A stretch of 64,000 nucleotides of DNA from the sequence record MK962749. One strand, given 5' to 3'. The stretch is from Shigella phage CM1. This document shows positions 1 to 64,000 of the stretch, one piece after another (within the stretch, counting starts at the first letter, position 1; every line of letters begins with the position of its first letter). The notes beneath the pieces were generated by a model. The model was not told where the DNA came from, did no database searches, and saw only the letters and a program-made list of their open reading frames with translations. The translations under genes were made by a program, and so were the position numbers.

Positions 1-23
1 CAGATATTTAAGTTTTTACTGGT

Positions 24-374
24 CTAACCAGTTGTTGACATCCGAATAACTTCTTCTGGTGGCAAAACTTTGGAAAATGTGCATCTTTTACCTCTCCCTT
101 GTGTGGATGTTTCAACCACCCCTGCACACTCTAAAGTTTTAACGCACGCTGCTGCTTTTGTTTTCTTTATCCCAACATCTGCTGCAATTTTCCTTGTGCT
201 GGGTGTGAAGCGTGAATTTCCTCCAAGCTTATACCAGTTGTGCAGGTAGCAGTATACGATCTTGTCATACAAGTCAAGAACAACAACCTCTCCAGTTGTG
301 TCATTCAAAACTTTTGACATAGACAGTATTTCAAGGGGGACTTTAAGATATAGCAGCTTATCCCCATCTTTCAT
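24..374 (-). CDS. hypothetical protein, possible HTH DNA-binding
   Basis: 116-aa ORF; segment TPSTRKIAADVGIKKTKAAACVKTL resembles a helix-turn-helix; no catalytic motif. Confidence 0.4.
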   Translation of the reverse strand: MKDGDKLLYLKVPLEILSMSKVLNDTTGEVVVLDLYDKIVYCYLHNWYKLGGNSRFTPSTRKIAADVGIKKTKAAACVKTLECAGVVETSTQGRGKRCTFSKVLPPEEVIRMSTTG

Positions 375-421
375 ATCTCCTGATTCTCCTTGTGTGGCAA
401 TTTTCTTTAAAATAGCAGGGA

Positions 422-976
422 TTACTCCCCGCTGTCAATAGCAAAACTCATTGCAATACGGTATGCCTCTTCTAATGGTAAGAGTCTCCCCCACACATCC
501 CAACCGACATCAAGCTGCCTGCCAAACAACTGTTGTGTGGTTCCGTGAGCATGACCGAACAGTTGGACTGATCCGTGAGGCTTTCTGTTCCACTTTGCAA
601 ATTGGTAATGGCTCATACAGATCAAATTCTTGTTGTGGCGAAGCTCGTAATAATCTACAACCTCATGACCGAACTCTTTCATAATTCTGACAGTCGTCCT
701 TGTGTCATGGTTGCCACGAACAAGAATAATATGTCCGTTCAACATATTTAGAATATCTGGAAGTAAGTTGTTGATATTCTTATCATTAGTGCACGCAATA
801 TCTCCCAAGTGGAACACAGTGTCTGCAGGTGACACAACAGAGTTCCACTCGGCGATGATTCCCGCATTCATACTGTCAAGATTGTGATCATACTGAGATC
901 TGTGTTTTTGACATGAATCGAACTCCATGACCCGCTGGTGGAGAAAGTGTGTGTCGCTTGTTACAAAGTATTTCAT
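422..976 (-). CDS. calcineurin-like metallophosphoesterase (putative 3' end-healing phosphatase)
   Basis: Start taken at internal MKYF (GGAGGG-like RBS upstream); motifs DxH (SDTHF), GD (HLGDIA), GNHD (RGNHD), GHxH (GHAHG). Confidence 0.75.
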   Translation of the reverse strand: MKYFVTSDTHFLHQRVMEFDSCQKHRSQYDHNLDSMNAGIIAEWNSVVSPADTVFHLGDIACTNDKNINNLLPDILNMLNGHIILVRGNHDTRTTVRIMKEFGHEVVDYYELRHNKNLICMSHYQFAKWNRKPHGSVQLFGHAHGTTQQLFGRQLDVGWDVWGRLLPLEEAYRIAMSFAIDSGE

Positions 977-983
977 ACATCCC

Positions 984-1394
984 TCATTTAAGTTTAATGC
1001 AGTTTTTAAGCTGGCGTTCCATACGATCCACAACCTTGTCTGGAACATCATGAATGCTTTTATTACCGTGGCGGTTTTCAACCACGATCACGGTATAACT
1101 ATACCCATGACTGATTGCCATGTCAACATATTCCTGCACATGTTTTTCTTTTGTAAACGTATTACTTACCACGATACGGTCGTATCCCATACGCATCGTA
1201 TCTTCTACGTTATCTTTGCACCATTTTGCTGCGAGTGTTACTTTACTTGCATCCCAGTTGTAATTGCCGTCATCGTCATACCAGAACATGTCGTTCTCAA
1301 AATGTGGATACAGACCCTCTAAAGATAGCGCATTTGCCAGTGTTGATTTGCCAGACCCTGGTAGACCACGCACGATATATAGCATTTTAGACAT
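984..1394 (-). CDS. P-loop polynucleotide kinase-like protein
   Basis: Start taken at MSKMLYIV (GGAGGG RBS); Walker A GLPGSGKST; size and layout like the T4 Pnk kinase domain. Confidence 0.6.
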   Translation of the reverse strand: MSKMLYIVRGLPGSGKSTLANALSLEGLYPHFENDMFWYDDDGNYNWDASKVTLAAKWCKDNVEDTMRMGYDRIVVSNTFTKEKHVQEYVDMAISHGYSYTVIVVENRHGNKSIHDVPDKVVDRMERQLKNCIKLK

Positions 1395-1494
1395 AGTAAC
1401 CCTCCGTTTTAATTTCGATGATAGTATACCTAACTGTTTTGTTAATTTCAAGTGTTGACACTGGGTTATTTGTGTGGCAGGATAAAGGGACAAA

Positions 1495-2430
1495 ATGACA
1501 AATGAGGAACGTATGATGAAGTATTTTAATGCAGACGACCTAGTTGACAAAGGTCTTGTAACCAGCAGATATCACCCAGACCTTGGGTTAAAGATCTATA
1601 AATATGCCAGAAAAGTATTCTACAACAACTTATGGCATTTGTCTCCTCGATTACTGGAGTGCCGAGGCATTGTTGTCGGTAATGAAGGAAATGTTGTGGC
1701 ATGGCCCTTTACAAAAGTGTTTAACTTGGGAGAAAACTCCACCAACCTGCCTGACAATAAGCTTGTGACGGCGGTAGAGAAAAAGAACGGATTCCTTGGT
1801 GTGGTGTCATCTCATAAAGGTGAACTATTGTTCTCAACAACCGGGTCTCTTGATTCTCCATATTGTAACCTTGCAAAGGAAACCATCCAGGAGCAATGTG
1901 GTAATTTAGATCTTATCAAGAAGGTTATGGGCAATGAAAATATGACATTCATGTTTGAAATTTGTCACCCCTCAGATCCGCATATTGTTCAGGAAGATCA
2001 TGGCGCATATTTGATAGGTTGCAGATATAATGATTCTGGAATAATGCTACCAGAAGCAGCTTTAGATGGGATTGCCAAATACCTTGGTGCAAAACGTCCT
2101 CACACTGTGCGTGAAATTCCGTTCAGTTATGCAAAAGAATTAGCTGCAGAAACAAGAGGTGAAGGGTATATGATTCGTAAGCCTTACTACCCTTATGATC
2201 TGCAGCTGAAGATTAAGTCTCCATACTATCTGGCACGGAAGGCCGTAATGAGGGGTAAAGCTTGGAAGATTTGGGATGATGATATCTTTAAACGTGTTGA
2301 CGAAGAGTTTTACGGCATGGTAAACTTCATTCGTAACAACTACACAGATGATGTATGGAACTGCCTCCTGGAGCAGGAACGCCGTGAGATACTCGATTAC
2401 TATTTCCACAACGAGAACTATATGCAATGA
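1495..2430 (+). CDS. RNA ligase (Rnl1-like)
   Basis: 311 aa; nucleotidyltransferase motif I KxNG (VEKKNGF) near residue 96, as in T4 Rnl1; divergent from kinase/phosphatase pair. Confidence 0.7.
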   Translation: MTNEERMMKYFNADDLVDKGLVTSRYHPDLGLKIYKYARKVFYNNLWHLSPRLLECRGIVVGNEGNVVAWPFTKVFNLGENSTNLPDNKLVTAVEKKNGFLGVVSSHKGELLFSTTGSLDSPYCNLAKETIQEQCGNLDLIKKVMGNENMTFMFEICHPSDPHIVQEDHGAYLIGCRYNDSGIMLPEAALDGIAKYLGAKRPHTVREIPFSYAKELAAETRGEGYMIRKPYYPYDLQLKIKSPYYLARKAVMRGKAWKIWDDDIFKRVDEEFYGMVNFIRNNYTDDVWNCLLEQERREILDYYFHNENYMQ

Positions 2431-2777
2431 AGAAGTTGATTGTGTGGCTAGATGACTTGAGAGATCCGTCAAATTACGGGCTCCAAGACGCTGTTTGGCT
2501 AAAGAATTCCTCCGAGTTTATAGATTTTATTAACGATAATAGAAAGCTCTACAGACGCGTTTCTGAGTGGCATATGGACAACGACCTTGGAGAGGTATTC
2601 GAAGGGTACGATTGCCTATCTATGTTGGAGGAAAAATTTGTATTTGGTAAGCCTCCTGTAGTTGCCAACGTGAAGATTTTCGTGCATACTTCTAACCCAT
2701 CAGCGGCTCGTAAATTCATGCTTGCAGCTGACTCGTTTAAAAAGTTTGGAATAGAGATTAAACAAAACATCTACTGA
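2427..2777 (+). CDS. hypothetical protein
   Basis: 116-aa ORF, start overlaps upstream stop (ATGA); no recognised motif. Confidence 0.45.
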   Translation: MKKLIVWLDDLRDPSNYGLQDAVWLKNSSEFIDFINDNRKLYRRVSEWHMDNDLGEVFEGYDCLSMLEEKFVFGKPPVVANVKIFVHTSNPSAARKFMLAADSFKKFGIEIKQNIY

Positions 2778-2785
2778 GGACACTT

Positions 2786-3547
2786 ATGCGACGACTGATT
2801 ATTATCTCCGGTGCTGGTTTGAGCGCTGAATCTGGTATTCCCACTTTCCGATCTGGTAGCACTGCAATGTGGGAGAATTTCAGCATCGATGAGGTGTGCA
2901 ACATCCACACCTTTGCCAAGAACTACTATAAGGTGCATGACTTTTACAATGCACGTCGTGTAGCTTTAGGCAGTGTTGAGCCTAACCTTGCACATCTTCG
3001 GATCGCTGAGTGGTATTCCCGCTGGTCTGGTCGTGTGATCAACCTTACCACCAATGTAGATGATTTGCTGGAGCGTGCTGGTGTAAAACATGAAGATATT
3101 TTACATGTCCACGGGTATTTGCCAGAAATAGTCTATGAGGACGATGAAGGAAGTGACGTCATTAAGGACATTGGATACTCTGAGGTAGACGCAGGAAAGT
3201 ATACCTGGGTTAAGCCTAATGTGGTGTTCTTCGGAGAAGTAGCTCCGAAGTATACAGACATGTATGACCTGTTGACTTCTTTTACGAGCAATGATATGGT
3301 TATCCTTGTAGGGTGCTCCAACACAGTTATCAATTTTAACTGGGAGCTATTCCCTGCCTGCAATAAGGGAACCAAACTACTGATCGTTAATAAATACGAC
3401 TCACAGCATCTAGAGGAGAATGGCATTTCACGTAGTGATATTTACCAGTATGAGGATCGCGGCATCCCAGTTTGGTTTAACGGTGCGGTTGATGCCTTCT
3501 CTGATAAAACATTCATTGAGACTGTAGAAAACTTTATGGAACTTTAA
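2786..3547 (+). CDS. Sir2-family NAD-dependent deacylase / ADP-ribosyltransferase, zinc-less
   Basis: GAGLSAESGIPTFRS (Rossmann GAGxS..GIPxFR), TTNVDDL, catalytic-His region HVHG, VVFFGE; no CxxC pairs between. Confidence 0.8.
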   Translation: MRRLIIISGAGLSAESGIPTFRSGSTAMWENFSIDEVCNIHTFAKNYYKVHDFYNARRVALGSVEPNLAHLRIAEWYSRWSGRVINLTTNVDDLLERAGVKHEDILHVHGYLPEIVYEDDEGSDVIKDIGYSEVDAGKYTWVKPNVVFFGEVAPKYTDMYDLLTSFTSNDMVILVGCSNTVINFNWELFPACNKGTKLLIVNKYDSQHLEENGISRSDIYQYEDRGIPVWFNGAVDAFSDKTFIETVENFMEL

Positions 3548-3560
3548 AAGGAGACCTTTA

Positions 3561-4274
3561 ATGCTGAATACTAAATTAATTGACAACCTGGAAAAACTAT
3601 CCCAACCTGAAAACTACCTTTGGTCTGCCAACTGGGTGGAAAACTGGAACCGTGTGGCAGCTAAAGTGAAAAAATCATACACACCATTCGAATTACAGCT
3701 TAGCTTCATTGAGGAAGAGTTCAATGAAGTTTTGGAAGAGCTGGAGAAAGGTGATGGTGGAGATCACCTGCTAAAGGAGGCCTGCGATCTTCACGTTGTC
3801 ACAAGTTATGCAGCTTATCTTGTTAATGACAATCACGAAAAGTGGTCAAACCTGTTTGATAATCCACAAGGTCTTAAGTTCAAGATCGGTGAGTTCTATG
3901 ACACACTGATCGCTGCGAAAAACACATCCAAGCAAAGAGCGTCAGCTTACCGTTTAGCGGAGTTGTCAACAGCTTTGCTGTTCCAGCTTCGCGGCGATGT
4001 GTGCGGGATGATGCGTAAGGTTCTCAAATCGAATGACAGCAAGTTTGCACGGGTCAACCATCTACGGTATTCACACGGTGCCAGTGCAGATATGCCTGCT
4101 GAACAACTCATAGAGTTGGAGATTAAAGATCTTGAGCGACGCTTTGATGGTCGATATGAAGGTTTTGTTGCTAAGGAAGAATTCTACAACGGTAATAAAG
4201 TTATCATATTCCTTGACAGTAAAGGTAAGATCATGAAGCCTTCGAGCTTCAAGGATGTAGCAGAGTATATTTAA
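3561..4274 (+). CDS. possible MazG-like all-alpha NTP pyrophosphohydrolase
   Basis: 237 aa; ExxE...ExxD acidic pattern (IEEEFNEVLEELEKG ... KEACDL). Confidence 0.35.
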   Translation: MLNTKLIDNLEKLSQPENYLWSANWVENWNRVAAKVKKSYTPFELQLSFIEEEFNEVLEELEKGDGGDHLLKEACDLHVVTSYAAYLVNDNHEKWSNLFDNPQGLKFKIGEFYDTLIAAKNTSKQRASAYRLAELSTALLFQLRGDVCGMMRKVLKSNDSKFARVNHLRYSHGASADMPAEQLIELEIKDLERRFDGRYEGFVAKEEFYNGNKVIIFLDSKGKIMKPSSFKDVAEYI

Positions 4275-4337
4275 CAACATGGCCGGGATTACCCGGCTTT
4301 ACTTGTTGTGGAAAGTATGCAAGTGAGGCAGATAGTT

Positions 4338-4646
4338 ATGTACAAGCACTCTAGAGATCTTGAAAACGATGCTGTGTTTGGGGATCAGATGAAAGAGTTG
4401 GTTAAACTTATAGGCAGGATAGAGGATAAGTTTGACACTAAGATCTACATCGATAGCAAGATCTTCAACCACAAAATATGGACAAATGTGTGTGTTGGGC
4501 TACATGGTGATAAAGATATTGTAAATTTGGTTGTAATAAAGTTCATAGTGTGGCAGAATAGGACTATACGTTATTCCGATCCACACTTACTTGTTTATCC
4601 TATAAAAGACCTACTACAGAAGGAGGACTGCAATGCCGTTATTTAA
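4338..4646 (+). CDS. hypothetical protein
   Basis: ORF 4308-4646; start placed at MYKHS with GAGG upstream. Confidence 0.35.
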   Translation: MYKHSRDLENDAVFGDQMKELVKLIGRIEDKFDTKIYIDSKIFNHKIWTNVCVGLHGDKDIVNLVVIKFIVWQNRTIRYSDPHLLVYPIKDLLQKEDCNAVI

Positions 4647-4902
4647 TCTTGCTAAACCTGTAGAAGCACACCAGTTTGATGGAAGCTCTTCATCAGTATC
4701 TGATCTGCAACGGTGGGTTGATACAGGTGTGTTTACATCGTCACCTGTTCGGACCAGAGATATTCGTCGCATGTGTGAGCTTGTTGAGCCGTTTGGCAAC
4801 TTGGTTTTGTACCAGGGAGATTGGTTAGTTGACTTTATGGGAGACTGGTTGGTAATGAGTAAAGAAGAGATGTTTAAAATTTTTAAGGAAGAGGCCGAGT
4901 AA
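4633..4902 (+). CDS. hypothetical protein
   Basis: 89-aa ORF, coupled to neighbours. Confidence 0.4.
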   Translation: MPLFNLAKPVEAHQFDGSSSSVSDLQRWVDTGVFTSSPVRTRDIRRMCELVEPFGNLVLYQGDWLVDFMGDWLVMSKEEMFKIFKEEAE

Positions 4903-6185
4903 TGCATCAAATCAAAACAACACTGTACGCACTGAACAAAGATGGCAGCTACCAACAGTGGAAAGTATTCACTGATGGCGAAAAGGTTATCGTAGAGTTT
5001 GGCAAGCTTGACGGTAAATTGCAGTACAAAGAGACGGTATGCACACCTAAAAACGTAGGTCGTGCCAACGAGACTACAGCTGAGCAACAGGCCGAGCTTG
5101 AGGCTATCAGCAAGTGGGAAAAACAAGTCCGTCTGGGGTATGTTGAAAACATGGAAGATTGCGAGCAGGGTGTTGATCTTTTACCTATGCTGGTGCATGA
5201 CTACCTGAAGCGTGGCAAGGCACTTAAATTACCTTGCTGGATCTTGCGTAAGTTAGATGGCCTTCGTCTGCTTGTTGTTTTCCAAAATGGTGAGCCTAAA
5301 TTTATTTCCCGTGGTAATAAGTCCTACCCTATTCAAGGAAAGCTTTTAGAGCAACTTCGTTCTTTCCATTCTACCACTGGGATTAAACAACTTGATGGGG
5401 AACTATACATTCATGGTCTTCCTTTGCAGAAAATAGTGTCTCTTGCTAAACGGTGGCGCACACAGGAAGAGATTCAGGCCGAGATCGATAAAGACTACAA
5501 GGCAGATAAAAAACGCCGTCATGCAGCAATTAAGGCAGGCTTATCAACATACAAAAACTTCAACAAGGTAGATATTCCTGTCGATGTTGAGCCTGTTCGT
5601 GATGATTTGCGTTACGGTGGATACTGTAGCTACGATCTGGAGTATCACATTTTTGATATTCCTAGCGACAAGGTGTGGTGGGATCCAGAAACAGAGTCTG
5701 GACGCTGCAAGGATCTTATGGATGCAGAGGATACCGTTACCACTCTGATGCTTGATCATATCAAGGTTGTTGACGCAGAGCTTGCGTACACAGTTGATCA
5801 TTGCGAAGAATCTGTTGGTATATTCATGTCCGAAGGATATGAAGGTACTATCATGCGTAATTTCTGCGGTAAATATGAGTATGGTCAGCGAACATCTGAA
5901 GCATTGAAATGGAAAAAGTTCAACGACGCAGAGGTGAAAGTTATTGACGTTGAGAAAGATAAGAATGATGAAGGTGTTCTTATCTGTGTTGACAAGGAAG
6001 GTGTTGTTGTTAAAATGAAGATGAAAGGCACGCACGAGGAGCGTAGCTATGACAGGATGCAGGAAATGATCGGCAAGTTTGTCACCTTCAAATATCAAGC
6101 AAGGACAGAAGACAACAACTACCAATTCCCTGTCGGTATCTGCGTCCGAAATGTTAACCCAGATACTTGGGAGGTTCTGGAATGA
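4902..6185 (+). CDS. ATP-dependent ligase (probable DNA ligase)
   Basis: 427 aa; motif I KLDGLR, motif IV-like EGTIMR, motif V-like LKWKKF. Confidence 0.65.
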   Translation: MHQIKTTLYALNKDGSYQQWKVFTDGEKVIVEFGKLDGKLQYKETVCTPKNVGRANETTAEQQAELEAISKWEKQVRLGYVENMEDCEQGVDLLPMLVHDYLKRGKALKLPCWILRKLDGLRLLVVFQNGEPKFISRGNKSYPIQGKLLEQLRSFHSTTGIKQLDGELYIHGLPLQKIVSLAKRWRTQEEIQAEIDKDYKADKKRRHAAIKAGLSTYKNFNKVDIPVDVEPVRDDLRYGGYCSYDLEYHIFDIPSDKVWWDPETESGRCKDLMDAEDTVTTLMLDHIKVVDAELAYTVDHCEESVGIFMSEGYEGTIMRNFCGKYEYGQRTSEALKWKKFNDAEVKVIDVEKDKNDEGVLICVDKEGVVVKMKMKGTHEERSYDRMQEMIGKFVTFKYQARTEDNNYQFPVGICVRNVNPDTWEVLE

Positions 6186-6309
6186 TGTAGGATGGTTTAG
6201 TAGGTAACGGTAGCCAATTGAATGATGGTTTTTCAATTGGCACCTACATAACCACACTATGCAGTGTTGTTGATCGGGTTAGTTATGAGCAAACTGGAGA
6301 GTATGAAAA

Positions 6310-6807
6310 ATGAAACTTGATAAAAATGTTCAACGAAAAGCTTTCTTGGATCTTATTGGCTGGGCAGAGGGAACAACAACCCACCCTGCCACTAAATGTG
6401 GAGGATACGATGTTGTAGCATACGGGATGGACGGAAAACCTGAAATCTTTACAGATTTTTCTACGCACCCTTTTGCAAACGGTCGCCCTGGTAAAGTGTT
6501 TAACTCAAAAGGGCAAAGAACTACAGCCTGCGGTAAATATCAATTTCTTGTCAAATACTGGGAACACTACAAAAAACAGCTTAAGTTGCCGGATTTTGGA
6601 CCAGATAGCCAGGATAAGTGGGCAATCCAGTTGATCAGGGAACGTAAAGCACTTGAAGACATAGATAACGGTCATATTAAATCTGCTATACGTAAGACCT
6701 CAAATATTTGGGCTTCGTTCCCATACAACCAGTACGACCAAAATCCAAAAACCATTGACAAGTTGCTTAAGAAATTTGTAGAGTTTGGAGGTGTTGTTCT
6801 GGATTAA
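6310..6807 (+). CDS. endolysin, lambda R-like lytic transglycosylase
   Basis: 165 aa; colinear with remembered lambda R (QRKAFLD, WAEGT, GYDV, SNIWASFP). Confidence 0.85.
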   Translation: MKLDKNVQRKAFLDLIGWAEGTTTHPATKCGGYDVVAYGMDGKPEIFTDFSTHPFANGRPGKVFNSKGQRTTACGKYQFLVKYWEHYKKQLKLPDFGPDSQDKWAIQLIRERKALEDIDNGHIKSAIRKTSNIWASFPYNQYDQNPKTIDKLLKKFVEFGGVVLD

Positions 6808-6861
6808 TGATCAAAAGGTAGGCCACTCGCCTACCTTTCTACACCAGAGGTGTGTTGAGAT

Positions 6862-7623
6862 ATGACGATACATTTCTTTTTTAATGATCACTATCCTTAT
6901 TGGTACAAGGATGGCGATCTAATCTTTTGGAAACCTGGCTACAGTAGGAATGGAAATAGGGCTGGACACTACAACAAAAAGACTGGATATTTCCAAGTGT
7001 ACAATAAGCTGACAAATGTTAAACGTGGCAGACATAGGGAAATTTTTGACATGTTTTATGGATGTGTCACAGATACTTGGCATATCGATCATATCGTCTC
7101 TAAGAAAAATTCTACTAACGGAGTGCCTGTAGACAAGATAGAAAACCTTCAAATGTTGAAGCCATGGGATAACTACTGTAAGAGAGCCTTGGAAAATGTA
7201 CAAAGCAATAATACCTCTACAGTGACTGGTGTGGTATGGCTGAAAAGAGAGGGTAAGTGGAGGGCAAGTAGAAGGATAAATAGGGTAAATGTTAGGTTGG
7301 GAGATTTTGACACTTTCGAAGAGGCTAAATCTAGGATTGAATGGTCGATAGCTAACCCGGAAGAGGCTTTAAAGATAGTTCCAAACCCGCACAAGAATAA
7401 TATCCTGCCCGGTATTGATTGGTCTAAGAAAGATACCTGTTGGAGGGCACGAGATAACAAAGGAAGAAACTTAAGGTGCTTCAACGACAGGAAGTGGCTA
7501 AATCCGTGGTGGGAGGCAGTTTGTGCAAGAAAGTCTTGGGAAGTAAACTGTCTCTACGGAGAGATGTCACTAACTGAGTGGAAGTTATCCAGAGGCTATC
7601 CAAGACCTTGTGTTGAGGATTAA
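6862..7623 (+). CDS. HNH homing endonuclease with AP2 domain
   Basis: HNH core HIDHIV...N...ENLQ; AP2-like TGVVWLKREGKWRASRRINRVNVRLGDFDTFEEAKSR. Confidence 0.75.
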   Translation: MTIHFFFNDHYPYWYKDGDLIFWKPGYSRNGNRAGHYNKKTGYFQVYNKLTNVKRGRHREIFDMFYGCVTDTWHIDHIVSKKNSTNGVPVDKIENLQMLKPWDNYCKRALENVQSNNTSTVTGVVWLKREGKWRASRRINRVNVRLGDFDTFEEAKSRIEWSIANPEEALKIVPNPHKNNILPGIDWSKKDTCWRARDNKGRNLRCFNDRKWLNPWWEAVCARKSWEVNCLYGEMSLTEWKLSRGYPRPCVED

Positions 7624-7686
7624 TCATTGACATAACCACACGGACGTGGTATTGTCACCTCATAAAATGTTTGAGAGGGTTTAACC

Positions 7687-7893
7687 ATGAAAGATTTTCT
7701 GTTGGCAATTTTGTTCATGGTAGCATGTCTGTCCTGTGGTGTCGTGTTTGCAGGTGAAACAGCGTATCTTGTCGATGTATATCGGGACAATGGTAAACGT
7801 ATTTGCCTTTATGAGACAAGTCAAGGTGAGCTCTACGAGCTTGTGAAACAAGGTGAGGCAGGTTCCTGCCCTCGCACCCATTTCTTTGAATGA
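7687..7893 (+). CDS. small secreted or lipoprotein-like protein
   Basis: 68 aa; N-terminal signal peptide MKDFLLAILFMVACLSCGVVFAG. Confidence 0.45.
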   Translation: MKDFLLAILFMVACLSCGVVFAGETAYLVDVYRDNGKRICLYETSQGELYELVKQGEAGSCPRTHFFE

Positions 7894-7921
7894 GGGAGAA
7901 CACGTGGAAGACGGACGTTTA

Positions 7922-8368
7922 ATGAAGTCTGAACGCAGGCTTATTGTGCAACTGATCCCAGAAACAGCTTGGTATAATAACCTCCGAAACGCTGTGAAGA
8001 AGAGTGAGTGGGATAAGATACGTAAGAAGTGCTATAGAGAAGCCAACTACACTTGTGAGGTGTGCGGCGGTAAAGGCAGCAAACACCCAGTGGAGTGTCA
8101 TGAACTTTACACTTTCGAAGAGGGAGTGATCCGGCTTGTCGGACTGATAGCACTGTGCCCGGATTGTCACACATCGGTGCATCCTGGGTTAGCAAATATC
8201 CGTGGAAAGTATGCTCAGGCAGTTAATCAGTTGGCTAAGGTGAATAAGATCACCAAGAGTATGGCAGAGGCGTATTACCGAGACTGCTTTGCAGAGTGGC
8301 GTGAGCTTAGTAAAGTTCCAGAATGGAAGACTGACTTTTCGTGGATAGAGGGTTACCTTGATGGCTAA
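7922..8368 (+). CDS. HNH-type zinc-finger nuclease-like protein
   Basis: Start at MKSERR; CEVCG...HPVECHE...CPDCHTSVH fits a CxxC/His-Me finger. Confidence 0.45.
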   Translation: MKSERRLIVQLIPETAWYNNLRNAVKKSEWDKIRKKCYREANYTCEVCGGKGSKHPVECHELYTFEEGVIRLVGLIALCPDCHTSVHPGLANIRGKYAQAVNQLAKVNKITKSMAEAYYRDCFAEWRELSKVPEWKTDFSWIEGYLDG

Positions 8369-8651
8369 GAGACCTGTAAAAGAGAAATTCGATAAGACAG
8401 CTTTTGTATTCGATACACCTCTGGACGACATCATTAGAGGTATGCAATCATTGTATCGGAAGGCTGAATCTGAGCAGCTGTCGGAATCAGAACTTTACTG
8501 GCTCGGTTGGTGGGAGTTAAACCTGCCTAAAGCTGAAAGTTCTTCTCTGAGAACTGTTAAAACGTGCGCCCAAGAAAACGCTGCACTTGGAATCTACCAC
8601 AAAAGGAAAAGATCAACAAAAAGCTCTCCAAGAAAGACTAAAAAGTCTTGA
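8358..8651 (+). CDS. hypothetical protein (basic C-terminus)
   Basis: 97-aa ORF. Confidence 0.4.
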   Translation: MMAKRPVKEKFDKTAFVFDTPLDDIIRGMQSLYRKAESEQLSESELYWLGWWELNLPKAESSSLRTVKTCAQENAALGIYHKRKRSTKSSPRKTKKS

Positions 8652-8678
8652 CAAAAGTGTTATTAATCTGATATTATC
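8648..8678 (+). promoter_or_regulatory. sigma70-like promoter
   Basis: TTGACA, about 18 bp, TATTAT, then GGAGAA RBS and ATG at 8711; approximate. Confidence 0.5.
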
Positions 8679-8710
8679 GGTCAGATATCTATAAACTAGG
8701 AGAACTAGAT

Positions 8711-9019
8711 ATGCTTAAAATTTTTATTGTTGAAGATAAAGATATTGTCCAGTTGTATGCAAACGAGAATCATAAAGGTATGATCCTGAAGAAGGCAAGC
8801 AACCTTCATGAAAACACAATTCAACCTGGCGATGTAGTTAAGATCTGTGGTTATATGATACCAGACTCCTTGATGAAAATAACCCACCACTGGGGGTCTA
8901 ATCCGTTCCTTTTTGAAAAGTATTGGGATGTTGAGTCACTTATTGCAGAGAGTGATGATGCATTCCATTACAGCATCCAACCATCTTGCAGAATAACTAA
9001 CAGGAGGGTCTTTGAGTAG
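8711..9019 (+). CDS. hypothetical protein
   Basis: 102-aa ORF downstream of promoter and RBS. Confidence 0.45.
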   Translation: MLKIFIVEDKDIVQLYANENHKGMILKKASNLHENTIQPGDVVKICGYMIPDSLMKITHHWGSNPFLFEKYWDVESLIAESDDAFHYSIQPSCRITNRRVFE

Positions 9020-10151
9020 AGAATATCCACTTATTGAGTCCATAGATTGTCTGGCTGATCTTCTTGAACCTGACGCTATAGTTTATTATGACTTCGATCA
9101 GGTTGCATATCAAGCTGCAGCAAGTTGTGAAAAAAGGACAATTGAGGTAACACACAAAGCCTCCGGACGTAAGAAGATGTTTAAAACACGAACAGAGTTC
9201 TGGGGGCGGCAGAAGAACACCGTTGGTGGTTGGTTAAAAGCTGAGAATACCAACCGTGAAGCTGCATGTAAAAAGGCTGGCAAGGAGTTTATTCCGTGGA
9301 CACGAGAAGATTTCGATGTCTTGGATATCCAAACCCCTGATCCTGTAGAGAACTGCTTGCACACAATTAAGTGTAAAGCTAATGCAGTCCTTAACTATCT
9401 CGGTATTCCGGAAGATCGGTGCGTGGGGGTACTTGGAGGCACAGGTAATTTCAGACTAGATCTTCCCATGCCGGAAAGATATAAAGCCAACCGTAACAAT
9501 ACTCTTCGACCACTGCTGCTTGGAGATGCAAGACAGTATCTCCAAAAGCAGTATAATGCTCAAGTGATCAACGGTATCGAGGCTGACGACTGGTTAGCTA
9601 TCCAGCAATTTGAAGGTTGGAACCACTACCAAAAAACAGGTAAGTTCAACAAGTTTATTATCTCTATTGATAAGGACCAAAGAACACTGCCGGGGCTTGT
9701 GTTCGATCCCATGCGAAACGATAAGGGAGATTTTGTAAGGGAAACCCCTATGCTGATCGATAACGGTATGGGGAACATCTTCATGAAGCCTAATGGAGAG
9801 GTTGGTGGTTACGGAATGCTGTTCTTCGGATACCAAATGCTGTGTGGTGACTCTGCCGACAATATCAAGCCGTATCAAGGACTTATCGGTAAGGGTAAGT
9901 TCGGGGATGCCTCAGCATTCTACCTACTGTCTCAGTGCAGCACTCCAAAGGAGATGTGGGTGGCTATTATTGATCAGTACAAGAAGTGGTTCCCGAAAGG
10001 TGTTGTTAAGTATACTGACTTCAATGGTGTTGATCGTAGAATTTCCGTAGGTCAATGGATGAGTATAATTTTTGACTGTTTGTATATGAAGCGAACATTC
10101 AATGATCAAACAAAACTTGTTAACGTTCTTAGAAATGTTGGAGCAATTTGA
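9012..10151 (+). CDS. 5'-3' exonuclease / flap endonuclease (T4 RNase H-like)
   Basis: N-terminal acidic YYDFDQVAYQ, GIEADDWLA, GDSADNIKP (GDxxDN) match FEN/T4 rnh signatures. Confidence 0.65.
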   Translation: MSREYPLIESIDCLADLLEPDAIVYYDFDQVAYQAAASCEKRTIEVTHKASGRKKMFKTRTEFWGRQKNTVGGWLKAENTNREAACKKAGKEFIPWTREDFDVLDIQTPDPVENCLHTIKCKANAVLNYLGIPEDRCVGVLGGTGNFRLDLPMPERYKANRNNTLRPLLLGDARQYLQKQYNAQVINGIEADDWLAIQQFEGWNHYQKTGKFNKFIISIDKDQRTLPGLVFDPMRNDKGDFVRETPMLIDNGMGNIFMKPNGEVGGYGMLFFGYQMLCGDSADNIKPYQGLIGKGKFGDASAFYLLSQCSTPKEMWVAIIDQYKKWFPKGVVKYTDFNGVDRRISVGQWMSIIFDCLYMKRTFNDQTKLVNVLRNVGAI

Positions 10152-10483
10152 TGACTAAAAATTCTGTAGATAGTGCAATTATGGAAGCTGTTTTTGAGGA
10201 TGATCATACAACAGGGACACTTAAAACAAAAAATACATTCGTTGTTGCCACAGGTATGTGGCGGTTGTATGAAGATGACACCATTTCATACATCCTGTAC
10301 ACTGATGATTACGCAGATGACCGTGTATGGTCTGCTGTTTTAAAAGAGGATTGTGAACTGATTGAGGGCGAGCGGTTATGCATGTTCACCAGTGTGGAAA
10401 CAGATGTTAAGCTTTGCTCTCTCGTCTTGTTCAAAGATAAGGCTTATGCTCCTGATGAAGGAGAGGAGGATGAGGAAGTATGA
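10148..10483 (+). CDS. hypothetical protein, acidic C-terminus
   Basis: 111-aa ORF ending EGEEDEEV. Confidence 0.4.
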   Translation: MMTKNSVDSAIMEAVFEDDHTTGTLKTKNTFVVATGMWRLYEDDTISYILYTDDYADDRVWSAVLKEDCELIEGERLCMFTSVETDVKLCSLVLFKDKAYAPDEGEEDEEV

Positions 10484-11109
10484 GAGAGCGTCTATTATCC
10501 ATAGACCAGTCGTTGACACACACAGCTTGCGTTGTATGGGACGATGGAAAGCCTGTTCATAAGGTTGTGTTACGAACTCAAAGCTCATCTGCAAAAGAGA
10601 AGAAACCAGGGACGGTTTCTTTTGCAACAGCTGCTGAGCGTATTGACTGGATCTGCAAACAGGTCAGATATTATATCCACACGCACGGAGTTGACACCGT
10701 GGTTATGGAAGGACTTTCCTTCGGATCTCGCGGGGATGCCACACGTGAACTGGCTGGGTTGTTTTACGGTCTCGAGGTTATGCTTTGGGATGCTTTAGCT
10801 GATTGTGAAAATGACGGCCTGTTTAAGGTTCACACAGTGACACCAACAACTGCCAAAAAGTTTGCTCGTAGTCATCTTCCTGAAGAACTTGCTTTTGAGG
10901 AGAAGAAAAAGCTTGACAAAAAGACAGGTAAAGAGCATACTGTGAAGAAACCTGTTACGATGGATAAAAAGTTGATGGTTAAGGCCTGCGAAGTATCTGA
11001 ACCAGGGTTCCTAGATGGGATCAATTTGGTACAAGGTAAGGCCGATCTCGCAGATGCTTATTGGATAGGCAGGGCGCATCTGGAGGGGTTATCGCAAAGC
11101 GTAAAATAA
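10480..11109 (+). CDS. RuvC-like Holliday junction resolvase
   Basis: LSIDQSLTHTACVVWD, VVMEGLSFG, LADAYWIG resemble RuvC/YqgF catalytic segments. Confidence 0.5.
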   Translation: MRERLLSIDQSLTHTACVVWDDGKPVHKVVLRTQSSSAKEKKPGTVSFATAAERIDWICKQVRYYIHTHGVDTVVMEGLSFGSRGDATRELAGLFYGLEVMLWDALADCENDGLFKVHTVTPTTAKKFARSHLPEELAFEEKKKLDKKTGKEHTVKKPVTMDKKLMVKACEVSEPGFLDGINLVQGKADLADAYWIGRAHLEGLSQSVK

Positions 11110-11666
11110 GAAAGAAAGCTGTCAAAGCCCCCGTTCATAGCGGGTGGCTAAAAGATTCTAAGGACATAGCCAACTTTCGAAAAGAATTGTCAGAGGAGCA
11201 GGATGGTCTTGATCCGATCTTGTGCGAGCCACTTCGTAAGCCTTGTTTAGATCATGATCATCTGACTGGTCGTTGCAGGGGTGTTTTGTCTCAGTGCACT
11301 AATACCTTTGAGGGGTATGTGCTTAAATACTGGATGAAATACTGTAACGAGTATACAGATTGCAGTTTATCAGAGGCGTTGCGCCGGATGGCTGACTATC
11401 TGGAGAAAGACTACAGCGACTTCCCGCTCCACAAAAACTACAGAGATGATATGACAAAGTTCTTGAGGAGATGCTCTAAAGCTACGATTATTGCACGAGC
11501 AGAATCAGATCTCAATCTTGTCATTAATCCAGAGTGCACCAAGCATGAGGCTATTGAGTCCTACATGCAGGAGTTTATAAAGAAAACTGAGGAGAGAGAT
11601 TTCTATGGGGATGAAAAAGGTATTCAATCCTTGCGACTCAGTCCTGATCAGGATGAAATACCGTAA
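11061..11666 (+). CDS. endonuclease VII-like resolvase (true start uncertain)
   Basis: CLDHDHLTGRCRGVLSQCTN matches the T4 endo VII LDHDH..G..RG.LC..CN motif; overlaps upstream gene by 49 nt. Confidence 0.7.
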   Translation: MDRQGASGGVIAKRKIRKKAVKAPVHSGWLKDSKDIANFRKELSEEQDGLDPILCEPLRKPCLDHDHLTGRCRGVLSQCTNTFEGYVLKYWMKYCNEYTDCSLSEALRRMADYLEKDYSDFPLHKNYRDDMTKFLRRCSKATIIARAESDLNLVINPECTKHEAIESYMQEFIKKTEERDFYGDEKGIQSLRLSPDQDEIP

Positions 11667-11826
11667 CTGGAAAGGTGTTGTTGCAGATCGCTGCGTTACT
11701 GAGCCTAATTTATGGTTTGGCTCTACAGAGTATCATAAAGAAGAGCAGTGGTTGATGCATGCCTTTGATGTAGACAAGGGCGAATATCGTGACTTCGCTT
11801 TAAAAGACATTCTTCAGTTTTACTAA
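11605..11826 (+). CDS. hypothetical protein
   Basis: 73-aa ORF overlapping the 3' end of the endo VII gene. Confidence 0.3.
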   Translation: MGMKKVFNPCDSVLIRMKYRNWKGVVADRCVTEPNLWFGSTEYHKEEQWLMHAFDVDKGEYRDFALKDILQFY

Positions 11827-11832
11827 GGAATT

Positions 11833-12822
11833 TTGACGATGATGACAAAGTTAACTCTTGAGCAAATTTTAACACTAAAGCAGCAGGGATACACTAATAG
11901 ACAAATTGCTCGTGAATTTTTAGGCCGTGAGTCACGTGAGAGTTGGATCCGACTACAGCTTAAACGTGCACAAGAGAATATGTCAGAGATTGTAGGAGAA
12001 GCAACGGAGCGCTTCCTTGAAGAACACAAAGGAGCTAAAGTTTGGGTGTATGATACAGAAACATCACCAACAAACGGCTGGTTCTTTGGGCACTATAAGA
12101 CCAACATTCAAACCTGCGGTATTGAAATTATGCCCTATATGCTAACTTTCGCAGGTAAGTGGTTAGACAGTCCTAGTGTGGTTGACTGCGCTCTTCCCGA
12201 TTACAAAATGTGGGATGAGGATATTCACAATGACCTCGAATTGATTCAGGACTTGTGGTATTATCTGGATAAATGTGATGTCGCAGTAGCCCACAATTCA
12301 GGTTTTGACTGTGGGTGGGCAAACCAACGATTTGCATTTCACGGGTTGCCTCCAACAAGCCCATACAAAGAGGTTGACACCCTTAAAATGATCAAGAAGG
12401 CATTCCGTTTGAATGCAAACACTTTGGAGTATGCATGCAAATACTTCCAACTTGCCCGACAGAAACTGATTGACCACACATTTGAAATGTGGATCAAGTG
12501 TGTTCATGGTGATCTTGAGGCGTTTAAACAGATGCGGGAGTACAATGTTGGTGATATCCTATCTCTGGGAGGCCTGTATTTGCTGGCACGCCCGTTTGCT
12601 AAGCAGCACCCCAACATGTCATTGTACTACCAGGATGAGGAGCCAAAAGTTCGTTGCCCACGCTGTGGTGGAGAACACCTTCACGAGGAAGAAGCTTTGG
12701 CGTATACTCAACTGAGTGCATTTAAAACATATCGCTGCGAAGGTTGTGGATCTGTTGTTCGTGACCGTAACAACATCCGTAGCAGAGAAGAAATGAAAAA
12801 CACCCTGATTCAGATAATCTAA
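11833..12822 (+). CDS. DnaQ-like 3'-5' exonuclease with N-terminal HTH and C-terminal zinc ribbon
   Basis: HTH YTNRQIAREF; Exo I VWVYDTETS, Exo II AHNSGFDCGW, Exo III YNVGDIL; C-terminal CPRCG...CEGCG. Confidence 0.6.
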   Translation: MTMMTKLTLEQILTLKQQGYTNRQIAREFLGRESRESWIRLQLKRAQENMSEIVGEATERFLEEHKGAKVWVYDTETSPTNGWFFGHYKTNIQTCGIEIMPYMLTFAGKWLDSPSVVDCALPDYKMWDEDIHNDLELIQDLWYYLDKCDVAVAHNSGFDCGWANQRFAFHGLPPTSPYKEVDTLKMIKKAFRLNANTLEYACKYFQLARQKLIDHTFEMWIKCVHGDLEAFKQMREYNVGDILSLGGLYLLARPFAKQHPNMSLYYQDEEPKVRCPRCGGEHLHEEEALAYTQLSAFKTYRCEGCGSVVRDRNNIRSREEMKNTLIQII

Positions 12823-12838
12823 TCAAGTATAGGGAGGC

Positions 12839-13687
12839 TTGCGCCTCCCTTTTCCTTTTGGAGGCACTTTGAGCAAGAAAGAGTCCAACGACAAATATTA
12901 CACAAACCCTGAGTATGCAGAATATCTTGTTGGTAAAGTAAAAGATAAGTATGGAAATTGTGCATACGTTGAGCCTTCTGCTGGAAGGGGTTCTTTTTCA
13001 AAACTATTTTCAGAGATACTGTCTTACGATCTGGTACCAGATCCTGAATTTGAAGGACCAACACCGTGCATTCAGGCAAACTTCTTGGAGGTGCATCCCA
13101 AGGCAGATGTCTTCATAGGTAACCCACCATTTGGCAAGAATTCATCTTTAGCTTGCAAATTCTTTAACCATTGTGCATCATTGCTAGAGCTTGGAGGGGC
13201 TATAGCCTTCATCTTGCCACGGACATTTGAAAAAATATTTTTTGCAAACAAACTGGACATGTCTATGCACCTTGTCTACAGTGAAAGGTGCCCTAAGAAC
13301 TCGTTTCTACTTAATGGCAAACCTTATGACGTGCCGTGTGTTTTCCAAATTTGGGAGAAAAAGGCGTGCAACAGGGATCCTGTAGAGATTGGAGAGAATA
13401 AGTTATTTTCTTTTAGCACCCCAGATGACTACGACTTCTGTGTAAGACGTGTTGGGTATAATGCTGGAAAAATATTGGAGGATGATGATCCAAAATCTGA
13501 AGAATCGACATATTTCATAAAATCTTTAGTTGACGGTGTTGACAGAGTGTTTGCTGAATGCTATTCTTCTTTTCAAGAAGAAGCAGGTAAGACTGCTGGA
13601 ATGAAGAGTATAGGTAAGAAAGAACTACAATACATTTTGGAGACTAGATATGATCAAAAGCATAGACTTGACCAAAGAACTTACTGA
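12839..13687 (+). CDS. DNA methyltransferase (N6-adenine or N4-cytosine class)
   Basis: SAM motif EPSAGRGSF; catalytic IGNPPFG. Confidence 0.6.
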   Translation: MRLPFPFGGTLSKKESNDKYYTNPEYAEYLVGKVKDKYGNCAYVEPSAGRGSFSKLFSEILSYDLVPDPEFEGPTPCIQANFLEVHPKADVFIGNPPFGKNSSLACKFFNHCASLLELGGAIAFILPRTFEKIFFANKLDMSMHLVYSERCPKNSFLLNGKPYDVPCVFQIWEKKACNRDPVEIGENKLFSFSTPDDYDFCVRRVGYNAGKILEDDDPKSEESTYFIKSLVDGVDRVFAECYSSFQEEAGKTAGMKSIGKKELQYILETRYDQKHRLDQRTY

Positions 13688-14108
13688 TGCAAAAGCTTTT
13701 GGTGAGACAGCGGTACAAAGGGGGCAGGCGATGGGGCTGGCACTACCTTTTGTCTTAAAAGAGCACTTTACAGATTTTCAACTCATCAAGGGTGATAAGG
13801 GAATGCTTATCCTGGAGCATAAGTTGAGTAAGAAACGCTATAAAGTTGTTTTTAATTCTAAAGCTCCAACAAAACTGGGATTCAGAACTTACAATCTTAA
13901 CCCATCCTACACTAAGGGTGTTGGAAGGGTAGAGCAACAGCATTTCAGTGCCAGAGCTTCTTTAGCCCCTTTGATGCTAAATTTCTCAGGGGTGGCTTTA
14001 GGATACCTTGATAAGAAAAGAGTTCTTCATGTCCGTTTCACAGACTTTGTAACGCTTCTAGCCAACAACGAGGTTGATGAAAAGGGACGTGTAAAAACAA
14101 ACTTCTAA
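13650..14108 (+). CDS. hypothetical protein
   Basis: 152-aa ORF. Confidence 0.4.
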   Translation: MIKSIDLTKELTDAKAFGETAVQRGQAMGLALPFVLKEHFTDFQLIKGDKGMLILEHKLSKKRYKVVFNSKAPTKLGFRTYNLNPSYTKGVGRVEQQHFSARASLAPLMLNFSGVALGYLDKKRVLHVRFTDFVTLLANNEVDEKGRVKTNF

Positions 14109-14123
14109 TAACGCATAGTATGA

Positions 14124-14327
14124 TTGGAGACCACAATGACACTAAAGTTAACAATTCCAGACAGCTTTTCAGAAAACTTTATCCCAGAAATGATGGGTAA
14201 GATGCGATCATTGCTTGATCAGATTGAGGAAGCTGTTTGGGAAGACGATGCTGTAGTGGCTAACGAGCTGGTAGATAAGTGTAAAAGTATTATTGATGCA
14301 GTTGAAGAATACCACGGAGGTTTTTGA
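14124..14327 (+). CDS. hypothetical protein
   Basis: 67-aa acidic ORF with RBS. Confidence 0.4.
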   Translation: METTMTLKLTIPDSFSENFIPEMMGKMRSLLDQIEEAVWEDDAVVANELVDKCKSIIDAVEEYHGGF

Positions 14328-14941
14328 TGGATATTATTGCTCTTAACGCCCCACCTAGCAGTGGTAAGGATCACATTGCAGATCTCTTGTTGGAAGCTAT
14401 TCCTAACTCACACCACCGTGAGGTTAAGGAGATGCTCTTCAGTGTGGCAATTAAGGCAGCTGGTGTAACTCCTCAACTCTGGAATGCACTTTATGACCGC
14501 CACTACAAAGAAGAGCCTTGCCCTTTCTTAATGATAGACGGCAAGCATGTTTCTCCGCGAGAATGGATGATCCATTGTAGTGAAAATCTGATTAAACCTA
14601 TCTTTGGTGAAGATGCTTTCGGTAAAGCCGCAGTCGCATCTTTGAAGAAAGATTTCCCTGAAGGTAAAGGGGCTGTTGTTTACTCCGATGGTGGATTCAA
14701 AGAGGAGCTGGCATGCCTTAGCGAGTACGCATACAGCACAGGTGGAGATCTGTTGTTGTTCCGTATTCACCGTGTCGGATATGACTGGGGAAATGATTCC
14801 AGAACCTACCTAAGTCTGGAAAAGAACGGAATAAAAGGGGTTGAGTTTGATGTTGTAAACCCTGAAGGTGCACCTTGGGAATGTGCATCGGAGATTGTGT
14901 GCAAGTATATTGATGCTAAAGAGGCCCAAGAAGAATGTTAA
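14324..14941 (+). CDS. deoxynucleoside monophosphate kinase-like P-loop protein
   Basis: N-terminal P-loop ALNAPPSSGKD; size like T4 gp1-type dNMP kinases. Confidence 0.5.
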   Translation: MMDIIALNAPPSSGKDHIADLLLEAIPNSHHREVKEMLFSVAIKAAGVTPQLWNALYDRHYKEEPCPFLMIDGKHVSPREWMIHCSENLIKPIFGEDAFGKAAVASLKKDFPEGKGAVVYSDGGFKEELACLSEYAYSTGGDLLLFRIHRVGYDWGNDSRTYLSLEKNGIKGVEFDVVNPEGAPWECASEIVCKYIDAKEAQEEC

Positions 14942-15528
14942 TCGGTATTGATGTAGATTTGACACTGGTAGATTCAGGAACAGCATGGTGGGAGTGGTTG
15001 GAGCGTTTATATGGTCCAGCCAGTAAGACAGTCACTAAACCTTCTAATGGGTTAATGTATTACGATCTGTCAAAGTATTGGCCTGATCGCCCCAAAGAAA
15101 ACATCATAGGGCCTTTTGATTTCTGGAGTGACCCGTTCCTCTACGACTTTCTTAAGCCTGAAGAGGGGGCTATTGAGGTTATGAAAGATTTGGTGGCTCG
15201 TGGTCACAAGCTTGCATTTATCTCGGTATGCAAGAAAGGTCACCTTGCATCTAAATCAAGGTTCTTAAAGCGTTGGACTAGTGATTTTATGGATCTGGAC
15301 GATCACACCCAGGGTCACGGCTTCTACGCCACGCATTTCAAGGGAAATGTGGCTGTAGATGTTATAATTGACGACAGGCATGAATACCTGAACCAATTCG
15401 CTTCACGCCCTGAAGTTATTAAAATCCTAAAAGATACGCCTTATGAGCAATTTGAGGAGTTAAAGGTCAGTGTTGACTATACCGCTAATAGCTGGTATAA
15501 AATAGGAAAGTTTTTAGAAGGTATTTGA
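14935..15528 (+). CDS. HAD-superfamily 5'(3')-deoxyribonucleotidase-like protein
   Basis: N-terminal HAD motif IGIDVDLTLVDS (DxDxT). Confidence 0.5.
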   Translation: MLIGIDVDLTLVDSGTAWWEWLERLYGPASKTVTKPSNGLMYYDLSKYWPDRPKENIIGPFDFWSDPFLYDFLKPEEGAIEVMKDLVARGHKLAFISVCKKGHLASKSRFLKRWTSDFMDLDDHTQGHGFYATHFKGNVAVDVIIDDRHEYLNQFASRPEVIKILKDTPYEQFEELKVSVDYTANSWYKIGKFLEGI

Positions 15529-15529
15529 A

Positions 15530-15730
15530 ATGGGCAGATGTTCTAAAGGTGGCGATCCTGTAGTCAGATACGGTGACTGGCTAGAGGTGTATGATCTGGG
15601 AGGTAAGCTGGTGTATGCCTCCAGGATCACCCAAGACATGTGCTCCGATATGTTCAACAGATACCTTGCATTTAAGGCCAACATAAACCCAGACGAAATT
15701 TCCAAAATTAAAACAAGGAGAGCAAAATAA
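15530..15730 (+). CDS. hypothetical protein
   Basis: 66-aa ORF coupled to thyX. Confidence 0.4.
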   Translation: MGRCSKGGDPVVRYGDWLEVYDLGGKLVYASRITQDMCSDMFNRYLAFKANINPDEISKIKTRRAK

Positions 15731-16713
15731 TGCTAAAACTGTGCACTGCAAAGATCATTGCTGACAGCATTTCCGAGAAAGGTAAGCGCATCACCACTTT
15801 TGAGCTAGAGTATCCTCGAATTATTCACTCAGAGCTTATGACGCACCGAGTGTTCAGCCGAAACGCCATGTCTTCCCGTGCAGTGCCTGTCGGAAAGATG
15901 CTGCAACAGATTGTGGAGAATCCGGCAATGCCAGTTCGCTTCGGTGTAAATAAGCGAGGAATGGAAGATGGTGGGGAACACGATCAAAAGATCCGTGTAG
16001 AGTACACTGATATGGGGCTAACTCCGGAAGAGTTTTGGAAAGAAGCTGCAAAAAACGCCGCTTGGCATGCAGAGAAGTTTGCCCTTGCTGGTTACCATAA
16101 GCAAGTATGTAACCGCTTAGTGGAGCCTTTTCAGCGCATGAAAACAGTTGTAACAAGCACCGAGTGGAATAATTTTTTCCACCTCCGTTGCTGGCACGAT
16201 GCGGATCCTACGATTCAGATGTTAGCTAATTGTATGTGGGAGGCTCTTGTGAATAGCACTCCTGAAATCCTTAAACCGGGTCAATGGCACACTCCATATG
16301 TAGAGCACGTTTATTTGGACGGGGAGTTTAACTACGCTGTACGTGACACAGAAGGAAAGCTCTGCATTCTCGATACTAAAGAAGCTCTGTCTATCAGTGC
16401 TAGTTGCTGTGCACAAGTATCTTATCGAAATATTGACAGCACGTTTGAAAAGGCAGACAGTGTGGCTAAAAAATTGATTGGTGGGGATCGTATTCATGCA
16501 AGCCCTTACGAGCACCAGGCAACACCTATGGATCACGATAACGCAATGGAACGTTTAAACTACTACCTGTCTTCATGTGAAATCACACAAGACATCAGTA
16601 CTTGGCAGGAAGGTGTAACCCATCAAGACCGTGATGGTAAATTCTGGTCTGCCAACTTTTGTGGGTGGGTTCAGCACAGACAACTGCTTAATAACCACTT
16701 CGTGAAAGGTTAA
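15730..16713 (+). CDS. thyX: flavin-dependent thymidylate synthase (ThyX-like)
   Basis: THRVFSRNAMSSRA fits the ThyX RHRxxSxxxxSxR signature. Confidence 0.6.
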   Translation: MLKLCTAKIIADSISEKGKRITTFELEYPRIIHSELMTHRVFSRNAMSSRAVPVGKMLQQIVENPAMPVRFGVNKRGMEDGGEHDQKIRVEYTDMGLTPEEFWKEAAKNAAWHAEKFALAGYHKQVCNRLVEPFQRMKTVVTSTEWNNFFHLRCWHDADPTIQMLANCMWEALVNSTPEILKPGQWHTPYVEHVYLDGEFNYAVRDTEGKLCILDTKEALSISASCCAQVSYRNIDSTFEKADSVAKKLIGGDRIHASPYEHQATPMDHDNAMERLNYYLSSCEITQDISTWQEGVTHQDRDGKFWSANFCGWVQHRQLLNNHFVKG

Positions 16714-16742
16714 TCCTATCACAGCGATAGGTAACTTTTGTG

Positions 16743-16771
16743 TTGACTAATAGTATTAGATAATCTATAAT
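16743..16771 (+). promoter_or_regulatory. sigma70-like promoter
   Basis: TTGACT, 17 bp, TATAAT just upstream of ATG 16773; approximate. Confidence 0.55.
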
Positions 16772-16772
16772 A

Positions 16773-17294
16773 ATGGCTCACTTTGTTAGTGAGCCAGAAA
16801 TGGAGACAGATATGAGTAATGTTATGATTCCTAAAAAGACATTTATTTCAGTTACTTTGGATTTCCTATCTACCGTTCCCGGGTTTAACGTTCGCACACG
16901 AAACGGTCTCCGAGCTGCACTCTTTGCCGTAGGGTTTGATTTAAAAAGTATTGATGTTCTTCGTGGAAAAAACGTTCGATGCAAAAATAAGCCAACACAT
17001 TATCGAAAGGCAGATGTATTTGCTGGTGTCATGCGTGCAGACTTTAGATACCCGCAAATGTATAACGGTGTAGATATTTTAGATGTAGATAAAGCACCCG
17101 GTGAGGCAATGCTTGTTCAAGATCTTCCGTATGATATCCCTGTAGAGGATCGTGTTAATGTAAGAAAGTATACAAAACAATCTGAAAAGGCTGAAGATAT
17201 TCATATTGTTGATGAACCTTTCAATTTTGAAGATCTGCATCGCCTGGAAAAATTATTCGGTATTGAAAGCCAAGGTGGTGAAGATGAGTCATAA
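16773..17294 (+). CDS. hypothetical protein
   Basis: 173-aa ORF downstream of consensus promoter. Confidence 0.45.
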   Translation: MAHFVSEPEMETDMSNVMIPKKTFISVTLDFLSTVPGFNVRTRNGLRAALFAVGFDLKSIDVLRGKNVRCKNKPTHYRKADVFAGVMRADFRYPQMYNGVDILDVDKAPGEAMLVQDLPYDIPVEDRVNVRKYTKQSEKAEDIHIVDEPFNFEDLHRLEKLFGIESQGGEDES

Positions 17295-17514
17295 CTCCAA
17301 GTGGAAGGATCTTGGTTTTGCAAGTCGGGCAGAGTATGTTGGTTGGCTTTGGTTCAACGGCCTGACAAACGATATTAAAATGTATGATGATGTTTATTAT
17401 GACGAGTATACAGGTAAAATTATAAATATCTCTGTAGAAGAGGATACCTTTATCCAGCAAGATACTGATACCTGCCTTGATAAATACGTTAATGAAGTGG
17501 AGGAAGCAAATTGA
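17284..17514 (+). CDS. hypothetical protein
   Basis: ORF 17206-17514; start at MSHNSKW with GGTGGTGA RBS. Confidence 0.4.
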   Translation: MSHNSKWKDLGFASRAEYVGWLWFNGLTNDIKMYDDVYYDEYTGKIINISVEEDTFIQQDTDTCLDKYVNEVEEAN

Positions 17515-19826
17515 TCACCAAGGTAATTAAAAGCAACGGATGTGAAGTGGCATTCGATCCAGAACGTTTAAATAAGGCAGCTATTTTCGGTGACGACGGT
17601 AACGGCAATTGGTCACATATTGCACTGGATGCCTACAAGCGGTTGTATGATGGATGTACAACCAAAGAAGTTAACCAAGCTATTATAGACTCTTGTGTTA
17701 GCCGTAAAGACGAAGCACATTCCCGTATGGCTGGTCGTGTTCTTATTGGTCAGATCTATAAAGAGGCTTTTGGAGGGTTTACAAAGATCCCTTCCTTACC
17801 ATCATTTTACAATGACATGGTTGAGAAAGGTTATTGGGAGGATATGGGTTATAGCTTTACCGAGCTAAACACTTTAGACGCTGTTATTGACCACAGTAAA
17901 GATCTCGGTTATGGCTATGCAGTCCTTAAACAGTTTCGCGACAAATACGGGATCAAGGATACTCTTAAAGACACCTTGTTTGAATCTCCCCAGATGATGT
18001 TTATGGGGATAGCAATGGCTGTCATGAAGAATATGCCGAAAGAACGTCGTATCAACGATGTTGTAAAATTATACACTTATCTGTCCGACTTAAAGATCAA
18101 TGCCCCGACACCGTACTTAAACGGGCTGCGCACAGGTAAGACAGGGTATGCATCTTGTTGTGTAATAAAAGCTGACGATACAGCAAAATCTATTGGTGTG
18201 GCACGTGAAGTTGCGTACACAATGACGGTTAACCAAGCAGGTATCGGCTACTACTTATCCTCAAGATCTGCAGGCGATGGTGTTCGTGGTAACACTATTA
18301 AACATATGGGTAAGATTCCATATTATCGAGGTATTGATGCTGGTGTTAAGGAGAACAGACAACAATCACGTGGCGGTTCTGCAACAGTATCATTCCTTGC
18401 ACTAGACCCGCAGATTGATGAGCTAATCCGCTTGAGAAACCCTATGACTGTTGCTTCAAAAAGAATCAACACCATGGACTACTCCATCGGTATTAATAGG
18501 TCGTTTATCAACCGTGTGGCTAAGAATTTAGATTGGATGCTTGTTTCTTATAAGCACGCCCCTCAACTGCATGAGGGTATCTTCACCATGTCTATGGAGG
18601 AGTTCGATGCAGAGGTTGAGCGTATTGCTAAAGATGACAGTATTCCTAAGACATGGATCCGGGCTAGAGATCTTGCTGTTGAGCTGATCACGCAGCGTAC
18701 TGAGGTGGGAAGGCTGTACGTATACTGGACAGATGAGATGAATAGACATACACCTTTTAAAGATGTGATCTATTCAAGCAACCTGTGTGCAGAAATAGCC
18801 CTCCCGACAAAAGGCTATTCAGATATGCGTAATATCTTCAAGTACGATGTTGATGATGGTGAGGTTGCATTGTGCTTCCTGTCATCTCTTGTAGCTGGAA
18901 GGGTTACCCCAGAGGAGTATGAGGATGTTGCATACTACACGGTGCTTATGATTGACAATGTTATGGAAATCATGACATATCCGTATGAAAACATGGAGAG
19001 TACTGTTAAAAAACGCAGATCCATCGGGGTTGGCCTTACCAATGTTGCACATTTTATTGCCAGCCACAAGGTTACTTACGGATCTCCTGAAAGTAAACAG
19101 CTTGTTCACGATCTTGCAGAACTTCACAGCTACAGCTTGCATAAGGCAAGTTTACGGTTGGCAAAAGAGCGTGGTGTCTGCGAGTGGATGTATAAAACAA
19201 AATATCCAGAAGGTTGGTTACCAATCGACACTTATAACAAAGAGGTCGATAGTGTGGTGAAAGATCCTTCTCTTAAACAGGATTGGGAAGGGTTACGTAA
19301 AGAAATCATTGAAAATGGTGGGCTACGTAATAGCGTTCTTGAAGCATATATGCCTAATGAAAGCTCTTCGCTGGCAACAAACACCACTAACGGGGTTTAT
19401 CCTGTCCGTGAGCACATTATCTTTAAAAAGTCGCCACAAGGGCAGGTGCTGTTTATCGTTCCTGACTATGATGAGTTGAAAGAGTATTACACCTCGGCTT
19501 GGGACGTTGATACTAACGACATGATCGATATGTATGCCGTGATTCAAAAATTCACAGGTCAGGCAATCAGCGCGGATTTATACATAGACTACACCAAGTT
19601 GAAAGATGGTAAAATTTCAATGAAGGAGCAGTTAGGGTACCTTATCCGTGCCACTAAATTCGGGATGAAGACATGGTATTATTTAAACTCTAGGGTTGGT
19701 GCTGGTGACTCCTTGGCAGAGGAACTTCATGCCAAGAAACAGGCTGAAGATGAAACCAGAAAGAACTATCCTTTGATTGCAGATAGTTCAGTTGAAGATC
19801 CGTATTGCGAAAGCTGTGCACTATAA
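17511..19826 (+). CDS. nrdA: ribonucleotide reductase class Ia large subunit
   Basis: 771 aa; N-terminal ATP cone; active-site SSNLCAEIALP. Confidence 0.9.
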   Translation: MITKVIKSNGCEVAFDPERLNKAAIFGDDGNGNWSHIALDAYKRLYDGCTTKEVNQAIIDSCVSRKDEAHSRMAGRVLIGQIYKEAFGGFTKIPSLPSFYNDMVEKGYWEDMGYSFTELNTLDAVIDHSKDLGYGYAVLKQFRDKYGIKDTLKDTLFESPQMMFMGIAMAVMKNMPKERRINDVVKLYTYLSDLKINAPTPYLNGLRTGKTGYASCCVIKADDTAKSIGVAREVAYTMTVNQAGIGYYLSSRSAGDGVRGNTIKHMGKIPYYRGIDAGVKENRQQSRGGSATVSFLALDPQIDELIRLRNPMTVASKRINTMDYSIGINRSFINRVAKNLDWMLVSYKHAPQLHEGIFTMSMEEFDAEVERIAKDDSIPKTWIRARDLAVELITQRTEVGRLYVYWTDEMNRHTPFKDVIYSSNLCAEIALPTKGYSDMRNIFKYDVDDGEVALCFLSSLVAGRVTPEEYEDVAYYTVLMIDNVMEIMTYPYENMESTVKKRRSIGVGLTNVAHFIASHKVTYGSPESKQLVHDLAELHSYSLHKASLRLAKERGVCEWMYKTKYPEGWLPIDTYNKEVDSVVKDPSLKQDWEGLRKEIIENGGLRNSVLEAYMPNESSSLATNTTNGVYPVREHIIFKKSPQGQVLFIVPDYDELKEYYTSAWDVDTNDMIDMYAVIQKFTGQAISADLYIDYTKLKDGKISMKEQLGYLIRATKFGMKTWYYLNSRVGAGDSLAEELHAKKQAEDETRKNYPLIADSSVEDPYCESCAL

Positions 19827-19864
19827 TTTTAAAGGGGCTTCGGCCCCATTTTAGAGGTAGAATA

Positions 19865-20953
19865 ATGGCTGTATTTAATGCTGAGAACACCGCTCATAAA
19901 ACTGGTGACTATCCGCTGTTTCTGGGACAGCAAATGGGTATGTACGACTCTATCAACAAAAAATATCCACAACTGTTTGAACTATACAAAAAACAAAAAG
20001 AGCAAGATTGGGCAGAGGATGAAGTGGATTTGTCGCAATCTATTTCAGATTTTGTAACATGCTCAAAGTCAACTTATGACGTGATGGTGCAGACCTTGAT
20101 GTGGCAATGGGAGGCTGATAGCGTTGCGGCAAGATCGATCATCTGCCTCTTTTCACCATTCATCACTAATAGTGAGCTTTTCACTCTATTGATGAAACAG
20201 TCAGAGATTGAAGTTCTTCACGCACTAACTTACTCAGAGATTGTTAGACAATGCCTCCCCAATGCCCGTGAGATTATAGAAGAGATTCAGGAAAACCAAA
20301 ACGTTCTGAGCAGATCTGGCGTTATTGTCAAATACATGCAAGAGCTTGAGGTTATTGGTGCAAAATACCGACTGGATACTTCTAGTGTTGAAGAAGATAT
20401 TGTGCGGAAATGCATTCTTAGAGCGCTTTTTGCACTTTTAGCCCTGGAAAGTATTGAGTTTATTGCAAGTTTTGCATGCACTTTCGCAGTAGCTGAACAG
20501 GGTATTTTTGTTCAGGTGGCGCAGCTTGTTCAAAAAATCATGCTTGACGAAATGCTACACTCGAAAGGTGATTTTGCCATCATTGATATCCTGCTTAATG
20601 ATCCAGCATGGGAGAAAAGCTTCCTTGAGATAAAAGGGGAGTTAAAAGAGATTCTTGATGAAGTACGAACCAAAGAGTACGGTTGGAGTGACTATATTTT
20701 CAGCGAAGGAAGAGCGATTATAGGTCTTAACTCACCGTTGCTTAAAGAATGGGTTGACTATAACTGCTCACCGATTTATGATTACTACGACATCGACAAA
20801 GACTTTGTGCCGCCAACAAAGGACCCGCTACCGTTTATGCAGGTGTGGATGAAACCTTCATTGCAACAGACGGCAAACCAAGAAATGTCGAACACTGACT
20901 ACCGCGTCAACACAACTGTTAACGACGCTGAAGAAGAAATTTGGGAGTTTTAA
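19865..20953 (+). CDS. nrdB: ribonucleotide reductase class Ia small subunit
   Basis: Start at MAVFNAEN (GAGGTAG RBS); di-iron/tyrosyl-radical helices. Confidence 0.85.
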   Translation: MAVFNAENTAHKTGDYPLFLGQQMGMYDSINKKYPQLFELYKKQKEQDWAEDEVDLSQSISDFVTCSKSTYDVMVQTLMWQWEADSVAARSIICLFSPFITNSELFTLLMKQSEIEVLHALTYSEIVRQCLPNAREIIEEIQENQNVLSRSGVIVKYMQELEVIGAKYRLDTSSVEEDIVRKCILRALFALLALESIEFIASFACTFAVAEQGIFVQVAQLVQKIMLDEMLHSKGDFAIIDILLNDPAWEKSFLEIKGELKEILDEVRTKEYGWSDYIFSEGRAIIGLNSPLLKEWVDYNCSPIYDYYDIDKDFVPPTKDPLPFMQVWMKPSLQQTANQEMSNTDYRVNTTVNDAEEEIWEF

Positions 20954-20956
20954 TAT

Positions 20957-21235
20957 ATGAGCTGCGAAAAATCTTTTTTCATCATCATCTACGGTAAGGA
21001 TAACTGCCCACATTGTGTCAGAGCAAAAGAAGTTGCAGTTAGCAAAGGTATACCTTTTGTATATAAGACACTTGGAGAGGGCTACACAAAAGAAGAGCTT
21101 ATTGAGAAGTGTAGTCCAATCGTCCCCAGAACGTTGCCGCAGATCTTTTTAGAAAGCGCTCTTGAAAGTGTCCATATAGGCGGTGCCGACGATTTCATCT
21201 CTTTTGTTAAGAATGGTTTTGGAGAGAAAAAGTGA
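20957..21235 (+). CDS. glutaredoxin-like redoxin
   Basis: 92 aa; CPHC active site; between nrdB and nrdD. Confidence 0.6.
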   Translation: MSCEKSFFIIIYGKDNCPHCVRAKEVAVSKGIPFVYKTLGEGYTKEELIEKCSPIVPRTLPQIFLESALESVHIGGADDFISFVKNGFGEKK

Positions 21236-22095
21236 AAGTTGTAAAACGGGACGGTAGAGAAGAGTTCTATAACGGAATTAAGGTGATCAAGGCGGCAGAG
21301 TCCGCCTTACTTGAGTCTGGACATACTGAAGAAGAAGCTTACCGGATCGCCTGCGCGGTTAATGAAGTTGTTGCTAACAATCTACCAACCGACCAGTGCA
21401 CGATCTCTGTAAAAAATATCCATATCCTTGTTGAAGATGCTCTTATGGATATGGGTTTAAAATGTGCAGCCAGAGAATACATCCAGTATAGACAGACAAG
21501 AGATAATAACAGAGAGGCAGGTGGAAAACTGCTTGCAGATATTAGTGGCTTCTTGGATCGAACTTGTGATGAATTTACAAAAGAAAACGCAAATAAGCCT
21601 ACCAATCATGTACACACTCATCGTGACCTGCTTGCAGGCATCCTTAGCAAACACCTTGCATCAACACAGATCCTGCCAGACCGTGTCTCCGAAGAGCACA
21701 ATAAAGGCTTCATCCATGTGCATGATCTTGACTACCTGATTAGTCCGTTAACAAACTGTTGTTTGGTAAATTATCCGGATATGTTGGAAAACGGATTCAA
21801 CATTGGTAACGCCCATGTCAGTAAGCCGAAGTCAATAGGGGTTGCAACAACAATCCTTAGCCAAATCTCTAGTGCAGTAGCTAGTGCTCAATATGGTGGT
21901 CAGACTATGAGCCATATTGATCATTACCTGGCACAGTATGCTGAAGCAACCTATGAGAAGAACCTTAAATTCTGCCAGGAACATTGGTTGCCAGATGCTG
22001 AGACTGTTGCAATGCAAATGACAGATAAAGACGTGTTTGACAGCATGCAGACGTTGCTTTATCAGATCAACACACTAACCTCGGTAAACGGTTAA
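21232..22095 (+). CDS. nrdD: anaerobic ribonucleotide reductase, exon 1 (3' boundary approximate)
   Basis: ATP-cone N-terminus; C-terminus of exon continues in ORF at 22380. Confidence 0.75.
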   Translation: MKVVKRDGREEFYNGIKVIKAAESALLESGHTEEEAYRIACAVNEVVANNLPTDQCTISVKNIHILVEDALMDMGLKCAAREYIQYRQTRDNNREAGGKLLADISGFLDRTCDEFTKENANKPTNHVHTHRDLLAGILSKHLASTQILPDRVSEEHNKGFIHVHDLDYLISPLTNCCLVNYPDMLENGFNIGNAHVSKPKSIGVATTILSQISSAVASAQYGGQTMSHIDHYLAQYAEATYEKNLKFCQEHWLPDAETVAMQMTDKDVFDSMQTLLYQINTLTSVNG

Positions 22096-22379
22096 CAAAC
22101 TGGCCGTTTTAAAACTCTGCTAACCTCAGTATGAGGGGTCAGCTGATCGCTGGCTAACGGGGAACGCTAAGGCGAAAGCTATGCCAATCCCGTGACTAGC
22201 TTCACAAGGAGTGAGGCGGTTGTAACGACTAACCTTTTGGTGTAGGGATTATGGAAGATTCCGAAACGCAGGGGTCTGATTAAGAATCACACGGTGTGAT
22301 TTCAGGCAAGAGATAGTCTGGCCTTGTGGAAACATAAGGGTGGGGACCGCAAACCCCTTTTATCACATTAAGTTTAGGT
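22096..22379 (+). other. ORF-less group I intron in nrdD (boundaries approximate)
   Basis: About 285 nt between the nrdD halves with group I P/Q/R/S-like elements (GGTTGTAACGACTAACC, AGAGATAGTCTGG); in-frame stop directly after exon 1. Confidence 0.6.
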
Positions 22380-23627
22380 TTGGACACTTCGGTCTTTGGT
22401 AGAATGATTACCAAAAATTACTTGAAAGTCCACAAAATGGGTCTTGGTGAAGAACGTATCACACCTGTGTTCCCTAAAGTGCTGTTCTTCCTGGAAGAGG
22501 GTGTCAACATGAACCCTGGGGATCCTAACTATGATTTGAAACGATTAGCTCTGGAATGCTGTGCAGAACGTATCTATCCTGACTTCGTATCTGTACCACT
22601 AAATAGAAAAGTGACAGGCTCGACAGATGGCAAAGTAACTAGCATGGGTTGCAGGAGTTTTCTTAGCAAATACAATGACTTGGAAACAGGCGAGGAGAAA
22701 TACCTTGGCAGATTTAACTTAGGCGTTGTTAGCCTTAACCTGCCAATGATTGCGGCAAAAGCTAAGACGGAAGGTGTTGATTTCTTTGCAGTTCTTGACG
22801 AATACTTGGATCTTGCATATGAGGCTCACCTTGTAAGGGTTAACCGTCTAAAAGGAACAAAGGCAGGGCAGAACCCCATCATGTGGTGTGAAGGCGCTCT
22901 TGCTCGCCTGGATCCTGAAGAGAGTATTGATAAACTCTTCTATGACGGGTACGCTTCCATCAGTATTGGGTATATTGGTGTGTATGAAACCTGTCAGATT
23001 TTGGGCAGAGAGGGTGACAAGGCTTTAGCTCTTGGAATCCTTCAGCACATGAGAGATGCTTGTGAGCGATACAAGAAGGAAAGTAGACTAGCATTTAGCT
23101 TGTACGGCACTCCTTCTGAGAGTCTATGCTATAAAGCTGCAACCTGTCTGGATCGTGAATATCCGGAAGTGTTGAAGCACGAGCATGAATATCTCACCAA
23201 CAGTTTCCATCAGCCAGTGTGGATAAATAGCTCTCCTTTTGATAAGTGGGAGTATGAGGAAGGTTTTGCTATGATCTCCTCTGGTGGCAACATTGGATAC
23301 GTAGAGACACCTAACCTGAAAAACAACCTGGATGCTTTAGAGGCTCTTGTTGACTTCGGGTATAAACATATTATGTATTTTGGTATTAACCAACCTGTGG
23401 ATAAATGTCTCAAGTGTGGTTTCTCTGGTGAGTTCAGTGCAACAGCTAAAGGGTTCTGCTGCCCTGCGTGCGGATGCCACGATGAACAATATATCTCAGT
23501 GATCCGAAGAGTGTCTGGCTATCTCTCCAGCCCGAACAGTAGGCCGTATAACACAGGTAAACAAGCAGAGGTTATCGAACGTGTTAAACATGTTGGGAAT
23601 GTAGACTGTTGTCCGTTGAGTAAATAA
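22380..23627 (+). CDS. nrdD: anaerobic ribonucleotide reductase, exon 2 (5' boundary approximate)
   Basis: C-terminal Zn site CLKCG...CPACGC and glycyl-radical motif RVSGYL. Confidence 0.8.
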   Translation: MDTSVFGRMITKNYLKVHKMGLGEERITPVFPKVLFFLEEGVNMNPGDPNYDLKRLALECCAERIYPDFVSVPLNRKVTGSTDGKVTSMGCRSFLSKYNDLETGEEKYLGRFNLGVVSLNLPMIAAKAKTEGVDFFAVLDEYLDLAYEAHLVRVNRLKGTKAGQNPIMWCEGALARLDPEESIDKLFYDGYASISIGYIGVYETCQILGREGDKALALGILQHMRDACERYKKESRLAFSLYGTPSESLCYKAATCLDREYPEVLKHEHEYLTNSFHQPVWINSSPFDKWEYEEGFAMISSGGNIGYVETPNLKNNLDALEALVDFGYKHIMYFGINQPVDKCLKCGFSGEFSATAKGFCCPACGCHDEQYISVIRRVSGYLSSPNSRPYNTGKQAEVIERVKHVGNVDCCPLSK

Positions 23628-23635
23628 GGAAAGAG

Positions 23636-23672
23636 GTGGAGAGCAAGGATGCTCTCATTTTTTTTTTTTGTT
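23636..23672 (+). terminator. rho-independent terminator after nrdD
   Basis: Hairpin GAGAGCA-AGGA-TGCTCTC followed by a T run of about 11; approximate. Confidence 0.6.
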
Positions 23673-23676
23673 TTTA

Positions 23677-23703
23677 TTGACTTCTATTCCTCTTTTCTAT
23701 AGT
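23677..23703 (+). promoter_or_regulatory. sigma70-like promoter
   Basis: TTGACT, about 15-16 bp, TATAGT upstream of ATG 23744; approximate. Confidence 0.4.
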
Positions 23704-23743
23704 ATGCAATATAAAGTGAATAGCGGAAGGGTCTGGTCTGGTA

Positions 23744-24553
23744 ATGAGAAGACTAACAACCGAAGAGTTTATAGAAAAAGCTCAGACTATACATGGTGAC
23801 AAATATGATTACTTCAAAGTGGAGTATAAAAACAACAAGACACCTGTGTGTATAATTTGTCCTGAGCACGGTGAGTTCTGGCAAACCCCTGTGGCACATG
23901 CTTTCAAGAATCATGGTTGTCCAAGGTGTGGTGGGTCAGCGAAAAAGAACACTGAAGAGTTCATAAAAGAGGCTATGGCTGTTCATGGGGACAAGTACGA
24001 TTACTCATTAGTCAAATATGCGAACATGAGAACGCCTGTAAAAATTGTTTGCCCTGAACACGGTGTGTTTGAACAATACCCTGAAAACCACTTATACCAA
24101 AGAAACGGCTGCCCAGAGTGCTATGACTTAAGACGTGGGCAAAGTCAAGCGTTAACCCATAAGGAGCATGCTGCAATTATCCACAAAGCCAACCCAGACA
24201 TAGAAATATTAGAGAAAATTGCCAATGATAACACAAAAGTGCAATGTAGGTGCAAAATTTGTGGGTATAAGTGGTCTGCTAAACCTAATAACCTAAAAAG
24301 TGGTCGTGGCTGCTGTAAATGCGCACAAAATGGATTCTTATCTCATGAGTACGGTAAACTCTACATTATGGTTGATGACTTAGAAGTGCCAACACTTATG
24401 AAAATCGGTGTATGCGTTAAAATGCACAGGAGGAAAAATGAGGTGCTTAACAGTGCTCGTAAATCTGGCGCAGGTGTCCACACTCTTCACGTAGTAAAAA
24501 CATGGAGCGGATCAACTCAAAACATGGTAGATTTAGAAAAAATCTGTGCATAA
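23744..24553 (+). CDS. putative homing endonuclease (Zn-ribbon repeats plus T5orf172/GIY-YIG-like C-terminus)
   Basis: Two repeats HGDKYDY...CPEHG.F...GCP.C; C-terminal YGKLYIMVDD...MKIGV; inserted between nrdD and nrdG. Confidence 0.4.
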   Translation: MRRLTTEEFIEKAQTIHGDKYDYFKVEYKNNKTPVCIICPEHGEFWQTPVAHAFKNHGCPRCGGSAKKNTEEFIKEAMAVHGDKYDYSLVKYANMRTPVKIVCPEHGVFEQYPENHLYQRNGCPECYDLRRGQSQALTHKEHAAIIHKANPDIEILEKIANDNTKVQCRCKICGYKWSAKPNNLKSGRGCCKCAQNGFLSHEYGKLYIMVDDLEVPTLMKIGVCVKMHRRKNEVLNSARKSGAGVHTLHVVKTWSGSTQNMVDLEKICA

Positions 24554-24729
24554 GGCCTTGAGCAAGTATAAAATAAACTTTCCTGTAAAATTTGACGGTA
24601 GCACTGAGTTTTTCTACTACAGGCCTGAAGTGTTTGACACGGTAGAAGAGGTATACAAGAAGATTTGTGGTAAATGATTGTAGAAAGATATGCATATCTT
24701 AAACATGCTATTAACTAAGGAGGTGCAGT

Positions 24730-24846
24730 ATGTCATCAGGTATTTATAAAATTTGCAAGTGCGGCTGTAGTTGCAATCTTCGTTGGTGCAAGGCACTAGA
24801 CGATTTTATTTGGCATTGCCCTAAATGTGATGCGGAGTATCTATGA
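24730..24846 (+). CDS. small Cys-rich zinc-ribbon protein (38 aa)
   Basis: Strong SD TAAGGAGGT; MSSGIYKICKCGCSCNLRWCKALDDFIWHCPKCDAEYL; stop overlaps nrdG start. Confidence 0.4.
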   Translation: MSSGIYKICKCGCSCNLRWCKALDDFIWHCPKCDAEYL

Positions 24847-25316
24847 ACATTGTCGGATACACAGAAATATCCTACACCGAAGGGCCAGGTATTAGAACTG
24901 CCTTGTGGGTATCTGGGTGCCCACACGCTTGCCCTGGTTGCTTTAATCAGGCATTTTGGTCAAAAGATAAGGGGAGAGAGTTCACTGAAGAAGACTTGCA
25001 AAAAATCTTGTCAGATCTAGATAACCCGTCTGTGTGCGGTATCTCTCTGCTGGGTGGAGAACCCTTAGCATACTATAATGAGCCAGGTATTATTAGCCTG
25101 ATGGAGAAAATTAAGGAAAAATTTGGTGACAAGAAAACCATTCTTGTATATACTGGGTTCACATTTGACCATATCTCTAGTGATGTTCTTAAACTGGCTG
25201 ATATCATCATTGACGGTAAGTATGTAAAAGATTTACCAACCAAGAAACCGTTCCGAGGCAGCGATAACCAAAGAATGTTTAAAAAAGTAGCAGGCGGTTG
25301 GGTTAAGGTAGACTAG
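24843..25316 (+). CDS. nrdG: anaerobic RNR activating enzyme (radical SAM)
   Basis: CPHACPGC radical-SAM cluster motif; downstream of nrdD. Confidence 0.85.
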   Translation: MNIVGYTEISYTEGPGIRTALWVSGCPHACPGCFNQAFWSKDKGREFTEEDLQKILSDLDNPSVCGISLLGGEPLAYYNEPGIISLMEKIKEKFGDKKTILVYTGFTFDHISSDVLKLADIIIDGKYVKDLPTKKPFRGSDNQRMFKKVAGGWVKVD

Positions 25317-25318
25317 TT

Positions 25319-25350
25319 GTTGACAAAGCTTGGTGTAGATAGGTATAATT
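25319..25350 (+). promoter_or_regulatory. sigma70-like promoter
   Basis: TTGACA, about 18 bp, TATAAT; approximate. Confidence 0.5.
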
Positions 25351-25380
25351 ATCGTAAAATGAAAGCAGAGGAGGTGCCAA

Positions 25381-25494
25381 ATGGCTAAAAAAGCCTTGAA
25401 GAAGGCGTACAAGAAAGAGATTGCGCTTGAGCTTAAGAAAAAACACAAGCGTGAAAAGAAACATCATGAAGATGAAGAGGGGGTGCAACAGTGA
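25381..25494 (+). CDS. small highly basic protein (37 aa)
   Basis: SD GAGGAGGTG; MAKKALKKAYKKEIALELKKKHKREKKHHEDEEGVQQ; not in ORF track. Confidence 0.35.
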   Translation: MAKKALKKAYKKEIALELKKKHKREKKHHEDEEGVQQ

Positions 25495-25841
25495 CACAAG
25501 AACGTATCGATTTGGCTAATAAGTTTGTAGACCTCATTTTGCCACGGTTAGTTACTCAACATGCAGATGCTATTTCTACTAATCTTGATGGCTTACGCCT
25601 AATGCTGAATCGCACAGATGACCCTCGTATTCGGGCTGATTTAGAAGCCTCTGCCAACAAACTGGAAAAGTTCTTGCAAGTAGACACGCAAGAAGCCTTG
25701 CACAAGATTATGGTGGAAGGTTTCTCTAAAGAATTTACCATTAAAGAGCTTAAGGAGCTGATCCACCAAGAAGAGATGAATATCCGAGTTCAGGCTGTTG
25801 CAAGCAGCATGGAAGAGGCTATTGAAAAACTGTTGCAGTAA
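25491..25841 (+). CDS. hypothetical protein
   Basis: 116-aa ORF, GTG start overlapping upstream stop. Confidence 0.4.
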   Translation: MTQERIDLANKFVDLILPRLVTQHADAISTNLDGLRLMLNRTDDPRIRADLEASANKLEKFLQVDTQEALHKIMVEGFSKEFTIKELKELIHQEEMNIRVQAVASSMEEAIEKLLQ

Positions 25842-25879
25842 AAGTACTTGGCACATCTCAATCTGAAAGGAGTCCCAAC

Positions 25880-26668
25880 ATGGGTCGAGCTAAAGAAACA
25901 AAACGCATGCGTGATGAAGCTAGAGAGGCTCGCAAATCTGATCGCCTGCGTAAGGCTGCTGAGAAATTTGCTGACGAAAGAGAGCACACCGCTCCAGCTC
26001 TCCGACCAATGAATAAGAAGCAGCAAAAGTATCTTGATTATCTGGGGTCACGTAAGATTATTATTGTAAACGGTGTGTTTGGATCCGGTAAGACATTTAT
26101 GGCATCTGCATATGCAGGTGATCTTCTGCGTAAGAACGAGATTGATAAGATCATTGTTGCACGTCCTTACGTCCAGACAGGAAAGACTTCAGGATTTAAA
26201 CCCGGAAATGCAATGCAGAAACTGTGGCCCTATCTTCGAAGCATGATGGACACGATTTGTCGTCGTGTTGGCAAAGGTGCTTTTGCCGCAATGCTGGGAG
26301 ACGGTCAGAACAGTCGTATCGAGATTTGTGAAGTTGAAAGCATTCGTGGTCGTAGTTTCGATGAGCGATGCTTTGTCCTGATTGACGAGGCACAGCAAAC
26401 TAACCCTGAAGAAATGTTGTCAATTATCACAAGGATCTCTGATCAGGCCACCCTTGTAATTATGGGTGATAATAGCCAACGTGACATCCCTGGTAAATCT
26501 GGCCTTGCATGGGTGACGGATTTCTTTACTCGTCATCCAGATCCTGAGGTTGGAATGATCAGCTTTGATAGTCCAGACGATGTCGTTCGTTCCGGGTTGG
26601 GTCGTCAGATCGCACTCAATCTTATTGAGGATCGTGCAAATCATATTTGGACCCCTGTTTCCGAGTAA
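25880..26668 (+). CDS. phoH: PhoH-like ATPase
   Basis: Walker A GVFGSGKTFMA; Walker B VLIDEAQ. Confidence 0.8.
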   Translation: MGRAKETKRMRDEAREARKSDRLRKAAEKFADEREHTAPALRPMNKKQQKYLDYLGSRKIIIVNGVFGSGKTFMASAYAGDLLRKNEIDKIIVARPYVQTGKTSGFKPGNAMQKLWPYLRSMMDTICRRVGKGAFAAMLGDGQNSRIEICEVESIRGRSFDERCFVLIDEAQQTNPEEMLSIITRISDQATLVIMGDNSQRDIPGKSGLAWVTDFFTRHPDPEVGMISFDSPDDVVRSGLGRQIALNLIEDRANHIWTPVSE

Positions 26669-26712
26669 TACAGAAGGGTGGTTATTCCACCCTTAAATAT
26701 CTAAAACAGTTG

Positions 26713-26741
26713 TTGACAAATAGGTAAGCTTTAGATATTAT
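26713..26741 (+). promoter_or_regulatory. sigma70-like promoter
   Basis: TTGACA, 17 bp, TATTAT; approximate. Confidence 0.5.
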
Positions 26742-26769
26742 TATCGGACAAAACAGAGAGAAGGACAGT

Positions 26770-27081
26770 ATGGCTACAATACAAGAGAAACTGAATAAAA
26801 TATACTGCCTGTTTGTCTACAACGGCGAGACAATTTTGGCAAATAAAGGATCCAAGAATGTGTGGATCAAGGACAGCGGTGGTAATATAATCAACTTAGC
26901 GTTGCTACGTGAGCGCCGACACAGATTCTTTATCGAGTCTCGGATTATTGAAAGCAGTACCTGCTACAGAACAGGCGATAAAGTAATTGTTGACAATGAT
27001 ACGTGGTATGTGGTAGACTGGCAATCATTGAGCTGTGATGCTTCTGACAATCGTAAGTATTCACTGGTGATTGCTAAATAA
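26770..27081 (+). CDS. hypothetical protein
   Basis: 103-aa ORF. Confidence 0.45.
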   Translation: MATIQEKLNKIYCLFVYNGETILANKGSKNVWIKDSGGNIINLALLRERRHRFFIESRIIESSTCYRTGDKVIVDNDTWYVVDWQSLSCDASDNRKYSLVIAK

Positions 27082-27141
27082 AGGTAAATGTGAATCAGGT
27101 TTAAATAAATAGCTTTCAACTTCCAATATTAAGGATTTCTC

Positions 27142-28191
27142 ATGAATTTAACACCTCGCAGCACCATGGTACACGGCATGAAAGAAAAACAGAACGGTTT
27201 CGAACCTATGAGTAATAAAATGTTCGGTATGCCGGGTGGTATTATGGAGACATACAGCTACCCAACACCTGTTGTTGACCACGTTCTTTATATCGACGAT
27301 TTGGAAGACCTGCAGGATCATATGTCTCGCCTGCAGACGATCCGTATGGCTCAGCCTGAAGAAAGCATTCGAGTGATCATTAACAGCCCTGGTGGTTGCG
27401 TGCACATTGCGATGGCTTATCTACAGGCATTCCGCGAGTCTCAGGCAAGCGTTGTTGCACATGCTGAAGGGATGTGCTGCTCTGCTGGAACAATCCTATG
27501 GCTGGGTTGCAAAGAACGCACTGTGGCTCCGGACACAGAGTTTATGTTCCACTACTATCAAGGTGGCACTTATGGTAACGGTGTGAACATGAATACTCAG
27601 GTCAGCTACTGGAAAAAGCGTTTCGAACGCCTGATCGAAAAATACTACGGTTGGGTGCTGACAGAAGATGAGATCGCATCCATCACAGCTGGTGGTGAAG
27701 TGTGGTTGGACGGAGAGGAGCTGGCAGCTCGAACTGGAGCTATCATTCTGGATGAAGGTAACATACAACGCATCCAGAACGGACAAAAACCGAAAAAGCT
27801 TCTGGCAAAAGGTGATGAAGAAGGTGTGTTAGGTGAAGCAGGTCTCCCGGAGATTCACCAGTGTACCTCTTTAGATGAGTTAGTTCATGCTGTTGAATCT
27901 GCAAAAGCTGGTGGTTCGAAAGGTGATGTTCACACTGTGTTCCTGAACCTGCAGATGGAAAGTGGTGAGACCGTTAAGATTGCCTTAGGTGAGATTACCT
28001 CAGAAGATCTGCAGCGATTCTCTGTCGTTGAACTTCAAGACATTTTGTCCCAATTGAAGACAACCCTAAACGGCGGTGAAGAGGTTAAGGTAAAAGATAA
28101 GACTCGCAAGCGTCTGGTGGACAATATTATTAAAACAGCAAAAGAGCTCAATGAAAAAATCCTGGGTGCAGGAATTGTCGAAGAAGCTTAA
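27142..28191 (+). CDS. ClpP-like serine protease with C-terminal extension
   Basis: IINSPGGCV, AEGMCCSAGT (Ser), FMFHYYQGG (His); about 150-aa extension. Confidence 0.5.
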   Translation: MNLTPRSTMVHGMKEKQNGFEPMSNKMFGMPGGIMETYSYPTPVVDHVLYIDDLEDLQDHMSRLQTIRMAQPEESIRVIINSPGGCVHIAMAYLQAFRESQASVVAHAEGMCCSAGTILWLGCKERTVAPDTEFMFHYYQGGTYGNGVNMNTQVSYWKKRFERLIEKYYGWVLTEDEIASITAGGEVWLDGEELAARTGAIILDEGNIQRIQNGQKPKKLLAKGDEEGVLGEAGLPEIHQCTSLDELVHAVESAKAGGSKGDVHTVFLNLQMESGETVKIALGEITSEDLQRFSVVELQDILSQLKTTLNGGEEVKVKDKTRKRLVDNIIKTAKELNEKILGAGIVEEA

Positions 28192-28242
28192 ACATTAATT
28201 CTAAAGCCCTCTTCGGAGGGCTTTTATGATCTGGAGATTTGC

Positions 28243-28776
28243 ATGACTTGTGCTCGAAAACCTGATGAACAACGTAACGCCTACGATGAGTATGTGACAC
28301 CGGAGTGGTGTGCAGAAGGGCTGTATGACCTTATTCCGTTCCCAGAAGACTGGACCTACTTAGAGCCTTGCAGGAATAGTGCCTCAGGTGTGTTCTACTC
28401 CCGTATGCCGTTAGGATCTGCATGGGGAGAAATACAAGAAGGTGTTGACTATCTGAATACAGAATACAACCATGTTGACTGTATTATCACCAACCCACCA
28501 TACAGCCTGGCTCGTGAGTTTGTAGACAAGGCGTTGAAAGATGCTGACGTAGTTATTATGCTTTTGCGTCTTAATTTTCTGGAAAGCAAAGCCAGATTTG
28601 AATGGTGGCTTGATAATGCACCTACCACTGTGATCACAATATCTAAGCGTCCGTCATTTCAATCAAATGGCAGAACTGACGGGCAAGCATATGCATATTT
28701 TGTGTGGGATAAGAAAAACCGTTTAGACTTGCCGCCGTTTATGTGGTTGGCACCCCCAGAGGTAGACCTGAAATGA
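28243..28776 (+). CDS. DNA N6-adenine methyltransferase-like protein
   Basis: Catalytic CIITNPPYS; size typical of small phage N6A MTases. Confidence 0.6.
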   Translation: MTCARKPDEQRNAYDEYVTPEWCAEGLYDLIPFPEDWTYLEPCRNSASGVFYSRMPLGSAWGEIQEGVDYLNTEYNHVDCIITNPPYSLAREFVDKALKDADVVIMLLRLNFLESKARFEWWLDNAPTTVITISKRPSFQSNGRTDGQAYAYFVWDKKNRLDLPPFMWLAPPEVDLK

Positions 28777-29057
28777 AAATGAGTGCTAAGGACAAATTAC
28801 ACCAGCTAGCGCTAAAACGCCCTGTAACGCTCCCTGACGAGCTTAACTCCATTTATGATGCGATTGTAGGGGAGATACAAAATAAAGCGTTAGCAGGCTT
28901 TCTGGGGTGCGGATTTTCGATAAATCTACCCTCGCATCTCTCAGATTACTTCCCGCACATTGTTGGAGATTTAAGGGCAGGAGGTCTGCAGGTAGATGTT
29001 GTTGGCATCTCCCCAGAGAAAAATAATACGGTTGCCTACTTGACAGTAACCTGGTAG
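28743..29057 (+). CDS. hypothetical protein
   Basis: 104-aa ORF. Confidence 0.35.
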   Translation: MVGTPRGRPEMKMSAKDKLHQLALKRPVTLPDELNSIYDAIVGEIQNKALAGFLGCGFSINLPSHLSDYFPHIVGDLRAGGLQVDVVGISPEKNNTVAYLTVTW

Positions 29058-29333
29058 TTGTGTATTGTTGTTTTCAACAAGAGGGGGTCATTTATGTACA
29101 AGTCATTTTCAATCTACTCAAGACAGGCGAAACACTACACAGAGATCCTGATCACTCAGAAAAAATCTGTGGAAGGTGAGTGGGAATATCACCATAAAAT
29201 GTTGCGTCCAGACTGGGTTTTTGATAGACTTATTGCTATGATCCCTCTCGGAGAAGTATACCCTCTGACAGCCCATCGCGATGCTTGGGATTTAATTGAT
29301 TACATAGATTCATTTAAGGAGCCTAGATTATGA
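29058..29333 (+). CDS. hypothetical protein
   Basis: 91-aa ORF. Confidence 0.4.
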   Translation: MCIVVFNKRGSFMYKSFSIYSRQAKHYTEILITQKKSVEGEWEYHHKMLRPDWVFDRLIAMIPLGEVYPLTAHRDAWDLIDYIDSFKEPRL

Positions 29334-29728
29334 AGATTGAGATTACTAAAGAAGGTAAGAAAGTGTCCGGCAACTATGCAACAGTAATTCGGGATTTAAT
29401 GTTTGAAGCCACCAAGATCGGTACATCTAAAGTTGGTCAAACTGTTAGTGTGAAAAGTAATATCTCCACAGGAGAGAAGGTATTCATTGTGGTCAAAGGG
29501 CAGGATCCCGTGGAAGGAACAGTGGGCCGAGGTGGCTACCTGTGCATTTCTGAAGAGCCGCGTATGTTAGTGACTGACGCTACTATGGGTGGGAAACGTG
29601 TGTGCGAGGCGGATGAGGTAATGATTATCCAACCTGTTGATCCAGATGACCCAGCAACTTGGGTGGTAGGAAATGAAATCTTCTCTTTAGAAGAGTTATC
29701 CTTCCCAGCACCGCGCTCTGTTCAGTAA
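29330..29728 (+). CDS. hypothetical protein (MKIEIT-type N-terminus)
   Basis: 132-aa ORF. Confidence 0.45.
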   Translation: MKIEITKEGKKVSGNYATVIRDLMFEATKIGTSKVGQTVSVKSNISTGEKVFIVVKGQDPVEGTVGRGGYLCISEEPRMLVTDATMGGKRVCEADEVMIIQPVDPDDPATWVVGNEIFSLEELSFPAPRSVQ

Positions 29729-29765
29729 TAATTTATCTTACCAGGGATGGTAGGTAGGAGGTAGC

Positions 29766-29999
29766 ATGAAAGTTAAATTTCTTACAGATTTAGGGTACCC
29801 TTCCTTGGTTGACTGTGTTGGTAAAATTGTGGAAGCAAAACGGCTATCTGCAAACGAGAATGTTGTCCTGGTTAAAGGGAAGGATTTACTAGCTGCAGGT
29901 GCAGAGTCTGGCAGGATCTCTCCTGATTATATGTATTACCTATCTTTAAGTAATCTGCCAGAGCGAGGCGGTAAAGGCCTTGAAGTTGTGGAGGAGTGA
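29766..29999 (+). CDS. small acidic protein, paralog family member
   Basis: MKVKFL...VKGKDLLAAGAES...LEVVEE. Confidence 0.45.
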   Translation: MKVKFLTDLGYPSLVDCVGKIVEAKRLSANENVVLVKGKDLLAAGAESGRISPDYMYYLSLSNLPERGGKGLEVVEE

Positions 30000-30529
30000 C
30001 AGGTATGCTTCTGATTAACTGGGAAGACCTCTATGGGGACAAAGACCCTGTTGCGTTTGTTGATCGTAGGTGGAGATACACTGAAGAACAACTGGCGGCA
30101 AAAAATTTAACTGCAAAACGCAGAAAGATCATCCAGTGCAAGTACAAATACGCACAGTTTGCTGCAAAAGTGTCTCCACAAATCGAGAGCTTTGTGCTTA
30201 AATTGTATGACGAGTACCTCAAATTCAAATTGGATTTTGTGCAGGTGTACCGTGCACAGGTACGACCAGATACCAACATATGTAGATGGAAGGTTGTTTG
30301 TGAAGGTAAAGATTTGCCGCTCAGCTTGACAATTGAGTGGCGTTATGGGTATCATGAGTGCGGTCTGTATGATATTTGGGATGTCATTGTAGATCCTGCT
30401 AAGCATCTGAACACAGAGGAGCTGGAATATATCAATAAGGTTATTCTCGATATGTTTTTCAGCTACACACATGAAAACTCTGAGAAAGAACGGGATAATT
30501 TTCTTGACACCCTCAGCGACCATTTGTAG
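29996..30529 (+). CDS. hypothetical protein
   Basis: 177-aa ORF. Confidence 0.45.
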   Translation: MTGMLLINWEDLYGDKDPVAFVDRRWRYTEEQLAAKNLTAKRRKIIQCKYKYAQFAAKVSPQIESFVLKLYDEYLKFKLDFVQVYRAQVRPDTNICRWKVVCEGKDLPLSLTIEWRYGYHECGLYDIWDVIVDPAKHLNTEELEYINKVILDMFFSYTHENSEKERDNFLDTLSDHL

Positions 30530-30559
30530 TATACAATTTAACCTACAAAGGGAGGACCA

Positions 30560-30796
30560 ATGAGTATAAATGTTGTGCTAATAGGTTACCTGGTAATGTC
30601 CGTTATAACAGCGGTATTCTTGACAGGTGTATGCATCGTGTCCAGACGAAGGGTGAAGTTTGATGATTTTATCACCATCATCACTGCTGCACCTTTTTGG
30701 CCTGTTGTTATCTTCATCGTGATAATGTGCTTGGTTGATTACTACAAGAATATCCGTAAGGAGAAAAAGGAGGGTAGGGATGGAGACCGCACCTAA
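30560..30796 (+). CDS. small membrane protein
   Basis: 78 aa; two hydrophobic helices. Confidence 0.4.
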   Translation: MSINVVLIGYLVMSVITAVFLTGVCIVSRRRVKFDDFITIITAAPFWPVVIFIVIMCLVDYYKNIRKEKKEGRDGDRT

Positions 30797-30932
30797 AACT
30801 GTTTATACTGTTCTTAAAGAGATTGCGTTCTACGCAGATCTTAGCCAGGCACCTTTATGGGAAAAGAGCATGTATTTAAAATGGTGCGTTAATTTAGGGA
30901 GGCCTTCCAGTGTTTCAAGCCATGTTTATTGA
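30780..30932 (+). CDS. hypothetical small protein
   Basis: Internal ATG of ORF 30735-30932 with AGGAGGG RBS. Confidence 0.3.
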   Translation: METAPKTVYTVLKEIAFYADLSQAPLWEKSMYLKWCVNLGRPSSVSSHVY

Positions 30933-31015
30933 GATGCTATCTGGGGTATTGTTACTGGTAGCCATCTTAGGTGGTGCAGTTCTGATGTATAACTATCTTG
31001 AAAAAGGAGACAGCA

Positions 31016-31201
31016 ATGGTAAAAAATAAATCTTTAGAGCAGGCTGAAAACCTTCTCCACGAGCTGGTAAAGGAGTGGAAAGTTGAATACTCAGATTTTA
31101 ATGCACGAAAGGGTGAAGATTATTGGCCTACGGAGCGCTCAGAGGGCGAATGGTATCAAGATTTTATAGAGTGGTTATATCAGACGTGCGATGAGGGGTG
31201 A
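31016..31201 (+). CDS. hypothetical protein
   Basis: ORF 30998-31201; start at MVKNKS with AAGGAGA RBS. Confidence 0.4.
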   Translation: MVKNKSLEQAENLLHELVKEWKVEYSDFNARKGEDYWPTERSEGEWYQDFIEWLYQTCDEG

Positions 31202-31668
31202 CGATGTTTGTTAAATATGTAAAAACGTGCCTCAACAGTCTTGGCAGAGAGCATTGGTACACCTTGCTTGAAAAAGGGGAAATTTTAACAAAATCTGGAA
31301 AGATAACTTTGATACCTCTTGATAGTAAAGGTAAAGACCCGTCACGACTTGTTATAGATGATTACGTTACAGGTGTGACGTTCGAGGTCTCTGTGGAGAG
31401 GTTAATACGCAGAGCTGGCGGCCCTTATGACCGAAGAGAGTATGTTTTCGATTCCGTTACAGAGATGGGGGAGCATCCGTCTTTAATGTTCAGGATGGTA
31501 ATCAGAGATATGAGGTCATCTATAGATAGGATCGTAAAGGACATTAAGGAACCTTTTAGAGTAAAAGTTAAGAAGTTTTTCGATTCTAAGATTAACATAC
31601 TTGCCGTTGCACTAGGTGTAGTTCAACTTCTGTTAATTTTGCACTATTTTGAACTACTATTTAAGTAG
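31198..31668 (+). CDS. hypothetical protein with C-terminal TM helix
   Basis: 156-aa ORF. Confidence 0.4.
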   Translation: MTMFVKYVKTCLNSLGREHWYTLLEKGEILTKSGKITLIPLDSKGKDPSRLVIDDYVTGVTFEVSVERLIRRAGGPYDRREYVFDSVTEMGEHPSLMFRMVIRDMRSSIDRIVKDIKEPFRVKVKKFFDSKINILAVALGVVQLLLILHYFELLFK

Positions 31669-31730
31669 TAGTTGAGATATGGCACAAAGGATGTGCCATA
31701 GTGAAATAAACTAAGAAAGAGGTAGAGAGA

Positions 31731-32078
31731 ATGCCAAAGATTAAAACGTTATTACTGTGGGTAGCTGTTTTAGCTTTTATAGGGTACTGGACTTGGGAAA
31801 CTGAATTAAAAGATATCGGATATACCAGTCTTGAGAGCAAGGCGTGCATTGGCATAACCGATGCGTTCAGGCAAAATGCTATGGATCACGAATGTGTTGA
31901 TGCAGATATAGATGAGAAACTGTCTAAGGACAAAGATTTTTACCATGGGCATGCTTTACTTGATAGTGGTGACACTGTAGAGTTCTGGTCGTGGTTTCGT
32001 GAAGATGGAACAATAAAAACAGCAGTAAAGATCTCTAACAAAGAGTTAATGCTGTTGCAGCAAAAGGAGGCTCAATGA
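31731..32078 (+). CDS. hypothetical membrane-anchored protein
   Basis: 115 aa; N-terminal TM LLLWVAVLAFIGYWTW. Confidence 0.4.
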   Translation: MPKIKTLLLWVAVLAFIGYWTWETELKDIGYTSLESKACIGITDAFRQNAMDHECVDADIDEKLSKDKDFYHGHALLDSGDTVEFWSWFREDGTIKTAVKISNKELMLLQQKEAQ

Positions 32079-32362
32079 TCTGGATATCCTATGCTGATGG
32101 CACCATGCTGTATACTGCAGGTACCAGATATGAAGTTCAGGAGAACGATAAAAAATTTATCGTAAAAACATTTGACAAGGACGACAACCTTTTGCTAGAA
32201 TTGACTTACAAAGTTGGAGAGGTATCCAATATCCAGTTGGATTGTGGTCATAAAGATAATCCACTCAAAAAACCTGGAGTAGGTAAGGCTTCAGAAGAAC
32301 GTCTGTCTCGTATTGCAGAAAGCGTTTCTCCCCAAAAATCTAAGAAGAGGACTAGAAAATGA
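32075..32362 (+). CDS. hypothetical protein
   Basis: 95-aa ORF. Confidence 0.4.
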   Translation: MIWISYADGTMLYTAGTRYEVQENDKKFIVKTFDKDDNLLLELTYKVGEVSNIQLDCGHKDNPLKKPGVGKASEERLSRIAESVSPQKSKKRTRK

Positions 32363-32553
32363 AAAACTTACGTTTTAACACTTATTACTACAACACATTG
32401 AATGATTTGTATTATATTGTTCGAAGTAAAAGTCTTGAAACAGTCCTATTCTGCCGCGAACCTTTCAAAGGGGAGGAAGTAGAGTCTGAGATGAATGTTA
32501 GCCAGATCACCTCTTTGTTGCTCTCAGGCGCAATGGAAGAAGCAATATTCTAA
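32359..32553 (+). CDS. hypothetical protein
   Basis: 64-aa ORF. Confidence 0.35.
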   Translation: MKNLRFNTYYYNTLNDLYYIVRSKSLETVLFCREPFKGEEVESEMNVSQITSLLLSGAMEEAIF

Positions 32554-32571
32554 ACCAGGCGGGAGGGTTTT

Positions 32572-32757
32572 ATGAAGCACTATTGCCTGTCTGGTAGAAT
32601 GGGTGCAGATTGTGATTGGGTTTTCTTAAAACTTGTCAGCATTCGAGAGTTCATCCCAGAGGAAGAGCAAGAAAGCGAGCTGATGTCATGGATCAACCAT
32701 TACGGTAACACTTTTCGGCATGTTAAGGTAGAAGAGTTGCCAAGCGAGGCTGATTGA
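32572..32757 (+). CDS. hypothetical protein
   Basis: 61-aa ORF. Confidence 0.35.
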   Translation: MKHYCLSGRMGADCDWVFLKLVSIREFIPEEEQESELMSWINHYGNTFRHVKVEELPSEAD

Positions 32758-32759
32758 CT

Positions 32760-32849
32760 ATGATTGCATCAATATTAACGTTTATGGGTGGCGTGGCATT
32801 CGGATTCATTGTTTGCCTGTTTATAGTGATTATGTCTATGCGAGGCTGA
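32760..32849 (+). CDS. 29-aa hydrophobic membrane peptide
   Basis: MIASILTFMGGVAFGFIVCLFIVIMSMRG; fills the gap between adjacent genes. Confidence 0.3.
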   Translation: MIASILTFMGGVAFGFIVCLFIVIMSMRG

Positions 32850-32852
32850 ATT

Positions 32853-33149
32853 ATGAAACTTTTTGAGTGGTTTAAAAAGTTTAAATATAAAGCTGTAGCC
32901 ATCGTGCCGTGGTCCATTCAGTGGGTTGATGAAGGTGGTCTACCGATACCTGGTGACAAAGATACTGGGTACTGGATTATGATGGAGAACGGGTTTGGAA
33001 AGCGAAAGTATACGTGCACAAACTCTACTCGATCTGCACTTAATAGAGTGCCTGGTTACAAACTTATGGTTGTGTGGAAAATGTCAGGCGTGCCTCCAGC
33101 CAATGCTCAATTTCTTACTGACAATCCGACCACGGTAGAGGGAGATTGA
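32853..33149 (+). CDS. hypothetical protein
   Basis: 98-aa ORF. Confidence 0.4.
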   Translation: MKLFEWFKKFKYKAVAIVPWSIQWVDEGGLPIPGDKDTGYWIMMENGFGKRKYTCTNSTRSALNRVPGYKLMVVWKMSGVPPANAQFLTDNPTTVEGD

Positions 33150-33433
33150 TAATGAAAAAGATTAACAGTAGTGAAGTAGAGTTTAAACTTGTCGGAAAAG
33201 GCACTTACTGGGAAGTTCGTCAAAAGGTATATTTGTTCGGTCTTATTCCCTACTGGTCTAAATTCTACTGGGGAGCTAACGAGTTGGGAAGATACGCCAC
33301 CAAATCAATGGCACTTATTGGTATAGCAGAGTACATTGCAGCCAGAGATAGGGTTGGAGACACTTATTACTATACTGCGGACGATATTCGTAACAGTGTT
33401 TACGTCCCACAACCACCTGATGGAGACCGTTGA
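33146..33433 (+). CDS. hypothetical protein
   Basis: 95-aa ORF. Confidence 0.4.
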   Translation: MIMKKINSSEVEFKLVGKGTYWEVRQKVYLFGLIPYWSKFYWGANELGRYATKSMALIGIAEYIAARDRVGDTYYYTADDIRNSVYVPQPPDGDR

Positions 33434-33657
33434 TGAAAGTTAAAGTTTTAAATTCAAGCTTCTATATTGGTCAGGAGCCTTTAGTAGGAAAAGTGTTTAC
33501 TGCTGTCCCTAACGAAGATTACCCTGACCTTTTAAAAATAAAAGGAGCAGATCTTATTGCCGCTGGTGCATCTCAGGAATGCTTTGACAGTCAGTGGACC
33601 TACAACTTTGCCCTAGGTGAGGATGTAGAGGTAGTGGAGGACGATCATGAAGGTTAA
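33430..33657 (+). CDS. small acidic protein, paralog family member
   Basis: MMKVKVL...IKGADLIAAGAS...VEVVEDDHEG. Confidence 0.45.
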   Translation: MMKVKVLNSSFYIGQEPLVGKVFTAVPNEDYPDLLKIKGADLIAAGASQECFDSQWTYNFALGEDVEVVEDDHEG

Positions 33658-33901
33658 AATTCTTGATTCTAACGTCTACTTGGGACAATCCTTCCTGAAT
33701 GGGAAGGTCGTTCCTGCGGTATACTTTGAAGGGTTGCCGTGGGAGGATCCTGTGCGGCAACATCACAGTTATGTAGGCCACAACGTGGTGTTTATCTTGG
33801 GATCAGACCTGATCACCGCTGGTGCACCTGAATATTATTTCGGGGAAGGGTCCTACTATGCCTTTGGGGTAGGGTCAGATGCAGATATTGTAGAGCTGTG
33901 A
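33647..33901 (+). CDS. small acidic protein, paralog family member
   Basis: MKVKIL...ILGSDLITAGAPE...DADIVEL. Confidence 0.45.
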   Translation: MKVKILDSNVYLGQSFLNGKVVPAVYFEGLPWEDPVRQHHSYVGHNVVFILGSDLITAGAPEYYFGEGSYYAFGVGSDADIVEL

Positions 33902-33913
33902 TGGGTAACCGTT

Positions 33914-34312
33914 GTGAAAAATAAACTGTTTAAAGTTACAATGAAAATTCGCGGGGCTTGGAGCGTAAAGCAAGGGCGTATTCCAGAATTTGAGAAAGAC
34001 TTCTACGTAGTCTCCACCTCGGAGGAGGCTGCATGCTGGCAGGCTGGCTATGCCTATGCAAGAACCTGGTACGAAGGATACCAGACTGGGGGCTATGACG
34101 GAGAAATTATCAGCAAGGGTGTAGAAGAAATTAATGTGTTGACAAGTGAAAAAGTTTTTGTTATAGTGCATCCAGATTCCAGAGTGAAGCATTACTGGAA
34201 TGCCAGAACAAAAACTTGGACACCGTTTGCAGATTCTGCTACGCCACTTTTAAACCAGAAAGCTCTTGACTCTGCCCCAAGTTATGGGGTTGTTGAAGAA
34301 AAGCTAAACTGA
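33914..34312 (+). CDS. hypothetical protein, paralog of 36119-36514
   Basis: Shares the pattern V..HP.S...YW...WTP with ORF 36119. Confidence 0.45.
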   Translation: MKNKLFKVTMKIRGAWSVKQGRIPEFEKDFYVVSTSEEAACWQAGYAYARTWYEGYQTGGYDGEIISKGVEEINVLTSEKVFVIVHPDSRVKHYWNARTKTWTPFADSATPLLNQKALDSAPSYGVVEEKLN

Positions 34313-34329
34313 AACAGTGAGGTGTCACC

Positions 34330-34620
34330 ATGATGGATTTAATTCTAAATATTGATAACGCAGGAGAGTTTAAAGACGATGGTGTAACAAGCGTGGACAA
34401 ACCCTGCTCTGCTAAGGTTGACTCAAAATGGACCTACAAGTTTGACGGAGAGATCTTCGCAAATGATGAGAAGGTTGTAGATGCTGCAGCCATTTTAAAC
34501 GCTCTAGGGTACGACCCTGTGAATTCTTTGATCAAGGATCCTGTTGAGTTTGCAGAGTATGTTCGAAAAATGGCAGATCTTGCTGTGGATATTTTAAAAA
34601 CTATCGACAACAAGCTGTAA
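34330..34620 (+). CDS. hypothetical protein
   Basis: 96-aa ORF. Confidence 0.4.
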   Translation: MMDLILNIDNAGEFKDDGVTSVDKPCSAKVDSKWTYKFDGEIFANDEKVVDAAAILNALGYDPVNSLIKDPVEFAEYVRKMADLAVDILKTIDNKL

Positions 34621-34625
34621 AAACT

Positions 34626-34654
34626 GTTGACACAACGCTTCAGATTTAGTATCA
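34626..34654 (+). promoter_or_regulatory. sigma70-like promoter upstream of hpf-like gene
   Basis: TTGACA, 17 bp, TATCAT; approximate. Confidence 0.5.
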
Positions 34655-34702
34655 TTGTTTTCAAAGAGGGTTTGGTTCCCTCTTCTTTAAAAGGAACACG
34701 TT

Positions 34703-35020
34703 ATGCAAATTGAAATCACTGGCAACGTAGAAATCACTGAAGGTATGGTGTCTTTCATTTCCCACAAAATGTCTAAGCTGGAGCGTTTGCACCCCTCTGC
34801 CAACTATGCACGTGTGAGTGTAAAAGTTGAAAATGATCACCAGGAAGTTATGGCGCTCATTTTTGACAATTCTGGAAAAGAAGTTATTGCCAAGGCTAAA
34901 GGTAGTGATGCTTACGAGGCAACTGACCGTATGGTAGATGTTGCAGCACGTCAGTTGGCTAAATGCGGTGGAAAGAAAGGTAAGGGGAAAGGCAAAGTAA
35001 AGATTGACTTTGGAGAATGA
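34703..35020 (+). CDS. ribosome hibernation promoting factor / RaiA (YfiA) family protein
   Basis: MQIEITGNVEITEGM...KLERL...VSVKVE...DAYEATDRMVDVAARQLAK is colinear with remembered E. coli HPF/YfiA. Confidence 0.75.
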   Translation: MQIEITGNVEITEGMVSFISHKMSKLERLHPSANYARVSVKVENDHQEVMALIFDNSGKEVIAKAKGSDAYEATDRMVDVAARQLAKCGGKKGKGKGKVKIDFGE

Positions 35021-35157
35021 GGTGCTACAATGGGTGTGATTAAGAAATTAGCCCCAAATGTAGAGATTGCATGCTTTGAAATTATGTTTGCAATCGCAGT
35101 TGTAGTTAATGTGTTAGGTTACGGCTATTAATATCAAATAATTGAGGAGACCTCTAA

Positions 35158-35427
35158 ATGAAAATTAAATTATTCAAAACTGAGCTGGCAGACAAAAACT
35201 GTGGACTGGTTGAAGGCATGATTGTCGAAGCACAACCAGTTGACTATATGAAGGTGGTTCGTGATGCCCTGGGTGAAGGTTTTGATCTGATGGAGCCAGC
35301 TCTGCGAGAAGATGTTATCGAGATGGCTAAAAAGCACACACCTGAAGGAATGGTGGTGTTTGTTGCACCGGGTAACGGAGAAGAGTTGATTGTAACTCCG
35401 GATGTGTATGAGATTGTAGAGGAATAA
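35158..35427 (+). CDS. small acidic protein, paralog family member
   Basis: MKIKLF...FVAPGNGEELIVTPDVYEIVEE. Confidence 0.45.
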   Translation: MKIKLFKTELADKNCGLVEGMIVEAQPVDYMKVVRDALGEGFDLMEPALREDVIEMAKKHTPEGMVVFVAPGNGEELIVTPDVYEIVEE

Positions 35428-35518
35428 TCCTGCTTGGATTAGCATACTTCCTCGACAAGGAAGGTTTGTAATTATTTGTGGGAAAGGAATCCCAATCTCT
35501 TACCAGAGGTGATACTAT

Positions 35519-35782
35519 ATGATTGTTTATTTTAAAACTTCAGGTGGATACCCTGATTCTCAAAGCTTGATCGGAAAAACGTGCACAGCATACTCACCTC
35601 TTGATGAGGAGGTAAGTGATATCCTACGAGATATGTATCGGATTGACCCCCAAGAAGCCTTTGATCAAAACCTTGTATTTGTCAAGGGCTCAGATATGAA
35701 GTCTTTGGGAGCATTCCCTGAAGCAGATGATGATGCCGTTTATTCGTTCATGACTCCTTTTGAAGCTATGGTTGTTGGGTGA
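35519..35782 (+). CDS. small acidic protein, paralog family member
   Basis: FVKGSDMKSLGAFPE core shared with family. Confidence 0.45.
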   Translation: MIVYFKTSGGYPDSQSLIGKTCTAYSPLDEEVSDILRDMYRIDPQEAFDQNLVFVKGSDMKSLGAFPEADDDAVYSFMTPFEAMVVG

Positions 35783-35786
35783 TAAT

Positions 35787-36119
35787 ATGAAAGTACGCTT
35801 TATTGGTGAAACAATTCCTGTGCATCTCCGGTCGCCTGAGGATTCTGCAGATCTTGCATCTCAAAAGGCGAGAGGTTATGATAAGAAAGTAACCTCAACC
35901 GATGTAGTGCTTGAGGCTACTAGTCTACCTGACCCTGCTGCATTCTTTAATCATTATGGGTACTATTTCAGCAATCTGATGAATATCGGTGAGCTTGTGT
36001 TTATTAGTGGTGGAGAAATTGTTGGCAAGCTTGGCGGCGATCCGGATATCTTTCATGAAACCTGTCCTTTTGCATTTGTGGTAGGTTCAGATGTGGAAGT
36101 TATTGAGGAGGTGCGGTAA
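35787..36119 (+). CDS. small acidic protein, paralog family member
   Basis: Start at MKVRFIGE; ...FVVGSDVEVIEEVR. Confidence 0.45.
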   Translation: MKVRFIGETIPVHLRSPEDSADLASQKARGYDKKVTSTDVVLEATSLPDPAAFFNHYGYYFSNLMNIGELVFISGGEIVGKLGGDPDIFHETCPFAFVVGSDVEVIEEVR

Positions 36120-36514
36120 TGGTAAGCCTATACCGTGTTGAGTATAGCTCAGATACTGTATACAACGTAAGAAGCAAAGATCGCAGCGACAGAGTGCAAG
36201 AAATGTATGTTCTTGCCGACAGTCCGTTATCTGCAGCGTTCAAGGCAGGGGCTCTTGCATCTCGTTGGAAATTTGAAGGTGGATCTTTCTATGAAGAAAC
36301 CCTTGAAGATTCTGTTGTTATTTCTTCTGTAGAGGTTTCAGATGACTACGAAGGGAAAAAGTTCGTAATGCGGCACCCACACAGCAACATTGCGTACTAC
36401 TGGGATGTTCTGAACAACGAGTGGACCCCAGATCTTCAGAAGGCTACTGTGCTAACACCGTTTTTGGCAGATAAGTTCCCACCAGAAGGTAATTTATCCG
36501 CACTGTTTCAGTAA
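36119..36514 (+). CDS. hypothetical protein, paralog of 33914-34312
   Basis: 131-aa ORF with shared HP..YYW..WTP segment. Confidence 0.45.
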   Translation: MVSLYRVEYSSDTVYNVRSKDRSDRVQEMYVLADSPLSAAFKAGALASRWKFEGGSFYEETLEDSVVISSVEVSDDYEGKKFVMRHPHSNIAYYWDVLNNEWTPDLQKATVLTPFLADKFPPEGNLSALFQ

Positions 36515-36590
36515 TTTTCTTGCACACAGGTGTTGACAACGCCAACCCTGTGTGAAATAATACCTTCATCTTAACAAGACAGGGGACCGA

Positions 36591-36851
36591 TTGATGAAGA
36601 TTAAATTGAAAAACCTTGAAACGGCAGAGATTCAGGACGGTGTTGATTTCCGTTCTAAAGATGGTGACATCTTAGAGGTAAATATTCCAACCTACGAGCT
36701 GATTAAAGGTTTTGGCAACGTTCCGGAAGAGGATATTACAGAAATTCTTATGATGTTGATTATTGACGGAACTGTGTTTGTAGGTGAAGGTGAGAACGCT
36801 ATTGCAATCCCAGGCCATTTTTATGAAGTAGTTGACGAAGAGGTGCTGTAA
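36591..36851 (+). CDS. small acidic protein, paralog family member
   Basis: MMKIKLKNL...HFYEVVDEEVL; promoter-like TTGACA upstream near 36533. Confidence 0.45.
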   Translation: MMKIKLKNLETAEIQDGVDFRSKDGDILEVNIPTYELIKGFGNVPEEDITEILMMLIIDGTVFVGEGENAIAIPGHFYEVVDEEVL

Positions 36852-37202
36852 ATGAAAGTAGAAATTACCGGTTTTGATGTGAATGTGGTTCCGGAAGATA
36901 TTTTAGCTAAACTTCCAGAAGGTTTTGGTAACGGCGTTGTGGTGGATGCTGTTCCTCCTACCAAAGACATTCTGCTGCAGTATGGTGTAGCAGAGGAAGA
37001 TGTCGATAAAGTTCTTACAATGATGGCAATCGATCGTGTTGTCGTTGTTAAAGGTCTCGATAATTTTGAGAGTGATCCCCTGATTATTCGTGGAGATGAC
37101 TACAAAATCATCGATAATGAAGGCCAAGAGTTCTATGAACCTTGTGCAGAAGATATTCTTAACTTATTACTGGAAGCAGGTACCGAAGAGGAGGACGAAT
37201 AA
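36852..37202 (+). CDS. small acidic protein
   Basis: MKVEITGFD..., acidic C-terminus EEEDE. Confidence 0.45.
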   Translation: MKVEITGFDVNVVPEDILAKLPEGFGNGVVVDAVPPTKDILLQYGVAEEDVDKVLTMMAIDRVVVVKGLDNFESDPLIIRGDDYKIIDNEGQEFYEPCAEDILNLLLEAGTEEEDE

Positions 37203-37531
37203 TGAAGATTGACCCGTTACTGAAGGCTCGTGCAGAAAAAGCGTACACCATTAAGCTGACCAACCTGGTTCCTACTTATCATCCAGATGTAGGTTGGCCT
37301 GAAGGTCTGGTAGAGGGGACTGTAACAGCTGCATACCTCCCTAACATCAAATACCTTATGGAAATCTTGGAGCTGGATGAGGAAACGGCAGAAGAGTTCC
37401 AGTTGGACATGAAACAAAGTGGGACTCTGGTTATTCACGGGTGGTATAATACTAAAGACGCAGAAGATCCTCTTGTAACTTCTAATCTGGCATATGAAAT
37501 CTTAGGACCTTTGAACCTGGGGGAAGACTAA
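37202..37531 (+). CDS. small acidic protein
   Basis: 109-aa ORF, translationally coupled. Confidence 0.45.
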   Translation: MKIDPLLKARAEKAYTIKLTNLVPTYHPDVGWPEGLVEGTVTAAYLPNIKYLMEILELDEETAEEFQLDMKQSGTLVIHGWYNTKDAEDPLVTSNLAYEILGPLNLGED

Positions 37532-37818
37532 TGAAAGATCTGGTTAAGATTAAGATTAAAGATACCAACGGCGAACTCAGCCATTTTGGAATTAATGATG
37601 GTGACGAGCTGATCGCACACCTGCCTACCAAGGAAGTTGTAAGCAAAGCAGTTGCCGGAGAAGAAGATGCAATGCAGGCTGCAGGTGTGGATGAAAACTA
37701 TGTAGCCATGTGCATGTGCCGAGACCAGGTTGTTCTGTATAAAGCGTATCGACCAAACGGAGCCACGGAGTGGCTTGTATTCCGACCCGAAGGATATGAA
37801 ATCTTAGAGGCACTATGA
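37531..37818 (+). CDS. small acidic protein
   Basis: 95-aa ORF, translationally coupled. Confidence 0.45.
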   Translation: MKDLVKIKIKDTNGELSHFGINDGDELIAHLPTKEVVSKAVAGEEDAMQAAGVDENYVAMCMCRDQVVLYKAYRPNGATEWLVFRPEGYEILEAL

Positions 37819-37907
37819 TAAATCTTGCCAAGGTTGCAACGGCACTGTTAATTATTTGCTGGTCAGTAACCTTAACACTGTGTCTTGTATTTCAGTAAGG
37901 TGCTTAT

Positions 37908-38171
37908 ATGAACATCCTGATGTGGGTTGTAGCAGTGGCGTTTGTTGCATGTTTTTGCTGCTGGGTTGCGGTGAGGATTTCTGTAGCTACCCTTCGGAAG
38001 TTGGGGTTCTCAGAGTGGGATATTAATATCCTTTCTTTTCGCAATGAAACAATCTCAGCCGCCCTGCTCTGTAAGAAATTCAAGTGGGAACCTTGCGAGG
38101 TCATGAACTATCTAAGAACGGGAGATATCCCTGAAAGATTTAAAAAAGTTCTTGACGACAAGGATAAATGA
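37908..38171 (+). CDS. small membrane-anchored protein
   Basis: 87 aa; N-terminal TM ILMWVVAVAFVACFCCWVAV. Confidence 0.4.
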   Translation: MNILMWVVAVAFVACFCCWVAVRISVATLRKLGFSEWDINILSFRNETISAALLCKKFKWEPCEVMNYLRTGDIPERFKKVLDDKDK

Positions 38172-38326
38172 TAGTATAGTGACTAACAAGAGGTGAGGAA
38201 TGACTGATTTTACTGAAGCTTTAATGATGGCCTTGTCTGTTTTAGCGCTATCGGTGTGTTTTGGGGCGTTATTTACATCTCTGGTTAAAGTTTTACATAC
38301 AGTATTATTACCTAAGGGGCGCAGTA

Positions 38327-38578
38327 ATGACGAAGATTGACTTGAATGCTGGCGACCATGTTGTTGTCAAATGCATCGGAGATTATCTTGGATTCACAAT
38401 CGGCAATACTTACGAGGCGGTAGTGGCGAAGGTTTATCATGATAAAGTCCTCAGTCTTGTATTTGACTGCGATGATGATGGAGATGACCGATACGTCTGT
38501 GAGGTGCTGGCACGAGACGACAGTGAAGACCAGAAATTCCTGGTTATTGAACTGAACGGTATTTTTGTAGAACGTTAA
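38327..38578 (+). CDS. hypothetical protein
   Basis: ORF 38261-38578; start at MTKIDL with AAGGGG RBS. Confidence 0.4.
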   Translation: MTKIDLNAGDHVVVKCIGDYLGFTIGNTYEAVVAKVYHDKVLSLVFDCDDDGDDRYVCEVLARDDSEDQKFLVIELNGIFVER

Positions 38579-38606
38579 TTTAAAACAACATAAGGAGACT
38601 CTTACT

Positions 38607-38912
38607 ATGGCTAAATCTAAAGTTGAACTGTTCACCTCTCTTCCTTCTGACACTGCAGAGCGTGATCGCCTTCGCAAGACAATCGAAGAACTGGTGGAAC
38701 TCCAACTTCAGATTAAAGATCTGAAAGATGCCATTAAGGATATCATTCTCGTTGAGAAGCAGGATCACCTGTATTCTCCTAAATTCATCAAATCTCTGGT
38801 GGCTACCGAGTTCGATATTCGCTATGAGGCTGAAAAACGTCGAGCTAAAATCGAAGAAGAGGTTGAGCACATGTCCGAGGCAGACATTTTGTTCAAACGC
38901 TCTGTAGAATAA
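38607..38912 (+). CDS. hypothetical coiled-coil protein
   Basis: 101 aa with RBS AAGGAGA. Confidence 0.45.
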   Translation: MAKSKVELFTSLPSDTAERDRLRKTIEELVELQLQIKDLKDAIKDIILVEKQDHLYSPKFIKSLVATEFDIRYEAEKRRAKIEEEVEHMSEADILFKRSVE

Positions 38913-38966
38913 TGACAAAAAGAGGGGCTTGGGCCCCTCTTTTACTATCTATGAAGGAGATTTGAG

Positions 38967-39293
38967 ATGGGTATACCGATCACTGTAAAAGAATTGAATG
39001 AACGTGATGCAGGTGGTCTATGGCCTGCACGAAAAATCCGCTGCGTCTATATGAAAGAGAATCTTGAACATCTTGATCAACAGATAAAGGTCGGCGATAT
39101 TTTCGAGGTCTTCTATTCCAATCGGCGCAACTGGGAAACCATTCAGCCTTCTGGTTTTGTTCTTGCCAAACTTGACACTGGAGAAGTGATTATCCCTGGG
39201 TTGGATATTGTCTTCGAAATTATCCAAGAGTGGGATCCGGATAAGATTAGATACGAAGAATTATTCGGTAAAGGTATTATCAAACCTGTGTGA
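38967..39293 (+). CDS. hypothetical protein
   Basis: 108 aa with RBS GAAGGAGA. Confidence 0.45.
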   Translation: MGIPITVKELNERDAGGLWPARKIRCVYMKENLEHLDQQIKVGDIFEVFYSNRRNWETIQPSGFVLAKLDTGEVIIPGLDIVFEIIQEWDPDKIRYEELFGKGIIKPV

Positions 39294-39601
39294 GGTGGAT
39301 TATGTCTACAAAGGCGGCTAAATACTCCTATATGCCATCAACCTCTGCAGAGGTAGACTTTAGTTTCGATGTGTTTCCACTGTTTGAGGTGATTCTGGCA
39401 TACCCAACAATACTATCTACTCCTGAATCACTTGTACCTGTTAAGTTGCAGAACGCTATGCATTCTATGCACTACAACAATAAATGTAGGCACAGATGGT
39501 GTCAGGACGAGGAAAAAGATTTGGATAGTTTGAGGGATTTTGACAGTCACCTTTTGACACCTTTCAGCTACTCCAACCTTGATAAGCCCTCATGGGTATA
39601 G
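39290..39601 (+). CDS. hypothetical protein
   Basis: 103-aa ORF. Confidence 0.4.
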   Translation: MRWIMSTKAAKYSYMPSTSAEVDFSFDVFPLFEVILAYPTILSTPESLVPVKLQNAMHSMHYNNKCRHRWCQDEEKDLDSLRDFDSHLLTPFSYSNLDKPSWV

Positions 39602-39619
39602 CAAAATATCAAATTTAAG

Positions 39620-39655
39620 ACACCTAGGACGCTCTGTGGCGTCCTTTTCTTTATC
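39620..39655 (+). terminator. rho-independent terminator
   Basis: Hairpin AGGACGC-TCTGTG-GCGTCCT then TTTTCTTT; approximate. Confidence 0.55.
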
Positions 39656-39863
39656 TGGTGCACGATTGCATACCTTGGACAGATAATCTCGTTACAGAGC
39701 GTTTAAGAGCTTTCTACAAACAAGTCTCTCTTTCGAGCGTAGCGAGAACGCACGTCCGTTTTGACCCAAATCACCATACGCTCGGATTTTAACCAAACCC
39801 TCGCGGCGTTTCTGTTGACACATTACCGCTCCAGTGATAGTATCCACACATAGTTTGGAGAAT

Positions 39864-39965
39864 ATGGAATACACAATGAGAACATTGTCTGAAGTTTTAG
39901 TGGTGATCCTGATGATCATTACGTCCATAGCGGCTGTTGCCGGAATACTCACGGGTGGAACATGA
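39864..39965 (+). CDS. 33-aa membrane peptide
   Basis: RBS GGAGAA; MEYTMRTLSEVLVVILMIITSIAAVAGILTGGT; stop overlaps next start. Confidence 0.35.
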   Translation: MEYTMRTLSEVLVVILMIITSIAAVAGILTGGT

Positions 39966-40165
39966 TCAACACACATGCATCTGAAGGAGTGACGACCATA
40001 TGTAACCTGGATGAGCCAGTTAAAGAGGAAAACTTAGATTCTGATGACTCTTCATCTTCGTCCCAGACAGATCCTGAGGCTGATGACCTAACGTGGGAAG
40101 ACATCGTAGACATCTGGTTCTCTATTATGCCTGAGCACGAAGAGTTCAGAGGTGGTAGACTATGA
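39962..40165 (+). CDS. hypothetical acidic protein
   Basis: 67-aa ORF. Confidence 0.3.
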   Translation: MINTHASEGVTTICNLDEPVKEENLDSDDSSSSSQTDPEADDLTWEDIVDIWFSIMPEHEEFRGGRL

Positions 40166-40286
40166 AGCACCGAGCCCACACAGGTTCCTCATGCTAAAGC
40201 ATGGCCTGAAGAGGCAAACGTGCATAATTCCAGCGTATTGGAACGTATAAAACCCTGTTCACACTCTCATTTCCAGAGGAGATTTC

Positions 40287-40502
40287 ATGAAGATAGAAAT
40301 ATTTGGTGGAGCTGACAACACTCGTGGCCTGATTTACCTTGAATTCGATGAATCATACCTGCCAGAGGTGTTAAATATAGACTCTGTTGCTGAGGCTTTG
40401 GGAGTAAACCCTAAAGAACTCCACTCTTGTGCTGAGATCGATGGTTGGGAAGAGACCATGAACATTGATTTCAGTGAAGTAGAGGATGAACCGCTGGACT
40501 GA
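40287..40502 (+). CDS. small acidic protein (MKIEIFGG N-terminus)
   Basis: 71-aa ORF with RBS AGAGGAGA; last plus-strand gene before the gene desert. Confidence 0.4.
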   Translation: MKIEIFGGADNTRGLIYLEFDESYLPEVLNIDSVAEALGVNPKELHSCAEIDGWEETMNIDFSEVEDEPLD

Positions 40503-41533
40503 CACACAATTAGCTGCCCGGCTAAAGTGCTGGAAGCGCACCTATAACACATCTTTCAACTAAATTTCCCACCACCACAATCACTTACCTTCCACACATG
40601 ACTGTTTGCTTGTTTAGTGAGCAGTCATGCCTTAACATTCTTGCCTATCCTGATAAAATTAAGTTCTTCTCTTTTCTTTTACCGAGTAATTCGGGTTTTC
40701 TGTTCTCTTCGGTTTGAAGGGGTATGGAGATACACCTGAGTGAACAGGGTGAACAACCGAACATTTGGCTATGGCATTAGCATGGCGAAGCGGACGGGTG
40801 ACGAAAGAGGGGCCGGAGGACACCAGTCACTGCCATATGATATATGGGTGATAACCTGAAGAGTCTGAATAAGTGTTTAAGTACCAGTCAGAGGAAAAGG
40901 TGAATGGTAGCCGAAGGGGGAGGGGGGTTTCTTGTATCTTTAATTTGTATATTATGTATACACTTGTAAACCAATATCATCTAAATCTGTTTACCACACA
41001 AAGTGGATAGAGACAAATATTACCTATTAAACTTGAATTATTTATAGAAAATACCACAACACCACTTAAGTCTTTGATTTTACACACAAATCTTACAGAT
41101 ATTCAACCCCCATATTTAACATACCTGTAACATATTCCATACTCTACCCGCCTGATCAATTTCCCCAACTACATCCCCCATATTTCCCCCGTCTGTACTA
41201 CCACTGCCCCGCCGGGAGTCCCGTCATATCTGGCTTTCCAGCAAATATCACACCCACAAATATCATTGCCTGAAGAGGGTTTCATCCCATAATACATGCC
41301 TTACCTGAAGAGCGCTTCATACACCACGTAAATTTTTTAATTGACCTGCAATTTCTCCTCAGATATCCCCCTGTCCCGCCGGAGAGGTTGTCTTTTCCCA
41401 CACAGACCTGAAGAGTCAGTCAGAAATATCTGAATAGTCCCAATTCTACCACGATTTTGACCTGACCTACAGGGAGGCCCGAAGGGTCTAGCTTTCAGCT
41501 AGAGCCCTTGCAGGACCTACAGGAGCGCTGCCA

Positions 41534-42579
41534 GGCGGACGGAATGGGAATACTTCTCATTCTTATAACAATTCTCAAATATCGAGGCAGTGAGAGAAAT
41601 TAATAGGCCAGGCCGTTCACACAGTGGCACAACATTTGCAACCTATTTTGTGTGGATGAATGAGAATACCTATCATTGTGAGAACTGTTATCATTACGGG
41701 CAATTTAACATAATACCCATTATGCGCACCACTGGCGATACATACAGGGATTGATAACATGGGTTACTGTTTACGCACATAACAATTATATTTCTTATTA
41801 TTTGTGGGGGATATAGTTAGCAGCCAATAGATTAGATATTGACCTGCAGACTTCTGACCGTCTAGACGTCTAAACGCCCACACATCAAGGGTTATACATA
41901 CATTACTGAATGTAAACAAGGCCGCAAAAATGCTACCATACCAGTTTGTAAATTTTTCATGCAGCACTTGACAAAGAGGAGGAAAACTTGTCTGACATAC
42001 TGTGACATAATATGACATAATAGTGACACACTGGGCATACTCAACACACTGGATACGGCGGACGGAATGGGAATACTTCTCATTCTTATAACAATTCTCA
42101 AATATCGAGGCAGTGAGAGAAATTAATAGGCCAGGCCGTTCACACAGTGGCACAACATTTGCAACCTATTTTGTGTGGATGAATGAGAATACCTATCATT
42201 GTGAGAACTGTTATCATTACGGGCAATTTAACATAATACCCATTATGCGCACCACTGGCGATACATACAGGGATTGATAACATGGGTTACTGTTTACGCA
42301 CATAACAATTATATTTCTTATTATTTGTGGGGGATATAGTTAGCAGCCAATAGATTAGATATTGACCTGCAGACTTCTGACCGTCTAGACGTCTAAACGC
42401 CCACACATCAAGGGTTATACATACATTACTGAATGTAAACAAGGCCGCAAAAATGCTACCATACCAGTTTGTAAATTTTTCATGCAGCACTTGACAAAGA
42501 GGAGGAAAACTTGTCTGACATACTGTGACATAATATGACATAATAGTGACACACTGGGCATACTCAACACACTGGATAC
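41534..42579. repeat. tandem direct repeat, 2 copies of about 523 bp
   Basis: Minus-strand track ORFs 41764-42153 and 42287-42679 share an identical 96-aa C-terminal segment; likewise 41892 and 42415; both offsets 523 nt. Confidence 0.85.
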
Positions 42580-42599
42580 AATAACAATTGTTACTATTG

Positions 42600-42960
42600 C
42601 ATGCCTCACTGTTCACGCATAGATGATAAGCCATGCCATTCGTTTGCATGAAAACAATTAACAAGATAACAATCGACAAGTTAATAATCTTTCGCTGGCT
42701 ATGCCAGGTGACTAGGTCACCCCTTCGGGCGTTCCTATGACATAATATAAAAGCAGGGCAACTATTAGCAGATCTATAGTTGCCTTGCTTGTTATGTCAT
42801 GATTAACTAAATACAAGGCAACTATGATCTGATTAATAGTTTGCAGACAAACTATCACGGGGGTGATGGTTACTGCTTTTATATTATGTCGCGACTCCGT
42901 CGCGCCATGCCATTCGTTTGCATAGTTGCCTTATTGTTACAGATAAAATAATTGTATTGT
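42600..42960. repeat. cluster of inverted and direct short repeats (iteron-like)
   Basis: GGCAACTAT-N10-ATAGTTGCC; 18-bp inverted pair GACATAATATAAAAGCAG / CTGCTTTTATATTATGTC about 110 bp apart; GCCATGCCATTCGTTTGCAT twice; palindrome GGTGACTAGGTCACC; approximate. Confidence 0.6.
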
Positions 42961-43539
42961 TAATTATTTCTTATCTTTCTATTAGTCATCTAATGATTTC
43001 AGTTAATATAGTAACGTACAGTAAACATTAGACGACTAAAGATTTCTCTGCTTATGGTAACCTAACGTGACAATTCCAGACTGTTTACGAAAAATGTTGA
43101 CACCTGGGCCGATTTATGTTATGCAGTTTACACGAATAATTATTTTATGCAGGTATTGACTATTCCGTTATTCTATGGTTGGAATAAATGCTTAGCAGGC
43201 TATAGAATGGCGAGCGTACGTAAATTCTGAGATCTGGCGGCTATAGTTATACTCAATTTTTCACGTAGAAAACGTTTTTGTAGTTATGTAAGTGTATGAC
43301 TTATAAAGATTTTTAGTTGTTGACAAGCTATTGAAGATATGCATCAGGTTAAATTTTGTGCAATAGCGGCATTACGTGCACTTTTGGGAGAGAAAACGGG
43401 TAAAAATGGACTTGCTACCACACAATGAAAAATTATGCAATAGTTATTTTCCATGTATATTTGTACAGTATGTGGGATTGATGGCTAGTCCATTATTCCA
43501 CTTGCCAGGTAGGGCCGTTTATGGTAGGAGAAGAGCAGA

Positions 43540-43570
43540 CAAAGAGAAAGGGGCCTAAGCCCCTTGATAA
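43540..43570 (-). terminator. rho-independent terminator at end of minus-strand gene array
   Basis: Hairpin AAGGGGC-CTAA-GCCCCTT, T-rich tract following on the minus strand; approximate. Confidence 0.5.
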
Positions 43571-43583
43571 TTCAGTTAAAAAA

Positions 43584-44003
43584 TTATAATGATTCGTATA
43601 TTTCAAAAATCCGATTTGCCAGGTCGTTACGGTAGCGGAATTTTTCCTCACGTTTGATCATAAGATCTTTATAGCCGTACTCTTTAAGCACTTCATTAAC
43701 TTTATAGCGGCATACTTTCATATTATCCTGCGCGTCACCAATAAATCTGTTGCTATGGTGCATGGCTTTAATTTCTTCTTCCAGGACCAGGGCAACTATG
43801 CGGACCGGATCAAGCTGATAGGCGGTAACATCCATGCGGCATTGTAAACGGCTTTTTACGTCTGCCACCGGATATACTGCAACCTCTTCCCCGTCAACAT
43901 TGACAATAATTAGTTTACCATCGATTTCGAATCCTTTCGCCGCCGGACCGTGACAAAAAGCGTTATCAAAGCTATATGCCGGATTATTAGATTTAATGTT
44001 CAT
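43584..44003 (-). CDS. hypothetical protein
   Basis: 139-aa ORF. Confidence 0.45.
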   Translation of the reverse strand: MNIKSNNPAYSFDNAFCHGPAAKGFEIDGKLIIVNVDGEEVAVYPVADVKSRLQCRMDVTAYQLDPVRIVALVLEEEIKAMHHSNRFIGDAQDNMKVCRYKVNEVLKEYGYKDLMIKREEKFRYRNDLANRIFEIYESL

Positions 44004-44148
44004 GGTGTTTTTACCTCTTAGTTAATTTTCTTACAACTTCCCTTTAAAAAAGAATATAGCAAAACTGCCGATCCCTGTCAACCAGGGATAGCATAATTTT
44101 TTATGTGATCAAGGGGCTTTATTGCCCCTGACCATGTAACTTGTTGTA

Positions 44149-44412
44149 TTATTTGTTGCTCATCCAGTTTTCCCAAGCTGCCTGATAATCTGCCTCACTA
44201 CGGCGGATCTCTTCTTGCTCTTCAAGGCGGATCTCTTCTTCCAGGTACCCCAAGATGTCAGCCTTTTTAGTCTGGCGTAGCATCCAGTCATCTTTTTTGC
44301 GAGTGAAGATCTTATAAGCTTTCTCGCAAACCTCTTTTTTGCTACCTTTCTGGACTTCAAGAACACGATAAGCCATATATTGAACTAATTTGAGCTGATC
44401 AAGACGTTTCAT
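44149..44412 (-). CDS. hypothetical protein
   Basis: 87-aa ORF. Confidence 0.45.
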   Translation of the reverse strand: MKRLDQLKLVQYMAYRVLEVQKGSKKEVCEKAYKIFTRKKDDWMLRQTKKADILGYLEEEIRLEEQEEIRRSEADYQAAWENWMSNK

Positions 44413-44472
44413 GATGTTTACCTCTTTGTGCGGTTCTGATTAGTGGGCCTTTTGGCCCGTGTCATTATCTTA

Positions 44473-44745
44473 TTACTTATGGCGGCAGAATTCAAGCGTT
44501 TTTAATTGATAATCTTCCTCAGCTTGGAGTACGACCGCCTCGATCATTTCGTTGGCATTGTTAAAGCCATAACCTTTAGCGAACTCATCCGCGCCACCTT
44601 CGTGATCATGTTCTGCGTTCATCGCTTCCACAAAATGGAATTCCAAATTGTTGAGGTAGGGGCTTGATGTTCCGTCCTCTTTTTCGATGAGATCCCAAAT
44701 AGCATTAAAACGTGATTCGACTTCTTGATTAATCCAGCTTGACAT
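44473..44745 (-). CDS. hypothetical acidic protein
   Basis: 90-aa ORF. Confidence 0.45.
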   Translation of the reverse strand: MSSWINQEVESRFNAIWDLIEKEDGTSSPYLNNLEFHFVEAMNAEHDHEGGADEFAKGYGFNNANEMIEAVVLQAEEDYQLKTLEFCRHK

Positions 44746-44962
44746 AGTGTTTTCCTCTCTCCTGGTTGTTGTGTGGGCACTTTTGCCCCTTCAAGATAAA
44801 TGTTACCTCACCCCATGGCAGATGTCAACGGTTTTTATAGTTCTTATATGACAGGCAGACCTGGTGATTGTCTCCCCCTGTTCCCAAGTGCCGCCCGTTT
44901 AATAAGAATAGCAAAAGGGGCCGAACAAGTCAACCCCAAAATCAGTACCAAAACACTTTTAT

Positions 44963-45274
44963 TTATACGGTCCGATCATTGGCCTTTGTCCAGGACCTGG
45001 CGATCCGTTTCCCGGTCACCTGGAACGGAGGCTGCATTGTGTGTAATGAGTCCAGAGTAAGGGAGGACCGTTTACGGCGTATCTTCAGGATTGCTAACGT
45101 ATTGTCCATCTCACGGCCAGGTCCTGGGCGGTATGGTGTGCCTCCAGCGTTAAGGTTGATGATCTCATGTATTGAGATCCGGCGTTGTTTTGCTTCCGCA
45201 TCTTTGAAGATAGCCAGCGGAGGCGCTATGCGTTGCCGATACCAATCTAAAACGGTTGGCGTAATAGCGATCAT
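44963..45274 (-). CDS. hypothetical protein
   Basis: 103-aa ORF; plus-strand ORFs overlap it. Confidence 0.3.
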   Translation of the reverse strand: MIAITPTVLDWYRQRIAPPLAIFKDAEAKQRRISIHEIINLNAGGTPYRPGPGREMDNTLAILKIRRKRSSLTLDSLHTMQPPFQVTGKRIARSWTKANDRTV

Positions 45275-45462
45275 ATTTTACCCCCTATGTAGTCCGGTCG
45301 GTTTTTCTCTGTCATACGCTTAAGCAATTCTTGCATGTTGCTTATGGCTTGTAGTGTATCCTCTTCAAGGGATGAATCAAGATAATCAGGATCATTCTTC
45401 ACCTTGCAATGATTATGATAACGCAGTACCGCCAGTACTTTTTTAACTTCTTCCGCTGTCAT
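45271..45462 (-). CDS. hypothetical protein
   Basis: 63-aa ORF. Confidence 0.4.
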   Translation of the reverse strand: MTAEEVKKVLAVLRYHNHCKVKNDPDYLDSSLEEDTLQAISNMQELLKRMTEKNRPDYIGGKI

Positions 45463-45470
45463 TATCGCGC

Positions 45471-45605
45471 CTAAAACAATGAGTTAATATATAACACCAG
45501 ATCGCTGACTACCAGGACAACATTAATCAGCACATACCTAACCATAAAGGGAAAGATCACCAACATTGCCGCCACGATCCCCATGGTAATAATTATCTTT
45601 CTCAT
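45471..45605 (-). CDS. 44-aa membrane peptide
   Basis: ATG 2 nt after upstream stop; MRKIIITMGIVAAMLVIFPFMVRYVLINVVLVVSDLVLYINSLF. Confidence 0.35.
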   Translation of the reverse strand: MRKIIITMGIVAAMLVIFPFMVRYVLINVVLVVSDLVLYINSLF

Positions 45606-45607
45606 GG

Positions 45608-45892
45608 TTAACGGTTCACGTAAGTTTTCCCGTTTACGGTTATCGGCAGATCCTCCAGGTCTGGATCTTCTTTAAGGTCGTGAGCAAGTTCACCGCACCG
45701 AACGCCCTCGAATCCGTAGTACTCTGTCGTGCCATCCTGGAAAGTTTTAGCGGCAAGGCATAGGCGATAAGTAACACCGATTTGATTGACGGCATGGATA
45801 TCAGTTAGATCTACCTCTTTTGCCAGCTCTTTGGCCATTACAGGCGCATTAAGTCCAACAACCAGGGCAACCACTGCGATCATCTTTTTCAT
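45608..45892 (-). CDS. small secreted protein
   Basis: 94 aa; signal peptide MKKMIAVVALVVGLNAPVMA; two Cys in mature part. Confidence 0.5.
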   Translation of the reverse strand: MKKMIAVVALVVGLNAPVMAKELAKEVDLTDIHAVNQIGVTYRLCLAAKTFQDGTTEYYGFEGVRCGELAHDLKEDPDLEDLPITVNGKTYVNR

Positions 45893-45983
45893 TGTATCTA
45901 TCCTCTTTCTGCTACGTTTAAGGCGGCGGCAACCGCCTGTTTATGCTTTGTTGGTTAATTTTCGGGTATCGGTATAAATTAAA

Positions 45984-46199
45984 CTATGCTGTACGCTCAA
46001 CTATAACAACGGCTTGAGGGATCTCACCTTCCACCACTATCAAGGCTTTTTTCTGCGTAATGGATATCTTTACCCGCTTCAGCGTGGCGGTAAAGTCTTT
46101 CATTTCGTCGCGTGGTGTTTTAGTGCAATGCCAGATCTCAGGCTTGCCGATCTGCAAGTTGCGTAAAAATTCTGTTTTGCCTGTTTTGTTAGTGATCAT
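45984..46199 (-). CDS. hypothetical protein
   Basis: 71-aa ORF. Confidence 0.4.
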   Translation of the reverse strand: MITNKTGKTEFLRNLQIGKPEIWHCTKTPRDEMKDFTATLKRVKISITQKKALIVVEGEIPQAVVIVERTA

Positions 46200-46207
46200 T
46201 TGCCAAC

Positions 46208-46312
46208 CTCACCCGATACCGTTGGAAGATAAGATCACATTAGCCATGGTTGCAATCAGGCCAATACCCAGGGCAATAACCAGGATCACCGCATCAATTA
46301 ATTTCTGTTTCA
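46208..46312 (-). CDS. 34-aa membrane peptide
   Basis: RBS GAGGAA; MKQKLIDAVILVIALGIGLIATMANVILSSNGIG. Confidence 0.35.
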
Positions 46313-46654
46313 TTTTGTTTTCCTCTTCTTGTTCCAGGTGGCGGACCATTCCACCGCCTTATGTATTATGCTTTGTAAGATGGTTGTTTGTTTTCAAACT
46401 ATTTTAACGATAATCATCGTACGCTTTATTAACCTGGCGAATATAACATTCAAAAGCCAGATCAATAGATTTATATTCACGGATATACTCACCATAGGAA
46501 ACCACATACATTTCTATAGCTTCCTCATATGCGAGGAGAATAGAATCCAAGCCTACGATCTCAGTCTTTGCAATAATAGCCATGATTTTTATCCTCTTTG
46601 TGGTTGGTGGGGCTTGCCCCTTTGATTTATATACTACAGTCTTATATGGTCATG

Positions 46655-46888
46655 TCAACTATTTTCAAAAAATTTTTCTGCTGTGATATTTTTCCCGGTA
46701 GGATTGGCTACTTTTAAAATTCTATCATGCACCGGACGCCCGAAAGAATAAGATCCGTATACAGTAAACCAATAATCGCCGTCAGGTTGTACTATTACCG
46801 CCGCATATGGTACGCCTTTTTCGTTTTTGCTGACAAAATAGATCACATTGCCATTAATAGCCTCAGCGCGTTTAATTTGTTCCATCAT
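46655..46888 (-). CDS. hypothetical protein
   Basis: 77-aa ORF. Confidence 0.45.
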   Translation of the reverse strand: MMEQIKRAEAINGNVIYFVSKNEKGVPYAAVIVQPDGDYWFTVYGSYSFGRPVHDRILKVANPTGKNITAEKFFENS

Positions 46889-46942
46889 GATGATTTACCT
46901 CTCTTTATTTTCATAATTGGGGCCTTTTCGGCCCCGCCAGGT

Positions 46943-47227
46943 TTATTTATTGATAGCGTGCAGCGGGAAAGGTACGCCAGGTTGATAGATAACTTTTACA
47001 ACCTCATCAGGGCAAAAGAAATTGCAGAATTCACCCTGATAAGCCTCATCCTCTTTTAATTCTTCATCAACATACTGGAAAAAGTAGTCAATGCTTGGAT
47101 AATCCTGACCGGGATTATATTCAACCATGGTTAATAACAATTCTTGATCATTCCGTACGATATGCATACCAGCTTTTAAGTATTTGGCTTCCATTTCTAC
47201 TACATCGCCAACGGTAACAATAGCCAT
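46943..47227 (-). CDS. hypothetical acidic protein
   Basis: 94-aa ORF. Confidence 0.45.
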   Translation of the reverse strand: MAIVTVGDVVEMEAKYLKAGMHIVRNDQELLLTMVEYNPGQDYPSIDYFFQYVDEELKEDEAYQGEFCNFFCPDEVVKVIYQPGVPFPLHAINK

Positions 47228-47374
47228 GGTTTTAACTCCTATCTATCCGGTTAATGATTGGAGGCCTCACCGCCCCCGACACCCTTTATTATCCATATTG
47301 TAGGACTTGATGCAAGTACTTCTTTAAAAATTTTTTAAGCGCCTTGGGGGCCGCTGTAACGCCAAAATAATAAA

Positions 47375-47410
47375 GGCTATGCAACCGCATAGCCTTTATG
47401 TGATTATATC
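47375..47410 (-). terminator. hairpin terminator, possibly bidirectional
   Basis: 8-bp stem GGCTATGC-AACC-GCATAGCC flanked by T-rich runs on both strands; approximate. Confidence 0.45.
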
Positions 47411-47432
47411 GCTGCAGGCCCTGCCAGGGGCC

Positions 47433-47783
47433 TTATTTTGCATTCTTTCCTATATTGCCGCTACGGTACCAGCGTTTACGGTGAAAATGGTAATAATCAC
47501 CATCGGCATTAAACATCAGATGATTTTCAATAACCAGCTTACGAAGGTGGGCCGGATCTTGTTCCATTCTTGCCAGATTCTGGCGGCTGTTACGTAAGCG
47601 GATAAATTCCATATTCAGGCCGTTGATTGCAGCATGGATGTCAAAGTAACCACCTTTGAGACGTTCACGCATGGCGTTAAGCTCAACACAATATACAGAT
47701 TTCTCACAAATCAAGGTATTAGCCAGGGCGCGGACCTGGGCAAGGGGGTTAAGCTCATTAAGGTAATATAGTTTTACTTTCAT
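47433..47783 (-). CDS. hypothetical protein
   Basis: 116-aa ORF. Confidence 0.45.
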   Translation of the reverse strand: MKVKLYYLNELNPLAQVRALANTLICEKSVYCVELNAMRERLKGGYFDIHAAINGLNMEFIRLRNSRQNLARMEQDPAHLRKLVIENHLMFNADGDYYHFHRKRWYRSGNIGKNAK

Positions 47784-47800
47784 AAAATCACCTGCTGAAA

Positions 47801-48100
47801 TTAGTTTGAGAAAACATCGTTCACAATAGCGATCACAATGCCGCCCACCTTGTCACGGTCAACAATGCACAAATCACCATAGATCATGTGGTAGTCTGGA
47901 TGATCTTTGACGGAATAGTCGATAAGTGTTTTCTTGTCATCCAGCTTACTAACTTCCATTCTCATAACGATATGAGAATCATCAAAGGCATTATTCCGAA
48001 AAGTCATAACCTGACCGCCAGGGCACCCGGTGATTTCCACCTCCACGCCGTCTACGATCTGACCATCAAAGAAATAAAGATTATTAGCCTGGATAAACAT
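47801..48100 (-). CDS. hypothetical protein
   Basis: ORF 47801-48121; start at second ATG with AAGGAG 8 nt upstream. Confidence 0.4.
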   Translation of the reverse strand: MFIQANNLYFFDGQIVDGVEVEITGCPGGQVMTFRNNAFDDSHIVMRMEVSKLDDKKTLIDYSVKDHPDYHMIYGDLCIVDRDKVGGIVIAIVNDVFSN

Positions 48101-48143
48101 GATCATTACTCCTTTTTGCACTGATTATTTTAACAGGGTTTAA

Positions 48144-48188
48144 ATTTACTTTATTGATGGCCCTGGAGTCAAGGCCATCTAAAAATAA
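48144..48188 (-). promoter_or_regulatory. conserved 45-bp hairpin element, copy 1 of 3
   Basis: TTTACTTTATTGATGGCCCTGGAGTCAAGGCCATCTAAAAATAA; minus-strand reading gives TTGACT-18-TAAAtT; approximate. Confidence 0.45.
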
Positions 48189-48191
48189 ATT

Positions 48192-48392
48192 TTACAGGCC
48201 TACAATCTCTTTAATTCGTTTTACTGCTGCCTCAGCGCCTTGAGGGTAAAAATTATGGTAACCAATCACGCGAGTGATACTAATCGCCGTTTGATGATCT
48301 TCATAATCACCTTTAAAGATTTCTTGACCGTCAATCAGCACGGCAATTTTTTCTTCTTTTTTGAAGTTAATAACGCGGATATTGTTGCTCAT
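48192..48392 (-). CDS. hypothetical protein
   Basis: 66-aa ORF. Confidence 0.45.
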   Translation of the reverse strand: MSNNIRVINFKKEEKIAVLIDGQEIFKGDYEDHQTAISITRVIGYHNFYPQGAEAAVKRIKEIVGL

Positions 48393-48531
48393 TTTGTTTC
48401 TCCTTTTGGAACTTTGTCTATGCGGTGGGGAGTGTCTCCCCGTTGATTGATATTATCCATATTCTGGATCGGATTGCAACACTCAGGGAGAAAAAATTTG
48501 AAAAGTTAGGCCCCAGGGATCGGGGCCGTTA

Positions 48532-48651
48532 TCAGTTACTTACAGCGATAAAATACATCCCTACGCCTAACAATATTTCAAGGGCGATGATCTCAAGCCA
48601 TACCATAACACGGCGCGCCTTATCGGTGCGGGGCTTATCCTTGGGTGTCAT
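48532..48651 (-). CDS. 39-aa membrane peptide
   Basis: Strong SD AGGAGG; MTPKDKPRTDKARRVMVWLEIIALEILLGVGMYFIAVSN. Confidence 0.35.
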   Translation of the reverse strand: MTPKDKPRTDKARRVMVWLEIIALEILLGVGMYFIAVSN

Positions 48652-48760
48652 CGTCTCCTCCTTTCCTCCTGTTAGCAGTGACGTGGTTTGCAATGGCCCC
48701 CAGGAGTATTATCACCACGCACATTACAAGAAAAATTATCTCTGTCGTTGTTCGATCCAT
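48635..48760 (-). CDS. 41-aa membrane peptide
   Basis: Internal ATG of ORF 48635-48817; MDRTTTEIIFLVMCVVIILLGAIANHVTANRRKGGDDDTQG. Confidence 0.3.
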   Translation of the reverse strand: MDRTTTEIIFLVMCVVIILLGAIANHVTANRRKGGDDDTQG

Positions 48761-48870
48761 TGTTATAAAATTCCTTAAGATCAGGCCTGAAAATAAAGCT
48801 TTCGTTATTGAATCCATCCCGCCAGGCGGCTGGCTTCAAATCTTCACTAAAGGGGTTAATTAACGTGGCA

Positions 48871-49242
48871 TTATTTAAACGGCTGGTCCACATATTTTCT
48901 ATTCCTCTCAAATAGGCGATCCGCCTCAGTTAAACAAATCTCATGGGCGTGATCTCTGGTTTTAGCTTCATCGAAAACCTGTTGTGCAAGGCTGCAACGT
49001 AGGGAGACTGGAAGATCGCTGTAGTAGGCGTTGACAAATGTTTGAGCGTCGTACAGGTCTGAAAATACTTTACCCTTTCTATTATTCCCCTTGTCAACAA
49101 TTGCAAGGATAACCAATACAATAGTTGCAACCACTCCCAGGAAAATAGATATAACAAACCATAGAAAAGCGGATCTACCCATCTTGCCAGCGATCCAGGC
49201 GTTGAACAAGGCAACTACTACAGCCAAAATAATAAATTCCAT
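48871..49242 (-). CDS. membrane protein (two TM helices)
   Basis: ORF 48871-49275; start at MEFIILAVVVALF. Confidence 0.45.
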   Translation of the reverse strand: MEFIILAVVVALFNAWIAGKMGRSAFLWFVISIFLGVVATIVLVILAIVDKGNNRKGKVFSDLYDAQTFVNAYYSDLPVSLRCSLAQQVFDEAKTRDHAHEICLTEADRLFERNRKYVDQPFK

Positions 49243-49306
49243 TCTATGTACCTCTTTTGCAGTTCTGTTTAACAATAAGGCGGCAAATATGCCGCCTGTT
49301 ACCTGA

Positions 49307-49687
49307 TTAAAAATTATCGCCGTAAATCTTTCCGCTTTCTGCCCACACCACCACGCGGGGCATGTTATCCCATACGTCTTGTTTTAGATTTAACGCGTGC
49401 AATTCTTCTGTGGTGCTCATACCAGGCACGGGCTGATTGTATACTGCAAAACGACCACCTGCATAATCATAAGCTAAAGTCAAATCGCACTGAATCATTT
49501 TCTTGATCATGGCGTTAAGCATAGCGTTAGCCGCGTACTGGTCACGTTTTAAAGGCAACTCTTTGATTAGTTTGCGATAGTTTTCGATATGGTCGCACAC
49601 TGTTTCACGTGGAAGATCTTTCATATCTTCACGGAATGTAACCAGGTTAAACATAACGGTGTCAATAGCTTTAGTAGTGTTTTTCAT
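49307..49687 (-). CDS. hypothetical protein
   Basis: 126-aa ORF; promoter-like TTGCAA-17-TATTAA and leader hairpin upstream. Confidence 0.45.
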   Translation of the reverse strand: MKNTTKAIDTVMFNLVTFREDMKDLPRETVCDHIENYRKLIKELPLKRDQYAANAMLNAMIKKMIQCDLTLAYDYAGGRFAVYNQPVPGMSTTEELHALNLKQDVWDNMPRVVVWAESGKIYGDNF

Positions 49688-49778
49688 GATGTTTTCCTCT
49701 TTGTTTTGTGTGGGGGCAAGTCATCTCGCCCCCTTAAGTTTTAATATAGCAGGTTTTTAGATTATTGCAACACTTTAT

Positions 49779-50402
49779 TTATGAAAAACTCATCTCTCCA
49801 TATTCATCCACATCAAACCGCCAATCATTGGCTTCAATAAGGCCGATCAAGTTTTCGGTAGTAAACTGTTCAAGATAGGCCTCCTCCAGGTCTACATAAA
49901 CCTTGCGGGATAGCTCCCGTACCGTCTCGGTGATCAGCTCTTCCAGATCTTCCACTTTATTTTCTTGTTTTGCGGTCAGATCTAGCCAGGCAGTATCAAT
50001 ATATCCGCTTACAGTGTTTTCATGGCTGTAATGGCTGTACTTGTCGCGTTCAACACTGGCTGATAGTTCGCCATCGTGCATTGTGCCGAACAAGTGACGA
50101 ATTGATCGGAACTTGGTCAGGGCCTTGACTTTACGCAAGAATTTCTCTAAGTCTACATTTTCAGCACTAATTGACGCGCCATCGCCTTGACACCAAAAGC
50201 CGGACCAATGTACATCGGTATCTTCAAGGCCGTACTCTGGAAAAACTTGTTCTTTATAATATTCAATTACACTTTCTGCGAAAAAATCCTCTCCGCTGTG
50301 TTCTTCTCTTTCGCGGACCATTTCAATAGCTTTTTCTTTTTGTTCGTCGGTCAGCACGTCGAAAGATAAATTGCAACCTGTGGTAATGTTAACGGTAGTC
50401 AT
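49779..50402 (-). CDS. hypothetical acidic protein
   Basis: 207-aa ORF; promoter TTGACA-16-TATACT and leader hairpin GGCGGGAAAACTTCCCGCC upstream. Confidence 0.5.
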   Translation of the reverse strand: MTTVNITTGCNLSFDVLTDEQKEKAIEMVREREEHSGEDFFAESVIEYYKEQVFPEYGLEDTDVHWSGFWCQGDGASISAENVDLEKFLRKVKALTKFRSIRHLFGTMHDGELSASVERDKYSHYSHENTVSGYIDTAWLDLTAKQENKVEDLEELITETVRELSRKVYVDLEEAYLEQFTTENLIGLIEANDWRFDVDEYGEMSFS

Positions 50403-50485
50403 GATATTTTCTCCTATTTTCTTTGTTAGTGGCGGGAAGTTTTCCCGCCTGTGTGTTTAAGTATACTTATTGAGGCTTACTTGTC
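50403..50485 (-). promoter_or_regulatory. sigma70-like promoter plus 5'-leader hairpin
   Basis: Minus-strand reading: TTGACA, 16 bp, TATACT, then GGCGGGAAAACTTCCCGCC, then GGAG RBS; approximate. Confidence 0.5.
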
Positions 50486-50737
50486 AACACTATTTTTTAA
50501 ATTATTGTGGCGTAAAATGTTTAGAATCTCTTCAACGTCATCAACACGGCGGCAATTTTTAAACGCTACCAATTGCCCCATGATTTTAATCACTGGGCGG
50601 CCTTGCCAGTGCCCCTGGAGAAAGCGCGCCTTGACTTTATCGGTGGAACTATCACGCCACCAAATAGCCTTGTTGTTGCAGTAGTAAAAATTATTCAGGA
50701 CAACATCAACTTTATCAAAATTTTTTAATTTACGCAT
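50477..50737 (-). CDS. hypothetical protein
   Basis: 86-aa ORF. Confidence 0.45.
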   Translation of the reverse strand: MRKLKNFDKVDVVLNNFYYCNNKAIWWRDSSTDKVKARFLQGHWQGRPVIKIMGQLVAFKNCRRVDDVEEILNILRHNNLKNSVDK

Positions 50738-50949
50738 GGCGTTTACTCCTTTCTCTCTTTGATGTGGTTAGTATAGCTAACCTGTTTAAGATGTCAAGCT
50801 TTAAATAAAATCACTGTCAATGATATTTTTAACGCCATAAAACGGCCCTAAGCGATGTTTTCAGGTTAAAGGGGGGCGATTGCATAGGTGGGGCCTTTTT
50901 GGCGCTTACAGGGCCAACCAGGGGCGCTATTCGTAGGATAGAAATAAAA

Positions 50950-50990
50950 AGCCCCGCACAATGGCGGGGCGTTGGTTGTTATTTGTCTTT
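50950..50990 (-). terminator. rho-independent terminator (minus strand)
   Basis: Minus-strand hairpin GCCCCGCC-ATTGT-GCGGGGC followed by TTTTTATTT; approximate. Confidence 0.6.
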
Positions 50991-51164
50991 ATGGCGGTAT
51001 CGTTCTGCCTGTCGTTCACGTTCCAAAAGTAGGCCAGGCAATTTACGATCATAATGATTCCGCCAGATCTTCCCAAATCTTTTTGGCTTATTCAGTTTAT
51101 TGTTGCGCTGGCGACGTTCCGGCAACTCTTCGGAATCATGAGGGCGCTTTACAATTTTTCGAAA

Positions 51165-51518
51165 TTAATTTTCATAACTTCCCCCCTTACTGATCTCAAT
51201 ATTTGCCTGAATCGCCCGGATACGCCGTTTTATAACCTCCTGATCCTTGCAATCATATCCCCAAAAGTCTACGATTTTTGCGCCTCCAGCCTTTAGGCGG
51301 TATAGTGTTTCTTGCATCTTGTAGGCCGGGATCGGTCGCGGTGTTACCTGGTCGCCCTTCTCATTCTTGTACTTGATAATGTAGTCTTCATTGTCGTTGA
51401 ATACCCAAAATGGGTATTCTGTGAGCGCGTTGCTCTCTTTTTCGTTTTTAGATTGGATCTTGTTTACAATTAAAGCCGTAGCAATAGCGCCAATAATAAA
51501 ACTTGCCCCACTGATCAT
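51165..51518 (-). CDS. membrane-anchored protein
   Basis: ORF 51165-51536; start at MISGASFIIGAI with AAAGGAGAAAG. Confidence 0.45.
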   Translation of the reverse strand: MISGASFIIGAIATALIVNKIQSKNEKESNALTEYPFWVFNDNEDYIIKYKNEKGDQVTPRPIPAYKMQETLYRLKAGGAKIVDFWGYDCKDQEVIKRRIRAIQANIEISKGGSYEN

Positions 51519-51594
51519 GTTACTTTCTCCTTTCATTGTATTGATAAACTATCTTTATAGATGGCCCTGCTACCAGGACCACCGAAAAAACAGT

Positions 51595-51840
51595 TTATTT
51601 GACGATACCGACAAAACAGATCCCGCCTTCCCCTATATAGGCAATATCGGTAATTTTATAATTTGTCAAGATCCGCGTGTTCAGCTCATTAATAAAATCT
51701 GTCATCGCGTTGGTGTAGTTGTCTTCCGTGTCTAAGGCATAATCCCAGGTGTAAACCTTTTTACGTCCGAAGCCTTTTACCATGATACGGGCGCTTTTGG
51801 TGTTGGTAGGGGCATAATATTTGGTGATTAGTGCTGCCAT
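51595..51840 (-). CDS. hypothetical protein
   Basis: 81-aa ORF. Confidence 0.45.
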   Translation of the reverse strand: MAALITKYYAPTNTKSARIMVKGFGRKKVYTWDYALDTEDNYTNAMTDFINELNTRILTNYKITDIAYIGEGGICFVGIVK

Positions 51841-51882
51841 GGTTTTAACTCCTATGCATTAGTTCAGTGTTAACAGTATAAA

Positions 51883-51927
51883 GTTTACTTTATTGATGGC
51901 CCTGGAGTCAAGGCCATCTAAAAATAA
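51883..51927 (-). promoter_or_regulatory. conserved 45-bp hairpin element, copy 2 of 3
   Basis: Same GATGGCCCTGGAGTCAAGGCCATC hairpin with T-rich flank; approximate. Confidence 0.45.
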
Positions 51928-51929
51928 TC

Positions 51930-52280
51930 TTACTCGTTTTCTTCCAGCTCCGCAAGCTCTTCTTTTGCTTCTTCCAACTCTGTCTGTAATTCCTGGTATT
52001 CTTCATCGTCCTCAATATCCAGGCTGTCGATGTAGTCGCTAAATCCGCAGCGGTAAGCGATAGGATCTAGCTCTTTGAGGATACGCGACGGAAGAAAAGA
52101 AATGTTTCCGATCATAATTTCGCCGTAGATCTCGTCTAACCATTCATCATAGTTTTCGTCGTACTTGTCCTCGTCGATTTCAAAGTTATCGATCTTGTCT
52201 TCAAGTTCTGCAATCTGTTTTTTCAGGGCGGCGATCTGCAGGGCTTTTTCTTCGGCGGTCATAGTGATGGAAGTATTCAT
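51930..52280 (-). CDS. highly acidic coiled-coil protein
   Basis: 116 aa, D/E-rich with heptad-like N-terminus; promoter TTGACA-17-TATAAT and leader hairpin upstream. Confidence 0.5.
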   Translation of the reverse strand: MNTSITMTAEEKALQIAALKKQIAELEDKIDNFEIDEDKYDENYDEWLDEIYGEIMIGNISFLPSRILKELDPIAYRCGFSDYIDSLDIEDDEEYQELQTELEEAKEELAELEENE

Positions 52281-52360
52281 AATGTTTTCTCCTTTTGGTG
52301 TTCTGGGAAGTTTTCCCGTTTATGTGCTTAGTATTATACTGATTTAAGTTAGCTTGTCAA

Positions 52361-52480
52361 TTAAAAGTTTAAGAAAAATTTTGCGAAATCATTGGCGCTA
52401 CTCATCAACATTTGCGCCAGGATGTAACCAATGATGCAAACGATAATAGTTACCTTTGTGTGCTGGCGTGTAGTGCTCAT
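52361..52480 (-). CDS. 39-aa membrane peptide
   Basis: Strong SD AAGGAGG; MSTTRQHTKVTIIVCIIGYILAQMLMSSANDFAKFFLNF. Confidence 0.35.
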   Translation of the reverse strand: MSTTRQHTKVTIIVCIIGYILAQMLMSSANDFAKFFLNF

Positions 52481-52508
52481 CTTCAAGCCTCCTTTTTAAC
52501 TGGGATTA

Positions 52509-52553
52509 GTTTACTTTACTGATGGCCCTGGAGTCAAGGCCATCTAAAAATAA
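52509..52553 (-). promoter_or_regulatory. conserved 45-bp hairpin element, copy 3 of 3
   Basis: Same GATGGCCCTGGAGTCAAGGCCATC hairpin; approximate. Confidence 0.45.
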
Positions 52554-52555
52554 AC

Positions 52556-52951
52556 TCAATAAGTTTTTAGTACTTTCCCGTCCAATCTGTCAAGCTGGAT
52601 CTCGATAGCTGCAGAAAACCTATTGTAAACCACATCGCCCAAGGAGTCCAGCCAATCTATGACGTTATACACCTGCTCTTTATTCTTGCAAGTCCGGATC
52701 CGTTTCATTACGTAAGACGGATCAATATTAGCGCTCTCGTTGTTGTGGTCATGCTCCTGGCCTGCTGCATTAGTTATAGATTTTACAACCACCTGAAAAG
52801 GCTTTAAGGTGCCTTTTGCGTTCATCTCACGCGCTTTTGCGGCGCGGTTGTTATATGTTACACAACGGCGGCAAATGTTGACCAAATGCATGTCAATAAT
52901 TTTTTCATCGTTTGCCAGTTCGTTCATGATGCGGCGTACGTTCTTATTCAT
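52556..52951 (-). CDS. hypothetical protein
   Basis: 131-aa ORF; upstream TTGACA-16-TAAACT and hairpin GGCGGGAATGTTTCCCGCC. Confidence 0.45.
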   Translation of the reverse strand: MNKNVRRIMNELANDEKIIDMHLVNICRRCVTYNNRAAKAREMNAKGTLKPFQVVVKSITNAAGQEHDHNNESANIDPSYVMKRIRTCKNKEQVYNVIDWLDSLGDVVYNRFSAAIEIQLDRLDGKVLKTY

Positions 52952-53033
52952 GATCTTTTTCCTTTGTGTTGGCGGGAAACATTCCCGCCTTTTGTGATTA
53001 GTTTACTTGAATTTTGCAGCGTGTCAACAATTT

Positions 53034-53432
53034 TTATTCGTGGGCGCATGTTACAATGTGCTTTTTATAGCCCAGGTGGTTAGCAAGTGCCGACAAAAAC
53101 TCTTCTTCATAGATCCAGCCGTTGGCAGTGATCCCCATAGCATTTAATGCGCTCTCAAGTGCTGCATTAGCTTTATCGTAACCGTGACCGCTCGCCTTCC
53201 CGCCAGTATAACCGTACTTATTGTTCTTGTTGTCGTGAATCCAAAAAACGCAGTATTGAGTGTTCCCGCTGGCGGCGGCATAATACCGGATCTCAGCTAC
53301 TTCGTGCAAATTATTGTCATCGTCCAGGCCCACCAGATTATAAGCCTTGTAAAATCCACGATCCCGGCGGCAGTTCTTGACATCAGAAAAAGAAAAGTCC
53401 GCATTATCAAAATTAAAGGTAGTGGTTTTCAT
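53034..53432 (-). CDS. hypothetical protein
   Basis: 132-aa ORF. Confidence 0.45.
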   Translation of the reverse strand: MKTTTFNFDNADFSFSDVKNCRRDRGFYKAYNLVGLDDDNNLHEVAEIRYYAAASGNTQYCVFWIHDNKNNKYGYTGGKASGHGYDKANAALESALNAMGITANGWIYEEEFLSALANHLGYKKHIVTCAHE

Positions 53433-53496
53433 GATTTTATCCTCTTAGTGTCTTTTGTGCTTTTAGTGTATTTGGTGTCAGACTATATGTCAATAC

Positions 53497-53694
53497 TTAT
53501 TTTTTATTAAACCAGTGGTTGATCTGGCCTTTTGTCAGGGCGCAACGATTAAGCTGTTGCCGGGTATAGCTCTGACCGCGACGGAATTTATAAAGGCCTT
53601 GCCCGTTGTTGATGGTTACGTCCACCTGGCAAACCATTTGATCGGTGACGGCCTGGTAAGTGTTGCGACGTACTTTAATTCCGTAGGCGTTCAT
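53497..53694 (-). CDS. hypothetical basic protein
   Basis: 65-aa ORF. Confidence 0.4.
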   Translation of the reverse strand: MNAYGIKVRRNTYQAVTDQMVCQVDVTINNGQGLYKFRRGQSYTRQQLNRCALTKGQINHWFNKK

Positions 53695-54089
53695 GATTTT
53701 TTATCCTCTCTGTTAATTAGTGTGGTGTTGTTCACCTTGCGAGGATAAGAATAACAGAACTCTCCGAGCTGTCAACCATTAGTTAGAATTATTTTTTGGG
53801 AAGAATTCTCCAGCCGCCGCCCCTGCCAGGTTAACCATCATTTTTCGTACTCTTCTTTATGTTCCAACGCTCCCGCCATAGCCTTTTCAACCAGGGTGAT
53901 AACTTCAGCGGCGTTGATCGCTACATTTTCCAGGGGATTATATTACTTTTCATTTTTGTACCTCCTCTTCAATTGTTACCTGCCCTGTAGCATAGGCCTG
54001 CCAGGCTGGCCCCGCCAGGTTGCAACGGTTAGCGCATCAGGTTAGAAAAATTTTTTGAAAAGTGTTGACAGCGGCCCCGCCAGGTGGCA

Positions 54090-54330
54090 CAATATACCTA
54101 TCGAAAGGACGGCAGGCACCGGTGACGGGGGAGACAACCACCGGGGATGGGCGCTGCATAAAATGAGAACGGTTATCATTATCATTTAAAAATTTATGCA
54201 AAAAATCCTTGCTTTCTTTGTCCTGTGTGATACTATAATAACAAGCCGGGGCAACAGGGGCCGGGAGACAATCACCGGGGGTGCCCGTTATTCTGCAAAC
54301 GAGAATGATTATCATTCAAAATTCTAAATG
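54090..54330 (+). ncRNA. two tandem related GC-rich units, candidate small RNAs or regulator-binding module (strand uncertain)
   Basis: Unit A (CACCGGTGACGGGGGAGACAACCACCGGGGATGGGCG...GAGAACGGTTATCATT) and unit B (GGGGCCGGGAGACAATCACCGGGGGTGCCCG...GAGAATGATTATCATT), each after a promoter-like TTGACA or TATAAT; approximate. Confidence 0.3.
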
Positions 54331-54419
54331 AGAACTCCTCGCATTTAATAAATTTAATTAGCGTGCTAATTACCCTCCGTAACAATTTCCTATAAAACAG
54401 TATCCCATAAAATATTCCC

Positions 54420-54640
54420 ATATAGAAATTTTAAAAATCCATTTCTGAAAACGAAAAATCGATTTCGTTCCCAAAAATTTCAGGTCGAGCTCCGGAACGA
54501 TTTCCAGAAAATCCGATTCAGAAAACGAAAAACAGATCGAGTACTGAGAAATTTATCGAGAAAAATTTTCAGAAAATTCAATCTTTGAAACGAAAAACAG
54601 ATCGAGTACCCGGAAAGCTGTACCGCAACCTCAAGATAGT
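54420..54640. repeat. array of three imperfect direct repeats
   Basis: GAAAACGAAAAA(T/C)(C/A)GAT(T/C)... three times at about 65-80 bp spacing, each preceded by AATCC(A/G)ATT; approximate. Confidence 0.6.
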
Positions 54641-54921
54641 GGTTAGACTATTACCATAAAAAGTAAAGGGTAAGTGGAGGAAGTTCTAGTAGAAGGATGT
54701 GAGCATGTGCGGGAAATCTGTAGTGGTGGTCTGGAATATGGTGCAAACGATAGGATGAGCGATTCAGCTTGTCGCGCCTACTCTGAAAAATCCATTTTAG
54801 TTTTCGATCCATTTTCTGATTTTCTAAGAATTTTAAAATATCTGGTCCGGTGAAATATCAAAAGGAGGAAATCCATTTTAGAAATCCTCCTGATCTCTAG
54901 CAACCTGATAACTTAAAAATA

Positions 54922-55254
54922 TCAGGTGCCCAGTTTGTTCTTTCCTTTATACAACCGTAAGGGTATAGTTTTTGTAACAGTCCATCTCCCCAGCCCTTCC
55001 CAGTTCCAGTTGTAGGCATGGTACCCGGTTACGCATGCACTGCTAGAATGGTCATAGGCATAAGAGAACGCTATACGCACCAAATGGAACCAGTCTTTCC
55101 ACGGTTGTGGTCCGTAAGCTTTTCTCCAACACCGACACAAACTAAATGTCTCAAGAATAGGTAGGATAACAAATCCATACACCGCCACCAGAATAGCCAG
55201 CGCAATGATTGTCAGGAATACATACCCTGCAGTTGAAACGATGATCTCTGTCAT
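54922..55254 (-). CDS. membrane protein
   Basis: 110 aa; N-terminal TM helices. Confidence 0.45.
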   Translation of the reverse strand: MTEIIVSTAGYVFLTIIALAILVAVYGFVILPILETFSLCRCWRKAYGPQPWKDWFHLVRIAFSYAYDHSSSACVTGYHAYNWNWEGLGRWTVTKTIPLRLYKGKNKLGT

Positions 55255-55454
55255 TTGTCGTCCCCTTTCTTACGGATATAGATGTGAGAGCCTGCCTGTA
55301 TATAAATTTCTCGACCATCTTCTGCAAAGATATGAAATACACGATCACCTTCATACTCGATACGTGATATCTTCATAATGGTCTTTCCACCTGGGATGCG
55401 GATCTCGTCCCCCACAGCGATGTTCCATGCAGATTTAAGCTTAAACATCTGCAC
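55251..55454 (-). CDS. hypothetical protein
   Basis: 67-aa ORF. Confidence 0.4.
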   Translation of the reverse strand: MQMFKLKSAWNIAVGDEIRIPGGKTIMKISRIEYEGDRVFHIFAEDGREIYIQAGSHIYIRKKGDDK

Positions 55455-55686
55455 CCTCCTTTGGGAGCTCTAACTCTGGCATAGCCATATACGCCACAAC
55501 AGGGTTGTAATCAAAGTAGAAATGACCGTTAATTATCCCAGTTTTGTGAGCATAGTCACCAGATCCTGCAAGAACAACCTCGCAAACTCCGAAATCCACC
55601 TTGCCATTCTCATCTGCCATGGCTACAATATACTTTCCTAGAGGCATGTTTTTAACGCCGTCTACAAATGTCCACCCTTTGTTCAT
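55441..55686 (-). CDS. hypothetical protein
   Basis: 81-aa ORF. Confidence 0.4.
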   Translation of the reverse strand: MNKGWTFVDGVKNMPLGKYIVAMADENGKVDFGVCEVVLAGSGDYAHKTGIINGHFYFDYNPVVAYMAMPELELPKEGADV

Positions 55687-55706
55687 ACTTTATCTCCTGC
55701 ATTCTC

Positions 55707-56039
55707 TTAAGGTAACCAGTAAACAATCTCGCCTTTCAGCTTCATGTCGTTTCCAACATAAATTTGCCAGCCATCCATCTTAGCAGCTGCAGGCCCAAAG
55801 TCATCCGCACCCCTTACCTCTTTCCAGGTCCCGTAGTCAGGTTGCCAGATGTAAAATCCACCTTCTTTGTCCCATGCTCCATACACTACGTTTAACAAGT
55901 TTCCCATTGCAACAATAGTGGGCCGTGGGAACAATGCATCTACAGATGCGCCACAATATTTGGTATCTTTTAAATTGCACTCCCAAAAGATGTCTGCCAG
56001 TGTGGCGGCGATAGCTTTACGTCTTTCTAATGTTACCAT
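55707..56039 (-). CDS. hypothetical protein
   Basis: 110-aa ORF. Confidence 0.45.
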   Translation of the reverse strand: MVTLERRKAIAATLADIFWECNLKDTKYCGASVDALFPRPTIVAMGNLLNVVYGAWDKEGGFYIWQPDYGTWKEVRGADDFGPAAAKMDGWQIYVGNDMKLKGEIVYWLP

Positions 56040-56046
56040 ATCATAC

Positions 56047-56238
56047 TCACTTGTTGTTAATAAGTTCTAAAACTTTCTGTCTTACCTTATCAATATCTGT
56101 TGATTCAAAAACTGTACGATATCCCCAACTTTGCCCATAAGAATGGCTGCAATCACCATAACACCATTGCTCAATTTGATAGTATTCAAGGAACGGGTGC
56201 TGTCTAACTATGATACCGTCCCGGTTAAAAATTACCAT
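56047..56238 (-). CDS. hypothetical protein
   Basis: 63-aa ORF. Confidence 0.4.
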   Translation of the reverse strand: MVIFNRDGIIVRQHPFLEYYQIEQWCYGDCSHSYGQSWGYRTVFESTDIDKVRQKVLELINNK

Positions 56239-56301
56239 AATACATCACTCTCTGTTAGTTTATGCGTATATTATACACTGCAGTTTTCAGATGTCAACCT
56301 C

Positions 56302-56496
56302 TTACAGATTGCTCCAGTACAATCGGCATTTACATTTTGGGCAATGAGGTTCTTTTATGTAATAACCGTCAGTCTTTGGAACACTTTTTGGTGCAGTTTT
56401 AAGATTGTACCTGGTAAAACATCGGAAGCAGGTTACCTCTCCCACCTGTTGATCGTTGATCCACTCACCAGAGTAAAGTTCTTTCTTGTTTCTCAT
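56302..56496 (-). CDS. small zinc-ribbon protein
   Basis: ORF 56302-56553; start at MRNKKE with GGGAGAG RBS; CFRC...CPKCKC. Confidence 0.4.
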   Translation of the reverse strand: MRNKKELYSGEWINDQQVGEVTCFRCFTRYNLKTAPKSVPKTDGYYIKEPHCPKCKCRLYWSNL

Positions 56497-56522
56497 AATT
56501 CTCTCCCAAATCCTCTGCAATC

Positions 56523-56693
56523 TTATACCAAAATCTCCAGCCAGAAAGCACACGGGAACACTTTGAGGATTGAATCTTTACTTGGCTCGGAAGTTCTTTT
56601 TCCGTATGGTAGGTAGAAATACCCTCCTGCAGATTCGAATATAGCTCCTTCGGTTGTATCTACCACAGCAAGAATTAAGATTTTAGTCTCCAC
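56523..56693 (-). CDS. possible 56-aa small protein (GTG start)
   Basis: AGAGGAGAG then GTG; VETKILILAVVDTTEGAIFESAGGYFYLPYGKRT...; not in ORF track. Confidence 0.25.
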   Translation of the reverse strand: METKILILAVVDTTEGAIFESAGGYFYLPYGKRTSEPSKDSILKVFPCAFWLEILV

Positions 56694-56747
56694 AGTGCTC
56701 TCCTCTCTTAGTTGTCGTGGAAACTATATCACCTCAGAAGATGGTCG

Positions 56748-57206
56748 TCAACACTTTTTGTACTCCACCACGACAATATCTATGTCGAAAGTGGCAAGGT
56801 TAATAACGTCCTCTACGTGTTCCCACTTCAAACCGCCTATGCCGCACCCGATCTTAGGTATGTAGAATGGTAAAGTCGATCCGCTGAATACTTCATTGAC
56901 TAGCTCAAAGCCTTTCAGGATTGAGAAATACTCAGCATTAGGTCCTGGGTAGAACTGGGTATATAGATTGATTCCGTAGACAATACCTATCGGAGATAAG
57001 TGCTCCCATCGGGAGAACGCACCCAGTTTACTTAGGCAACCGTATCTAGTCTCTTTGTCGGCTGACAGTGCTTGAGGAAACTCACGGGCAATCTGTTTTG
57101 CTATACCCTTGCCCATTGTGTGGAAGCAGTTACAACCGTGGATCAGGTGACCAGCACCGCTCTTAAAAAGGGAGATTAAATCTCCCTCTACAGTATCAAT
57201 AATCAC
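56748..57206 (-). CDS. macrodomain protein, TARG1/OARD1 (DarG-like) family ADP-ribosyl hydrolase
   Basis: GAGHLIHGCNCFHTMGKGIAKQIAREFP and IPKIGCGIGGLKWEHVEDVI match remembered TARG1 segments; start set at GTG (about 152 aa). Confidence 0.65.
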   Translation of the reverse strand: MIIDTVEGDLISLFKSGAGHLIHGCNCFHTMGKGIAKQIAREFPQALSADKETRYGCLSKLGAFSRWEHLSPIGIVYGINLYTQFYPGPNAEYFSILKGFELVNEVFSGSTLPFYIPKIGCGIGGLKWEHVEDVINLATFDIDIVVVEYKKC

Positions 57207-57621
57207 GGTAAGCCAGCTCCTCTTCCGCAATTTCAAAAAACTCAGTCCAGCACTGTGGCATATTGGAGTTACCGAAGTGGCTTTCATAGTAAAGGTTCTT
57301 ACCGCTAGGAAGGTAGAAATCTGTTACCTCATAAAATCCACAATCGTCGCACTCACCTTCTTCAAACTTGGCCTTAACCTTAATACCGAGGAAGGTGAAA
57401 AGTTTATGGACATCTTCAGTTTCGAACTCCCAGGGAATGTTGTTTTCCGCATCGGTGTAGAACTGGATCAGCAGACCATTGTCCAGTTTACCAAAATACT
57501 CTGTGAAGTAACTTCCTTCCCAGAAATCTTTATGACAAATAATATCCATGCGTTTGCCCATAATAATGGTGTGAGCGTTTTGGGCATCGTCACGAATCAG
57601 TTTTGGCATTTCATAGATCAT
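57196..57621 (-). CDS. hypothetical protein
   Basis: 141-aa ORF. Confidence 0.45.
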   Translation of the reverse strand: MIYEMPKLIRDDAQNAHTIIMGKRMDIICHKDFWEGSYFTEYFGKLDNGLLIQFYTDAENNIPWEFETEDVHKLFTFLGIKVKAKFEEGECDDCGFYEVTDFYLPSGKNLYYESHFGNSNMPQCWTEFFEIAEEELAYRDY

Positions 57622-57689
57622 CTTAGTTCTCCTGGTTCAACAGGTGGTGGCGCTACAGGAAGATCATAAAACATAGCTATCACAGTCTC

Positions 57690-57887
57690 TTACACAGGAA
57701 TTGCTTCAAACAGGCCGTTATCTATACCGTCCTTCAGATAGAGATTATATTCTATGTCGGTATCTGTGTAAAGGGCAGCATCCAGCATTCTATCTGTGAG
57801 TCCATCCATTGGGTGGAGAAACCACCACCCACGCCAGTCAAAGTAACAGCCTGGTGCATCTTCTTTTACACGGATTCGATAAATCAT
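57690..57887 (-). CDS. hypothetical protein
   Basis: 65-aa ORF. Confidence 0.4.
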   Translation of the reverse strand: MIYRIRVKEDAPGCYFDWRGWWFLHPMDGLTDRMLDAALYTDTDIEYNLYLKDGIDNGLFEAIPV

Positions 57888-57983
57888 GGGCAGTGGCCTC
57901 CTGTTAGTTATACATCCCAGTTTTCTTCGTTCATCACGTCCTCCCGTTCTATGAAGTTATAATTGCACACCTTTCAATCTGTG

Positions 57984-58400
57984 TCAACAGAAAACTTCAA
58001 CAAATTCTTCCACAGTTTTAATGTCGTGGGAAAAAGGTTTACGGCTATAACGGGCAATAGCACTATCAACCACCGCCCGGTACTCCAAATCTTCAGAATA
58101 TTTCATGAAGCATTGTAGCGTCTCTGGACAGATAGCTAAATAGCTCCACCACCCCTCTTCAGATTGGTAGTCGAATCCCATACTCTCCAACCATGAAGCA
58201 TATACGCCTGCACCCTCAAGCCAGTGAGTATTTTCATCCAGAAACTTGTTAATAGACATGTGAGCTTCTAAGCATTTATCCAGCTCTTTTCCGTTAACCA
58301 GCCACGCACTGACCGTGGCGCATCCAAGGTCTACAGATTGAGTTGACAGGTTGTATTGGTCATAGTTCTCAGGCTTAACAATGATATCTTCTAATGTCAT
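57984..58400 (-). CDS. hypothetical protein
   Basis: 138-aa ORF. Confidence 0.45.
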   Translation of the reverse strand: MTLEDIIVKPENYDQYNLSTQSVDLGCATVSAWLVNGKELDKCLEAHMSINKFLDENTHWLEGAGVYASWLESMGFDYQSEEGWWSYLAICPETLQCFMKYSEDLEYRAVVDSAIARYSRKPFSHDIKTVEEFVEVFC

Positions 58401-58462
58401 TTTTCAGATCTCCTTATACAAAAATGCCCCACCCTTTCGGGCAGGGCTATGTCAGTTAGGTG

Positions 58463-59086
58463 CTAAAAGTATTCATAGAGGTATCCATCGGGAGCTGGAA
58501 TTTTTTCATGAATGTAGTAATCAACACATATTCCGGTTTCTCTTCTACAAGAATTGTGGGATACCCATTCTTTAAGAACGTTGCCATTCATGTCCAGCCT
58601 CCTTACATTTTTACACCGTCTACCGCTGGTGCTTCTATGCAACAGAATATCCTCCGTCTGCTTGTCTTTATTTTCTCCCCAGGTCGTTAAACGGATATTA
58701 TCAAAAGAGTACCCTTTGAAATCATCTATCCTATCACAAGAAGGCTTTTTCCTTTTGTCGTATCCGCTGGCTACCCACTGATCATACAACTCTTTGTAAC
58801 CGTTCAGGTATAGCCACTCCTTAAACTCCTTTTTGGTGTAAGTAGGAGGCGGGTGACCTCTCTTCTTACTGTTGCACTTTTGAGTCTTGTACAACACGCG
58901 GATAACACCTTTTTCTGAAGAGTCGTGGGAAAATTGGTCAGCCTCCCTGCTGGCCTTCTTACAACACTCTTTGCACTTATTAAGATGACCGTCAGACATC
59001 TTTGGGTGTTTGTAGAACTCGGAGAGGTTTTTCACCTCTCCGCACTTGATGCACCTCTTACAATGCGTGGATTCTACTTTTGCCAT
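58463..59086 (-). CDS. zinc-finger HNH-like putative homing endonuclease
   Basis: Start at MAKVEST (GGTGGG RBS); CKRCIKCG...CKECC; HNH-like [22 protein letters not shown]. Confidence 0.4.
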
Positions 59087-60329
59087 ATTGCAAACCCACC
59101 GGAGCGAAAGGTATGTCATCACAGAAGTCATACTGTGCTGGATTCTGATCCATTGGGTCATCTTCCTCATCATTTACAGGAGGAGCGTCTACAGTGTTTT
59201 GCTGTGGAGCTGCTTCCTGTTTGGCAGCCTGGGGTTCTTGATAGTCAGTTGACCCAGCACCGTTCTTGATCCAATCGTACAACGGCTCAGCCAGATTAGT
59301 CAAGACATCTTTTGCTTCTGCAGTAATTGCCGCTGCAAAATCATCAACTTTCGTTTTCTTGTCAATACGGCGACAAGCGTTCAACACCGCATTGCCGACA
59401 CTGGCACCTACTTCATCTTCAGTTCGGTTGGTGGCTTGAGCATACTCTTTCTTAAGCTCAATGGTGACTACGTGCAGTGTTTTAGCCACGCCTAGTGGGT
59501 CGTCCACCTTAAACCCGCGATCCAGGATGATCTGCAACGCATTGATGCTATGTCCCGTCTCCACACCGATAGGGTCGTAAGAGGATTTACGCTTGCCACC
59601 AGAGCCTTGAGTGCCGTTCTCTGCCTTAGGAGGATAGGCCTTGAAACCACTGATAATGTTTCCGGTGTCTTTGTCAACAATGGCTGCAACACGACCACCT
59701 ACCACCAGGTCTTTAAGCTGCTCATCAGTGACAACCATAGCACCTTCGCCAATCTTGTGGTCATTAACAGTAACCACGTTGCCAACAATCTGAGTCACAT
59801 CACCATAGATGCGTAAAACGTCTTGATTGGCATTCTGCTGAGGTTTCTGCTTCTGGCCTTGTGATTGTGCACCTTGTTGCTGTTTTTGCTGCTGAGTCGC
59901 TGCTGGAGCCTCTCCTGCACCCAGCTTAACCATCTTAGCCAGTGAGCCTTTGTAATAGGTCTTACCGTTATGCTCGTTTGCCTTCAAAGGGATATTTACG
60001 ATCCATCCTGGCGTTACGGTTTCCCACTTGTCATCAATCTTAACAGAGACAGAGTCTTGATGACCCGGTTTAAGCAGTTTATCACCCATACTGATCCAGA
60101 CTTCTTCACCACCTTGAAGCAGGTTATCAGAGGAATCCAGTTCAGAAATCAGTAAAGAGATGGTGTGGCTGGATTCAATTTTCTTACCTTGCCACACAGT
60201 GGTTTTAATACCTGTTGTAGGATCAGCACCTTTGATAGGCTTGATGCTGACACGTTTAATCATGCCGTGAGCCAGTAAAACAGTTTCACGCGGATTCATC
60301 GGGTTAGCGAATTGTTGAATAACGCTCAT
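59058..60329 (-). CDS. Q-rich linker protein, possible ssDNA-binding protein
   Basis: 423 aa; low-complexity linker [20 protein letters not shown]; acidic DEEDD...DFCDDIPF resembles the SSB tail DDDIPF but is not C-terminal. Confidence 0.35.
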
Positions 60330-60694
60330 TATTTGTCTCCTTGTTCTTCGTTAGTGTTTGCCGTGTGTGCAAACCCTGCTTGAATTAATTTGTCCTGAAC
60401 TTGAGCCAACAGCCCCATTGCAAAACTTGTGGTCCCAGAGAGGGCCATCAGCATATCTCGTTGTTGAGCTACCCAACCTAAGGCATAGTCCAAACGACGA
60501 TATTTTTCTTCTTCACGCAGAGCTTGAAATAATTGTTCAGCCTCTGGTTGTTGTGTGAGCTCCTGAAGTCTTCCCATGAAAGAAGAAAGCACTAGCAGAA
60601 GAGACACTTGATCTTTACTTAACCCTAAGAAAAATTCTTGAGGTTGTTCTTGCTCGTTCATCGCAACCGACGCTTGATCGTTCATTTGTTCCAT
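60329..60694 (-). CDS. hypothetical protein
   Basis: 121-aa ORF. Confidence 0.45.
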   Translation of the reverse strand: MEQMNDQASVAMNEQEQPQEFFLGLSKDQVSLLLVLSSFMGRLQELTQQPEAEQLFQALREEEKYRRLDYALGWVAQQRDMLMALSGTTSFAMGLLAQVQDKLIQAGFAHTANTNEEQGDK

Positions 60695-60777
60695 TATGGA
60701 ATCTCCGATTTTATTTGAACAACATAGAAGGAGACACTATTTTAGCATCCCCTTCTGCAAATTACAATAGGTATTTG

Positions 60778-61023
60778 TTAGCCAATCACTTCGAAAGTTC
60801 CCCAATTCCCGTCCAGCAGGCAGGTGATCGGCTCCCCATCGTCGTCAAAGATTTCAAAGTTTTCAGCACCCAGGATGTGGCCCTCGAACACAATACTTTC
60901 GTCGCCACCACCAGAAATAACAGCGTATTCCTTACCTTGAGTCAAGTTTTGACACCCTTTGCCACCAAAACCTACTTCCACACAACGTACTTTCTGTCCT
61001 GCGCGAGCAACTACTTCAGCCAT
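60778..61023 (-). CDS. hypothetical protein
   Basis: 81-aa ORF. Confidence 0.4.
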   Translation of the reverse strand: MAEVVARAGQKVRCVEVGFGGKGCQNLTQGKEYAVISGGGDESIVFEGHILGAENFEIFDDDGEPITCLLDGNWGTFEVIG

Positions 61024-61040
61024 CTTAAGGTCTCCTGATA

Positions 61041-61361
61041 TTAATCGTCAAGTTCAAAATAGATTTTAACAGCTTCATCAAAGATTGGAATCCCGATGTT
61101 GTTGATAAGCTGCCAAACTACCATATCTTTACCTGGGTCTGGGAGAATGTCAACCTTTCTCCATGCGCTGTATATCCAGTTCGGACCACCTTCTGCACTA
61201 ACTGGCAGATTTTCACCAGCCTCCTGCAGATACTTATACAGCAAAAGATACTCTGGATACTCTAGAATACTGTCCTCTGTAGTGTATAGCAGTTCACGGT
61301 ATACTTTTAAGAACCCTGCGGGGGTGATGTTTTCAGTCTTCATTTGCTGCCTCTCCTGCAT
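61041..61361 (-). CDS. hypothetical protein
   Basis: 106-aa ORF. Confidence 0.45.
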   Translation of the reverse strand: MQERQQMKTENITPAGFLKVYRELLYTTEDSILEYPEYLLLYKYLQEAGENLPVSAEGGPNWIYSAWRKVDILPDPGKDMVVWQLINNIGIPIFDEAVKIYFELDD

Positions 61362-61722
61362 TCATCAGATCTGCCATAGCGTCACCAACGAAGAGAACAA
61401 CCACATCGTTGACAGCGTCAGTATCATCTTTGTTGACGTTGCTGAATTTAGGACACACAGCAATGATCATATAGACACCGTTACCCACCTGAACTGTCCG
61501 TGTGGTGCACATCATGGCGGTATTTGTGCCTTCTTTGAAGGCGAAGCCTTGAAGACGCTCCTCTAGAGTGTTACCGGTAGACTTCAGAAGCGCCAGCTCG
61601 TCCAAGGCATAGATGATATCTCCGGAAGTTAGTGTTGCCTTGCCATCAGACACCATAATCACTCCATCAGCACCGTCAAGCTTAGAGGCTTCAAAGATAT
61701 CAATATCCCAAATATTTTTCAT
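61333..61722 (-). CDS. hypothetical protein
   Basis: 129-aa ORF. Confidence 0.45.
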   Translation of the reverse strand: MKNIWDIDIFEASKLDGADGVIMVSDGKATLTSGDIIYALDELALLKSTGNTLEERLQGFAFKEGTNTAMMCTTRTVQVGNGVYMIIAVCPKFSNVNKDDTDAVNDVVVLFVGDAMADLMNAGEAANED

Positions 61723-61994
61723 TACGCTTCCTCGTCATCTAAGTAATCATCAAGAGAGGTGAAGATTTCACCGAAGTATTCTAAGATTTCTAGCTCACGT
61801 GTGGTGCAGCAAACATAATCGCCTTGGTCGTCCTTAATAGTGGCCTCTTTACCCAGAATATCTACTTCAAGTTCATCGTTCAACAGGACGGCCCCTGTGT
61901 AAACTTTGTCAGCTGTGCAGTCCCGAAAAGCAGAGTCCTTCTCCAGACAGTCCGGCTTAACCTTGGCTTTAATTCGTTGATATTGTTTGGTCAT
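61722..61994 (-). CDS. small acidic Cys-containing protein, paralog of 62059-62310
   Basis: Shares KP(D/E)C.E.D.AF.DCT with ORF 62059. Confidence 0.45.
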   Translation of the reverse strand: MTKQYQRIKAKVKPDCLEKDSAFRDCTADKVYTGAVLLNDELEVDILGKEATIKDDQGDYVCCTTRELEILEYFGEIFTSLDDYLDDEEA

Positions 61995-62058
61995 TGCTAT
62001 GGTCTCCTTTTTCTTAGAGGGGGACCATTATATCTGGTCCCATCTTTCTTGTCAAGTA

Positions 62059-62310
62059 TTAATGTTCAGGTTTTACAAAAACCACTTCGTTAACGGTGCA
62101 CCAGACAGAGTCTCCTTCATCATCTTTAAAGGTAAGGTACTGTGCTGAGTTTTCCAGCTCATCGATCTCTTCTTGTGATAAAGAGCCTTCTTCCAGAAGG
62201 GCTTTTACCAGAGGGTTCTCACAAAACTCTGCTTCATAAATTGCACCGATTGTGCAATCTTTAAAAGCTCGGTCATTTTCAACGCATTCTGGCTTCAGAG
62301 TAATTTTCAT
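62059..62310 (-). CDS. small acidic Cys-containing protein, paralog of 61722-61994
   Basis: MKITLKPECVENDRAFKDCT... Confidence 0.45.
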   Translation of the reverse strand: MKITLKPECVENDRAFKDCTIGAIYEAEFCENPLVKALLEEGSLSQEEIDELENSAQYLTFKDDEGDSVWCTVNEVVFVKPEH

Positions 62311-62386
62311 CTTAGCTGTCCCCTTAAGTGTTAAACAATAAACGCTCTGTTTGTGTGAAGCATCTTATATCTAATCTTACTTCTTG

Positions 62387-62758
62387 TCAACGACTATTTT
62401 CAATCATCCACACAGGGTCGAGGTAAATTTGTTGACGTCTTGCCCAATGACAAACTTCATTGTACATCTGAATCTCTTTGTCAGTCAGTTCACGAATAGG
62501 CTCATCTATACCCTCATTTTTGTGGTAATCCCAGTCGGCATCGATTTCCCACAACCATGACTTGTTGTCACCACGCTTACGCACACAGAAGTCACCGGGA
62601 CGGCCTGCCAATGCATTTAAGAACTCGTTCTCCGCTCGCTCCTGAAGAATACTAAGGAGCAAAACGTTGGAGCATGACCGTAAAATATGCTTCAGCTCAC
62701 AATCATCAATCTCAACTTCAATACGTTGTTTGACTGTGTGGGTACCTTTTACTAACAT
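62387..62758 (-). CDS. hypothetical protein
   Basis: ORF 62387-62785; start at MLVKGTHT with GAGGAGGT RBS. Confidence 0.45.
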   Translation of the reverse strand: MLVKGTHTVKQRIEVEIDDCELKHILRSCSNVLLLSILQERAENEFLNALAGRPGDFCVRKRGDNKSWLWEIDADWDYHKNEGIDEPIRELTDKEIQMYNEVCHWARRQQIYLDPVWMIENSR

Positions 62759-62768
62759 CCTACCTCCT

Positions 62769-62963
62769 CTAAACGAACTCTGCAAGAGTTGTGTTGTTCA
62801 CTGCACCGCAGTAAATGGAGTATCCCAGCCCATTAGAGTGCAGAAACCACGGCGTGCCGAAATTATCTTTCACGTAGACATCGCCGTTGTTTGTAAAGGG
62901 CCAATATTCTTCACCAAGGGTAAAATACCTATTCATACCTTCAGCAAGATACTTTACTTTCAT
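62769..62963 (-). CDS. hypothetical protein
   Basis: 64-aa ORF. Confidence 0.4.
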   Translation of the reverse strand: MKVKYLAEGMNRYFTLGEEYWPFTNNGDVYVKDNFGTPWFLHSNGLGYSIYCGAVNNTTLAEFV

Positions 62964-63187
62964 AGGTCCTCTTCAACAACTACAAACTTGGCAAGCAAAG
63001 TGGTTCCGTAGATATGATACTCACCGTTTGCCAGGTGAGAGATATACCAGTCAACCCCTTCCTCGTCTTTAATCATTTTGTTTGCACGAGCTTTATCGTA
63101 ATAAACCTCGTAGGTCTTTCCTTCTTTAAAGAATGACATGTCTGTCATCTTTTCTTCTACAAAGGTAGCTTTAACCAAAGTTGTCAT
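62960..63187 (-). CDS. hypothetical protein
   Basis: 75-aa ORF. Confidence 0.4.
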   Translation of the reverse strand: MTTLVKATFVEEKMTDMSFFKEGKTYEVYYDKARANKMIKDEEGVDWYISHLANGEYHIYGTTLLAKFVVVEEDL

Positions 63188-63546
63188 TGATCGGTCTCCT
63201 TCTTGTTAAATCTGAATACTGCAATAATAGCATTCCCAAGGTGCAGTGTCAAGTCATTTCCAAGATACCACAGCATTCCACGTTCATCTTTAATGAAAGG
63301 GTAACAATCTGGTGCCTTCCAGACATTGTACACTTTCCCAACCTGAAAGAAATCAGGCCCTGTTGGGATTTTGGTGCCAGGCCACACTTGAGATACCTGA
63401 ACACACTCCACCTGCATAATAACAGGGATAGTCATGGATGTAAATGTTTTTGTTGGTTCTACTACCATAAAAATCTCCTCTTTGCTCAACAGCACCTCCC
63501 TGTGCTGATAGTTTACATTAGTGACAATCACCCCAGTTCCGACCAC
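63184..63546 (-). CDS. hypothetical protein
   Basis: 120-aa ORF. Confidence 0.4.
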   Translation of the reverse strand: MVGTGVIVTNVNYQHREVLLSKEEIFMVVEPTKTFTSMTIPVIMQVECVQVSQVWPGTKIPTGPDFFQVGKVYNVWKAPDCYPFIKDERGMLWYLGNDLTLHLGNAIIAVFRFNKKETDQ

Positions 63547-63874
63547 ACAAGTATTCGCCTGTGATCTGGAATGGAACGCCCATCATTTTAGAAGCTTGCC
63601 AGAAGCAATGCACCACCATTTCACCCACAGGGCTCCAGATAAGTTCAAGCTTTCCGTCATCGTTCAGGATAGGATCGTACACCGTGTTTCCGTCTCTGTC
63701 AACCACTTCGTTTCCGTCTTCATCCTTGCGTGCCTTTTTGTACTTATGACCGTCGAACACATGAAGTTTGGCTTCCTGCTCTGCCTTAAATGCTTCCAGC
63801 TCTTCAATTGTGTCGAAGGTGTACACAGTCTTATACTTAGGCGTGTCAGGGACCTGAAGTTGGTACTCATCCAA
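63518..63874 (-). CDS. hypothetical protein
   Basis: 118-aa ORF; an equal-length plus-strand ORF overlaps. Confidence 0.35.
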   Translation of the reverse strand: MDEYQLQVPDTPKYKTVYTFDTIEELEAFKAEQEAKLHVFDGHKYKKARKDEDGNEVVDRDGNTVYDPILNDDGKLELIWSPVGEMVVHCFWQASKMMGVPFQITGEYLCGRNWGDCH

Positions 63875-64000
63875 TAGTTCAGGTAGGTCGTTAAGCTACC
63901 CCGCACCATTACGTGCACAGCCATACGGTTTCCTGTATGGATCGGACTATCTCATTACCTTGTTACCAAGGCACCTCTCATTTCGACCGCACTTGCTGGC

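Follow-up and report, generated by a model that had tools for sequence, protein, structure and literature searches.

A standalone SH3 protein (DUF7244) adjoins the lysis cassette of T1-like phages (PMC13164509), and the phage counter-defence protein Nip uses SH3-like domains (PMC11984713). The proteins described here, which fall into two families that we call G1 and G2, resemble the DUF7244 protein in being small single-domain coliphage proteins of unknown function with a predicted SH3-like fold, and a lambdoid homologue of G1 likewise lies close to lysis genes. Unlike it, however, G1 and G2 are multi-copy, acidic, and not adjacent to annotated lysis genes in the window (the whole 64,000-nucleotide stretch analysed, from Shigella phage CM1, record MK962749). 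T1-like phage proteins are among the weaker fold matches to G1 and G2 in BFVD (E 0.08-0.4). Other matches there (Shigella phage CM1, Citrobacter phage Merlin, Escherichia phage RB49 and others) are early proteins, small and uncharacterised, from large virulent phages, T4-like and otherwise; they have a similar size (60-100 aa) and the same predicted fold (TM-score 0.7-0.89) but an identity of just 12-26%; all are unannotated and therefore add no function. Compared with SH3-like small beta-barrel domains, G1 is predicted to have an extra short helix after strand 3, and G2 a 30-residue helical insertion in the loop equivalent to the n-Src loop. Eukaryotic SH3 domains, the KOW domains of Spt5/NusG, PsaE and the C-terminal domain of PhnA are 4-25% identical to G1 and G2, with no sequence relationship.

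The rV5-like phages are among the coliphages most often isolated, and serve in O157 typing and biocontrol. An 8.5-kb block of their genomes is annotated 'hypothetical' throughout. The window belongs to such a phage, an E. coli Vequintavirus to which ECP2309, JeffSchatz, and APECc02 are 98-99% identical. The block lies at the end of the plus-strand nucleotide-metabolism/replication arm, and ten of its small acidic genes form the two paralog families, five genes in each. The initial annotation had listed seven ORFs as one such family; all seven were found, all on the plus strand, with preferred starts at ATG 33433 (not TTG 33430), ATG 36594 (not TTG 36591), and ATG 35787, which is internal to ORF 35760-36119. 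The G1 genes are:

29766..29999, plus strand: G1 member, 77 aa (phrog_5009, E 8e-36), at the likely ancestral syntenic site after ClpP, methyltransferase and 29330
33433..33657, plus strand: G1 member, 74 aa, minimal core without insertion; alternative start TTG 33430
33647..33901, plus strand: G1 member, 84 aa, insertion between strands 2 and 3 (blastp 2e-12 to 33430; hhalign 99%)
35519..35782, plus strand: G1 member, 87 aa, longer insertion at the same site (phrog_5009, E 1e-4, and its own phrog_13920)
35787..36119, plus strand: G1 member, 110 aa, with the greatest divergence and the largest insertion (placed by hhalign and leave-one-out)

The homology of these five genes is supported by blastp (5e-6 to 2e-12), by a chain of hhalign matches at 82-99%, and by leave-one-out profile scores of 22-61 bits, which none of 2000 shuffles reached. 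The phrog_5009 profile matched 29766, 33433, and 33647 at E 2e-31 to 5e-38, and 35519 more weakly; the latter is tied to the other members at 82-90% by hhalign and scored 27 bits when left out (0/2000 shuffles). No match to phrog_5009 was found for 35787, which joins G1 through hhalign (96% to 33647, 84% to 33430, in the 40 C-terminal columns) and by scoring 22 bits when left out (0/2000 shuffles as high). In the alignment, all five carry a (V/I)KG.DL..AGA core, and a K/L-G-x-[DE]-[LIM]-x-x-x-G-[AG] turn after strand 3 is found in all five and in distant homologues. A wider search among 1.84 billion representatives returned 40 G1 clusters at E <= 1e-3, most of the new ones being 63-87 aa long with a common consensus. 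Lambdoid prophages carry one copy (protein P0031, 46% identical to 29766) between the Q antiterminator and the holin, directly upstream of the holin, endolysin, and spanin genes.

The second family includes two genes of the original seven, 35158 and 36594, and three from outside that list:

35158..35427, plus strand: G2 member, 89 aa, the weakest link in G2 (hhalign to other G2 only 16-21%)
36594..36851, plus strand: G2 member, 85 aa, opening a run of four tightly coupled G2 genes (hhalign 94%, E 1e-7, 83 columns, to 36852)
36852..37202, plus strand: G2 member, 116 aa, net charge -21, acidic tail at the C-terminus (hhalign 94% to 36594 and 37202; leave-one-out E 1e-8)
37202..37531, plus strand: G2 member, 109 aa, extended at the N-terminus (hhalign 94% to 36852; leave-one-out 22.7 bits, 0/2000 shuffles)
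37531..37818, plus strand: G2 member, 95 aa (leave-one-out 20.4 bits, 0/2000 shuffles)

In all five tests the omitted member ranked first among 1696 ORFs. Leave-one-out scores were 17-27 bits, whereas shuffles peaked at 8-13 bits. The hhalign matches of 37531 (51% to 36852, 31% to 36594, and 28% to 37202) are all collinear. We noted that 35158 bears the label 'sigma 54 modulation factor' in some records. This recurring mis-annotation can be corrected: 35158 has no PF02482 (Ribosomal_S30AE) match and aligns with 34703 at only 0.5% in hhalign, and HPF/RaiA proper is 34703-35020 (PF02482, E 9e-13). In NC_041869, the label sits on the neighbouring gene.

All seven listed genes had been thought to share an MK start, a central core, and an acidic C-terminus. 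Homology is established for five of the seven, 29766, 33433, 33647, 35519, and 35787, which have the core, but the core and turn are absent from every G2 gene, and these five are excluded from G1 on that ground; the end motifs are weak evidence. One account of such motifs is that the similarity is merely compositional or imposed by translation signals. MK starts are indeed generic (16 of the 33 block genes), the C-terminal EE/ED codons of 29766, 33433, 35787, 36594, and 36852 overlap the following gene's GGAGG-like ribosome-binding site, and the likeness between G1 and G2 rests largely on these ends. Within the families, however, leave-one-out scores were 17-61 bits compared with at most 13 bits for composition-matched shuffles, so that 0/2000 shuffles matched; the AlphaFold models are confident; and the acidic C-terminus is kept in distant G1 homologues on unrelated contigs. 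As a general explanation, a compositional origin is thus highly improbable: it is refuted for membership within each family, and only partly explains the motifs common to both. The cross-family 'VEE' C-terminus is largely an overlap with the downstream Shine-Dalgarno sequence, and where phage genes are closely packed, 'motifs' common to their N- and C-termini can arise from translation signals.

Small acidic paralogs have undergone a real tandem expansion, as the leave-one-out scores set against shuffles indicate. Nine of the ten proteins have a pI of 4.05-4.7 and a net charge of -6 to -21, as had been claimed, the exception being 29766 (pI 5.4, net charge -1). The three neighbours with an MKIEIT start are not a related set: 29330 is phrog_5748, 34703 is an HPF/RaiA homologue, and 36852 belongs to G2. 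Acidity is common to most neighbouring genes as well.

Confident AlphaFold models of both families show a predicted five-stranded SH3-like beta-barrel that superposes on solved SH3/KOW domains. Since G1 and G2 have this predicted fold in common, the possibility raised at the outset, of a compositional likeness lacking any shared fold, is not borne out. The paralogs differ in their tails, but mainly at the loop joining strands 2 and 3, where the insertion is absent, a short loop, or a three-helix bundle; the G1 insertions (from the alignment) and the G2 helical insertion both fall at this site. Neither family matched Pfam or NCBIfam. At E <= 0.1 the ten proteins hit no relevant Pfam family, DUF7244 included, the sole match being a sub-threshold LRAT to 37531 (E 0.07); 30 wider G1 homologues hit none at E <= 0.01, again including DUF7244. 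Sequence searches found no characterised homologue of G1 or G2.

Whether the two families descend from one ancestral gene, with G2 derived from G1 through loss of the DLIAAGA turn and acquisition of a helical insertion, is a question on which the evidence divides, and we consider a single superfamily a real possibility at somewhat less than even odds. The models give both the same predicted fold, with many PDB chain matches in common, and the same insertion site; their genes are interleaved within one block; the beta1 'MK(V/I)K.L' and beta2 'G..V.A' segments align (hhalign 22%, E 9e-4); and the top out-of-family matches include the other family (G2 to the G1 gene of a more distant relative, L019, at E 0.11; G1 to 36852 at E 1). 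On the other hand, hhalign between G1 and G2 gave probabilities of 8-22% limited to the N-terminal 27-49 columns, with no significant full-length profile-profile match; a broad G1 profile found nothing; and cross-profile scores were no better than those of unrelated control proteins. SH3-like barrels arise often, and a shared fold therefore does not prove common descent. Judged by sequence, G1 and G2 are two families with no link between them.

The window proteins match PHROG profiles end to end (E 1e-31 to 1e-76), and the genes are therefore already catalogued as phage orthologous groups. PHROGs splits the ten over eight groups, phrog_5009 (the G1 core), 13920, 13661, 11868, 12359, 12155, 12457, and 12794, giving no function or fold. 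Relative to that catalogue, our profile comparisons join 35519 and 35787 to phrog_5009 and unite five singleton PHROGs as G2, and the models add a common predicted fold. The advance is modest, given that the families are in PHROGs and the fold is common. Nevertheless, ten hypothetical genes are reduced to two fold-level families with a clear history, from one copy to ten and then conserved, and deletion and interaction studies thereby gain a compact set of targets.

At least 80% of the block was covered in 114 of 121 related phage records. Even in a divergent clade (L016/L018), whose ClpP is only 69% identical, all ten genes have one-to-one counterparts at 29-81% identity, and a single collapsed pair was found, a chimeric 33430::33647 gene in place of both in two metagenome contigs. 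Pooled gene-wide dN/dS across 8 genomes was 0.04-0.15 for all ten genes (0.10 for 29766), in the range of neighbouring genes (ClpP 0.04, HPF 0.07). The array had been described as diversifying, with elevated dN/dS and copy-number variation as the expected marks; instead, it is old, stable, and well conserved. L019 has a single G1 gene, the syntenic orthologue of 29766, and lacks G2. In PVP-SE1, KB57, FENT2, and 18-1-2, the syntenic regions yielded neither G1 nor G2; sister genera have other genes at the locus, and the block is specific to rV5-like phages. The ancestral state was likely a single G1 copy beside ClpP-like protease and methyltransferase genes. Expansion to ten genes preceded the split of the known rV5-like lineages, and purifying selection has since maintained every copy.

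Several host-type (sigma-70-like) promoter sites lie ahead of array genes as consensus pattern matches, among them:

35004..35031, plus strand: sigma-70-like promoter site with TG, upstream of 35158 (10/12 consensus, pattern match only)
36533..36561, plus strand: sigma-70-like promoter site (TTGACA, 17 nt, AATAAT, with TG), in the gap that precedes the four coupled G2 genes (11/12 consensus, pattern match only)

The gene layout indicates that many array genes are translationally coupled: 33647 starts 11 nt inside the preceding gene, and in the four G2 genes from 36594 to 37818 each stop codon adjoins or overlaps the next start, with the starts of 37202 and 37531 overlapping the preceding stop by 1 nt.

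We propose, with a probability of about 0.45, that the ten proteins are early-expressed binding modules from two ancient, tandemly expanded SH3-like families kept by purifying selection, the binding function being inferred. Consensus promoter matches and gene position point to early expression, and these small, acidic, cytoplasmic proteins would act as stoichiometric protein-binding modules. A conserved barrel face, which in G1 bears a Tyr/Phe strand, an invariant Tyr11, and the G-x-[DE]-L-I-x-x-G-A turn, may bind a host protein, or possibly one from the phage, and variable loop insertions may assign each paralog a separate target or effect. By analogy, Nip offers a possible precedent for SH3-like binding modules. 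The strong conservation of the common G1 surface could equally reflect one shared ligand rather than different targets. A bolder version, in which G1 and G2 are one undescribed phage-specific SH3-like superfamily grown from one gene into a ten-member toolkit whose loop insertions bind and neutralise different host or immune factors early, appears to us rather improbable.

The initial annotation saw diversifying host-interaction or anti-defence genes; on this view the array would be an arms-race set of, for example, anti-restriction or DNA-mimic proteins. Small, acidic, genus-specific accessory paralogs of the early region would suit such a role, as would the lambdoid homologue's moron position in the interval between Q antiterminator and holin, and the existence of Nip. 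Yet dN/dS is no higher than in housekeeping neighbours, copy number hardly varies, neither Ocr, ArdA, nor any other Pfam family was matched, and the predicted barrel is compact rather than an elongated DNA mimic. In the BASEL study, moreover, Vequintavirinae were 'exceptionally susceptible' to restriction-modification systems, apparently without effective protection (PMC8594841), which disfavours an anti-restriction role. We regard an arms-race set as unlikely, but the proteins may act against some other defence system, or more generally in interaction with the host.

The tight coupling of the four G2 genes could instead mark subunits of one complex. More broadly, the proteins might form one or a few hetero-oligomers, or regulate or chaperone phage proteins such as the adjacent ClpP-like protease, rather than act on the host. 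Four abutting or overlapping genes behind one promoter-like site are the usual layout of equimolar subunits, the likely ancestral G1 copy keeps its linkage, in three lineages, to the cluster of ClpP-like protease and methyltransferase genes, and purifying selection fits an internal function. PVP-SE1, KB57, FENT2, and 18-1-2, however, have the ClpP-like and methyltransferase genes yet neither family, and the lambdoid prophage homologue occurs without these partners, leaving an internal assembly or regulatory role doubtful.

Two further paralog pairs had been noted, and both are real. One is interleaved with the array:

33914..34312, plus strand: first member of an unrelated paralog pair, phrog_7379 (blastp 2e-7 and hhalign 94% to 36119)
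36119..36514, plus strand: second member, phrog_7379, with a weak homologue in L019

The 33914 gene is absent from the divergent clade L016/L018. The other pair, 61722/62059, matched at E 8e-10.

All of the ORFs that the initial annotation had placed in a tandem family of small acidic proteins (29330-37818) are present in the window. Their paralogy is real, but they resolve into two families rather than one, both on the plus strand: G1 (ORFs 29766, 33433, 33647, 35519 and 35787), with a KG.DL..AGA core, and G2 (35158, 36594, 36852, 37202 and 37531), without that core; 33430 and 36591 are alternative TTG starts of 33433 and 36594. An all-against-all blastp of window ORFs recovered G1 pairs (29766 and 33430, E = 5e-6; 33430 and 33647, 2e-12; 33430 and 35787, 0.006), and an hhalign chain joined all five G1 members with a probability of 82-99%. 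Their alignment has a K-G-x-D-L-I-x-A-G-A turn, preceded by a variable insertion. Distant homologues, too, retain the C-terminal E-[VI]-[VI]-E-E strand, hence the C-terminus is also part of the G1 fold.

For G2, shallow profiles gave hhalign probabilities of only 2-50%, yet the alignments were collinear and full length. Whichever of the five groups was left out, a profile of the other four placed it top among 1696 ORFs (E = 4e-3 to 1e-8), and with orthologues from two divergent metagenomic relatives added, the 36591-36852 and 36852-37202 comparisons reached 94% (E = 1e-7). The least secure member is 35158. In leave-one-out profiles, left-out proteins scored 22-61 bits for G1 and 17-27 bits for G2, against maxima of 7-13 bits from 2000 composition-preserving shuffles, so the similarity within each family is not compositional. 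The families are already catalogued in PHROGs, without function: 29766, 33433 and 33647 belong to phrog_5009, 35519 matches it weakly, and each remaining listed gene has a PHROG of its own. Searches of Pfam, NCBIfam and PDB sequences with the family proteins returned nothing relevant; the only three hits, to a cell-adhesion protein (0.035), to LRAT (37531, below threshold) and to a RluB fragment (0.003), were taken as noise.

Near-consensus sigma-70-like sites, located by pattern match, and a recognizable neighbor lie within the array:

34627, plus strand: sigma-70-like site before the HPF gene
34703-35020, plus strand: HPF/RaiA gene, a phage-encoded ribosome hibernation factor (PF02482, E = 9e-13)
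35004, plus strand: sigma-70-like site before 35158
36533, plus strand: sigma-70-like site before the G2 run

The HPF gene sits mid-array behind its promoter-like site (34627-34655) and is kept in the divergent rV5-like metagenome contigs L016-L018. We noted that 35158 (35158-35427, plus strand) is labeled 'sigma 54 modulation factor' in NC_041869, MK883718, PQ505080 and other GenBank/RefSeq records. We rejected this assignment, as 35158 does not match PF02482 and is predicted to fold differently; the adjacent true HPF gene is the probable source of the label.

Next to these within-family links, no significant link between G1 and G2 emerged from richer profiles, global alignment mode or a broad G1 alignment. 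Probabilities by hhalign were 8-22%, with alignments confined to the N-terminal 27-49 columns; the broad G1 profile (30 sequences) found only 'MKVKLL', and cross-profile scores were the same as for unrelated neighbor proteins. The start and C-terminal motifs said to unite the set could instead be translation-signal artefacts where they cross families: 16 of the 33 block genes begin with MK, and in five genes (29766, 33433, 35787, 36594 and 36852) acidic C-terminal codons of the GAG-GAG or GAG-GAC style form the GGAGG-like ribosome-binding site of the next packed gene:

29985-29999, plus strand: VVEE
33636-33657, plus strand: VVEDD
36100-36119, plus strand: IEEVR
36835-36851, plus strand: DEEVL
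37185-37202, plus strand: EEEDE

Such overlap biases C-termini to Glu/Asp and can look like a motif common to the proteins, although E-[VI]-[VI]-E-E is conserved within G1. The neighbors grouped by an 'MKIEIT' start do not form a related set (34703 is the HPF/RaiA homologue with PF02482, 29330 belongs to phrog_5748 and 36852 to G2), and 29330 and other such genes were rejected as family members (hhalign at most 3%, profile scores at control level).

Structure prediction brought the two families closer, with an SH3-like beta-barrel for each. The G1 model (33433, 30-sequence alignment; pLDDT 91.0, pTM 0.79) has strands at residues 2-5, 21-23, 33-37, 56-61 and 65-69 and a helix at 38-43. The G2 model (35158, 35-sequence alignment; pLDDT 91.8, pTM 0.72) has strands at 2-5, 22-27, 66-69, 76-79 and 84-88, with helices (30-60) between strands 2 and 3. 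Insertions of G1 paralogs fall in the strand 2-3 loop, the same site as the G2 helices, which supports a common fold. This shared predicted fold, the resemblance of the N-termini and the interleaving of the genes make a common origin of G1 and G2 plausible, at a little under even odds, but do not demonstrate it. Fold matches in BFVD, a set of predicted viral structures, were uncharacterized proteins of 60-100 aa from T4-like, T1-like and T5-like phages. The case is ordinary though neatly resolved: two conserved paralog families with a common small fold.

The paralog expansion holds beyond composition; the diversification inferred from it does not. Pooled Nei-Gojobori dN/dS across eight genomes was 0.08-0.14 for G1 and 0.04-0.15 for G2, compared with 0.04 for ClpP, 0.07 for HPF and up to 0.36 for other block genes. 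The sole copy-number change seen was in contigs from two samples, where 33430 and 33647 are replaced by a single 70-aa chimera of the two. Judged by these gene-wide values and the single change, the array is old and conserved rather than diversifying. In phage V18, annotated 35519 and 35787 are truncated (L014 7405-8203, corresponding to window 35400-36200; DNA 97.9% identical, two gap positions in 801 nt). These truncations would be either frameshift pseudogenes or sequencing errors, and were not used as gene loss. Real V18 deletions (window 30038-30851, 32383-32526 and 33041-33251) removed non-family genes.

The 8.5-kb block was matched by 121 phage records, and in 114 of them the match spanned 80% or more of the block, with nucleotide identity of 90-99%; the closest (Escherichia phages ECP2309, JeffSchatz (Bas55) and APECc02) all belong to the genus Vequintavirus, the rV5-like phages. 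Matching records annotate ~25-29 'hypothetical proteins' and one ribosome hibernation factor. In two divergent rV5-like metagenome contigs (ClpP 69% identical), all ten genes are present one-to-one at 29-81% identity, and 33914 is absent from both. A more distant relative (ClpP 45%) lacks G2 and has one G1 gene, at the site equivalent to 29766; syntenic regions of the sister genera PVP-SE1, KB57, FENT2 and 18-1-2, fetched to deepen profiles, hold no member of either family. With 33433 as the single tblastn query, 50,697 phage records gave only Vequintavirus matches (at least 82% identity), and when both family alignments were run in a word-indexed search against 5.8 billion proteins, all matches were to rV5-like phages apart from a few in E. 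coli prophages. Among 1.84 billion representatives, searched exhaustively by profile, just 40 clusters matched G1 at E ≤ 1e-3; the new ones are mostly 63-87 aa, one is a tandem double domain, and none matched Pfam. In lambdoid E. coli prophages, a single-copy homologue of G1 with 46% identity to 29766 lies between the genes for the Q antiterminator and the holin:

L007 and L008 (lambdoid prophage sequences) 8001-8228, L009 (likewise) 371-598: G1 homologue, 75 aa, 309 member sequences, among small unannotated ORFs

The metagenomic variant P0028 appears to be a hybrid between the lambdoid prophage type and the type that 33430 represents in the phage. Between the 36119 and 36594 orthologues, at a position that is intergenic in the window and holds a promoter-like site there, we also noted an extra gene:

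L016 11389-11685, L017 11390-11686, L018 11092-11388: 98-aa gene matching PF27050 (Phage_P22_Y8K6)

Several near-consensus sigma-70-like sites occupy the few intergenic gaps on the plus strand, the region as a whole holding 51 such sites versus 34 ± 7 expected, and one-base stop/start overlaps join 35787/36119, 36852/37202 and 37202/37531. As patterns, these fit early, host-polymerase-driven, translationally coupled expression. With low confidence, we propose that the paralogs may act early in infection as stoichiometric modules for protein binding, and that their loop insertions would set the specificity of each. Among described proteins, the nearest analogues are a standalone SH3 (DUF7244) protein, itself uncharacterized, that is encoded beside T1-like phage lysis genes (PMC13164509), and Nip, a counter-defence protein with SH3-like domains (PMC11984713). 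The paralogs might instead be anti-defence inhibitors, as initially suggested, but the Vequintavirinae are reported to be exceptionally susceptible to restriction-modification systems (BASEL study, PMC8594841), which speaks against an anti-restriction role. They might also be protease adaptors or belong to a phage complex as its subunits. Upstream of the block, all on the plus strand, lie genes for an anaerobic ribonucleotide reductase, PhoH, a ClpP-like protease and a DNA methyltransferase. The literature on rV5 paralogs, anti-defence genes and CRISPRi-ART with rV5-like EdH4 yielded no functional data; the EdH4 work concerns capsid and rII genes only.

Elsewhere in the window, blastp bore out two paralog pairs noted as unrelated to the families, 33914 with 36119 (2e-7) and 61722 with 62059 (8e-10). 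A third pair, not listed in the initial annotation, lies in the minus-strand arm (62960-63187 and 63184-63546, minus strand; E = 1e-4), its members in separate PHROGs, both of unknown function. Coding strand and GC skew both switch near 40 kb, and a scan of the window found no tRNA gene. Where the plus- and minus-strand gene arms converge, a 523-bp unit is perfectly duplicated in tandem (41534-42056 and 42057-42579; 100% identical). JeffSchatz has a single copy and no annotated gene there; the duplication could be recent or an assembly artefact. Lastly, 18 records named 'Campylobacter phage', with Campylobacter jejuni as host (e.g. MG065635, MG065653 and MG065659), match this E. coli rV5-like block, at up to 99% identity among the matches listed, and their host assignment looks doubtful.

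Follow-up and report, generated by a model that had tools for sequence, protein, structure and literature searches.

The open reading frame at positions 34703..35020 (+ strand) of the analyzed window, i.e. the complete 64,000-nucleotide stretch of Shigella phage CM1 DNA (MK962749), encodes a 105-aa protein (ATG start, stop codon included) that truly belongs to the HPF/YfiA (Ribosomal_S30AE) family, in which it is of the short, gammaproteobacterial HPF type. Its translation agrees exactly with the sequence given in a first-pass annotation. The reading of this frame as a colinear HPF/RaiA homolog, given in a first-pass annotation made from the sequence, was confirmed by profile search, sequence comparison and structural modeling (49.2 bits against PF02482, 43% identity to E. 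coli HPF and an rmsd of 1.2 Å to the latter). The identification is correct but already known: the gene has been annotated since 2008, and the protein was published and tested in 2019; as it is annotated in many records and covered by this publication, the finding is not new. With regard to its role, the protein probably, though by no means certainly, is made early in infection and binds in a salt-labile manner to the 30S decoding channel, the canonical site of the family.

PF02482 was the only Pfam domain above cut-off in the protein (49.2 bits versus a gathering score of 23.7, E 8.8e-13, profile positions 1-83 of 88), so that the profile check proposed in the first-pass annotation turned out positive. 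The HPF/YfiA family model TIGR00741 was passed as well (46.6 bits versus a cut-off of 40.9), and PHROG 12469 was matched across the full protein length. Among the NCBIfam equivalogs the HPF model NF007780 gave the best match (55.8 bits, far under its cut-off of 125), while the RaiA model NF007654 scored 17.7 bits, far under its cut-off of 158. The best sequence matches in the PDB were E. coli HPF entries (2RQL, 4V8H, 6H4N; E ~1e-12 to 4e-12), colinear over residues 1-89. Such scores place the similarity to HPF far outside the range of chance. In BLASTP comparisons with the K-12 proteins (HPF and RaiA sequences taken from NC_000913.3) the identity amounted to 43% for HPF (88 aa) and 25% for RaiA. 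By sequence, the phage protein is thus HPF-like rather than RaiA-like; in consequence of the low RaiA identity, the low NF007654 score and the unrelated tail sequences, the RefSeq name “RaiA” appears poorly founded. A C-terminal dimerization domain of the long-HPF type was absent according to both the Pfam profile search and the structural model; the protein ends at residue 105.

The AlphaFold2 model (overall pLDDT 83.9) displayed the element order of HPF, with a structured part (E2-7, H13-29, E33-43, E46-55, E60-67, H70-89; pLDDT ~90) encoded by positions 34703..34969 (+ strand). The first match in the Foldseek comparison with the PDB was ribosome-bound E. coli HPF (6h4n_x, from the 100S particle; TM 0.81/0.89, rmsd 1.2 Å), and V. 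cholerae HPF (4hei) was also among the best. Indeed, all of the top 36 PDB matches were HPF, YfiA or pY structures, mostly determined in ribosome-bound form.

The window is that of a Vequintavirus, an rV5-like E. coli myophage: over the 3 kb that surround the gene (33500-36500), identity amounted to 98-99% with upwards of 100 phages of this genus, including phiWec191, EdH4, O157 typing phage 14, FFH2 and rV5. By tblastn, the protein was at least 95% identical in about 115 GenBank records; the gene was found in about 118 of the about 120 phage records that contain the surrounding region. The “hpf” product of E. coli O157 typing phage 14 was 100% identical, as compared with 99% for the rV5 counterpart gp139/ORF144 (NC_011041; ABI79209 / YP_002003641), which has the same position and promoter (L52 versus F52 there). 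Eighteen MG0656xx records labeled “Campylobacter phage” (host C. jejuni) were likewise 98-99% identical to window positions 33500-36500; they most likely represent mislabeled or contaminant genomes.

Among 1.84 billion representatives, only 27 proteins were retrieved at E <=1e-3 by exhaustive HMMER searching, and the nearest non-phage protein was an E. coli-like HPF (45% identity, E 2.8e-7); the phage clade is thus isolated. A word-indexed homolog search retrieved nothing beyond the phage clade, and scanning IMG/VR with the clade alignment gave only two close relatives and did not reveal deeper phage diversity. A diverged ortholog (P0004 on L002; 103 aa, 64% identity) occupies the syntenic place in an rV5-like lineage that has diverged from that of the window and is absent from the phage collection searched; its neighbors pair one-for-one with window ORFs at 29-87% identity. 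Within the searched records, the gene was confined to one phage genus and this sister lineage. The dN/dS ratio versus rV5 was 0.065 (one non-synonymous and four synonymous substitutions), while synonymous sites were saturated in the comparison with the L002 ortholog (pS 0.79). On these alignments, the gene is under purifying selection, and it is a stable resident of the rV5-like (Vequintavirus) early-gene block; the identity of at most 43-45% to cellular HPFs points to an old, maintained acquisition. Apart from the HPF gene, the L002 locus carries a PF27050 (Phage_P22_Y8K6) gene at 6780-7076, flanked by the orthologs of window ORFs 36119-36514 and 36591-36851; as tblastn detected no counterpart in the window, it is an insertion into the early block specific to that lineage.

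The residues by which HPF of E. coli, E. hormaechei and P. aeruginosa contacts the ribosome were taken from a cryo-EM preprint (bioRxiv 10.1101/2025.10.07.680626) and transferred by alignment. Six of the nine contact positions were kept (K23, K26, R83, Q84, K87 and K91 in E. coli numbering): the first five are retained in the phage proteins and K91 in the lineage of the window. At the position of Q29 the phage proteins have arginine, the majority residue of the family at this site. Three positions were lost in both phage lineages (window/L002), i.e. E/D51 (M/S), K80 (V/T) and K89 (G/S); among 20 bacterial representatives, glutamate was present at position 51 in 17, and lysine at positions 80 and 89 in 15 each. 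Further replacements affected Y30 (L), T53 (L/R) and H55 (F).

The structured part is followed by a tail comprising residues 90-105 (GKKGKGKGKVKIDFGE; positions 34970..35017, + strand) that is predicted to be disordered (pLDDT < 50 at residues 91-105). Its Lys/Gly-rich character, already pointed out in the first-pass annotation, is evident from residues 88-100 (CGGKKGKGKGKVK). The tail exceeds that of E. coli HPF by about ten residues and falls short of that of RaiA by eight. Compared with the L002 ortholog it diverged faster than the core (pN 0.45 versus 0.22), the tail of the former (SKSKGIDKRTAKWDY) being still basic; in both phage lineages the basic stretch has an aromatic/acidic ending (IDFGE and WDY, respectively). 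On alignment, the resemblance to the RaiA tail is one of layout only, sequence similarity being nil.

Directly 5' of the gene, a predicted sigma-70-type promoter (TTGACA-17 nt-TATCAT; 34627..34655, + strand) agrees with the consensus at 11 of 12 positions, and a Shine-Dalgarno-like AAGGA (34691..34695, + strand) is located 7 nt 5' of the ATG. In line with the consensus promoter put forward in the first-pass annotation, the homologous site of the rV5 record NC_011041 carries the annotation “Sigma70-type promoter P144”, and a TTGACA box is likewise present 5' of the L002 ortholog. Between 30 and 40 kb, five sites matched the sigma-70 consensus at 11 of 12 positions (30326, 32172, 34139, 34627 and 36533), all on the + strand; promoter-like sites in general were enriched between positions 30000 and 40000 (33 versus 20.1 +/- 3.6 in shuffled sequences). 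This pattern is consistent with an early region read by host RNA polymerase, and the uniform strand of the best matches together with the near-consensus HPF promoter argues for early expression by this enzyme; transcript or expression-timing data on the gene were not found in the literature. A hairpin in the 5' untranslated region (34664-34684, -9.9 kcal/mol) was dropped as a candidate element: shuffled sequences folded equally well (z -0.2), the hairpin was absent from the leader of the L002 ortholog, and there was no terminator call.

The surroundings are a run of small acidic ORFs, as described in the first-pass annotation (33.4-40.5 kb: 22 ORFs on the + strand, 18 with a pI < 6). None of the ten ORFs neighboring the HPF homolog matched a Pfam family, and their PHROGs were all of “unknown function”; the HPF homolog is thus the sole recognizable gene of this stretch. 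Neither tRNA genes nor Rfam matches were detected in the window. Another promoter-like site (TTGACT-16-TACAAT with TG extension, 10/12) extends over the final HPF codons (35004-35131 region); 3' of it lies a 33-aa hydrophobic ORF (35030-35131; PHROG 15151) that is named “putative membrane protein” in phage A51.2, and in its place no gene is called at the L002 locus, where the gap measures 84 nt. Several small ORFs around the HPF gene are related (33430-33657, 33647-33901, 29766-29999 and 35760-36119): PHROG 5009 is common to 33430-33657 and 33647-33901 and was weakly matched by 35519-35782 as well, and PHROG 7379 is common to 33914-34312 and 36119-36514 (28% identity). The similarity of these ORFs (29766-36514), all without an assigned function, suggests that the early block has undergone local duplications. 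Farther downstream, a 523-bp unit is repeated exactly and in tandem (41534-42056 = 42057-42579) within an ORF-poor stretch (~40.7-44.8 kb), at a place homologous to an ORF-free region described in the rV5 paper. Close relatives align to this 4.1-kb stretch over only ~3.54 kb and, thus, appear to be single-copy for the unit; the repeat either arose recently by a real duplication or is an artefact of the assembly.

In many GenBank records the gene is named “sigma 54 modulation factor”, “hpf: ribosome hibernation promoting factor”, “RaiA”, “ribosome hibernation factor” (BASEL phages) or “S30AE”; the name “ATP-dependent protease La type I” in OR062525, OR062528, OR062530 and MT884008-11 is erroneous. 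Virus-encoded HPFs, i.e. rV5 ABI79209 and five relatives, were treated by Mizuno et al. 2019 (Nat Commun 10:752, PMC6375957), who expressed the rV5 gene from arabinose-induced pBAD24 in E. coli NM522. The rV5 protein was seen in the cell extract, but no peptides were found in high-salt-washed 70S and 100S ribosomes; the 100S particles were unchanged upon expression, with RMF levels and growth phase uncontrolled for that purpose. Growth phase, lost binding or dissociation by salt were named by the authors as reasons for the missing association, and the test was non-decisive; they speculated that the viral HPF competes with the cellular factor and thereby prevents dimer formation (PMC6375957). 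Of the first-pass interpretation, the family identity held, whereas the manipulation of host ribosome pools was not borne out by this admittedly non-decisive experiment. A functional study of the gene after 2019 was not found in the literature; CRISPRi-ART on the rV5-like phage EdH4 targeted capsid and rII genes only.

Since the residues kept by selection are the 16S rRNA contacts of cellular HPF and the fold is unchanged, binding in the decoding channel is the most economical reading of the protein. The hpf homolog would be transcribed by host RNA polymerase soon after infection, and its product would go to the decoding channel of vacant 30S and 70S particles. Owing to the replacement of E51, K80 and K89, this binding would probably be weaker than that of the cellular factors and salt-labile, for which the extended basic tail may partly compensate. 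The loss of E51 and of the two lysines on the helix-2 track plausibly lowers the affinity, which would accord with the failure to detect the protein on salt-washed ribosomes. The classical analyses of cellular hibernation factors used crude, low-salt ribosomes; given this practice, we regard the salt-washed negative as compatible with binding. Three outcomes of such an occupancy may be envisaged: the protein could park or shield host ribosomes (the 3' region of the 16S rRNA and the decoding center) during takeover, it could damp initiation on host mRNAs, or it could antagonize the hibernation driven by RMF, HPF and RaiA as proposed by Mizuno et al.

The last of these outcomes leads to a distinct explanation, which we rate as unlikely overall albeit worth serious consideration: the protein might be a decoy against hibernation, a weak or reversible competitor of host HPF and RaiA, and perhaps of RMF by way of its longer basic tail, that would stop or reverse the formation of 100S and inactive 70S particles and thus free ribosomes for phage mRNAs in slow-growing or defense-arrested hosts. 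This idea of Mizuno et al. fits both the missing stable association and the missing 100S induction, and the absence of K80, K89 and E51 from both phage lineages speaks for it; furthermore, the tail extends about ten residues beyond E. coli HPF, the longer C-terminal tail of RaiA blocks RMF according to the literature, and RMF is induced during DRT2 defense according to a review. However, an occupant of the A/P-site channel would itself be inhibitory, so that “waking” of ribosomes demands fast off-rates, and the tail lacks sequence similarity to that of RaiA and shows little conservation from one phage lineage to the other. A related and doubtful extension, prompted by the lineage-wide loss of E51, K80 and K89 and by the fast-evolving poly-basic tail, is that the protein might be tuned as a low-affinity occupant of the decoding channel, acting as a reversible shield or competitor and not as a hibernation factor of the cellular type. 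If this were true, it would either displace host HPF, RaiA and RMF and reawaken dormant ribosomes, or be a transient early shield of the 16S 3' region and decoding center from ribosome-targeting toxins and defense nucleases.

The retained contacts also bear on a repurposing of the scaffold for another ligand, be it a nucleotide immune signal as in the Acb4 sponge, a different RNA or, for instance, a protein of the host. The Acb4 phage sponge structurally resembles HPF 4HEI (Chang et al., bioRxiv 10.1101/2024.12.30.630793), Acb4 (9e4w) and the T7 Gp1.2 dGTPase inhibitor (7u66) were weak fold matches to the model, Mizuno et al. saw no ribosome association, and the gene lies among small uncharacterized early ORFs, the type of neighborhood that harbors anti-defense genes. 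Nevertheless, repurposing is improbable: PF13876, the Acb4 family, was not matched even at E values up to 10, Acb4 (9e4w_N) ranked only 47th (E 0.025, TM 0.52/0.60 versus 0.81-0.89 for HPF), and selection kept the rRNA contacts K23, K26, R83, Q84 and K87, which a new function would not need. An identity as an Acb4-like sponge or T7 Gp1.2-like inhibitor was accordingly rejected, the fold matches being marginal and profile matches lacking. That the gene is a neutral passenger, captured from a host and without a role in infection, would agree with its restriction to one phage genus and a sister lineage and with the lack of a phenotype in the single published assay; yet it is very improbable in view of the same position in ~118 genomes and in the 64%-identical lineage, the dN/dS ratio of 0.065, the own promoter and Shine-Dalgarno sequence, and the identity of no more than 43-45% to cellular HPFs among 1.84 billion representatives, which indicates an old, maintained acquisition.

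The occurrence of a hibernation factor in a virus suggests that phages adjust how many host ribosomes stand idle, and such tuning bears on the infection of slow-growing or defense-arrested bacteria; like the gene itself, this idea was published in 2019. The Vequintaviruses are common candidates for therapy and biocontrol and are represented in the BASEL collection, which makes their genetics accessible.

Compared with known systems, the Acb4 anti-CBASS sponge (PF13876; 9E4W) is likewise a small early phage protein with an HPF-resembling fold; in contrast to the HPF homolog, it has a dsRBD-like alpha-beta-beta-beta-alpha arrangement without the first strand, and there is no profile match between them. 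The HPF-like proteins of the jumbo phages (Cronobacter phage GAP32, Escherichia phage PBECO4; ~110 aa) share the S30AE fold, but their identity is only 22-23% and both were missed by tblastn, which probably indicates an independent acquisition; GAP32 was listed together with rV5 and grouped with Firmicutes sequences by Mizuno et al. (PMC6375957). E. coli RaiA (YfiA, protein Y) agrees with the phage protein in family, fold and a basic, then acidic/hydrophobic C-terminal extension past the length of short HPFs, but differs in sequence (25% identity) and has an unrelated tail. In rV5 (gp139) and the other Vequintavirus orthologs the same gene is present with 99-100% identity, a single substitution separating the window protein from that of rV5. 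E. coli HPF (YhbH) is colinear over residues 1-89 (43% identity), likewise lacks the C-terminal dimerization domain and shares K23, K26, R83, Q84, K87 and K91. Unlike this ~95-aa protein, the phage homolog is ten residues longer with a disordered Lys/Gly tail, has lost E/D51, K80 and K89 and carries Y30 to L, T53 to L and H55 to F replacements, and its rV5 version was undetected on salt-washed ribosomes and had no effect on 100S particles (PMC6375957); and whereas E. coli hpf belongs to the rpoN operon, the phage gene resides in an early block under a near-consensus sigma-70 promoter.

Follow-up and report, generated by a model that had tools for sequence, protein, structure and literature searches.

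Arrays of binding sites for the terminase small subunit have been described in several phages, among them R1-R3 of lambda cosB, the hexamers of P1 pac, and the pacL and pacR boxes of SPP1. Such arrays are compact, lying within about 100-200 bp of the cut, and have been footprinted experimentally. In the sequence of phage T7 the arrangement is different: 11 copies of the word CCTAAAG were counted within the left-most 340 nt and 2 more immediately left of the right repeat, one of the latter reading ACCTAAAGAGG (the Vequintavirinae CR8 and PVP-SE1 carry CCTAAAGAG variants). To our knowledge, the function of these T7 repeats has itself not been established. In the T7 concatemer, PacB is recognised by the small terminase, and cutting by the large subunit takes place at PacC (PMC9860248). 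Within the Vequintavirinae, the Mydovirus KPP-1 was classified as T7-type by PhageTerm (PMC9862379). The literature we searched contained no description of a Vequintavirinae array or of rV5-like packaging signals, and nothing usable on the 9-mer described below, on Vequintavirinae transcriptomes, or on T7 SRL/SRR.

Phages of the rV5-like group have been isolated widely, and cocktails for phage therapy and biocontrol include them. The window analyzed here, the whole 64-kb stretch of record MK962749, comes from a Vequintavirus (an rV5-like E. coli myophage), and the region of interest is 89-97% identical to about 120 Vequintavirus records. It includes a noncoding gap of ~3 kb (40503-43583) that separates two convergent clusters of small ORFs. 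An earlier note on this DNA had placed a cluster of short repeats just upstream of a tandem repeat; the placement was right, but the nature of the tandem repeat had gone unrecognised. A repeat search and a script revealed a perfect duplication of 523 bp, with copy 1 at 41534-42056 and a 100% identical copy 2 at 42057-42579; Tandem Repeats Finder, with its period limit of 500, missed it. The left boundary falls at 41533/41534 (gctgcca/GGCGGACGG; here and below a slash marks the boundary). When aligned, position 41534 coincided exactly with base 1 of the Gotham and HdK5 records (GGCGGACGGAATGGG / GGCGGACGAAATGGG), the annotated right repeat of Gotham (459 bp) matched 41534-41992, and the records of bov10K2 and bov25_3 ended exactly at the equivalent of 41533. 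The repeat unit is single-copy in most relatives. Published data give Gotham 459-bp terminal repeats and one specific packaging start (PMC7471380), and EdH4 and HdK5 458-bp terminal redundancies (PMC6563267). Judged by these sequence comparisons, the "tandem repeat" is the virion direct terminal repeat (DTR) written twice, with copy 1 belonging to the right end and copy 2 to the left; a linear record with a repeat at either end, once closed on itself, would show just such a pair of adjacent repeats. The physical genome end is thus pinned in the window. A scan of IMG/VR for the DTR start (AATGGGAATACTTCTCATTC) returned only two contigs.

The repeated word is the 9-mer CCTGAAGAG. Five copies in about 1.2 kb, all in one orientation, had been proposed at approximate positions that proved to be off by 5 nt or less: exact copies start at 40205, 40855, 41269, 41304, and 41407, each on the + strand. 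Because the left edge of the DTR coincides with the start of related records, the right genome end can be placed 127-1329 nt beyond these sites, which occupy unique DNA next to the repeat. Site 1 (40205-40213; GGCCTGAAGAGGC) is at -1329 from the DTR boundary and is flanked by small ORFs at 39962-40165 and 40287-40502. Sites 2-5 occupy the 1,031 nt that separate the last + strand ORF from 41534, so that the noncoding setting described earlier is essentially right. Site 2 (40855-40863; AACCTGAAGAGTC) is at -679; site 3 (41269-41277) is at -265, 4 nt downstream of a copy of a second word, AAATATC; site 4 (41304-41312) is at -230 and represents one half of a 35-nt local duplication shared with site 3 (TTRCCTGAAGAGSGYTTCAT); and site 5 (41407-41415; GACCTGAAGAGTCAG) is at -127, with another AAATATC 8 nt after it. 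Successive intervals are irregular (650, 414, 35, and 103 nt): sites 3-5 fall within 147 nt, and sites 2 and 1 lie 414 and 1064 nt farther upstream of site 3. No copy with up to one mismatch was found to the right of the array (41416-44217), and no one-mismatch copy between 36.8 and 44.2 kb of the window.

The cluster is not expected by chance, as had been supposed. In the 64-kb window, CCTGAAGAG occurs seven times, always on the + strand, versus 0.48 expected from dinucleotide-preserving shuffles, none of which contained seven copies. The two copies outside the array (15157 and 22914) are Pro-Glu-Glu codons in open frames of 202 and 429 codons. We also simulated the window 200 times with an order-3 Markov model and recorded the best cluster of any 9-mer within 1.3 kb. 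The best cluster contained three copies in 176 simulations, two in 23, and four in one; five were never reached. Since the simulations scored any 9-mer, the real cluster is not a look-elsewhere artefact. A genome-wide count, suggested in the earlier note, was done in the complete Gotham genome (137,025 bp), where CCTGAAGAG has eight copies on the + strand and one on the - strand. Only the five copies in the final 1.75 kb fall outside annotated CDSs; the other four are inside CDSs, three of them as in-frame Pro-Glu-Glu. CCTGAAGAG is the most clustered 9-mer of Gotham, tied with AGCTTTTTC. The Gotham - strand ORF F10B_0172, which spans sites 3-5, was rejected as the cause of the cluster, since the copies are in different frames and the ORF is not kept in the window.

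Comparison with homologous regions, likewise suggested earlier, showed that all five sites stand at homologous positions in 14 relatives. Five single-base losses were seen, each in a different genome; since point mutation removes individual sites in some relatives, no single site appears individually essential, and site 2 is invariant in 15 of 15 aligned genomes. Fewer columns vary within the motif (11%) than in other noncoding DNA (23%), a marginal difference (Fisher p = 0.07), and since the whole region is highly conserved within the genus, constraint on the motif columns is only suggestive. The bases next to the core vary. Site 3 is preceded by TTG, TCA, or TTT, and site 5 by A, G, or T and followed by T or C; no compensatory changes in the flanks of the 9-mer core were seen among the aligned relatives. 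Variable flanks, a fixed core, and no compensation favor sequence-specific reading of the 9-mer over a conserved hairpin.

Several other elements mark this part of the window. AAATATC forms a second oriented motif family on the + strand, with two copies at 41243-41249 and 41258-41264, one after site 5 at 41424-41430, and one inside the DTR at +43 (41577-41583). Also inside the DTR, a 30-nt core at 41703-41732 (+ strand; ATTTAACATAATAC..TTATGCGCAC) is ~90% identical to 4MG and CR8, and the equivalent block of 4MG recurs in Av-05 and TH18. Site 2 is embedded in a G-rich noncoding island (40670-40930, + strand) that is ultra-conserved, with 0-3% variable columns in most 30-nt bins; these 260 nt are almost invariant in 15 genomes. 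Folding of the island gave z scores of only -1.7 (+ strand) and -0.3 (- strand). Sites 3-5 lie in a C-rich, G-poor tract (41000-41450, + strand) whose GC skew falls to -0.59. The Rfam 15 covariance models produced only chance-level matches (E above 4). No tRNA genes were found in the 64-kb window. Eight flanking small ORFs had no Pfam match, and PHROGs assigned unknown function to all but one, a regulator. A DsbA-like regulator gene (38607-38912) was discarded as a synteny anchor, as it is mid-arm, tens of kb from the DTR, in Seunavirus, Mydovirus, and Certrevirus.

To other genera the region is not alignable: blastn of the region found no match outside Vequintavirus, and tblastn of the window's terminal small ORFs found none in KPP-1, 4MG, or CR8. 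The architecture is nevertheless alike, with convergent ORF clusters, a noncoding gap, and a repeat. The boundary reads gctgcca/GGCGGAC in rV5-like phages, gctgcca/GGCATGG in CR8, ggtgcta/GACGGAC in KPP-1, tgtgtta/GACGGAC in 4MG, gtgcta/GACGGAC in PVP-SE1, tctgtta/GACGGAC in Hena1, agggtta/GACGGAC in Av-05, and agggtta/GGCAGAC in TH18. AAATATC stands at +43/+44 in the DTR of rV5-like phages, KPP-1, 4MG, PVP-SE1, CR8, Av-05, and TH18, and in Hena1 a AAAATATC block follows the boundary. The KPP-1 repeat has been published (116,316-116,829; PMC9862379). The terminal repeat of Hena1 is annotated in its record, and these two cases validate the boundaries that we inferred for 4MG, PVP-SE1, CR8, Av-05, and TH18.

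The motif recurs at the same place. An unbiased enumeration of k-mers in [-1400,+150] around the boundary of four genera returned CCTGAAG (14 copies) at the top, followed by CTGAAGA and AAATATC (12 each), and CCTGAAGAG was the top 9-mer. We then counted same-strand copies with up to one mismatch within 1 kb upstream of the boundary and obtained Poisson probabilities. PVP-SE1 (Seunavirus) has five copies between -553 and -173 (expected 0.09, p = 5e-8); 4MG (Seunavirus) has three, at -914, -309, and -63, the last being exact (expected 0.14, p = 4e-4); and CR8 (Certrevirus) has three, at -962, -284 (exact), and -142 (expected 0.11, p = 2e-4). The exact copy of 4MG at -63 abuts AAATATC (AAAATATCCTGAAGAGG). 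In KPP-1, exact CCTGAAGAG copies stand at -1327 and -1275, and a further exact copy, inverted, stands at +87 inside the DTR; within 1 kb upstream of the KPP-1 boundary there is only a one-mismatch copy, at -317. In 8 kb of KPP-1, CCTGAAGAG is again the top repeated 9-mer. In Av-05 (Avunavirus), the boundary is preceded by three TCTGAAGGG/TCTGAAGGA copies, whose starts lie 12, 27, and 55 nt before it, and TH18 has CCTGAAGGG, TCTGAAGTA, and TCTGAAGGG at the same offsets. Hena1 (Henunavirus) contains neither CCTGAAGAG nor CTGAAG within 5 kb; ATATCCCTGARYGTCC is present there twice, at -98 and -68. No copy of CCTGAAGAG was seen in four 16-kb control loci of three genera, the mid-arm stretches compared for the discarded regulator-gene anchor. 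A broader scan of IMG/VR, for two motif copies 15-45 nt apart, matched at least 120 unrelated contigs and was uninformative, being apparently dominated by in-frame coding repeats. Each lineage thus has a variant of its own (CCTGAAGAG in Vequintavirus, CCTGAAGWG in Seunavirus, TCTGAAGGR in Av-05, CCTGARYGTCC in Henunavirus). One CTGA-core word per lineage, in one orientation, at the same boundary, is the pattern expected from co-evolution with a binding protein.

On the basis of position and conservation, we tentatively read the CCTGAAGAG copies as putative binding sites on the DNA for a conserved protein associated with the genome end, an accessory (pac-like) role in packaging being the most likely one. 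A protein conserved in the Vequintavirinae and acting at the genome end would read the sites sequence-specifically, and the sites would flag the stretch of unique DNA that adjoins the right terminal repeat on its inner side. Guided by them, terminase or a partner protein might find the concatemer junction and cut at the conserved TGCCA/GGCGGAC. The protein that binds would be the small terminase or an associated factor, and its binding would promote packaging. Such a sequence-specific, end-acting DNA-binding protein would explain the fixed core with free flanks, the orientation, the confinement to the terminus, the recurrence, and the lineage variants. The cleavage signal itself is more plausibly sought in the elements whose offsets do not change among the genera examined, namely the GRCGGAC-type boundary, AAATATC at +43, and the DTR core, and the array may then be an upstream, lineage-tuned accessory to it. 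The protein-binding array proposed in the earlier note is therefore partly supported, namely by its non-random occurrence, its orientation, its place inside the terminus, and its recurrence across genera. Among the three kinds of protein offered there, terminase or packaging is the most natural, because the array is oriented, abuts the genome terminus, and recurs at the homologous place; the origin and partition readings found little support. Some observations weaken the packaging interpretation. Sites 1 and 2, at 0.7-1.3 kb from the cut site, are too far for a compact terminase-binding site, single sites are lost in relatives, and the motif is absent from Hena1; in addition, the spacing is irregular and several copies coincide with transcription signals.

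These signals make a role in transcription a serious alternative and the main rival, if a somewhat unlikely one: the sites could be bound as operators by a conserved regulator of transcription, or belong integrally to promoter and terminator modules, and thereby control the last early right-arm genes and read-through toward or into the DTR. Indeed, site 1 overlaps a sigma-70-like promoter, with CATAAT (TATAAT in some relatives) 18 nt after the start of the motif, and site 3 overlaps a promoter-like TTGCCT-N16-CATAAT. In KPP-1, the -1327 copy is the loop of an intrinsic-terminator-like hairpin (GGAGCCTGAAGAGGCTCC-TTTTCTTTT), and 52 nt on, the -1275 copy is inside a promoter (TTGACC-N17-TATACT); 4MG shares this module. 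Site 5 has 14 bases identical to the KPP-1 promoter copy and also aligns, by eye, with a promoter just after the last ORF of KPP-1 and 4MG. Every upstream copy is on the sense strand of right-arm transcripts, and the window encodes, 1.3 kb upstream, a phrog_639 regulator, whose family is conserved throughout the subfamily. Against such a role, a -10 hexamer (CATAAT/TATACT) at 18-19 nt accompanies only sites 1 and 3 and the KPP-1 -1275 copy, and we could read no acceptable -10 element at a matching distance from sites 2, 4, and 5, so that no fixed distance holds overall. The 4MG promoter homologous to that after the last KPP-1 ORF retains its -35 and -10 but not the exact motif, the word is missing from the many other promoter regions of the genome as well as from the right-arm control loci of other genera, and the Av-05 and TH18 copies, so close to the cut site, have no gene downstream. 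The same sense-strand placement, shared by all five copies with respect to + strand transcription units, would also suit an RNA-level motif, in which CCUGAAGAG in right-arm transcripts either folds into a small hairpin or loop (CCU-GAAG-AGG) or is recognised in single-stranded form by an RNA-binding protein or an RNase. Of the copies with G as the next base, about half extend to hairpins (site 1 in rV5, GCCTGAAGAGGC; KPP-1 and 4MG, GGAGCC..GGCTCC; CR8, GGGCC..GGCCC; PVP-SE1, GGAGCCTGAAGTGGCTCC). Copies of the GACCTGAAGAGTC type cannot form a stable stem, however, one KPP-1 copy is inverted, and the varying flanks of sites 3 and 5, the 4-nt loop in place of a boxB pentaloop, the lack of any boxA-like element seen, and the Rfam result make this explanation improbable.

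The AT-rich stretch at 40925-41075 (27-30% GC), which separates site 2 from sites 3-5 and coincides with a sharp change in GC skew, raises the question of whether the sites are replication-origin iterons flanking an unwinding region. We consider this highly improbable: the sites are unevenly spaced, no other part of the region varies as much as the AT-rich stretch (50-60% variable columns), and the motif is kept in other genera although their last annotated ORF ends only about 335-670 nt from the boundary and a reading of these short gaps turned up nothing similarly AT-rich. Local duplication and drift in a fast-evolving spacer, with functionless copies carried along by linked elements, would account for sites 3 and 4 as one 35-nt duplication. 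The flanks, too, are highly conserved within the genus, so that site-specific constraint is not demonstrable there. This reading is already disfavoured, and we regard it as very unlikely, since the 9-mer or its core recurs at the homologous place without alignable DNA or, where tested, ORF homology, and since there are five exact copies in one orientation with no decayed one-mismatch copies nearby. Three resemblances to consensus sequences were also considered and discarded: a hammerhead core (CUGANGA) lacks stems II and III, a sigma-32 promoter would require a different spacing, and an Eco57I/AcuI site (CTGAAG) offers no rationale for clustering.

The CCTGAAGAG copies can be considered together with the signature that the genera examined have in common at the boundary: a cut site of GRCGGAC type, which differs somewhat in CR8 and TH18, AAATATC at +43, and the 30-nt DTR core. 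Signature and oriented CCTGAAG-core array provide concrete, testable candidates for the pac site, which would be useful for engineering transducing particles or biocontained phages, for which there is precedent in T7, and for placing the termini correctly where an assembly displays a spurious "tandem repeat". For probe design only, CCTCTTGAG is proposed as the mutant counterpart of CCTGAAGAG. Should the array prove irrelevant to packaging, it would still point to an unusual module of regulation where the early right arm ends. What is gained is a terminus signature for a therapeutically used phage group rather than a new principle.

Compared with known systems, the array shares with lambda nut boxB the string CCUGAAGA, and some copies lie in GC-rich hairpins on the sense strand of early transcripts; lambda nutL boxB (GCCCUGAAGAAGGGC) resembles CCUGAAGAG, a likeness that serves as a lead only. 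In contrast to boxB, the loop has 4 nt and not 5, the stems are not conserved and show no covariation, no boxA was seen, and the array is at the end of a transcription unit and not just after a promoter. With T7 it shares short direct terminal repeats, short repeats of single orientation in the adjoining unique DNA, and a similar word (CCTAAAG in T7, CCTGAAG in the array), a likeness that implies no homology of proteins or DNA. The T7 repeats, however, are dense (13-30 nt apart) and lie on both sides of and inside the 160-bp repeat, whereas the copies in the window are sparse (35-650 nt apart) and on one side of the DTR only, a pattern unlike that of T7. One could speculate, as a long shot, that YCTGAAG-core repeats (CCTGAAGAG, CCTGAAGWG, TCTGAAGGR) are a subfamily-wide, lineage-tuned packaging "address" in the Vequintavirinae and that the likeness to CCTAAAG is no coincidence, unrelated short-DTR coliphages having converged on, or sharing via a host factor, a CCTRAAG-type element needed to make terminal repeats from concatemers. 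As in the cosB, P1, and SPP1 arrays, several copies of a short word adjoin a terminase cut site (-127 to -1329 in the window, 12-55 nt for the Av-05 and TH18 variants). On the compact scale of those footprinted arrays, only sites 3-5 of rV5-like phages or the Av-05 copies fit. Because the T7 pattern is not found and terminase is only a candidate binder, we assign the array to neither the T7 type nor the terminase sites; it is best described as a member of a general and known class, that of oriented short repeats beside phage termini or pac sites.

The perfect 523-bp tandem repeat at 41534-42579 is the direct terminal repeat (DTR) of CM1 written in duplicate, the right end of the genome being joined to the left end. 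Compared with the 459-bp repeat of Gotham, the CM1 repeat is 64 nt longer, and these additional 64 nt contain three to four TGACATA repeats (41993-42030). At the left boundary of the DTR, the signature (T/C)(T/C)A|G(G/A)CGGAC was common to most genomes examined, with variants in CR8 (GGCATGG) and TH18 (GGCAGAC). The boundary was placed at 41533|41534 in the window, at 2097 in PVP-SE1, and, in other genomes compared here, at 4017 (L024), 18036 (L145), 2386 (L150), and 519|520 (L149, reverse complement). The signature is likely the sequence context of the terminase cut site, and it can serve to find termini in unannotated Vequintavirinae genomes. Nineteen records of the phage collection named "Campylobacter phage" are 88-97% identical to the region, a range shared with the E. 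coli rV5-like phages; MG065661.1, the single record inspected, carries an UNVERIFIED flag. The host labels of these 19 records are probably wrong.

Inside the repeat lies a core of 27-31 nt, ATTTAACATAATAC..TTATGCGCAC (41703-41732 and again 42226-42255), which is about 90% identical to its counterparts in 4MG and CR8. Av-05 and TH18 contain the equivalent 4MG block at 97%, the only similarity to them that this search could detect. A second oriented motif family, AAATATC, is present at 41243, 41258, 41424, and 41577 (the last recurring at 42100). Its copy inside the repeat is found at an offset of +43/+44 in the genera examined, the Hena1 form being a AAAATATC block, and one to four further copies lie upstream on the same strand within about 400 nt. 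The distance from AAATATC to a copy of the nonamer CCTGAAGAG, which occurs five times on one strand at 40205-41415, is often 0-8 nt.

An AT-rich stretch (40925-41075, 27-30% GC) precedes a strongly C-rich, G-poor tract of the plus strand at 41000-41450, where GC skew falls to -0.59. Located where the right-arm transcription units end, it resembles a Rho-utilisation tract; KPP-1, 4MG, and CR8 likewise have C-rich runs upstream of the boundary. Directly to the right of the repeat, at the left end of the genome, AAGGCAACTAT-type repeats in both orientations (42748-42939) form several inverted-repeat pairs; KPP-1, 4MG, and CR8 carry large palindromes at the equivalent place.

Further upstream, a noncoding, G-rich island spanning some 260 nt (40670-40930) is near-invariant across 15 Vequintavirus genomes: most 30-nt bins have 0-3% variable columns, and the island is more conserved than the adjoining ORFs. 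A promoter-like TTAACA-N16-TAAAAT is located at 40632-40659. No Rfam family matched the island, and its RNA fold z-score reached only -1.7; it may encode an undescribed RNA or act as a dense protein-binding element.

The nonamer family itself extends to PVP-SE1, where five same-strand copies reading CCTGAAGTG, CCTGAAGAG, or CCTAAAGAG are clustered within 390 nt (1544-1932), in the noncoding gap ahead of the repeat, one of them contained in the hairpin GGAGCCTGAAGTGGCTCC. At the ends of T7, the CCTAAAG arrays are one base off the core of the CCTGAAGAG motif, and one array copy at the T7 right end reads ACCTAAAGAGG.

Follow-up and report, generated by a model that had tools for sequence, protein, structure and literature searches.

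The apparent 523-bp tandem repeat of Shigella phage CM1 probably represents two direct terminal repeats set end to end

The two adjacent 523-bp copies that occupy the middle of a gene-free region in the genome of Shigella phage CM1 are very probably the right-end and left-end direct terminal repeats (DTRs) of its chromosome, set end to end. The assignment comes from comparison of sequences, and the physical ends of CM1 itself would lie where they do in its relatives. (The window referred to below is the whole stretch of DNA that was analysed, 64,000 nucleotides of sequence record MK962749; coordinates are those of the window, and a slash within a sequence marks a cut site or the boundary of the repeated unit.) The window is that of a Vequintavirus, an rV5-like E. 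coli myovirus, and 121 records match it at 90-96% identity. The gene-free region is the already known non-coding end region of this phage group, and the observation is in that sense real but ordinary.

A preliminary description of this DNA, made from its letters alone, saw a tandem repeat of 2 x 523 bp. The repeat exists where it was placed, and its two copies are identical at 523 of 523 positions, as expected of copies from one template:

41534-42056, no strand: candidate right-end terminal-repeat copy, 523 nt as represented, homologous to the annotated DTR of relatives
42057-42579, no strand: candidate left-end terminal-repeat copy, 523 nt as represented, identical to 41534-42056

The phase of the repeat is unambiguous (the preceding bases are a and c, the following bases g and a), and the 64-kb window has no other long repeat (499 25-mers are shared at offset 523). 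(Tandem Repeats Finder missed the unit because the longest period that it handles, 500, is shorter than 523; a general repeat search and a script were used instead.) What does not stand is the tandem arrangement as a property of the phage chromosome: the copies would be terminal ones, juxtaposed by the way in which the sequence is represented.

The boundaries of the unit carry most of the argument.

41518-41541, no strand: left cut-site context GGAGYGCTGCCA/GGCGGACG, with the putative left terminus between 41533 and 41534, equivalently between 42056 and 42057
41993-42056, repeated at 42516-42579, no strand: extension past the canonical 459-bp DTR, 64 nt, a TGACATA / TGACAC decamer array

The left boundary of the window's unit is GCTGCCA/GGCGGACG, which is that of the Vequintavirus DTR. 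The records of HdK5, EdH4 and bov10K2 begin at the unit's first base (GGCGGACG...), as do those of Gotham, ECP2309 and YN3 (by hit coordinates), and the bov10K2 record ends at GCTGCCA. The first 459 bp of HdK5, EdH4 and ECP2309 recur at the other end of each record; Gotham (MT682716) has an annotated repeat_region at 1-459 and 136567-137025; YN3 matches at 1-458, and in two places in its record. Terminal redundancies of 458 bp have been described for EdH4 and HdK5 (Korf et al. 2019, PMC6563267). The 459-bp core of the unit is 93-98% identical to 119 records, including the Gotham repeat_region 1-459. A physical terminus or packaging site, one of several functions that the preliminary description had offered for the region, is thus well supported by the coincidence of the unit's left boundary with the start of relatives' records and by the records with a 459-bp DTR.

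On the right, the records of HdK5, EdH4 and ECP2309 end at ...AAAACTTGTC, which corresponds to position 41992. ECP2303 was opened at this canonical right terminus, AAAACTTGTC/TGACA, and Aya and Pr121LW are placed there by hit coordinates. The canonical site is intact in the window at 41992. Whereas the DTRs of HdK5, EdH4, Gotham, ECP2309 and YN3 measure 458-459 bp and end in ...AAAACTTGTC, the window's unit does not end at this boundary and runs 64 nt further, to ...CACTGGATAC/AATAAC; a terminus at the unit's own right boundary (42056 or 42579) is supported by no other record. The array of TGACA repeats is hypervariable (pairwise identity 0.48), and every exact match to TGACATAATA in the window falls in 42003-42747. 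Among 13 aligned genomes both cut-site contexts are almost invariant, and the sequences that directly flank the DTR on either side are hypervariable.

Published statements on genome ends in rV5-like phages conflict. Circular permutation has been stated for rV5 (PMC3606486) and, from PhageTerm, for bov rV5-like phages (PMC8407724), and BpE1AUH was called headful (PMC13211470). The version-2 records of the bov phages were possibly re-opened to match HdK5 and do not constitute independent evidence. The start of bov10K2 has been downgraded as independent evidence of a terminus because the corresponding paper speaks of its termini as 'circular permutated' and gives version 1 a different length.

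Comparison of copy number with relatives, which the preliminary description had proposed as a check, bears on the same point. The matched span in relatives is ~2,520 bp as against 3,081 bp here, and ~120 relatives therefore have one copy of the unit. Records that were opened elsewhere contain a single internal copy each, and those of HdK5, EdH4, Gotham, ECP2309 and YN3 have one copy per record end, whereas here the copies are adjacent. A contiguous junction of DTR with DTR is absent from the best 30 of 119 matching records, and the 24-mer across 42056/42057 has no match in viral, genome and metagenome contig collections. (I29 was considered as a second case of adjacent DTRs and rejected; its duplication is a different one, of 594 bp, with an inverted junction.) A distant blastn search for the region in other Vequintavirinae genera returned Vequintavirus records only.

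On this reading the virion DNA would be linear and have the same short, exact direct repeat at its two termini, and the tandem look would arise from joining of the right end to the left, be it in a wrapped, re-opened or circularised representation or in end-to-end chimeric reads. The step from 42056 to 42057 would be the meeting point of both physical ends and not a bond in the virion chromosome. An assembly duplication, which the preliminary description had named as grounds for discounting the repeat, would then be half true: the copies are adjacent through representation, yet probably real termini. By analogy with T7-type phages, replication would generate concatemers with one DTR per genome unit, the terminase would cut at two conserved sites (left, GCTGCCA/GGCGGACG; canonical right, AAAACTTGTC/TGACA), and the DTR would be duplicated during packaging. 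The remaining ~2 kb of the region would be the non-coding DNA of two chromosome ends, and both flanking gene blocks are transcribed towards it and terminate in it.

T7 has repeat arrays adjacent to the junction and a hairpin intermediate. Genomes of the T7 type (the PhageTerm class 'DTR short') likewise bear one short, exact repeat at each end, with conserved boundaries and short-repeat arrays beside the repeat, and one copy is expected per concatemer unit. Conserved sequence at both cut sites, which T7-type packaging calls for, was found across the 13 genomes. Unlike the T7 type, genes at both ends are here transcribed outwards, towards the ends. Nearer at hand, the DTRs of HdK5 and EdH4 (PMC6563267), Gotham (MT682716), ECP2309 and YN3 are orthologous to the unit (93-98% identical), share its locus between the two convergent gene blocks and have the identical left terminus. 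KPP-1, a Klebsiella phage of the same subfamily, Vequintavirinae, has a DTR of similar length (~0.5 kb; 514 bp, from doubled coverage and PhageTerm; PMC9862379) but belongs to another genus and has no DNA similarity to the region detectable by distant blastn. The 'non-coding' box that lies between genes 163 and 164 of rV5 (Kropinski et al. 2013, PMC3606486) is this gene-free region as found in rV5, at the same convergent strand switch; rV5 differs in having one copy of the unit and in being described as circularly permuted, and its box was given no termini or function.

The region, 40503-43583 (3,081 bp), is without coding signal. The last + strand ORF (40287-40502) and the first - strand ORF (43584-44003) bound it exactly as the preliminary description had it; relatives carry both as annotated CDSs (navn_129/130, bas53_0131/0130, rv5_gp158/gp159), and the flanking genes are small hypotheticals. 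That no credible ORF lies between them is borne out by the alignment of 13 genomes, in which substitutions lack codon periodicity in every segment and ORF (all p>0.2); 6 of 7 flanking genes have a strong third-position excess of substitutions (p 1e-7 to 0.02). The longest ORFs in the region (129-130 aa, - strand) are owed solely to reading across the repeat. Candidate small ORFs were rejected as genes for want of codon periodicity and on account of frameshifting indels, among them 13 CDSs annotated in PMBT16 and a 60-aa ORF at 43376-43558, which is frameshifted in PMBT16 and PDX. A tRNA scan of the window found none, and an Rfam 15 covariance-model search over 39500-44500 found nothing at E<=1. 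The AC-rich and G-rich tracts that had been pointed out are both present, measured by GC skew as C-rich tracts (-0.39 at 40550-40699; -0.51 and -0.44 at 41000-41299) and a G-rich tract (+0.28 and +0.25 at 40700-40999). Outside two indel-rich arrays that flank the DTR, the region is conserved at coding-like levels.

The two ends would carry conserved candidate cis elements (CCTGAAGAG sites, block A and a palindromic block B), with the two hypervariable arrays abutting the DTR. Those at the right end are the following:

40503-41533, no strand: right-end unique non-coding region, which in the putative linear virion genome would separate the right terminal repeat from the last + strand gene
40553-40902, + strand: block A, 350 nt of highly conserved non-coding DNA, a candidate for a small RNA or for a cis element in DNA
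40632-40659, + strand: σ70-type promoter-like site at the head of block A, extended -10 TGaTAAAAT, a consensus match only
40682-40704, + strand: terminator-like hairpin and T-run, ~180 nt past the last + strand gene, invariant in 13 genomes
40855, 41269, 41304 and 41407 (span 40855-41415), + strand: four copies of CCTGAAGAG on the same strand, candidate sites of protein binding, all upstream of the left cut site
41350-41517, no strand: hypervariable segment rich in indels, directly to the left of the left terminus

A counterpart of 40503-41533 is present in ~120 Vequintavirus records, mostly unannotated there, and in rV5 the segment corresponds to the left portion of the 'non-coding' box (PMC3606486). 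Block A has a mean pairwise identity of 0.985 with 3.7% variable columns, compared with 0.957 and 9.1% for the adjacent 3 kb of genes. The term 'ultraconserved' would be too strong (flanking genes are 95.7% identical, and some 100-nt coding windows reach 99%). Block A has no match in 5,426 E. coli genomes and is therefore not a mimic of host sequence. The promoter-like site within it is the best promoter match of the region (10/12 with TG). CCTGAAGAG occurs seven times in the window, always on the + strand, where 0.48 copies are expected; four copies lie within a 560-nt span, and the motif positions are almost all invariant in 13 genomes. The hypervariable segment has a mean pairwise identity of 0.19-0.56 in 50-column windows (0.625 in a 6-genome set) and contains an insert of 50 nt (41466-41515) that is rich in hairpins and has the direct repeat GACCTACAGG at its borders.

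The left end, beyond the second copy of the unit, is made up as follows:

42580-42736, no strand: hypervariable left-end segment, pairwise identity 0.39, 81% variable columns
42582-42593: 12-nt palindrome TAACAATTGTTA, in the hypervariable left-end segment
42609-42617: one CTGTTCACG unit, of which rV5 has roughly ten related units
42630-42649 and 42904-42923: two copies of GCCATGCCATTCGTTTGCAT, the second in block B
42737-42939, no strand: block B, invariant branched palindrome with its core at 42739-42890, four (A/G)GGCAACTAT sites and a GC mini-hairpin
42940-43547, + strand: AT-rich conserved non-coding stretch, identity 0.87-0.98, without codon periodicity
43097, 43156 and 43320, + strand: TTGACW-N12-TATGNW motifs on the same strand, in the AT-rich stretch
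43548-43565, - strand: intrinsic terminator for the block of - strand genes, with a terminator annotation in HdK5 and EdH4

The block of inverted repeats noted at the 3' side of the region is real: 42739-42890 folds as a branched palindrome of 152 nt (z = -10.5 as DNA; -8.1 and -9.3 as RNA on the two strands). Block B, in which the (A/G)GGCAACTAT motif is enriched, is 95-100% identical in 13 genomes, save that rV5 and phita32 have 33 nt inserted in it. The array in the counterpart of 42580-42736 is expanded in rV5, phita32, EI-SP-GF and HdK5. TTGACW-N12-TATGNW matches four times in the window against 0.29 expected, and three of the four matches lie in 42940-43547.

Joined terminal repeats have to be weighed against a genuine internal duplication, in which 523 bp would have been doubled in tandem very recently in the chromosome of this isolate, independent of representation. 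Such a duplication would accommodate a unit that differs in length from the 459-bp DTR of relatives, and I29 has its different 594-bp duplication in the same region. It is nonetheless very improbable: its left breakpoint would have to fall on exactly the nucleotide of the known left terminus (a chance of ~1 in 2,500 for a breakpoint placed at random in the gene-free region), there is no microhomology at the breakpoints, the head-to-tail junction is absent from the best 30 of 119 relatives and from three contig collections, and a perfect 523-bp tandem repeat would be expected to be recombinationally unstable. A replication origin in the gene-free region, particularly in 42580-43100, could be true alongside the termini. 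Iteron-like arrays, AT-rich stretch and inverted repeats are present there, CTGTTYAC units vary from 1 copy here to ~10 in rV5, and the invariant palindrome with its four (A/G)GGCAACTAT sites adjoins a stretch of 29% GC. Cumulative GC skew, the check suggested for an origin, turns against that proposal: it peaks at ~41 kb instead of reaching a minimum and changes with the direction of transcription, and therefore lends an origin no support. In rV5, for which a change of GC skew was reported at the 'non-coding' box (104425-105475), the authors found a flip at every strand switch (PMC3606486). No initiator gene is adjacent, the neighbours being small hypotheticals, and the iteron count is not significantly above expectation (5 CTGTTYACR in the window versus 2.2 expected, a number reached by 8 of 100 shuffles). 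An origin here is accordingly judged unlikely.

A non-coding RNA locus, the remaining option, fares no better as a whole. It would comprise block A, transcribed from the σ70-like promoter at 40632-40659, and/or short + strand transcripts from 43097-43343 that end at the 43548-43565 hairpin. The near-consensus promoter with its extended -10 element is shared, conserved, by 12 of 13 genomes, the ~250 nt after it are more conserved than the neighbouring genes, the region has no coding signal, and the predicted fold of block A pairs its CU-rich 5' end with its GA-rich 3' end. Against this, a search of 40540-40960 at permissive thresholds matched Rfam families at chance level only (E 0.6-6.4, far below gathering scores); the thermodynamic signal of block A is weak (z = -1.57 on the + strand and -0.25 on the - strand); near-invariance deprives covariation of any use as a test; and CM1 itself has a weakened -35 hexamer (TTAACA, versus TTGACA in the other 12 genomes of the alignment). 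A literature search for Vequintavirus transcriptomes or a 523-bp DTR found nothing relevant. An RNA locus is, like an origin, improbable.

For the joined terminal repeats, a further reading with three parts can be put forward, as a whole rather doubtfully. The right cut site could shift within the TGACA array, and the DTR would then be truly polymorphic in length (459 bp in relatives, 523 bp here). The non-coding ends might form a structured cis-acting module, in which the invariant 152-nt palindrome, ~160 nt inside the left DTR, would together with the variable TGACA and CTGTTYAC arrays drive DTR duplication or replication priming, with a hairpin intermediate like that of T7 or N4. Independently of these, block A would specify a novel small RNA of the phage.

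It would be wrong to record the apparent tandem repeat as a repeat of the genome, as an origin or as some new element; it would mark the physical ends of the chromosome, in a region that ~120 deposited genomes leave blank or over-annotate. This phage group would package from fixed ends with a DTR of ~0.46-0.52 kb, though several papers say circularly permuted or headful. Fixed ends would matter for the orientation and annotation of the genomes of rV5-like therapeutic phages and for their engineering.

The two-copy tandem repeat claimed in the preliminary description is exact: its copies, 41534-42056 and 42057-42579, are identical at 523/523 positions, and its phase is unambiguous because the bases preceding the two copies differ, as do those that follow them. 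Apart from this 523-nt unit, the 64-kb window has no long repeat; that Tandem Repeats Finder did not report it is due solely to a period limit of 500. Relatives match the region over ~2,520 bp as against 3,081 bp in the window, and therefore carry a single copy.

Where related records begin and end identifies the unit. The first base of HdK5, EdH4 and bov10K2 (GGCGGACG...) is also the unit's first base, as it is, by hit coordinates, for Gotham, ECP2309 and YN3; the bov10K2 record ends (...GCTGCCA) at the base directly before it. In HdK5, EdH4 and ECP2309 the terminal 459 bp duplicate the initial 459 bp, Gotham is annotated with a repeat_region at 1-459 and 136567-137025, and YN3 matches at 1-458 in two places in its record. 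ECP2303, a record with one copy, opens at the opposite boundary, between ...AAAACTTGTC and TGACA, as are Aya and Pr121LW by hit coordinates. Since several relatives' records start at the unit's first base and carry its first 459 bp at both ends, the unit is, on sequence comparison, the direct terminal repeat (DTR) of the Vequintavirus group, and the window evidently presents a right-end copy followed directly by a left-end copy. Korf et al. 2019 describe 458-bp terminal redundancies in EdH4 and HdK5 (PMC6563267); for KPP-1, of another genus in the same subfamily, doubled coverage and PhageTerm show a DTR of 514 bp (PMC9862379). (PMC8407724 gives bov10K2 a length of 135,960 bp and calls its termini 'circular permutated'. 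Its version-2 record, MT884008.2, is 135,883 bp and has the left terminus of the DTR as its exact start; the 77-bp shortening could be trimmed assembler overlap.)

Identity to the 121 phage records that match the region is 90-96%, and all of them belong to Vequintavirus (rV5-like E. coli myoviruses), JohannBauhin being closest at 95.7%; the searched phage collection holds no record at least 99% identical, and distant blastn found the region in no other genus. Nineteen GenBank records titled 'Campylobacter phage' (MG0656xx, with C. jejuni as host; most are UNVERIFIED) share 91-95% identity with it, and NCBI classifies that of D1 as Vequintavirus FFH2; it would seem that either these records are misnamed and assigned to the wrong host or the stocks were contaminated.

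A query spanning the junction between the copies aligns as two pieces in swapped order in 30/30 of the best of 119 records, none of these 30 matching contiguously across it. Viral, genome and metagenome contig collections contain no match to the 24-mer across the junction, and the repeat breakpoints share no microhomology. The simplest reading is that the apparent tandem repeat arose from joined ends: a linear genome with both DTRs would have been wrapped, re-opened or circularised, or assembled via end-to-end chimeric reads. A different 594-bp direct repeat in I29 (ON286975.1, 634-1775) comprises the C-rich right-end region and ~215 nt from the start of the DTR, its copies joined via a ~48-nt inverted segment; it seems to be an artefact of assembly at the physical left terminus, not a biological feature.

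In the window, the canonical right terminus falls at 41992, with the site intact. The unit runs 64 nt past it (TGACATACTG TGACATAATA TGACATAATAG TGACAC...GGATAC), within a hypervariable array, and stops 3 nt short of a 12-nt palindrome, TAACAATTGTTA. By hit coordinates, no other record is opened at this boundary. A phage with a true 523-bp DTR, its right cut shifted, and a boundary set differently by depositors or assembler are about equally likely.

The gene-free stretch (desert) surrounding the repeat has the limits originally proposed: 40502 is the end of the last plus-strand ORF and 43584 that of the first minus-strand ORF, both ORFs being annotated CDSs in relatives. Its C-rich and G-rich tracts and 3' inverted-repeat block are likewise present. 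The desert is truly non-coding. A one-copy version aligned with 12 relatives has no codon periodicity in any desert segment or ORF (all p>0.2); the 3 kb of genes upstream, aligned with five relatives, have a third-codon-position excess of substitutions in 6/7 genes (p 6e-8 to 0.02). Frameshifts in PMBT16 and PDX disrupt a 60-aa ORF (43376-43558), which is rejected as a gene; with periodicity lacking from all desert ORFs and segments as well, the 13 hypothetical CDSs placed there in PMBT16 (PP554575.1) are over-annotation. Other relatives' records annotate 1-3 CDSs, likewise without coding signal in the cross-genome test. The window (1-64000) contains no tRNA genes; Vequintavirus genomes are reported with 5-7, and those of CM1 must sit in the other genome half.

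Conservation along the desert (mean pairwise identity; profile over 13 genomes, with genes included in a 6-genome comparison)
Gene baseline: 0.957
40553-40902: block A, conserved non-coding, 0.985
40903-41349: stretch with three of four clustered CCTGAAGAG sites, 0.936
41350-41517: hypervariable segment ending just short of the conserved left cut-site context, 0.625
DTR core: 0.944
41993-42056 and 42580-42736: hypervariable, together containing TGACA decamers and CTGTTYAC units, 0.48 and 0.39 respectively
42737-42939: block B, essentially invariant save a 33-nt insertion in rV5 and phita32
42940-43583: remainder, 0.92

Thus mapped, the DTR has an indel-rich repeat array on either side (CTGTTYAC units number one in the window and roughly ten in rV5), and the cut sites lie where conserved DNA meets variable DNA.

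Block A is preceded by a near-consensus extended -10 σ70 promoter-like site, has a weak fold signal, and has neither an Rfam match nor a counterpart in E. coli genomes. The -35 hexamer of the promoter-like site (40632-40637) is TTAACA in the window and TTGACA in 12/13 genomes, one of few changes in this nearly invariant block. CCTGAAGAG occurs seven times in the window against 0.48 expected, always on the plus strand (15157, 22914, 40205, 40855, 41269, 41304, 41407); four clustered sites are almost invariant, that at 40855 lies within block A, and three copies lie outside the desert. TTGACW-N12-TATGNW combines a perfect -35-like box with a spacer shorter than σ70 requires. It has four copies where 0.29 would be expected (43097, 43156 and 43320, plus; 49460, minus) and is only partly conserved, TATG of the second site being TGTG in 7/13 genomes.

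Block B contains a 152-nt branched palindrome (fold z -10.5 as DNA, -8.1 and -9.3 as RNA on the two strands) and four (A/G)GGCAACTAT sites. The insertion common to rV5 and phita32, TTAACATCCTCGAGACGAAGGCTATGCCTGAG, falls inside the palindrome (between 42791 and 42792; alignment columns 1970-2002). An exact 20-nt direct repeat, GCCATGCCATTCGTTTGCAT (42630-42649 and 42904-42923), brackets the block, both copies being conserved in relatives.

The preliminary description offered four options for the desert, and that of a physical terminus or packaging site is well supported, several relatives' linear records starting at the unit's first base. A non-coding RNA locus is a reading of low probability; a literature search found no transcript data for Vequintavirus. 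For block B, whose predicted fold is equally good on both strands, a DNA-level element is accordingly a better fit than a strand-specific RNA. Iteron-like arrays, the palindrome and an AT-rich stretch would suit a replication origin; however, the cumulative GC-skew maximum at ~41 kb is a convergence pattern that follows transcription direction, and lends that option, which has low probability, no support. In rV5, skew is described as changing at every strand switch (PMC3606486).

The unit is orthologous to deposited DTRs and has exactly their left terminus; the contexts of the cut sites are conserved, and relatives carry a single copy. By analogy with T7-type DTR phages, concatemers would carry one DTR per genome unit, both conserved sites would be cut by terminase, and packaging would be accompanied by duplication of the DTR. 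A hairpin-intermediate model exists for T7. Speculatively, the palindrome and arrays might act in end formation, as in that model, or in priming, as with the N4 hairpin priming mentioned in PMC3896407. A functional cis module made up of the end regions, together with a genuine polymorphism in DTR length, seems unlikely.

The feature is already known, since a non-coding box was drawn in the 2013 rV5 paper, which called the genome circularly permuted (PMC3606486), and the DTR, described in 2019, has a GenBank annotation (Gotham). Some later papers still call rV5-like phages permuted (PMC8407724) or headful (PMC13211470). What the window contributes is only a longer repeated unit and its unusual representation.
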